From Catajapyx aquilonaris (lineage: Eukaryota): a stretch of 34,085 bases of DNA. The stretch is taken from positions 1 to 34,085 of the forward strand of contig KZ539086.1 in NCBI GenBank assembly GCA_000934665.2, written 5' to 3'. Made by a program: the position numbers and the translations under genes. This document shows positions 1 to 34,085 of this stretch, one piece after another. Position 1 is the stretch's first letter, and each line of letters begins with the position of its first letter. Under the pieces are notes generated by a model that saw nothing but the letters and a program-made list of their open reading frames with translations, did not search any database and had not been told where the DNA came from.

Positions 1-93
1 TTGCCAGGTAACGCACTACAACATAAGCAGCTTAGGCCGAATTTGTCAATAGCTGCGTGATAGCTGTTCGGACAAAAAAGTTGGACCACCCTG
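1..93. mobile_element. Right end of a Tc1/mariner-like element (rest outside window)
   Basis: Ends ...GGACCACCCTG|TA, the reverse complement of the TA-CAGGGTG terminus typical of mariner-type MITEs. Partner TIR not in window. Confidence 0.45.
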
Positions 94-102
94 TATATGG
101 GG

Positions 103-156
<54 letters not shown>

Positions 157-202
157 TTATTTTTATTGAGAATTATTATTATTTATTATTATTATTTTAT
201 TT
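103..202. repeat. (ATT)n microsatellite, degenerate toward 3' side (SINE tail)
   Basis: Direct reading of tandem ATT units. Confidence 0.95.
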
Positions 203-533
203 ACCCCGTGATACAACTACTTGGTCGTTATAGGGGGGTGGAAGACCACCATACAGCTTTCTTAGTATTTTTTTCTTCGAACTCCGGTGCAAGGAATACT
301 AGGAAATTGGGTAGGGGTTGGGGGGTTTGGGGAGGGGACACATGTGCAGGTGCATTGTCCAGCGGTGGGCCAGGTGCAGTCCCCCAGGAGGTCAGGTTGC
401 CAAGACGCCTCCTTAGGCGCGGGTCACGACCCAATGACGCAAGCGAAAGGTTTGCTCCCAGGTGGGGATTTGAACCTGGGACCTTTCGCATAGCAAGCCG
501 AGACGTTACCATCTCGGCCACCGTGCCTCCCCC
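203..533 (-). mobile_element. tRNA-derived SINE
   Basis: Minus strand begins GGGGGAGGCACGG, A-box TGGCCGAGATGG (509-520), B-box GGTTCAAATCC (466-476), then about 250 nt of non-tRNA body ending in an (AAT)n tail. Confidence 0.85.

Positions 534-614
<81 letters not shown>
534..614. repeat. Pure (ATT)n microsatellite
   Basis: Direct reading of about 27 tandem units. Confidence 0.97.
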
Positions 615-1693
615 CCCAGGTTTATAAATCCTCATGTGGGTGTCACCATGCACGCCACATGCAGTAAAATAGGCAGGAAGGTGAATATTTCACTTCGTAA
701 ATCTAGCTCGGCTTGAAAAATGACCACACGTGTGGAATACCCTGGAGCTTTCCGCAGGTCTTTCAATATCAATTTCTCATTGCCCATATGGCCCAGCACC
801 AAATAAGTTTGCAATTAAAACCTCCCGAATACTGCCCATAAATCTGTCTTATCGCACGATTTATCAGAAGACCCATGAAAATCCGAGCGTATAATCGGCC
901 AGAAGACACAGCACCCCCCCCCTCCCCCCCCCAAAAAAAAACCTCCCATTCACATCGAAACTTGTTGCATCCTTGAGGCAACACCATCTGAAGAATCCGC
1001 GAAAGAGAACTGCGAGCATCCTCCAGCAACGAAAACAAACTTCAACTCGCAAATCGAGAGAGGTTACTGAACGATTGGCCCGAATCCAAAAGTCTCTCGG
1101 GGGGTCAACTCCGGAACCAAATTCTTTTCCTAGCTTAAATTCATTGCCTTTGCCAAGGTCGGATTGAGGTATTTCACCGTCGAAACAAGGCCTCTCGAGT
1201 CTAACTATTTATATCCAGACGACCGTCTTTTTTACAAAATCGTTATTTCAGTCATGTATAGACTTCCTTCGAATTAAGAGCCTTCCCCCTCCGATGTCAT
1301 TGGACAAATATGGCGGATCATAAGCTTGAAAATGGTTGCCGAATGAGGAATTTACATCCGATGCAATATGGCACTTCAAGTTCTATAGACCGTAAAATGA
1401 AAAGCGGCAGAGTCTGGAGTTTCGGAAAGACCGTTACTAATAAATTTTAAAGCCACTTACGCCAACCCCTTTTGTTTCATTTGGATTGCACAAAAGGCTG
1501 GGGTACACAATCATTCCGTGTTTTAAGTGCAAAGTGTATTTCAGCTTTAAAATGCATTGTCGAGTTGCTTAGATCTTGCTTTAAAATTGTGCAGACCTGA
1601 AATTTTTGCTTTTGAGTCGATTTTCATAGTGTTAATTCATAGTTGATGGTGGAGGGGGCAGCCAGGGGGCTCGAAAAAACTCTTAGAGAACGG

Positions 1694-1731
1694 TTCTGTC
1701 TGTCTGTCTGTGTGTGTGTGTGTCTGTCTGT
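1694..1731. repeat. Compound (CTGT)n/(GT)n microsatellite
   Basis: Direct reading. Confidence 0.85.
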
Positions 1732-1747
1732 GGGCAGGTATCAGACA

Positions 1748-2031
1748 GCCGTCGCGCTGATGGTCTTGTGGTTAGAGCACTCGCCTCTAGACTCAAAGTT
1801 GTGGGTTCGAACCCGGCCGAGGTCGGTGACTTTTCTCCGGGTGGTAGAAAAATGAGAGTGCACCTTCCTTCCGAGGGGAAGTAAAGCCGTCGGTCCCGTG
1901 TGCTTGTGACATTGCGCGAGTACACGTTAAAGATCCCCAGAGTGGCCAAATTTCCAGGAGGAGGACCACCCCCTGGCGTCGGTGTTGAGCCTTAGCAGCA
2001 GAAATAGGCCGATGTTAAGCCCCCACTGATA
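1748..2031 (+). mobile_element. tRNA-derived SINE with Deu/Nin-like central domain
   Basis: A-box TGGTCTTGTGG (1761-1771), B-box GGTTCGAACCC (1804-1814). Central GGGGAAGTAAAGCCGTCGGTCCC...CACGTTAAAGATCCC. 12-bp TSD AGGTATCAGACA at 1736-1747 and 2032-2043. Confidence 0.9.
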
Positions 2032-2908
2032 AGGTATCAGACAAAGCCGTGCTATAAGACTTTTTCGATTTTCGGGTTCCGGGTTCACTCTATCCGCCCC
2101 TTCCCCCTGACCTCCCAGTCCCCCCACCGCCCCCNCCATTTCCCCCCTCCCAGTCCCGTGACTGACGTTGGAAACAATAGCAGTAAACATGAAAAAGTCT
2201 ACTCTAATCACGCTCACGTGATTTGCCAATCTTGTTTTGTTGACTTGCTTTTATTTCGGAAGGCGTCAAAGCAACTACCTCGCTATTTTACTTATTTAAT
2301 TTTAAAAAATTTGAATGATGTGGATTTGACGCACGTGCACGGATCAGCCAATGGGAATGAGCCAGGCGGGTCTCTAACCAATCATGGTCCCACTCTTCCT
2401 CTTGGCGTTTTATTTACCCAATGATACCCTGTACTGCCAACCGCTTGAGTCATTTGTTACACCTAATGATGCATTTTCACGATTCCCACTTGAGAACGAC
2501 AAGAATGCTTTTCTCCTCCTATATTTAGTCCTTTGGCAGTTAAAGGCTTGCTGACAGGGCTTCTTCTCAGCGGAAGAAAAACGGCACCAATACCGCTCTT
2601 CCGTGATCTGTGACGAAAAACTCGTCTTGTTTACACAAAGAAAACATCCGCCGCGGTATAAATACTTCACTACTCTCGTACTGCCAACACAATCGCAAAA
2701 AAATGAAGCAGTTGTGTGGTCCTTTAAAAATCTACTTCCACATAGCGATTTGTGGGCACTAAGATGCTTATTTTTAATCTGTTACTTTTATAGGATATCA
2801 AAGTGCTTTGGGTTGAATAAATATCTCAGACACTAGGACCGTTTTCTGAGCTTAAATTACTTCACCTGTGGCCCACATAATTTTTAAAAAACCACAATCA
2901 TTGGTGCA

Positions 2909-3270
2909 CTTACAAGGGAACGACCAAGGTCGATCGCCTCCGATTTGGTTGAAACTCGCTTGAGGAGTCACTCATGTGCGATAGACACAGTGGTGTAAGT
3001 TCTAGATGCCACTGTCCAGCCGTTTCCGAGATATGAGCGACAGAAACATCCGATATTTGACCGAGCGTAGCGTACAGGTATCGGGCGGGAAGGGACAATA
3101 AGGCCCCTATACGCGCGGCCAAAATGCGGATGTTTCTGTCACTCATATCTCGGAAACGGATGGATAGTGGCATCTAGGACTTTCACCACCGTGTCTATCG
3201 CATATGAGTGACCCCTCAAGCGAGTTTAAACCAAATCGGAGGCGACCGACCTTGGTCGTTCCTTTGTTAG
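2909..3270. mobile_element. Foldback MITE with ~150-bp terminal inverted repeats
   Basis: 2909-3065 is the imperfect reverse complement of 3115-3270 (e.g. GGAACGACCAAGGTCG / CGACCTTGGTCGTTCC). Flanks CA / TA suggest a TA target site. Confidence 0.9.
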
Positions 3271-3368
3271 TATTAATATTTGCTTCAAGTGTGGAAGTGT
3301 GGAACCTGGAATGAAGCGTTCAAGAATACAAAATTAATTTCGTGTGGTACAGCATACTATAAGTTTAG

Positions 3369-3601
3369 TAGGGCTGTGCGATATTTCGATACTGTACATC
3401 GACTGTCGATACGATATTTTCCTAATATCGAAGTTGCGATATCCGACGCTTGGCATGTGCGATGTATCGACTATCGCGATTTTTCGATGTCGGTTCGACG
3501 CGGTTCGATGTCGGTTTTTCGATTTTAGATATATCAACTTCGATTCGATATTTTTGGAGCATCTAAAGTCGATATGCAATTTCGGATATCGCACAGCCCT
3601 A
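3369..3601. mobile_element. hAT (Ac-like) MITE
   Basis: TIR TAGGGCTGTGCGATAT / ATATCGCACAGCCCTA. Interior packed with TCGAT/ATCGA subterminal motifs. Confidence 0.88.
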
Positions 3602-6600
3602 ACTATAAGTGCCGTAATGCTGCGAAATAAAAATGTACATCTGTGGAAAAGTGATTTCTACTGTTCTTCCTCTTCCTTCGCTCCATTCCCGCTAGTCATA
3701 AAATATTTACGAGATGTCCACTTTGTAAAATGCAGCATCACGTATTCTATCGCGAGAGACCTGCACTGCATCTTTTTTTTTTCTTCTTTCCTACAGTATA
3801 TACTATATACTGTAACTTATGCACTGCCTTTCATCGTATTTTTACCCTTCTTTCAACAACGCATAATAATGGTGTATAGTAACATGTCGGTGTGACGGTG
3901 CACCGGGACTATCTAATGGATGCAGTCCGTTGTTTAAAAAGAATATTAATGATGGTATCGATTTTCGCGTTACGATCATTTCATCCATCCTGTTGGAACC
4001 GGGGAAAAGCCAGGCAACAATGCAAATGCCAGGCACATAAATTATCACCAGTTGCAACCTTCGTTTACATTAATCGCAAATTTTAATTACATCAGATATG
4101 CCAAAACCACATTAAGTGGGTTTCAATGAAAGGTAATTGGACGTTGCGTGTCAGCCAAAACATAATCATATTAAATACTGAAAGCTTTAATAATTTCAGA
4201 CTTGAGGTTAAGTGGGCTCCCAAATCAAATTGCTCTATTCTACTGTAATTGTGAGGTATCTCTAGAATGATAGCAATTTAATAACTCATAACAGCCATCC
4301 AGTAGGTGTACAGTTTCACCACGTATTTTGTCCACTTGCCACTTGATCTCTAATCAATTTCCAATGTGGCCCTCACATTCCACAAGCTCCCCTCTAACCT
4401 TATCGCCATACTTTACTACACGTGCCAATGTGACATTGCACTAATCATTCTGCCCGAATTCCACGAATATTGTACAACCTATCCAAAAATTAGTCTAGTA
4501 TTTGCAAATATTCCCCCCCCCCTCCCCCCATTAGAACATTGAGTGGTAAATCGGTTGTCATTTAAGTGTATTTTAAACTTCCAACCAACTCTCACCATTT
4601 GGACAGAAACAAATTGCTTCCTGTAACTCAAGGTGTCCCGATGCAGAATAACCAATCATTCTAAGTCTAGCCTTTCTTTCTACCTCATCCACAAGCTGAG
4701 AAAGAGAAGAGTCAAAGAAGAAGAAAAAAAATGCTCCCACTCCTGGGACTTTTCCTGAGTTTTGTTATTCTTCAGGAGGCGTTGGAACTGCAGCCCTTTC
4801 AGCCAGAAAGAGAGCAAGTCCGGAACGAAAAAGGGCATAGGATAGAAATGGTGGTCTTAGGTCAACACGACCCCCCCGTTTTTTGAGAGGATCACTCGAG
4901 ACCAAAGAGTTGACAAATTCGAAGAGTGGCAGTGTTGCCAACCTTACATTAAAACAACCTGACTCTGCATAAATCAGTGAGGTCCATCGTATACAGTTAG
5001 TTGCCCATCTAATAACTCATTTAACGAGTTCTTCGTCTAGGAAAAAAAAACAATAACTGCATTATTTATGTCCGCCTTCATCCCCAACTTCGCTGCATAA
5101 ATATCTGATAATGACGGCCATGATTCAAAATGGCGGAGACCGCCCTTTTCTTATACCCTAGGCCTGATCCAGCGACGTATAATTAAAAGAGCCATATCTT
5201 GAGAGCCTGAGAGCAGTTTGCGGTTAGAACAAAAGGGAGGAGGGAGGATTGGGGGGGGGGGGGNGGGGGATGTCGTCAACATTAATTTGAGCCTGATATT
5301 TCAAGCTGCATAAATTCAGAGCACATTTTTTTTTGAAAACCTATTTAATTTCAAGGCTCCTACTTTATTTTGTACAAAATTCATGATATGGTCGCCCCTC
5401 TCGCGAACGCAATCAAACGTTTCGTTTCGGAAATGGAGCCCTCCGTGGAGGTTTCTGGTCTCCAAACAGAAACCAGAATGAGAAAAGTCATCCGGAGAAA
5501 AGAGCTGTAAATTATTCAGACTGAGTTCGAGTGGTTTTCAGCCAGCTAACTACACAGAGCCGCAGTTCACTGGTCATTTCCTCGAAGCGCTAACTCTAGA
5601 GTTAATTCATTTGGATTCTACTTGTACAAAAAAAAAAAAAGAGGCGCCATCTACAGTGCTCATTGGCAACTAGAATTGTTTGAGTTTCTAAATCGGATCC
5701 AGTGGGAGAGATCTCTGTGATGAATCTCTGCGGTGTGGAAGCAAATACCGTGACAATGGAGCCGGTTCATTTTTCATGGCCCGCAATCGGTTTCTGTACG
5801 TGCTCCCCTAAAACCGCAACAAAGATCGATTTCGCAGTGAACTGCTGATGCAGCTGTCCACAAATTAAAGGTGAAAACTACTTCTAGCTAAAAGCCTGAC
5901 TTACAAAATGCCTGTCCACAATAATACTGCGCCGATGCGTCATTTAGGATCGTTCTGACGTAGTAGCGTGACGCACGTATCAAAAAATACTGCAAATACC
6001 AGGCACGTGTCAAACCACTTGAATATATTGCCCATACTCAAACGTGAGCAGGACTTAAAATGATGCTTTTCAAAAATATAGTAGGACGTGACAAAGAGGG
6101 TAGTGCATTATTTCTGTAAGGTCCATATTGTTTGGTTTCTCCTTCAAGAAGCTTGTTATATGGATGGTCGTTTTCACAATCCCATTTCACTCCATCTTTC
6201 TTTGGAGGAGGTACTACAGGACAACCGAGTAATTTGGAGACGCGAACCACATGGGTCGTTTCTCACGCTCACATCACGAACCAGGTGTACACAAGTTACC
6301 TGAGGCTGGACTATCATGCTCATTTAGAATTCCATCATGCTTACAAACTGGACTGAAAAAAGTATGGTCGTGTGTCCTAATACGACGTTAGAGCTGTGAC
6401 GTTAATGATTACAAATGGAATTAGGTTTTAATTGAATTTGCGGTGCCCAAGCAATGCATAAATATATTAAAATGTTTGATCATTTATGGATCTTATATAG
6501 CCCTGCTCATTTCGAGGAGAGGCACGCGATGGAGCATCGTAGGCTTTCCCACGTGTCCCCCAAGGCGTTTTCCTGATGTCAGTGTTGAATAACCTGGGAG

Positions 6601-7463
6601 TTACATTTGTGGAATGAAGCGATAATATGATGGGAACAAGAATGGTGTTCTTAAAGTGAACCCTGCATGGATCGAGCCTTTCGTTTAAGTTGCTGTTTTC
6701 CATGTTCCAGATAATGGTGATACTATAATAACTGACTGGATATCGACCAGTAAACTATGGGTGTGGCGAATGGGTGAAGGAGCTACGGAATATTAGAATG
6801 CATATCACATATGCAAGAACATTTCGGCGCTATTTGGCTTAAGTGGTCACCAAAGATAATGACAAATAATTTTATTCACAAAAATGATCACTTTTATTAC
6901 TACTGAGGACCACTGAGCAAATTCAACATACCGAGTAGTCCTAGGGGGCCCAAAGCACGCTTGTACTTTCTGACGGTGAAATGGGTACAGTTGATGGCCT
7001 TTTATGGCCCTCTATAGACGCATTACGAACACTACTTGTAGCACGATACCTACTGACATAGTACAGCATGTCTTCGCACCTGTGGGGGCCTTGGCGAATC
7101 TTTGTGGCAACGTACCATAAGACTCTCAGACTTTCCTCCAGGTTGGTTGGCAGAAAGGAAGAGTCGCCCACAACCTGTCAGTGGGCGTTGTTGCTAACAA
7201 TACGTGAAAGAGATATCTAAATTAAGTGTATAATGAAAGGCGTAATATGGAAGGATGAGATGCCACATAAATGCCCTGGAAATTCCCATCGACAACCTGT
7301 CGCGCTGAAGACATCGAAATCACATGCCTCGTCATGCTTCATTTCGATGTCGGCCTTGAAAACATCCTTTTTTACATGGCATGTAAGGATATCGATGTAG
7401 GCTACTACATTTGTCCAACTTCTTCTCCATGACGTCTCCATAACGTTGGATGCAGGATGTATA

Positions 7464-7613
7464 CTATCGGGTTCAAATACTTTTGGCCACTTTATCCTGG
7501 TCATGAAGCAACCCTTCACACACACACACACACACCTCCTTAACGTGGCGTATATATGCGAAGGGTTGCTTCAAGACCAGGATCAAGTGGCCAAAAGTAT
7601 TTGAACCCGATAG
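7464..7613. mobile_element. Tc1/mariner-like MITE, family A copy 1
   Basis: TA flanks; ~55-bp TIR CTATCGGGTTCAAATACTTTTGGCCACTTTATCCTGGTC; internal (CA)n. Confidence 0.92.
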
Positions 7614-10600
7614 TACTTGCAATAGCTTTAGACTGATGTCTTAACAAAGTTGGGTGGATATGTCCCTTTATCGTCAATTTTTCCATGCTTAGAAAATACG
7701 CCATGTCACTGTCATGGCGCAACATCACCTCGACGCTGATATTTGTGACAAATGGACGGTGGATTCATGTCACTTGTCAACATAATTTCAACACATTTTT
7801 ACGGTCATATGTGGACGACTTTTACACGTGTCATAGATGTCACTATTCCGCCCTTTTTATAAAAATATTCTTCCACATATTGGGGTCCACTTCAAAATAT
7901 GCGTCACCATAACAATAATATGATTCTGGTTGACAACGAGCCTTCCTTGGTGACCTTTTACGAATATTCTATGTACTCTACAAAGTTCAAAAACCTGACA
8001 GAAAATATTACTACGTCCAGGCTTTCCGCCCTATTAATTCATTTCCCGCCTAACTCCTTTCGAAAGTCGTAGCTTTTGATAGACTATTTTCAACCGCCAT
8101 ATTGGATAGATCCCAGAGCCAACCACCGGCGAACAGAGGAGCACTAAAATCATGTGTGAGCAACGACAAACTTACGGACACTTGATATTCCTCTCACATA
8201 TTTGAGTGAATGAAAACGCGTCATTCTGAGACGTGCAGTGTTCCCATGAAGAAAACAACTTGATTTCGTTCCATCCCCATTGAAAGAGGGGAGTAGGTCA
8301 AGCCGAAAAAAAGTCTCGTACATGTGACAATAAGGCCTGTTGCATCCCTGAAGCTGCATCCTCAACCGACGGTTTATGTACCCTTTTACAGTGTGTTAGC
8401 AGAACTAAACTTACTAATTAAATGATAGATAAATCCCTTAATACGATAAAATCGCTATCCACTTCGGAACATTCACTTGGAACACAGTATTCAGAAAAGA
8501 CGTACAACAGACGTAAGTGCAGGATAATGAATTGCAAGGTCCTGGATGAGGAGGGAAACATTATTTCCCACATACCTCTACACACTGTCATTTACATAAA
8601 AAATTGAATCCAACGACATGAGCGAGTAAATGGGTATTTTTAATGCGAGTAATCTGTCCAGGTAAGCCCGTAATTAGCATGTAGTGCCAAAACATGGCAG
8701 GCCGATGATGGCATGAAAGTTGCTGGTTGTCCAGGTTACTGTCTGCTTGCCAATTTCCAAAGTTGAAAAATGTGGAAACTGTTGGAAACAGATAGGGTTG
8801 CCAAAATTTTGCAAGGTACATTAACAATAATCCCACACAGCAGAGTGGGACATGTACAGTACTGTACGTCGAATGGGTTCCAATTAAAGTGCCTGTTTTT
8901 ATTGGTGATATTTTATTGTGAAACAGTTTTGAAAAGTTATACTTTAGAAGCTCTAGATGCTAAAATTAAGTGGAATAGACGCATCTTTTTCACAAAATGT
9001 TGTGGATCTAACTTGGGGGGGNGGGAATGCAATAGGGTCAATGTGAGTTTTAGGAAATGTCATACGCTCATGGCCTCAAAATTTAGTATACGCTACCAAG
9101 CATTACAATCTGATAGGCCCTATGTTGTAACTATACAACAGGTAACTATTCGAAACTCCTAGATATAAGCATCATAGTGCAAAAAACCGCACAAAATGAA
9201 ACCGCCGTCTCAATTAGAACCCACTACTCTATAATATGGTATTTGCGACATGGAATTATTGTTAATGTACCTCGTTAAAAAAAATTCAACTCTGTATTTT
9301 CCCAGCAGGTTTCGGTATATTTCATCCTCTGGAAAGTGACCTCGACTTTCAGGCCATTATCGGCCTGCCATGTTTTGGCACTGCAAGTTAATAATCGGTC
9401 TACCTGGGCATAATAATCGCATTAAAAATACCTCCTTTGTCTGGGGCTTGTCGCTGCATTCAATTTTTTTTTTTTGTAAATCGAGGGTGTCGAGGGATGT
9501 TGTAACTTCATATTTTTCCCACATCCACGACCTTGTAATTAGGGTATGAAATTCCCATTTTGACGTAAGCAAAAGGTCTGAGGTGACATGAGTGCGTCAG
9601 AGTTTCGGTGCAAAAACGTGACAAATATTGAAGCTGATTTAAATAGGATTGGCCCCATTATTTTTCCCTAGCGGAAAGGAGTTTTCCTGGTGTCCTCGAA
9701 CATATCTATTTTTTGTAATTTCTTTGAAATTTTTAACAAGTAATCAGTACGTCTAATAACGGGGATATTCTGCAATATTATTTATGGCAAGAAATGCATG
9801 ACGACTTCCCTTTGAAATATCAATATAATCACGGGATCCGAAAACACAATATTAAGAGAGGTCATTAATTTTAATATCTGATTTATTGGTTGGACGTATA
9901 TAATTATGACCTATGCCCAATTTACCCGAAATTTGTTAAAATTTATTTAAAGAAAGGCCATCGACTGACATGCACTGCACGTAATAAAGGCATCGGTTTT
10001 ATTGTGCATAAGATGACGTCCACAAGGCTGGCCAATCAGCTTGCCTTTTGAGTTTTGGTGGGTCTCTAGCTTATTCTAACAACGCATACTGCCCTCTAGA
10101 GCATTTGGCGCATTTCTCGGGGACGATGCAGTAGTCCACCCTGAGTACGTGAACATTATGTGGGAACGCTAACACTCATTTCTGGTCTTCTGGACAAGAC
10201 CACAGGCATGTGGGAAATTGCCTTGCGAACTAGGCCATCCTTACTAAACACCTTCCATTTACAGAAAGTCTTCTAGGTACAAAACAGTCCATACCTAGGA
10301 TCGATGAGACGAGTTAAAGCAGTGACATTGTACGTAGAACCCATTTTGAACAAGTCAGACCTGACTTCACACGATATTTCTCGTCTCTCACCCGGACAAA
10401 AGTTGTGCAGTTCAAACTCAAGTTCAAGACAGGTCTTGGATGTGTTTAATTTCCGTCACATGAAATCCTACTCTCTCGTCAGGAAAATACTGTATAACTC
10501 CCACAGTAAGAGCTCCATTCAGATGGGTGTCCACAATGTTATTTACACGTCAGTTGTTAGTGGCCTTCGGATCTACTGCAATTTTCTTAATTAAAAATCA

Positions 10601-10765
10601 GTAGTGAGAAATTGTGGTCTGTCCAAAATAATAGCGTATTTACTTCATTGTATGTAACTATTATTTTTAAATGACGTTTCTACTAGGTGTTTCTGATGGT
10701 CCTGTCCAATAGTTTGGCTATACTACATTGCTGGACATTCCCTAGCGTCATTTTCCGACAGACGT

Positions 10766-10930
10766 GCAAATCGAAGTGATAGAGTGCGAGCCGTGCGAGT
10801 AAGAAATGGGAGCCCTTGGTGACGTCACTGGCTGGGGGACAAGCTCCATTCCCCCCCCCCCCACCGGTGACGTCACTCAAGGTCTACCTCTTCTTACTCG
10901 CACGGCTCACACTCTATCACTTCGATTTGC
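10766..10930. repeat. Inverted repeat / probable MITE core with a CRE in each arm
   Basis: GCAAATCGAAGTGATAGAGTGCGAGCCGTGCGAGTAAGAA pairs with TTCTTACTCGCACGGCTCACACTCTATCACTTCGATTTGC. TGACGTCA at 10820 and 10868. Confidence 0.8.
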
Positions 10931-11110
10931 CCTTCTGCCGCATCAGCAAATGCCGCAAGCAGTATGACGCAATTAATTTTCAACACTGCACCTACCACTG
11001 GGCACTGTTTTTTGTTTGTTTGTTTGTTTGTTTTGGGGGGGGGGGATGGGGGTTCCGAGGATTTTTTTCCCAAAGACCCGGAATATTTTATGAAAAATCT
11101 GCACATATTA

Positions 11111-11686
11111 CAGTTGAATCCGGATATAACAGCCTCTGCTGTAACAGACTTTTGGTTATAACAAACTAGAAAGGTTAGTCCCGCCATTACGTCCATAGGA
11201 CACTGTGTATTTTTACTTTTGATATAACATACTAATTTTCACCTCTACTTGGCTATAACAGTCAATTTTTCGGCCCCTTCAAGGGAAAAATATGATATTT
11301 TTGAATACTCATTTTCCTTTCCCACGTCCGTCAGGAAAGCATTGCATACCGGAGCGGGGGTGATGATTTTCCCACCTGTCACTGATCTCGCACTTGTCGA
11401 AAAGGTCAAAATCACTCTTTTTTTGGTACATTTGGCAAGAACGAGACAGAATTGAAGAAAACGACAGATACTTTTTGGTCCTGCCTAAGTTATGGGAGAG
11501 CTAATTTTGAATTTTTGCGGATAGTTTCATTAATAAAGGCAGTAGTGTGCCTTATAGGTATATGGAAAGCAGAAAACTTTGTACTGTATATTCCTTGCAA
11601 AAATGGCGAGTTGGCTACAACAGACTTCAGTTATAACATACTGATTTCCTCGGTCCCTTGGAGTCTGTTATATCAGGATTCAACTG
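11111..11686. mobile_element. pogo/Tigger-like non-autonomous element
   Basis: TA|CAGTTGAATCCGGATATAACAG ... CTGTTATATCAGGATTCAACTG|TA, with repeated TATAACA subterminal motifs. Confidence 0.88.
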
Positions 11687-12945
11687 TATTTACTTTCCAA
11701 ATATTTTATTAGAAAATCTGTCGTATAAACTAATCATCAATCCTGGACATCACTATCACTACTACTTTGTCACTTTTTTTTGCTAGAACCAGCTTCCACA
11801 GCAGTAGAAGTGCTGCAGGATTTTAAAAAAATTAGTTTTAAAATTACTTGTCATCAAATCAATTTTTTCCATGTAATGTAATACGATGTTCAAGTCAATA
11901 TGATTTGTCACTTTATAATTCATACAACTTTAGAACAACTTTATAATGTGCATAAAAGCCCACATAATTGTGAAAAAGTGAATATGTTAGGAGAAAATCC
12001 ATATTTCCCCAAACAAGGTTTTTTATGGCAGTCAAAATTTCCATTTTTTTTGTGCAACACTACAATGTACAGTCACATGAAGACCTATCAGTACGAGGTG
12101 GCTAACGTAGAGCAAATTGGGCACACAGACAGAGCTGTTTCTCTATGGTATTACTACTCTATGGCATATAGCTGGTCGATTCTGGTTTGAACCTTGAAAA
12201 AGTGAAAACCCATACAAATATTCATCTCTCCATATGTTGTACCACTCTTGGTTGTACTCACCTATATTTGAACACGTACTGCGATAGTACAGCTCCAAAT
12301 CTGAAGCACTCGCCTACGCAGCAGGTTGATTGGCCTTTTCAGGACACAAGCATGGCTACAGGTGGCTACAATTACACTCCGTGACACCGACGTGCAGCTG
12401 ACACAACCCAAGGGACGTCTCTCCACAATGCTTTCTCTGTCCAAAAATTTTGTATAGTTAGACCTGTTTCTTTACATAATGGAAGCCATGTTGGTACAGT
12501 CCCTGCGCAACTAGCCAACTACGTTTTATTTGACGTTGTGCTATTTAGAGTATGTTCAGTAAGTGCTTGAGGGCAATGTGAAAAAATAGCACCTGCGTGA
12601 TTAGTTTATATTATCACCATGTAATGGTGACCAAGAATCGAAATAATCTGTAGGCATATCAGCCAAAAATGCAGCTCCAAGGTGGACCACGAACTGATAA
12701 AAAATGCAATTTTTTAGTAACGTTTTACTCACTAATGCAGGGCCGTGTTAATGAGAAGGTCACTAGAGGCCACGAGTTAGGGCAGCATAATTTTTAGAGT
12801 GGCAAAATTTTCAAAGGAAAGTACATGTATATGATTAATTAAGTAGGGTTCAACCTTTCTCCTTTCTCCCTTGACTTTTAGCGTAATATTAATTTCCCAC
12901 TATTGTTCCCACTATTATTAATTTTCTTCTTTACTTATTATAGTA

Positions 12946-13274
12946 CTAGCTGCGGCACCCGGCGTTGCCCGGGAAGAAATGAATGAAGGGAAAACACCTG
13001 CTAGTACCCCCGTCAACTGTCCGTCTTTCTGTGTGTCCGCCCACCAATGCCATCTGTGGTCCTGCTACTCCAACACCTTGAACCTCTCCCGCCTGTATAA
13101 CGCCAACCGTCATTTGCTTGCCATCTGTAGTCAACCCCCAACACCTCCATCCTCTCCCGGCCTGGGGGTGAAGCATAGATGGCAGGCAAATGACGGTTGG
13201 CAGGCGGACAGACAGACAGAGAGGCAGACAGACAGACTCACAATGTCACAAACGACTTTATTAATATTAATTGA
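12946..13274 (-). mobile_element. Non-autonomous Helitron (Lep1-like architecture)
   Basis: Minus strand: 5' TC start with AT-rich head, (CTGT)n microsatellite (13208-13237), 3' GC hairpin CCCGGGCAACGCCGGG and terminal CTAG followed by T. Confidence 0.75.
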
Positions 13275-14192
13275 CATAATTGTAACAGCCTACTTATTAT
13301 CCTATCCATATTCATATTAAACTAATGTGATTTATTGTTGATTCCACTTGAAGTTGGGAACAAATTATGGTTTTTGGCATTCTTTTATTCGTGCTAATTG
13401 GATAACATAAGAAGTACCGGTACGTAGGCTACTGTAGAATTCCTTCAAGGAGAATCAACCCAACGTATGCAATTTAGCTCCCAAACTTGAAGTTACAATG
13501 TTTTTACGTGTTGCGACAATATTAAAAGCTAAATTCCCATTAGTTCGAATTGGTCGCCTACAAAATAACGAGGGACCGAATGACGCGTCGGGTGGATAGA
13601 GAGTGTATAGTGAATGTCAACAACATGAACTTTACTCCCACTGTGGCTGTAAACAGTCTTAATTGCCATGTTTATTTTGGCACTTTCCATGCCCACAACT
13701 GCACTGGCATAATAGTCATAATGCGCATGTGCTGCTGGTCGCTGGGGTTAGAGTGTACCGTATAATCTTTCATGCAGCGTGCATTATACTGCAGTATAAA
13801 CAATTAGGCGCTGCAGAACTTGGAAAACAAGGAGGGCCTTAGGCCACCGCAAGACACCGCTAATGAAGCCGGTACTGGGGTTAAGTATCCAGCATGCGTT
13901 ACATGCATTAAGAATTTATTTGCAAAGCCGTGTCCAAAGAATTCTTTGTATAGAGGTTCCCAAAATGCACGAAACTTCATACTGCACGTTAACTACTCAG
14001 AAACTAAGACTATACAAAACAAACAGCCCATCATATTTCCCTGTAAAAGGTGTAGTCAGTAATGAACCTCGGACGCAATTGAACTTTTAAATAATGCAAT
14101 TATGTAATTATGTTTAAAATCATAGCAGTAAACCTCGAATACTCACAATCTCAGCAAAACAGTAGCTTGTAACCAAAAATTGTAAATATACA

Positions 14193-14405
14193 TGTTAGGC
14201 TCAAACCCCGAAAACGGCCATTGGGCGAAAAAACCGTCCAGACTGCAGAATGCTCTATGCCAAACCAGAATGGATTGAGAATAGCAGAATGCTCTATGTC
14301 AAAGGTCAAACCGTCCATTCTGCAGACTGGACGGTTTGACATAGAGCATTCTGCAGTCTGGACGTATTTTCGCCCAATGGCCGGTTTCGGAGTTTGAGCC
14401 TAACA
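14193..14405. mobile_element. Ginger-like MITE (TGT...ACA ends, 4-bp TSD)
   Basis: ~70-bp TIRs starting TGTTAGGCTCAAAC / GTTTGAGCCTAACA. TACA duplicated at 14189-14192 and 14406-14409. Internal repeats of GCAGAATGCTCTATG. Confidence 0.8.
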
Positions 14406-14457
14406 TACATACATATTTCAGCAAAGAACTATCAGAAATTACTAATCACACCACGTA

Positions 14458-14599
14458 CTATCGGGTTCAAATATTTTTGGCCACTTTATCCTGGTCTTGA
14501 AGCAACCCTTCACACAAACACACCTCCTTAACGTGGGGTCTGTGCGAAGGGTTGCTTCAAGACCAGGATAAAGTGGCCAAAAGTATTTGAACCCGATAG
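14458..14599. mobile_element. Tc1/mariner-like MITE, family A copy 2
   Basis: Same TIRs and TA flanks as the copy at 7464. Confidence 0.92.
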
Positions 14600-15916
14600 T
14601 ACACCTACCAGCATGTATAAACAAACCATCTTAGCCTCAGGCACATTGTAACATGTCGGGTAGCACATCATCATCATCCACAATCATTTACCCATTGATG
14701 AAGCAAGATGGACAGAACTGACGCAAGTCTGAGACTAGAAACGCATGTAGATAATCTTAAACCGGTCATAAACCAAAGCTGTATAAATAAATAGAGCAAG
14801 AAATGGAATCGGCCATGGAGCTCATTCCTTTCAGCCTTCCCAATCACTTCTGATGGTTCCTGTTCCTTACCAACCCAGCCAATAACCCAGAACCTCTCGG
14901 AAAATCCCCCTCAGGAACACTTCCCAGCAGACGATCTTTAGTAATCCGGGACGACATGGGGAATACCGGATGGTCCGTAGGACTTTACTTTCTCAGACTT
15001 TGGGAACGGTGTGTGTGGGTACGGACCGTTGTTGACAAGGAAGCTTCTGGACCAGGGGGAAAAAAAAAGCCGATTCACTCTTTCGTCGGGAATTCCCCGG
15101 TTTTAATCCTTACCCAGCCCAAGTCAAGATCGTCTGAGCTTACATTGCAGGCAAGGACTGTGTGACGTCACCTCGAGTGCTTTTGCCGCAGTTTGCAGCT
15201 CAATACCCGTTCTGTACTCATGTAACGTATACTCTACTGCGGAAACAAACGTAGTCTGGATGATTGCTTTTCAGGTGGGCACTGTGGAAATTTTCTCCAG
15301 AAGGAAGAGCAAAAAAGAATCGATAGCTAATTTCTGACGGAAATGTATGACGGTCAGTGCGGAATTCGTGTCCGGTGTTTGGCATGCAAAGGACTGTCTC
15401 TATTCATGTACTATTTACCATGATAGACATGTCCAGAATATATTTGTTAAGAATTTTTTAAAAAATTGTTAATTGTCACGATAATGACTCGTTAATAACA
15501 GCCAGTTGTACCTGTCAGATGTTCCAAAGCACCAATAGTCACAATATCCGTTTTTGAAAACTTCTAGCATGAATGAATATTGTGGAGTACTGTACTGCAC
15601 ATTGTCCCATATTTCGCATCATGCGCTATTTTTTGCACACATCCTGTTTACACACACTAACTTACTTTCTTCATCAGTAAACACGACTAATTACAGTGTT
15701 CATGATGCGCTATGAAACTCAAAACATTCGCTTAATTTCGTGTCATTATATAGCACTGCTGCGGACATTTTCGCACACGTCAACAACTAAAGTTCATGAC
15801 CTTTCATTTCGCAGCCTGTTGTTTCCAACGCACATACGAATGTGTACAGTGCAAATGTTTCGCATACAGCTGCGCAAACAGCCCCACCTCTTTTATTGCT
15901 CACAAAAGTTTCTCCT

Positions 15917-16088
15917 NNNNNNNNNNNNNNNNNNNNNNNNNNNNNNNNNNNNNNNNNNNNNNNNNNNNNNNNNNNNNNNNNNNNNNNNNNNNNNNNNNNN
16001 NNNNNNNNNNNNNNNNNNNNNNNNNNNNNNNNNNNNNNNNNNNNNNNNNNNNNNNNNNNNNNNNNNNNNNNNNNNNNNNNNNNNNNNN
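15917..16088. other. Assembly gap (172 N)
   Basis: Run of N next to a C homopolymer. Single Ns elsewhere (2135, 5264, 9022, 25467, 26120, 28984) also sit in or beside G/C runs. Confidence 0.99.
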
Positions 16089-17184
16089 CCCCCCCCCCCA
16101 AAAAAAAAAGGTACAATCCTCTTGTGTACCTGCACAGGCGATATACCGGTACCTCACTGTTCGACACATGTGGCCCATTATTTGCATAATTTAATCATGC
16201 GGAAGTCTGCCAGCTAAGCCCGGTTTTTTCATGTACAGTATGTTACACCAGTAAAGAACCAAAAAAAAATCAGGGTTGGAAACACCAAAAAGTTAAATTG
16301 ATTTTTCACCTCCCATTATTTCTACAGGTAGGCGTTCGGTGCAAAGGGACAACAATAAGCGAGAAGGGAAAAGCCCTAGGCTTCCTTTTACCGCAAACAT
16401 TTCCCAGCCCTTGAAGCTCGTTTTGGCGAAGGAAGCAAAGCCGCAAATGTGTCCTAGGGCGGTGTTTTTTAAGGAGAATTGACTGCTGGAATGTTTACTT
16501 AGTCCTTTCCCATCCGATACAAAGGCACCCCCAAAAGACAATGGCTGGGGGAAAAAAATACTTAAGCCAGGTTTTGGTAACCCCTTAACCTTATATTTAA
16601 TCTACATATAAGAGTACGTAGGCTACTATTCTGCCAAAGCTCAAAAGCGCCTGTTTTTTTTTTGAAGCACCGCCTACAACCGGTCTTAACACTTTGACGC
16701 ATGTTATATTCAGATGAATAGACAACAGGGCTTATAATAGGCTTACTTCAGAACAAAGTGAGATCGATCGACATCCGATACTATTGTTACGTCAATCCTA
16801 TTTAGACTTCCTTTTATTTTTTTAAAATAGCCATTCAAAGTCGTTCGAATCGTTTACTCATTGTCCATGCCAGGAAATAAAAATGACCTCCGGTTGCAAT
16901 TTCCCGTTCTGTGCTGCAGATGCCGCCTCGCTTTATGAGACATAAAACAAGAGTCCACTTTACCACGTCCGATCTCTCACATAACTCACTTCGGCAATCT
17001 GAATTAACCCGTTTACGGTGACCCTTGCAGCCAAGTGAAAATTTTAGATAAACAGCATGAACGGACATTAAAAACCCCGAAATAAAAAGCAGAGGAATTG
17101 TGAATATATTGTGCTATTTTAATGCAACATTTGAAATTAAACTTAGGAATGAGAAAGAATAGAAAAATAGAGAAAATGTAGTTA

Positions 17185-17338
17185 CAGCCAAAGAACAAGA
17201 TGACGTCACGCCAGCCGTGTTTTCTGAGCATGCGCAGTAGTACTCTTGCAGAGCGATTCGGGGACATGATATGAGGGAAGATCCAAGTGGAGGCGGGGCT
17301 GAACGTGACGTCATATCGTTCTTTGGCATAATGGACTG
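17185..17338. mobile_element. Short TA-flanked MITE with CRE-bearing TIRs
   Basis: GCCAAAGAACAAGATGACGTCACG (17187-17210) vs CGTGACGTCATATCGTTCTTTGGC (17304-17327), 2 mismatches. TA-CAG...CTG-TA ends. Confidence 0.65.
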
Positions 17339-17378
17339 TAGGTTAGGTAATGAATAACATTATTACTCATCAGATGTA

Positions 17379-17529
17379 CTATGGGGCTCAAATTGTTTTG
17401 GCCACTTTATCCTGGTCTTGAAGCAACCCTTTCACACACACACGCACGCACACACCCATAACGTGGGGTATGTGCGAAGTGTTGCTTCAAGACCAGGATA
17501 AAGTGGCCAAAAGTATTTGAACCCGATAG
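17379..17529. mobile_element. Tc1/mariner-like MITE, family A copy 3
   Basis: Same family; left TIR more diverged, right flank CA instead of TA. Confidence 0.88.
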
Positions 17530-17582
17530 CAGGTTTGTACGAAACTCGGCATACCAATTTTATTCCACATTCTCACTCCTTA

Positions 17583-17707
17583 GGGCCGGTTTCACCGAGC
17601 TTGGTATATGATAAAACCAGGTTTCTTTAGGAAAATCCATACAAATAGATAGGGATTTTGCGAAGAACCCTGGTTTTATCATATACTGAGCTCGGTGAAA
17701 CCGGCCC
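17583..17707. mobile_element. PIF/Harbinger-like MITE
   Basis: TIR GGGCCGGTTTCACCGAGCT / AGCTCGGTGAAACCGGCCC, almost wholly palindromic. TTA / TAA flanks. Confidence 0.82.
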
Positions 17708-20597
17708 TAAACCAGCATGATTTCTATAGTAAAACTGCTGATTACGAACATAACTATCGTCATATTTCATTCTAGCCTCTTTTTAACAGAAATAAAATGT
17801 GCCCCAGAATCAATATTCCATCCTCCGTACCTCCCCCTTGTCCTAAGACAATCTTCACAAAAGGTCATAACCCCCACAAACTTTCATTCCTGTGAATATT
17901 GCTTTGCTCGAGCGCCCCCCCCCCCCCTGTAAATATTTCAAGATAACGCAGAATGAGATTTCGTGCAATGCGACTAGAGACTTCTCGTGGTCTCCAGCCA
18001 ATATTCACACTCATGTCTAGAAAGGCGTCTCAAAATTTTCTCCGCAACACCATACCACACATTTTTTCTTACAACCATCCCCTCAACATCTGGTCTCATT
18101 TATTAGGAACAAACAATTATGAAAAAGTGTCCAAAATGCGGAGCCTCCAACTATAGGATGGTCATGAAATTCATAAGCGTAAAGTGCATTTCCATTACGT
18201 TCCCCATTATTAAAAAAACAGTCTCATGCAAAATGGTGGCCTTCTAGACTGAATGGCACCACTTCCATATTCCTCTCTGGGACACCACCTTTTTTGAATT
18301 GGTAAAGATGAATTACGCATTCTGAAAGGTTATCGCACAATGCAGTTTTTTTTTCATTTTCCTTTTATCCCGAACTCTGGATCTGGCAATGCGTAATGAC
18401 ATCTGCTGACGTCATCAGAAGTAAAGATCGCGGACTGTCTCCAAAATAGCTTCTGGCACCTACAGTTAGACTGCTGCTGATCAGCAGGTTTGCGAACCCA
18501 AGTGTGTTTACTATTTTCAGAGGTGAACATTTTGGAATACAACTAGAAAATAAAATGTCTGCCAAACCAATCAAAGTGAAATTCGTATTTTAAAAAATTT
18601 AATAGGCTGTATTGTACTGTTTGTGACACAGTACAAGTTGTGGTCTCATATAATAATCAGCCCTTACGATAATATGTGACGCAAGTAGGTTTAATTTTGC
18701 ACTAACTAGAGATTTTGAAGCCATGATATGAGCTCTACCTCACGTAATCTTTGAATTTTTTTTAAAGTCATTGTTGGCTAGAAGCCAGATCCTAATGTAA
18801 AGGGCGGGCCATGGAAGAGTGTTGGCATAGCGATGTAGTTGAGAGCTCCTTAATTGCCTCATAAAGCAAAACGAACTTTGCGGATTCAGCTTAACACTTT
18901 TTAGCGACGCGACGTTGAGAGGAGACACTTTTTAAAGTTTTTTGCCAAATATTTTTGTGGGAAATTCTTATCTTCAATAATGATCAAATTGTGTTTTTGA
19001 TTTCATTATATATCGTATATATATGAAAGTAAAATGTCTGCATGTTGGATGAAGCTAACGTCGTACCTCAAAGAGACTGGAAACAAGCTGATGTGACATG
19101 TTGATGGATATGTGAATAAGGGAAAATAAAGTGGGTTACAAGTACGAAAGCAAGGTGAAGAGAAAGAATGGTAGCAATTTTCCCTTAGAAAATATCGACG
19201 GAAAAAAAATGGGTGGCTTATTAAAACTTCCTCCTTTTGAAAATTAATCCCCGCTCATGTTTCCTCAAAATTAGGCAATCCTGCTCCTGCTTCATGACTT
19301 CCCAAAATTTTCATTAAAAACTTTCGAATATATAAGTAATCCTAATTGAATCGTATAATAGAGTGTTTATGAAATGAGGTTTCGATTTAACTTTGACAAA
19401 GTGTGTCTATATTTTGAGTGTTTCGTTTTTAATCCTCTCTATAGAGTTCAATGTTTTCTTTGTTGAGGGCGAATCAGAATTGGAATTAGTAGGTAAATAA
19501 TAGTATCATTTGTCTTTCTATCCTCTCTAATGGGTTTCAATTCACAAGGGGCAAGCTTGGCCATTTCAGTTTACACATGCAGTTTGCTAATTGATTGGCC
19601 ATGTGATAATCAGGATCCCGCAAAGAAGATTATGCGCAGTGAATAATTTTCAATAATAACCTATTATGATTTCATCAAGAATGATTTTTGGCAGTTTGAC
19701 CTGCTGAATTTGGATGCAAAACACGCTCCAGTGGCAAAATACTGGTCAAATATGAAAACAAAGCTCTAAATATTGATAATTATGAGCAGGATAAATACTG
19801 GACGCGTCACCATGCTGTGACGCATATCAAATAATAGCCCTCATGTCGTAGATTCGGAAACATAACTTTGCTATCTGGCACAACAGTTTTGGCCTGTTCA
19901 ACCTAATATAAGCAGGTAATATTTTGAATGCAGCTAATAACTGCTTAAAAATAAGCAACTTAGTGCTAAACTCGCTTATATCATTTGTAACACCGTTTGT
20001 ATTTGGACCTCGATGTGAATATAAATTATGTCGAAATAAATTGCCTTATGCAAAATAGATATCACATACTAGTAGATCAGCGCGATTTGGAAATGTCCTA
20101 CACCATATGACCCCTTCGTGCACTAAAAAAGGAATCTGTATCGCATGGCTTGAACTTTGACATGTAATTTGCTGTTCCTCCGTTTTATTGTGGAGCAGCA
20201 TGGCTTTTGTTGCCCTAGTGTCATATGCAACACCTGCAACACTACTAATGAGAAATAGAGTAGGCATCAATTGAAAATGCTCCTGCCATCTAGGAATCAA
20301 AGTGAAAGTTAATTCACTCTAGCGGCAAAGAGCGTCCCGATGAATCGATTTTTTGATATTATGCGACTGACTTGTGTTCACACTGCGGATTGTCACGATT
20401 GGCTGGAGAACATGCGTGCGCGAGTTCGAATTGGACTGTATAATGTCCCCAAAAATGAGCGCAGGACCGGCGCAGGATTATGTGGCTTGTTACGTAATAC
20501 TAAATAAATATTATTAAAATAAAATATAAATTAACGCTTTTGTAGGAGTGGTAAGTACCGCCTCTCCCCTTCTCGTCCTCCCCACATGCAAGTGCAA

Positions 20598-20840
20598 TAT
20601 CGATACCCACGCTGTAATAATGAACATGCACTGTGATTGCAATTATGGCATGGCCTTTCGGCGTACACACACTATCAAAATTACTACCGCAACCTATTAT
20701 AACAATACAACAAAAACGTCATCAATATTGAACAGATCAATTTACATCCAATATCGATACTCAAACCTCGATATTATATTTGCCACTAGCCTTGACGTCA
20801 TTTGTTTACATATCGGGCGGCGGCCATGTTGGTGGTTGGC
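20598..20840. promoter_or_regulatory. Housekeeping-type promoter-like module
   Basis: Two DRE motifs TATCGATA (20598-20605, 20752-20759), full CRE TGACGTCA (20793-20800), TGTTTAC, and YY1-type GGCGGCCATGTT (20819-20830) within 250 bp at the edge of a GC-rich island. Confidence 0.45.
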
Positions 20841-20879
20841 TACAGCAGCCCCAAGCATGATCTTAGAATACTCAGGTCT

Positions 20880-22132
20880 GGTCAGCACTCCCACTTATCA
20901 CCTGCCGGGGCGTTTTGCAGGAGGTGATCACTTGAGAGCGCCATGAGACAGCTTTTCACTGCTGGATTATGTGGCGACCCTACCTGACTACGCTGAACTT
21001 CGGTAGAATAGAAGCCGCTACATGCGGGCCCAACAATGGCCGCCGGCGACCATATGTTGGGTCCCCCAATGTAGCGCTTCCCTTTTGTACCTATAAAGTT
21101 CAGCGTAGTCCGGCAGGGTCGCCACATAATCCAGCAGTGAGAGGTCTCATGGCGCTCTCAGGTGAGCACCCCATGCAAAACGTCCCGGCAGGCGATAAGA
21201 CTGTAAGGGTAGTGTCCGTGGGCTGGCCCCAAGCCAGTCCTCTGATACGCTAGTTTAATATGAGCGTCGTCTCCGCCTTGGCGCTGCAGGCGCTCTAGCG
21301 GGAACCCGGACTCACTCGCGGCGTGGCTGGTGGTCACGCCAGCGCCAGATTCCAGGCTGCTGGAGACTTTTATATTAAACAGACTTCCCTATATGGTTAG
21401 ATATGGAGTTGCAGGGGCCTTCCCGTGACCTTAGAGCGGCATATCAGTAGTTTGGTGGGTTGGCGCTTGGCACGTTCCTTCAGTTACTGCATCCAACAAT
21501 CGCGGCACAGGGCTAATCTAGTGGCGGAACACGGCGGACCAAGACTCCCAAACAGCTAATTCAAATCTAGTAGGCATATGGTCCGTTCGTTCCCTTGCAC
21601 TGGGGCCTGTTCGCATCCACGTTATCGTGATCCGTTCCACGGTCTTAGAAGGAGAGGTCGGGAAACTCGCCGCCATTTTGCGTTCCGTTACTCATTCCCG
21701 CCGTGGCGCTGACTGGAGGTGGCCATGATGTGACCTGGATCGTGAACATCTCCATATTGCGGCCATCTTGGTATACGCTATCGGTAGCTAAGACCGTGAT
21801 CGGTAGTAATCGGGAGGGGGGTCGCTGATAAACCTAGTAATCGGGAGGAGGGTCGCTATCGTCGCTATAGTTGTTATGGCGAATGAACGACACGCACAGC
21901 GAGATTCCATTGTTTTACTAGCGCCGCTGCGGGAAGGAATAACGGATCGGCCTTTTCTATTGCGCTGGGATAGAAGTGTCCATGGGCTGATCCGTTCTAA
22001 TAATAGCAAGAGTAAATAAATATTTACTCTTGATAATAGTAATAATTTTCGCTGCTGTGGGGTAGTGTCGCTCTTCGACTTAGTGGATCAGCGGTCAGAT
22101 CCACGCGATATGAGCTAGGGGAAGTTGCCATA
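20880..22132 (+). ncRNA. Candidate large structured non-coding RNA, family unknown
   Basis: More than 12 complementary stems found by eye (see findings), mostly bulged, with wobble pairs reading G-U on the + strand. No meaningful ORF; lies directly downstream of a promoter-like module. Boundaries approximate. Confidence 0.45.
21804..21857. repeat. 23-bp direct repeat pair, period 31
   Basis: TAGTAATCGGGAGGGGGGTCGCT (21804-21826) and TAGTAATCGGGAGGAGGGTCGCT (21835-21857), 22 of 23 identical. Confidence 0.9.
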
Positions 22133-22140
22133 CCTGTATA

Positions 22141-22652
22141 CCTGTAACTCTGTAAAGACTTGCAGGGGTAATAGAGGGGACCAAAACAAGTATTTTTCAC
22201 ATAGGAACCCGTGTCCGGAAACGCCATCTAGAGGGGGTTCATAGACAAGGAACGGGTGCGCTCAGACGTACGTCAGGAGCGAGGCGCTTGGCGAGCGGAT
22301 TGTTTTGTTGATGAATGGCGTGCAGATAGTAAACAACCTGGCAACAACAGAACCGTTTATCCGCGCGTCTCCTAGGAGAGGCGGACTTTAGTTGCTAGAT
22401 GGCTCTGTTGTTGCCAGGTTATGGCACTAATCCGGGCACATCGCATCCTTGTTTACTACCTGCGCGCCATCTATCAACAAAACAGTCCGCTAGGGCGCTA
22501 GCCTAGCGCCTCCCGCGTGAAGCGTCTGAGCGCACCCTTTCCTTGTCTATGAACCCCCTATATAGATGTCGTTTCCGGACCGAGGTTCGTATGTGAAAAA
22601 TACTTGTCTTTGTCCCCTCTATTACCGCTGCAAGTCTTTACAGAGTTACCGG
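22141..22652. mobile_element. ~510-bp foldback element with ~190-bp arms and a nested inner inverted repeat
   Basis: GTAACTCTGTAAAGACTTGCAG.GGTAATAGAGGGGAC...AGTAAACAA mirrored by TTGTTTACT...GTCCCCTCTATTACC.CTGCAAGTCTTTACAGAGTTAC. Inner AACCTGGCAACAACAGA / TCTGTTGTTGCCAGGTT. Confidence 0.85.
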
Positions 22653-22971
22653 GAACACCATGTATACATACACACACTCCTCGACCGAAGGTGCGGTGTG
22701 TTGGGATTTGCCCTTGGCCTTGTTTAGGTTTCCTACCAATCCCGAGAGAGCTCTGCAGTTGGTTTAGGTTTGGTTTTGGTTTGGTTCGCAGACTTTCGAG
22801 TCACCCTGTATATCTTACCTCTCCTGCAAGACTCTTCGCCTAGTGCGGCAGTGGTTCCATAGGGCGGGCCATATCGGTGCACCCCGCAGCTAGGCCACGG
22901 GCCGCATCACACACTCACAAAGCCTGCCCAACAACACCATAACCATAAGGGCCGAAGGGCGCGAACATCAT

Positions 22972-23301
22972 GCCAACCACCAAGATGGCCGCCTTTGTTT
23001 TGATGACGTACCCCACAAGGTCCATAAATCCAAAACGCAAACCGCAACAACAGCCCCAAAATGAACTTTTAAATATAATTTTACCTTAAAATTATTAATG
23101 GCCATTATGTAGAATCTTATCTTGTTCCCCACGTTTCCGAACCGTTCCGAAATGCCGACATCTTTGGCGTCAGAGTAACTAGTGACGCGTCTCCCGCTTC
23201 CCTCCGCCAGCCTTCGCCCTTGCTAGGCTGAAGCTGGTCGAAGCTGCCCCGGTGATTCTGCCCCCGGTGAAGGCGTAAGCAGGGCTGAAGTGGGGTAGAG
23301 G
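22972..23301 (+). promoter_or_regulatory. Proximal promoter / 5' leader region of SNRNP70
   Basis: CpG-rich. YY1-type CAAGATGGCCGCC at 22981-22993, CRE half sites (TGACGTA ~23004, TGACGC ~23183), pyrimidine-rich stretch 23190-23222 upstream of the ATG. TSS not determinable from sequence. Confidence 0.55.
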
Positions 23302-23445
23302 ATGACGCAGTACCTGCCCCCGAATCTTTTGGCTTTGTTCGCCCCTCGAGACCCCATACCGTTTCTGCCGCCAGTCACCAAGCTCCCACATGAGAAGAAA
23401 AACCGGGGATACAAGGGAGTGGGCGATTATTTGTCCCTGTTTGAG
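23302..23445 (+). CDS. SNRNP70: U1 small nuclear ribonucleoprotein 70 kDa, coding exon 1 ([48 protein letters not shown])
   Basis: Manual translation gives the hallmark U1-70K N-terminus [20 protein letters not shown]. The exon is 144 nt, phase 0, followed by donor GAG|GTGAGT at 23446. Confidence 0.98.
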
Positions 23446-25276
23446 GTGAGTGAGTGATGGAGATTTTACCAGTAGAAGAGTATACATTAATGGATTTATG
23501 AGGCAGCATGTAGCCTGTAATGCAGAGGGGAGCATGTGTTGACGGAACCTAGTCTCATAAACTTTGTAAATGCTTTCTTGCTCTATGTACCGCATTCTTA
23601 CCATTCTGCTCTTCCCTTCATCCCATGTCCAGAGTTGCCTGAGCTACTCCAACCAAGCAACCCAACTAGTGACACCCACATGTAGGTTGCCATTTGGCTT
23701 GTACAGCAACAGTACTGGTATGCATGCAAGTTGCACTACAGCGTAGTATGATATTTGTTCCTACAAATCTATGTTTGCTTCCCCTTACTAATAAAGGTGA
23801 GTAGTACGGGCAGTCGTAGTGTATGTACAATGCATTCGTATTCGAGCGTGAAGAACGGGTAGCCTTCCACACTTACTTGCAGAATGCAAGAATAAAATTG
23901 CGTTGCACTTATCTGGTTCTTAGCTTGCACCTGGGCTTAAAACCTATGTTTGTGGCGCATACATGCATGATTGATTTAAGAAAGCTGTTATTTGTGGTGT
24001 GTACATGCATGATTAATGTAAGATGGGGCTAAGCTTAGTAAAGTTGTTTGCTGTAGGTGCATTACTTGGGCGGTAACGCTGGCAATATTTTTATCGCATG
24101 CTCTAGGTCAGTTGATGATAACGCACCCAATTTGGATGCAGCCATTGAAACTGTTTCATTAGGATCATGTGAATCATAGGGTTTGCTACATTGACCCTGC
24201 CAAGTAGTGGGCCTTCAGCTTAGTATTGATGGTGTGTTCCAAGTGTTTGGGTCAAATGTTGCCAAAATTTGTTATTTTTGTGTAGCTCTTGCACTCTAAT
24301 GAAGGCTGCGACATTCAACCACATCTGGGAATAATGTGGCACCTGAATAGAGGCATATGAAGGTCGGAAAAAATAACAGCCCAGAGAGAAATTTGTGATA
24401 ACTGAAATTCCTCTGCGATCTAGCAAAAGGTTCATATTGTGCCTGTTTCTAGTATATCCAATGGTCCAGTTTAGACAGGTTTTGCTCTCTTTTTTTATGA
24501 ACGGAACTTCGGCTTGTAGCCAAACGTTTGAAAAATCCCATCACATCTGACCTAAGAAGTTCTACTGAATTAGAAACTGGCTTTGCTTACCATTCTTCGG
24601 AGATGCTGTAGTAAAATTGCCCATTGCAATTGCGTATTCTGATGTTTGGCTCAGTGTCAATGCAGCACAGAAACTGGCAAGAGATAAAGTGCTTAGAAAA
24701 TGTTTGCTCATTAAAACTAGCTAAGGATCTGTTCCACTTAATTGATTTGTCACTGCAGGGCAATAAATTTTACCGGAATTCATAGCTAGCGATATCAGGA
24801 GCACAGGTGTGCTTGTTATTTTCAATCTCTTCTGTGTTGCACCAACCAGGCTTTGAGATACGTGAATTTTCCATTTTTACAGAAATGGTGGATCTTGCAT
24901 ATTGTTCGCTAAACCGAACATTTAGTAAGATTAATGATTGGGCAAAATGGTTGCACAACGTGGCAATCCTTCAAGTAGGATATTACAATGGGCCAACATG
25001 ACTGCACACACCAAAATTTAATGACAGTTTTAGTGCACAATATGAGACTAAAAATAGGGCATAAGCTACCATTGCTGCAAAAATTGAAATTAAAATTTCA
25101 GCCCTTTCCAATCTTCTTCAGGATCAAAGTTTTAAAAGTTGTGTTGGCCGATATTAAAAGATGACTTTCATAACTTAGAAAAGAATGGTGAAATTGAGTC
25201 TCGCATTTGTTGATGTTAATAGCTATGATTTCCTCTCAACATTATTGTCTGCAGTGACAAAACTCATCACGTAACA

Positions 25277-25529
25277 CAGTGGTTTTCAACCGGGGGGGAT
25301 CGTGGGCAGGGTCGCGGGGGGTCGCAAGCCTTGGTTCAACTTTTTTTTGTAATTTCTGTGTCAATTGAACCATTTTTGTGGTCGTACATAGTGTATGTTT
25401 TCTGGAAAGGGGGCAGTTGTATCAGGGGCCGGGGAAAGAGAGGAGGGAGGGGGGGGGGGGGTCTCANGGTCTCACATTTATGGCAACATGTTTAGGGGGT
25501 CATAGTTGGTAAAAGGTTGGAAACCACTG
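25277..25529. mobile_element. hAT Charlie/Buster-like MITE in SNRNP70 intron 1
   Basis: TIR CAGTGGTTTTCAACC / GGTTGGAAACCACTG. 8-bp flanks ACGTAACA / GTGTAACA (6 of 8 match). Confidence 0.85.
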
Positions 25530-26778
25530 GTGTAACAGATTGGGACTCACATTCCAGACATGTCTTGCCCAAGTCACCTTCTTCTCCCCAGTTTTACTTG
25601 CCCTCTTCTTCTCCTCCAAATCACGCTTGTGACGCATCCTTCTTGCAGTCTCTTGCAGCTCATGCTCCTGCTCAAGTTTGTATTCCCTTAAAAAGTATGT
25701 TATTTAGATATTTGATGAAAACTAATTTTTAAATGAAAGGAATTGTAACTGAATGACTGGAAATGCTTTTGAAGCTTTTTTAGAGTCACGAAAGCCAGCC
25801 TTCTGTGGGGTGTAAGAAGGTGACCTGAGGTCTCAGTCCATTTGACAGGGATTCACATGCTTCAAGGGATGAGGAATAGTCAACTTAGGCCAGGGTGTGT
25901 CGCTGAAGGTATACCTTCAACCAAAGGTCTTTGTGTTTAATTGCTGGATACATGTTGATGACAAGGAGTAATTACGATTAGACTTGTGGCCCAAGGTATA
26001 CTTTCAGTGGTGCAACCCAAGTTCGGTGCTCACAGACCATTTACGTCTAAGCTCTTAATAGTACCAGTTCCGATAGATGGAAATCTCCTATTGTGTCCTT
26101 TTATCATTCATCTATAGTTNGGGGGGGGGACTGGTTTCCTTCCATTATGCATGATCATCCTTAATTGTGAATGTTCATTGGTAATTGCAAAAATTATCAT
26201 TGGGACATTTTCAATATTACTGTCACATGCTTAAAATTGAGGCATATGAGCAGTATAAAAAGGATGAGTGAAAATTTTTGCACATGCAATTAACTAAGAC
26301 TGCAAAAAGTTACACTCAAGGAGGTATCTTGTGTGATTGTGCAAAGGGTTATGAAATTCACCATCTATAATCACCATTCTTCTAGTGCTGAATTGATAGA
26401 GTCTGAATCTTGAAGTAAATTAAGTAGCGTATTCTACCATCACGCAATGGAACTCAGGGAACGACTGTAACTCATTGCTGCCAACTTGACGTTGCTGTGA
26501 TTTTCTAGATTTCTAACTTGAACTGTAAGGCCAACCTAACTACAAGTATTTCAAGACGTGCACAAAATTTTTAGTTTGTCTGGAGGAATGGAAACTCACA
26601 TGTTGCTCCCAAATGTAACAAAAGCTTGAATCAGGAGGTCCCCCTTTTTGCATAAGCATTTATCAAGTCTTGCCTTTTTATATAAACCTTTTACCAGTTG
26701 AAATGGCAAAGAGGGACATTTGGCACCAATATGCTGTGACATTTCTGGTGTTATTATTGTGTCTGTCTTTTTCTGCAG

Positions 26779-26896
26779 GATCCAAAGGACACCCCTCCTC
26801 CTACTCGAGTGGAAACCCGAGAAGAACGGTTAGAGCGCAAGCGAAGGGAAAAAGCAGAACAAGTGGCTTATAAATTGGAGCAGGAAATCGCACTCT
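26779..26896 (+). CDS. SNRNP70: SNRNP70 coding exon 2 ([39 protein letters not shown])
   Basis: Acceptor tttttctgcAG at 26778, donor GTAAGT at 26897. 118 nt, in frame with exon 1, with the conserved PPPTR.ETREER motif. Confidence 0.97.
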
Positions 26897-27092
26897 GTAA
26901 GTACAACCATGTCGAATTTTAAAATCTTCGGTGTACAAGGAAGCATTTTAAACACGAAGTGTGTTCAAGGGTTATCCTCACACTTATTATATAAATGCAA
27001 AATTAAGCGGATTGCGTTTTCCCTGGTTTTGAGCTGTGCACCTACAGGCTCAAAAACCATTTCAAAGCGCACACATGCATGAATTATGTCAT

Positions 27093-27243
27093 GGGTTGCA
27101 CCGGCTCTCGGAAAATTTGCCTGGGCGAAGAAGAGCCAGGATAGTTTGTTATTCATTGTTGGCAGCATTGTTGACAACAATGAATAACAAACTTTCCTGG
27201 CTCTTTTTCGACCGAATAAATTTTCCGGGAGCCAGTGCAACCC
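27093..27243. mobile_element. Palindromic MITE remnant (Harbinger-like right end) in SNRNP70 intron 2
   Basis: GGGTTGCACCGGCTCTCGGAAAATTT...AGTTTGTTATTCATTGTTG mirrored by CAACAATGAATAACAAACT...AAATTTTCCGGGAGCCAGTGCAACCC. Right side continues GGCC|TAA. Confidence 0.78.
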
Positions 27244-27819
27244 GGCCTAAGTATAATTTTGGTGGTTTTGAGTTATTTGCACCACTAAGAGGCATTTTTT
27301 GTGCTATATTACCTGGTGAAGTCCATATGATCATAAAGATTCATAATGAGCCAGCAAGCCAGAATTTTCTGCATTACGACCCCTTCCAGATTGCCCAACA
27401 TGATAACCGAGTCTCATGGTCCTTGTTATGCCATGCATTTGACAGAAGGTAGCTTGGAAATTATGCACAAGTCCAAACAACTCTGCATATTTCTGACCGT
27501 CATATCAAGTGCAGTTACTGTATGGGCTATCTGGAGTGGGTGGAGAACTGCCTTTTAGATAAAGATGGACAATATATAAGTAACTGAATTCCATTAGCTT
27601 AACATCCATCACAATCAACATAGCACTTGCGCCTGCATGTCTTCTCCTATCCCGCTATCCTCCCTTGCTCATGGTACCTGGGAATCATGACGAAGGACCA
27701 ACGAGCTTTTACATCTAAAATCAAATTAAGGTACCGTGCGATATGCCCAACACAGGCGATGGACTATCCCGATTGTTATATTACGATGTAAGTAACTTAA
27801 TTGTGACATTTATTTTCAG

Positions 27820-27884
27820 GGGATCCACACAGCTACCCAAATGCAACTGGAGATCCATTCAAGTCTTTGTTTGTCGCCAGAATT
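27820..27884 (+). CDS. SNRNP70: SNRNP70 coding exon 3 (WDPHSYPNATGDPFKSLFVARI; RNP2 of the RRM)
   Basis: Acceptor tattttcAG at 27819, donor GTGAGT at 27885. 65 nt; T+GG rebuilds the conserved Trp of WDP; GDPFKSLFVARI motif present. Confidence 0.97.
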
Positions 27885-28394
27885 GTGAGTGCTCAATTTT
27901 TCTAATACGCGATATGCAGAATATGGCTTACTTTTCGGGTGGGACTGGAGATTTTTTCCTTGAGGGTGTCCTGTCAAGTGCACCATGACATGGATGCACA
28001 TGGTTCATACTTGGGGTTTTTTTGTAGGTCACTTTAAAAACTGTTAGAAAAGGCACTTTTTGGAAGCGTCTGATGACTGTAAAGGTCTGGACTAGTCTAG
28101 TAGGGAAAAGTGGGTGACCTTTAGAAGGAAAGTATGGCATTGACCTTTTATGCAGTTTTTTTGGGTGTGGTTGTACCTTGGCTTATCTCACATGCTAGAT
28201 TTTACTGCTAAAGCTGATCAGTGTGTGGAAACTACCAGGGAAAAGAAACTATGCAAGCTTAGCAACTGAGCAGTTTAAAGTCAGTACCGTACTGCTCAGA
28301 ACTGCAACAGAGCCACATTTCATTTAGTCACTTGATGCCATTAGACAACATGTTAATGATGATTATGTAAAGGCCATTTGCTTCTTTTCTCCAG

Positions 28395-28457
28395 AATTAT
28401 GATTCGTCCGAGTCGAAGTTGAGGCGTGAGTTTGAAGGCTATGGACCTATAAAGAAG
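28395..28457 (+). CDS. SNRNP70: SNRNP70 coding exon 4 (NYDSSESKLRREFEGYGPIKK)
   Basis: Acceptor cttcttttctccAG, donor AAG|GTGAGT. 63 nt with the conserved ESKLRREFE.YGPIK. Confidence 0.97.
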
Positions 28458-28812
28458 GTGAGTGTAATTATAAAAAGCAGTGTCCAAACTACTGTGTTTT
28501 ACAAAACCTTCCCATTGCATTGTGGTATATCAGCTCATGCAGGGCTGTAACAAAGTTTTCCTTTTGAGAGATTTGATCCATCAAATCCCAAAAATATTTA
28601 TACTAGATGATATGGAAGCCCTATATCTCAGTGATTTCCTCCCTGTAAGCATAGGACATTTCCATTACACATGATACAAATTGATATATATTTTGAAGGC
28701 CTTGACTATAGAGGTTTGAACTTTTGGTTACAGGCCTGCATTACTGTTTTTTTTGTTTTTTTTGCTGATCATGCCTGGGCATCATAATGATTAATATATT
28801 ATTTTTTTCCAG

Positions 28813-28894
28813 ATTGTGCTGACCCATGACAAAAAGACAGGCAAGCCCAGGGGCTACGCTTTCATCGAGTATGAACATGAGCGAGACATGCACT
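28813..28894 (+). CDS. SNRNP70: SNRNP70 coding exon 5 ([30 protein letters not shown]1 RGYAFIEY)
   Basis: Acceptor ttttttccAG, donor GTGAGT at 28895. 82 nt, ends in phase 1 with a single T. Confidence 0.98.
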
Positions 28895-30816
28895 GTGAGT
28901 ATGCAGCTGAGGGGTATGCTTGTTACCAGGTGGTAGGGGAGGTGGGAGGGGGGCATATTTTTTACATTAATTTTCTTTAACCCNCCCCCCCCCCCCCTGT
29001 TTCCAACTACTCGACCCCCAGCAGCATAAAAATTAATAGTCAACAATCATTCTTGCCAGACTTGACATAACAGATTTGAAGAGAAAAAATGACAGAAAAA
29101 AAGGAACTGCCAGCCCCAACACAACTACGGTAAATTTCCACTGTTCCCGATGATTAATGCAGTTCTCTTGTTGTTCCCGGTGACAGCATGGCGAAGCTGC
29201 TGGCCACTTGTGTGTCCTTCTATTGTGTGCAATTCCCCAATCATAAGCCGCTACCTACCTACCTATAGGTTTGTATGTGTGGTAAGACCCAACATACAAA
29301 GAGCGAAAAGATTCGCGGGTTGGGTGGAGGTGGGGGGGCAAGTAATACTCAGGATCATAAGAAACTTGTTTGATAAAGTTGTTCAGTTGCCGGTGTTTTC
29401 TCAGAGCAGGTTTTGTTTTTAATACACAGTCTGTCCCTAATATTCTTGTCTGATAGTAAAATAAGATGAAAATAACATAACATTAAAAGGAACCAAGCCT
29501 GGCACACCAGAGCATTATACTGTGTGTTTTGTTAAGAAGCTTTCATCTATGTGGGTATAAATGTTGTACATGTCCTGCTGCCACCCTGAGAGGGAGATAG
29601 GGCAGGTAGAAAGGAAAGAAAGAGGGGAGGTTGCCAGGGTTGTGAAAGGAAGGTGCACATTTGTTTCTTCTGACCAGCTAAACTTTGGCCAACTCAGGAC
29701 TACCAATTTGACACAGGAGAGTCCACAACATTTTCAACTTGTAACATTAAGTATGAAACACATGCTGTAGGCAGGCATCTTGGTCCTTGCAACAATGGGA
29801 ATCTCATATGAGAGACATACTGATGGCTAAGGGTGAAGACACCTCTTATGTCAACCTTAGTATTTTACAGCACGCTGAGGATAGATAATGGTACCATCAG
29901 TCATATACTCTTGGGAGTTAATTTTGCAACAAAAGCAAAGGGGGTTACTCTTCGTTTTCATTTGGTTGTACCTTTTGCTCCATTAAGAGTGCTACTTTGT
30001 GAATACAGAGAGGGTGATAGGATTTTTGTTTAGTGTTCAGTTTACTCATGTTTGGAGAGATCTTTTTATTTACCTTACCTATCAGTATAATTTGCATGTG
30101 TTTCAGAGTGTCTTCTCAACGTTGAGATATTTTTATCAGTCAGAAGCATCCAGGTAAATGACACTGGACTAATTACCTCATTATGACCCACCCTTAACCC
30201 AATAGCAGATATGGCCTGTTATTTCTGGATCCAAGTAACATAGAACAGCTAGTCAATGAGTCACTCTTGATTGAGCTTGAATAGGAGAACCAGGTATCTT
30301 AGAGTCAATAGAACTTAGCTAAACAAGTTCATCACCATTCAGCACATAACCTTCCGGAGAATTTTTATAACTCCGCATGGTTAAATGAAGATGGCTCACC
30401 ATTGGAGTGAAACATTTACTTGAAACAGCAGAATTTAGGTTAAGGAGTATTATGTGAATCCTCCATCTTGAGGCTTTGTCTCTTAATTTGCATTGAAGTT
30501 TTTATGCTTCTCGTATTACAGTTAGATAGTTTTTAACGTTCAGACAGTGCATGGGCCCTCGATCAGTGACATAATTTTGTTATTAACAAGGAGGTTGATT
30601 TTAAGAGCGTTCTCTGTAGTATTTGCACACTGCTGATATTTTCTGTAGTTTTTGTTCTAAGGTGCTTTTTTTTTAAATGTAAATTTTACTATTGGATGAG
30701 AACTTACAGACTGTGTAATGAGTAATGGTTGGGGAGGAGGGGGAGAATTGGGAAAGGTGGAGTGATTTGTTTCTGGTGACAGCTTGATGTTAGTAGTGTT
30801 AATATGGAAATAATTG

Positions 30817-32064
30817 GTAAGAGATTTGTGGTAAGTGATACTTAAAAAGTATGAACTCTTTGTTTAGAAGCACAAATACTTGCTGTGAGCAGTTGAACTC
30901 AGCTAGTGATTGTAAGCTTGTGCGCAAGAGTTTGTACAGGAATGGTTAATTTGACGAATGCAACGTAAGTAACTGGGTGAAGTAGAAGCGAGAAAAGGAG
31001 AGGTTATTTGCTCCAGACTGGAAAGTATTATGAGATGGAAGCAAACGTCGGGGAACTTCATTCACTTCAAGCTACTTCCCCAATTTAAGAAAGTTCATGT
31101 ACAGGGTGAGCCAATAAGTTGTGACCAGATTGCAGTTTGTCATATTTCTCTGCTCAAGTAGCTGTAGACTTCATGCAGGCAATTTTCAAGTCTCATATTT
31201 TTCTTGACAATTGAAAATATGAAGATGTGTGGATTGCTTGTGTGGGGTTTTTTGGCAGCTATTTTTTTTGCATGAGAGAGCTGCAGCAATTGTGGTTGAG
31301 GGCTGTTGGTTTACCCTGTATTTTTATGGCCCCATTTGAAACATGTCCCCAAGTAAGTATGGCCAGTGGGTAGGTATCTCGTGTGTTTGCTGCTGTTTGA
31401 TATTTTATTTTTTAAATTTATGACCCGGATTATCCGGTAGCAAACATTTTATTTTTTCAGAAAAAAACTTAAAAATTTATGATACTCATAATTGGCAGGT
31501 GGAATCAAGGTCATGCATGAGAGTAAATTTTCTTTATTAGTTTTCTTTCTTTATGAATGTTGTGAAATTTTGACTGCCTGCCTGTAATGTAAGTACTGTT
31601 GATGAACTGGTAAGTGGCAGCGTGATTTTTTAAATAGATATTTTGTATGTGAGGGTTGGGGGGGTTACGGGAAAAATGTGGCTTTCGGTAAGTAGCTTGG
31701 AGAGTGATGGATGACCTCAAAACACAGAACACTGCTTGGAACGGCCCCCCATTTACCCTGGAAATTTCACCCATTGGGATCCATCTCACAAATTTGGCGG
31801 TTCTTTAGGGTGGGTATAGGAAAATAGATGCACATCTTCAGACAAATGGTAACTGGTAAAAGCAATGGAGTGGCAATGAAATTGGTAAACATTGGGTAGA
31901 TTTTTACATTTTAAAAATGGTATGCCAGATGGTTATGCAATAATGTAACGTTTGGGGGAGTTGGGGCATCATATTGCGTAACTATCTGCACATGGTAAGC
32001 TCAATGTTATTTCCAGGTAATGTAGGTTCCTTAAGTCATTAATTTTCAGAGGACCCACGTAAGT
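30817..32064 (+). promoter_or_regulatory. Cluster of cryptic 5' splice sites / U1 snRNP binding sites in SNRNP70 intron 28895-32323
   Basis: Exact GTAAGT at 30831, 30965, 31353, 31589, 31610, 31688 and 32059, plus GTAAGA 30817, GTAAGC 30912 and 31995, GTGAGC 31106, CAG|GTAATG 32017. Confidence 0.7.
31102..31318. mobile_element. Old, degenerate mariner-like MITE in SNRNP70 intron 5
   Basis: TA|CAGGGTGAGCCAA ... TTGGTTTACCCTG|TA (imperfect TIR). Confidence 0.5.
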
Positions 32065-32323
32065 ACCAGGAAATTGGGGCTTGGAAGAAGGTTACATCGA
32101 GTCACCACCATGGGGGGAAAAAATACATTTCCGTAGACGTGTTGATTTTCTTTCCAGTGAACGCCAAATTTTTGGCCAGAAAAAAATTGCAGTTACTTCT
32201 TTCCAGCCCTGCATTAGTCATGCATTCAATTACTAGTCAGTAATGCAATATTTGAATTGGTTGGGTGGGATTTTGGGGTGCCTTGTCACAGTGGGTTTTT
32301 AAATCCATTGCCTCTGTTTCCAG

Positions 32324-32425
32324 CCGCGTACAAGCATGCTGATGGGAAGAAGATAGATGGGAGGAGGGTCCTGGTGGATGTGGAGCGGGGGAGAACAGTG
32401 AAAGGATGGCTGCCCAGGCGTTTAG
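32324..32425 (+). CDS. SNRNP70: SNRNP70 coding exon 6 ([34 protein letters not shown])
   Basis: Acceptor ctctgtttccAG at 32323, donor TAG|GTGTGT. 102 nt, near-invariant U1-70K peptide (partly visible in ORF 32257..32490). Confidence 0.98.
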
Positions 32426-32723
32426 GTGTGTATCCACTAACATGTATCATTCTCATTTATTACTGCAACAATAAGAGTGGTAAGGTGTAACTTTCAGCTG
32501 ATAGGTGTAGTTTGTATTCAGTAAGGTTCATTGTAAAATGGTTGGGAAGGACCGGTTGGCTAACTAGACCGTTTCCCCGCGTGGCGTCGCTGGTGACAAC
32601 TATGCCGGCAACCCGCTGTATACTTGTTCTCTTCTCTGCCACTCTTCCACTACGCGCGGAACAGGTGCACTGATAAGATAAGGTCAATTACACTTGTACC
32701 TGCAACGGTACATGTGCCTTGCA

Positions 32724-33011
32724 ACCGAAGCAGGTTGGCATAGTGGATAAGGCGTCCGACTGCTAATCGGGAGGTCCTGGGTTCGAATCCCGGTGCCGGC
32801 AACTCTAACCGTGGTTTTCTGTGGTTTCCCACGGTTTCTCCAGGAGAATTCCGGAGTTGTTTCCTAATAAACAGGCCACAGCCGCCCCCTTCCTTTTCTA
32901 TCCTCTCCCAAAAAGCAATAAGTAAAAATGCAAGCAAAGAGTTCCAGACAAAACAAAAATTCCCCCCTAAAGAGCCTCCGGCTGATAACGGGGTATGAAT
33001 TAATTAATTAT
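32724..33011 (+). mobile_element. tRNA-derived SINE in SNRNP70 intron 6
   Basis: A-box TGGCATAGTGG (32736-32746), B-box GGTTCGAATCC (32780-32790), (AATT)n tail. Perfect 15-bp TSD TACATGTGCCTTGCA at 32709-32723 and 33012-33026. Confidence 0.93.
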
Positions 33012-33988
33012 TACATGTGCCTTGCACCTGTGCCTGCAAGGCGGCATTTGTGCTCTGCTGCACTAATCCACTAATTCTGCTGTAGAGACTCAAGAATTTG
33101 TGCCGGCCAGTCTACTTATTGATTGTGTAAATTTTGTTAATATATTTAGTTCTACTTGCATTTTTACTAGCATTTCTGGTGGTAATTATCTTCAATGGAA
33201 ATTGTCTCCTTCATAAATAAACTCATGATATTAAAAAATCAAATCATTTGTAAAGGAGTCACTTTCACACTAGCACAGCCTAAGTTTTATTGTAAAATAT
33301 TTTTTATTTCATTATATGAAAATATGACGAGCTTTTTTTTAGGATAAAACCTCCATCAGGCACTTTACATTGAATTTCATTTATTCGCCGAGCGTTGGAT
33401 TGTTCACCCACCGACATGTTGGGTGTCTTCTTTTCATGTCCGAGGTGTCGAGCGAATAAGCAATACAGAAGTTGTTTAAAATCTTGTATTTTTGGGATCT
33501 GTTTATTCTTTGAACCCTTTCTCCTCGTTAACCCTTACAATCATGAACAGTCGTTTTATAGCCTGTAATGATTATGGTCATCCATAAGTGTCACATGAAT
33601 ACCCTTCTTCACATGATGATAATGAGAGATTGTGGCACTTACAGCTTCAATGAGGAAAAAGTCCCTTGGCACATACGGCTTTCTTGTTTCGTCACATTTG
33701 GCCTTAAATTTTTATTATAAAGCAGTGGTGTATGTTCCCTATTATTGAATCTGGCCAAGTGCCTTGATTTTGTTACTTCTGTCACATCATGTTCATCAAG
33801 AAAGGAGAATGATGGATATGGACCAAAAAAAATTGCTTTTTCTCAGTTTCAAAAAATTTGGCACTTGCAGTCTTAATCATTTCCAGTCTTCATATGTGAA
33901 TGAGTCAATTGAAGACTGAATTATAACTAGTTGATAAGTGTCATCCTTATTTGACAGACATTAATGTTTCTCTCTTTTTCTTCAATAG

Positions 33989-34085
33989 GCGGTGGCCTGG
34001 GCGGAACTCGTAGGGGTGGGCCTGAGGTGAACATAAAGCACTCGGGGAGGGAAGACAATGAGCGTGAGAGGGAGCGATATCGCGA
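33989..34085 (+). CDS. SNRNP70: SNRNP70 coding exon 7, truncated by window end ([32 protein letters not shown]...)
   Basis: Acceptor tctctttttcttcaatAG at 33988. Conserved [11 protein letters not shown] motif and the start of the RE/RD-rich low-complexity region; no stop inside the window. Confidence 0.97.

Follow-up and report, generated by a model that had tools for sequence, protein, structure and literature searches.

The window, the whole 34,085-nt stretch that was analysed (contig KZ539086.1 of the Catajapyx aquilonaris assembly GCA_000934665.2, forward strand), carries the U1-70K gene on its + strand. The first coding exon lies at 23302..23445, with the ATG at 23302, and is supported by the spliced translation and by an RNA contig that covers 23167-23443 and is joined to 26777 (cut shifted by +2). 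The exon at 26779..26896 (joints 23443>26777 and 26896>27820; Pfam U1snRNP70_N, E 3.3e-06) uses a GTAAGT at 26897 as its donor. Two short exons follow at 27820..27884 and 28395..28457, both defined by RNA joints (cut +2 for the latter) and translation. The exon at 28813..28894 (joints 28455>28811, 28894>32324 and 28894>29187; Pfam RRM_1) ends with ...EYEHERDMH and the first base of a Ser codon, and has the donor GTGAGT at 28895. The split Ser is taken up by the exon at 32324..32425 (joints 28894>32324 and 32422>33986, cut +3; translation), and a further exon at 33989..34085, supported by RNA contigs and translation, leaves the window at its end. The exon translations match Pfam U1snRNP70_N and RRM_1, and together with the spliced contigs they bear out a preliminary description of this DNA, which had named the gene as U1-70K and the intron of interest as the one between HERDMH and SAYKHADG. 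Examination of the open reading frames upstream of the gene revealed nothing notable. An Rfam search gave a tRNA-like element as its sole match.

The RNA evidence comes from one run (X1) of one study, of unrecorded kind and kept as contigs, the depths of which are unusable as isoform ratios. We take X1 to be spliced RNA because its contigs carry GT..AG joints that give an open U1-70K frame. Six such joints were found along the gene, the joined exons form a single open reading frame, and the four upstream introns are all bridged. The intron at 28895..32323 (3429 nt, joint 28894>32324, GT..AG ends) splits the RRM between ...EHERDMH and SAYKHADG..., as seen from the joint and the spliced translation. 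Vertebrate-type protein fragments begin at AYKHADG, and intron 7 of human SNRNP70 presumably lies at the same codon of the RRM.

A second GT..AG joint from the donor at 28895 was present in the X1 contigs beside the normal one. It connects 28894 to 29187, downstream of the acceptor sequence at 29171..29186, and the contig runs on to 29723. In the frame set by this join, a premature stop TAA is reached 78 codons on, at 29420-29422. Retained parts of the intron were recovered as contigs 29187-29723, 29867-30560 and 30704-32353, with no contig cover at 29724-29866 and 30561-30703. The last contig matches the window over 1650 nt with no difference and no joint; it spans all seven GTAAGT hexamers described below and passes the acceptor at 32324 unspliced into the next exon. 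Thus, as far as contigs from a single run tell, retention mainly concerns the stretch of intron that follows the alternative acceptor and the small candidate exon that it opens.

This candidate decoy or poison exon (29187..29281, + strand) measures 82, 86 or 95 nt depending on the donor; its start is RNA-supported, and its end is predicted from the sequence. The end falls within a 36-nt element at 29265..29300, ATAGGTTTGTATGTGTGGTAAGACCCAACATACAAA, which contains three overlapping donor-like sites on the + strand, GTTTGT at 29269, GTATGT at 29273 and GTAAGA at 29282, located 82-95 nt downstream of the acceptor at 29187. The element is also predicted to form a hairpin with arms at 29270-29283 and 29287-29300, which would bury GTATGT in four arthropod-like sequences. 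Such a hairpin was predicted in 4 of 6 sequences compared (z -2.1 to -2.7), the exceptions being L023 and L039 (loci from other species, introduced below). Covariation in the hairpin was absent, the arms being invariant across the compared sequences.

We compared the decoy element with the published 25-nt oligonucleotides used on human SNRNP70. The target of the human 'AC' morpholino, composed of GGTTTGTAT, four bases and GGTAAGA, agrees with the element at 17 of 22 ungapped positions. When the 'AC' oligo was searched against the whole window, its best + strand match was again the decoy (score 13). Note that shuffled oligos reach a score of 14 and that an unrelated site on the - strand also scores 14, so that the likeness is not significant window-wide and counts only because it is located at the predicted place. 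The human AB and Parra oligos found their best window matches elsewhere, inside the shuffle range.

A weak candidate for a second decoy lies at 30767..30836 (+ strand), where an acceptor-like copy precedes two donor-like hexamers, GTAAGA (30817) and GTAAGT (30831). Positions 30767-30786 are 85% identical to 29171-29190 (17 of 20 nt, plus a 9-mer). This short likeness to the first decoy may be due to chance; no RNA joint was found at 30767-30836 in the X1 contigs.

Further downstream, within 30817..32064, the + strand carries an array of seven exact GTAAGT hexamers, at 30831, 30965, 31353 (GTAAGTAT), 31589, 31610, 31688 and 32059, all of which lie inside the intron 28895-32323. The preliminary description had listed these sites as far in excess of chance, with many near matches and few copies elsewhere on the strand, and each of these statements was upheld. 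The seven copies compare with 0.54 expected, and the - strand of the same region has none. GTAAG occurs ten times on the + strand and not at all on the - strand, and sites matching CAG|GTAAGT at 7 or more of 9 positions number seven on + (1.35 expected) and zero on -. Near matches include GTAAGA at 30817, GTAGGT at 31370, GTAAGC at 31995 and GTAATG at 32017. The rest of the window has six GTAAGT on the + strand (2995, 8513, 12559, 20551, 26897 and 27788); the - strand of the whole window has nine. Within the gene, the enrichment over other introns that the same description had proposed as a check was likewise apparent: the other five U1-70K introns in the window (~6.6 kb) contain one non-donor GTAAGT on the + strand.

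The array region is rich in G and T on the + strand, with a GC skew of +0.24. A by-product of this composition, of a repeat, or of chance among the very many windows scanned might in principle yield such a cluster. However, dinucleotide shuffles of 30817-32064, which keep the skew, gave the mean of 0.54 and in none of 300 cases reached seven copies. Shuffling the whole window in the same manner (1000 times) produced at most 5 copies per 1250-nt span on either strand, with 0 of 1000 reaching seven. No repeat family and no direct, inverted or tandem repeat accounts for the array sites. Since GTAAGT, moreover, ranks second among all hexamers for enrichment when the corresponding intron is examined in 16 other species (see below), we regard an origin by composition, repeat or chance as a remote prospect.

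The array sites are perfect donors from +1 to +6, and 5 of 7 match at +7 as well. Their exonic side is poor: none of the seven has AG at -2/-1, and only three have G at -1. These features bear on the idea that the sites are real, used donors, belonging either to several short poison exons or to a single long alternative one, and that the array acts by way of productive alternative splicing and mRNA decay and not through decoys that are never spliced. The intact intronic side of the sites, the acceptor-like sequences nearby (30709/30710, 30782/30783 and a candidate at 31461) and the loss of rare isoforms from contigs are all compatible with this idea. In addition, the human cryptic donors A-D are used at a low level that becomes visible after block of nonsense-mediated decay (NMD), according to the available text of PMC3798272. 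In contrast, the missing AG at -2/-1 speaks against use, as does contig 30704-32353, which is unspliced over all seven sites and the downstream acceptor, with no joint starting there. No joint from any array GTAAGT or decoy donor was seen in the X1 contigs; because contigs drop rare forms, this shows neither use nor non-use. On balance, we consider used donors an unlikely explanation of the array, albeit one that retains some weight.

Multiple strong donors deep inside an intron could also serve as ratchet points for its stepwise removal by recursive splicing. Such sites require pyrimidines followed by AG|GTAAGT, whereas 0 of 7 array sites are preceded by AG, and the intron is just 3.4 kb long. 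The fused acceptor AG being absent at all seven GTAAGT, recursive splicing is ruled out at the level of the motif, and we give it practically no credence.

Intronic U1 sites suppress nearby poly(A) signals. By virtue of this general property, the array might act by U1 telescripting, preventing cleavage and polyadenylation from occurring too early in the long retained intron, and have no role in splicing. However, AATAAA is absent from the 3.4-kb intron, and its one ATTAAA, at 29482, is situated a long way upstream of the array, which makes telescripting unlikely as the main role. The sign of the response would also be wrong for homeostasis: low U1 would lead to lost protection and hence to still less U1-70K. 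We therefore judge a purely protective function to be very improbable.

To extend the analysis to other species, metagenome contigs were scanned with an alignment of eight U1-70K proteins, and the best 80 of 409 confirmed loci were taken. Among these 80, 61 match across the junction with no gap at residue 164/165, i.e. are spliced and cDNA-like or intronless, and were left out of further analysis. In the other 19 (L017, L018, L020, L022-L025, L030, L034-L036, L038-L040, L044, L048, L051, L058 and L064), residues ~3-164 are fused, the upstream introns being gone, and this intron is kept or the contig ends inside it. All 19 diverge exactly after ...E(H/K)E(R/K)(D/E)MH. Eight resume with exon 8 after 0.36-1.7 kb, and the rest end within the insert. 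Two shapes were distinguished. In the first, the donor is kept and the exon is followed by GTAAGT, GTGAGT or GTATGT. In the second (L020, L022, L039, L051 and L064), the exon is joined to non-GT sequence and the remainder is retained up to exon 8, the same isoform shape as in the Catajapyx window. L018 and L020 are the same over 600 nt before they diverge, and L064 corresponds to the spliced mRNA L028 with 969 nt inserted; therefore, these are RNA isoforms. An in-frame stop occurs 3-69 nt past the exon end in the ten contigs for which the frame is set.

Keeping one contig per species, and thus dropping L018, L024 and L025, left 16 species, for which the best named matches served as taxon hints. 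By this measure, the window U1-70K is 87% identical to psyllid and damselfly and 86% to tick. L022 is 92.5% identical to Apis, L018/L020 84% to locust and L030 89% to Daphnia, and L034, L039 and L040 are 74-84% identical to the copepod Eurytemora. L064 is closest to Hydractinia (67%) and Hydra (65%), with at most 58% to any bilaterian. The nearest matches of L035 and L048 are amphioxus and frog (64-68%), and that of L051 is a snail (68%).

When the window intron was aligned with its retained counterparts from other species, the 36-nt element at 29265-29300 proved to be the only block that could be matched. The arthropod-like L017, L022 and L020 carry it with 97% identity across 35-36 nt, and its core aligns in L023 and L038. 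A core of the form GGTT.GTAT-N(2-10)-GGTAAG is present in the window and seven species (L017, L020, L022, L023, L036, L038 and L039), on the + strand only and in this intron only, as judged from 307 kb searched per strand. The copepod-like L039 has two tandem decoy units, an arrangement that the human oligos also suggest. The hydrozoan-like L064 and also L051 have other tandem donor-like motifs in the equivalent place.

Donor motifs are enriched well beyond this element. We pooled the retained sequence from these 16 species, 13,029 nt in all when ~12 nt at the constitutive donor are set aside. In this pool, GTAAGT occurred 28 times in sense and 6 times in antisense orientation; shuffled sequences averaged 4.6 copies and never exceeded 13, with 0 of 1000 reaching 28. 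Under a second-order Markov model, GGTAAG (33 vs 4.5 expected) and GTAAGT (28 vs 6.3) ranked first and second of all 4096 hexamers, and GTAAGA, TGGTAA, GTAAGC and AGGTAA were also in the top nine. Note that the decoy element itself supplies part of the GGTAAG count and none of the GTAAGT count, except possibly in L030. At least one non-donor GTAAGT was present in 12 of 16 species and at least two in 8 of 16, with six in L039 and four in L064; the other four species (L017, L022, L034 and L035) had zero in the sequenced part of the intron. The GTAAGT sites are all found beyond the decoy, on its downstream side, and cannot be aligned between species. Judged from these comparisons, individual sites turn over, and it is the sense-strand density that is kept, not the position. 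An alignment of the intron across species, another check that had been proposed for the array, thus finds conservation of the decoy element and none in the position of individual array sites.

Taken together, these observations lead us to propose that the intron 28895-32323 is a self-regulatory U1-70K intron, an invertebrate decoy-exon and retention switch resembling that of SNRNP70 intron 7, with the array providing extra U1 docking sites. We consider this reading reasonably probable. The stop-bearing decoy exon and the donor array probably let the U1 particle limit its own production. Some transcripts splice 28894 to 29187 and take in the stop at 29420. As in human cells, the decoy exon may be defined by U1 snRNP bound to the trio of weak, overlapping donors at 29269-29287. 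The array of seven consensus donors, 1.5-2.8 kb farther downstream, would provide additional docking sites, a role for which we found no direct precedent in the literature consulted. U1 docked there might keep the partly spliced RNA unproductive, whether because it engages the downstream acceptor but does not splice to it or because it retains the RNA in the nucleus. The latter route recalls a report that mRNAs with donor motifs are retained in the nucleus and degraded, and that U1-70K promotes this retention (PMC9074902). More active U1 snRNP would then mean less productive U1-70K mRNA, i.e. negative feedback. The decoy donors have a clearer part in this scheme than the array, because the distance of the array from the alternative acceptor, 1.5-2.8 kb, is too great for simple exon definition.

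The array had been described initially as an expanded version of the vertebrate cluster of cryptic donors. This equation does not hold, since the counterpart of that cluster is the separate element at 29265-29300, located 1.5-2.8 kb upstream of the array. The array is instead an additional downstream feature, a second layer behind the conserved decoy exon. Two further proposals of the preliminary description agree with our results. Intron detention, offered as an alternative, fits the RNA contigs, in which the premature stop acceptor is used and the array part retained. An old feedback circuit fits the recurrence of a retained, donor-enriched intron in 16 other species, including a hydrozoan-like one. 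The isoform and decoy element shared with arthropod-like species, the hydrozoan-like isoform with its own tandem motifs and the pooled excess of sense donors point to a circuit of great age that many animals share. More tentatively, and with rather less confidence than in the switch itself, we envisage a two-layer sensor of U1 dosage that would predate the cnidarian-bilaterian split. It would combine a decoy unit (GGTTTGTAT..GGTAAG) common to arthropods and human with an evolving docking array, the number of sites possibly setting the steepness with which rising U1 reduces productive splicing, so that the intron would act as a graded counter and not as a single switch.

Almost every splicing event begins with U1 snRNP, the level of which must stay steady. 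The only worked-out feedback on U1-70K has been described in vertebrates, and a search of the literature that covered few subscription papers returned no invertebrate report of such a U1-70K decoy or array circuit. With the features described here, the circuit becomes testable in tractable invertebrates. The downstream donor array may represent a second component, one that is undiscussed in the available parts of the vertebrate papers on the switch.

Several known systems share single aspects of the locus. In Arabidopsis, some U1-70K transcripts keep one intron, the sixth, which would give a truncated protein (PMC545797); what the two have in common is the retention of an intron. The ultraconserved pseudo-5' splice site of ENOX1/Enox is also an intronic donor look-alike, which there is bound by U1 without ever being spliced. 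It favours retention or skipping, and its conservation extends from insects to human (PMC13100119). In contrast to the sites described here, it is a single 9-nt site in a different gene. The readable supplements of this 2026 screen for animal-wide pseudo-donors contain a single entry for SNRNP70, which is on the sheet listing conserved pseudo-5' splice sites of human (PMC13100119).

Closer in logic is the USSE of U11-48K and U11/U12-65K, in which tandem snRNP-binding donors in the gene of a protein of the same snRNP activate an upstream acceptor, giving an unstable mRNA; animals and plants alike have conserved this element (PMC3584512). However, those donors are of the U12 type and bound by U11, whereas the U1-70K gene here is without a U12-type donor. 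The motif RTATCCTT has a single match in the window, at 7385 on the - strand, outside the U1-70K gene. The intron 28895-32323 is not a USSE because it has no U12-type donor.

Intron retention driven by decoy exons (Parra et al. 2018, PMC6097662; 2020, PMC7373989) provides a nearer parallel, as it involves a small unannotated exon within a retained intron of ~3 kb. In SNRNP70, whose intron 7 measures 3.2 kb, it is 'primarily only' the downstream portion that is retained, and blocking the decoy donor with a morpholino lowered retention from ~35% to ~9% (PMC7373989). Splicing of the upstream part with retention mainly of the downstream part is the shape of the window contigs as well. The human decoy differs in being conserved 'from fish to mammals', and arrays of consensus donors downstream are unmentioned in the available text of these papers.

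The closest counterpart is the exon-7a switch of vertebrate SNRNP70 (Rosel-Hillgartner et al. 2013, PMC3798272). In human intron 7, an alternative acceptor at +642 leads to exon 7a, which contains a stop, and its use needs U1 snRNP on the cryptic donors A-C just downstream; the initial account of an alternative 3' splice site, a premature stop and cryptic donors is thus accurate for vertebrates (PMC3798272). In its available parts, the paper describes the switch for human, mouse and zebrafish only and as conserved 'among vertebrates' (PMC3798272). The two systems have in common an internal acceptor that leads to a premature stop, cryptic donors within ~100 nt of it, a GGTTTGTAT...GGTAAGA core shared with the human morpholino targets and the same proposed logic of negative feedback. 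They differ in the position of the acceptor (+292 here vs +642 in human) and in the extra array of seven GTAAGT found here 1.5-2.8 kb downstream. In conclusion, the window matches the SNRNP70 intron-7 switch in its features at the level of sequence and of RNA, and U1 binding, feedback and either NMD or nuclear retention of the unproductive isoform might operate on the Catajapyx intron as well.

The three donor-like sites of the regulated U1-70K intron (28895-32323, + strand) that we term decoy donors (GTTTGT, GTATGT and GTAAGA, from 29269, 29273 and 29282) fall within a predicted hairpin, TTTGTATGTGTGG / CCAACATACAAA, at window 29270-29300. The hairpin is predicted without variation across four arthropod-like sequences, the window and three related metagenome contigs (L017, 915-945; L020, 686-715; L022, 646-675). 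As modeled, it would bury the GTATGT site, with GGTAAGA staying in the loop. No covariation was found in the hairpin among these four sequences, and it therefore remains a prediction only.

An eighth intronic GTAAGT, GTAAGTAACT, is located at window 27788-27793, in a different U1-70K intron from the array of seven exact copies. It overlaps a TAAC branch-point-like motif and is followed 27 nt downstream by the acceptor at 27820. In two related RNA-like contigs, L023 (2205-4118) and L048 (2451-3916), 1.5-1.9 kb extend beyond exon 8, each stretch with one GTAAGT. Because the U1-70K match stops there, the intron after exon 8 may also be retained in these contigs.

The downstream U1-70K intron 32426-33988 contains a tRNA-like element at 32734-32801 (+ strand; Rfam tRNA, 42.3 bits), called by ARAGORN as tRNA-Ser(GCT) at 32730-32801. 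Across the stretch holding this element, contigs of X1, a single sequencing run, had summed depths of 2880-4072 and numerous variant letters. The element probably belongs to a family of SINEs derived from a tRNA, or else is a tRNA gene lying inside U1-70K. Reading frames of similar 'GFEP.T' type recur at window ~228-689 and ~1683-1991, suggesting more copies.

The window contains an assembly gap of 172 N (15917-16088) and six single-base N, one of them in the regulated intron, at 28984 in a C-run. Runs of GGGG or longer are repeated on the + strand of this intron (28910-28955, 29318-29340, 30738-30770, 31651-31672, 31951-31968 and 32260-32280), adjoining the constitutive donor, the decoy donors and the array; GC skew across window 30-32 kb is +0.24. 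G-runs in introns are splicing enhancers.
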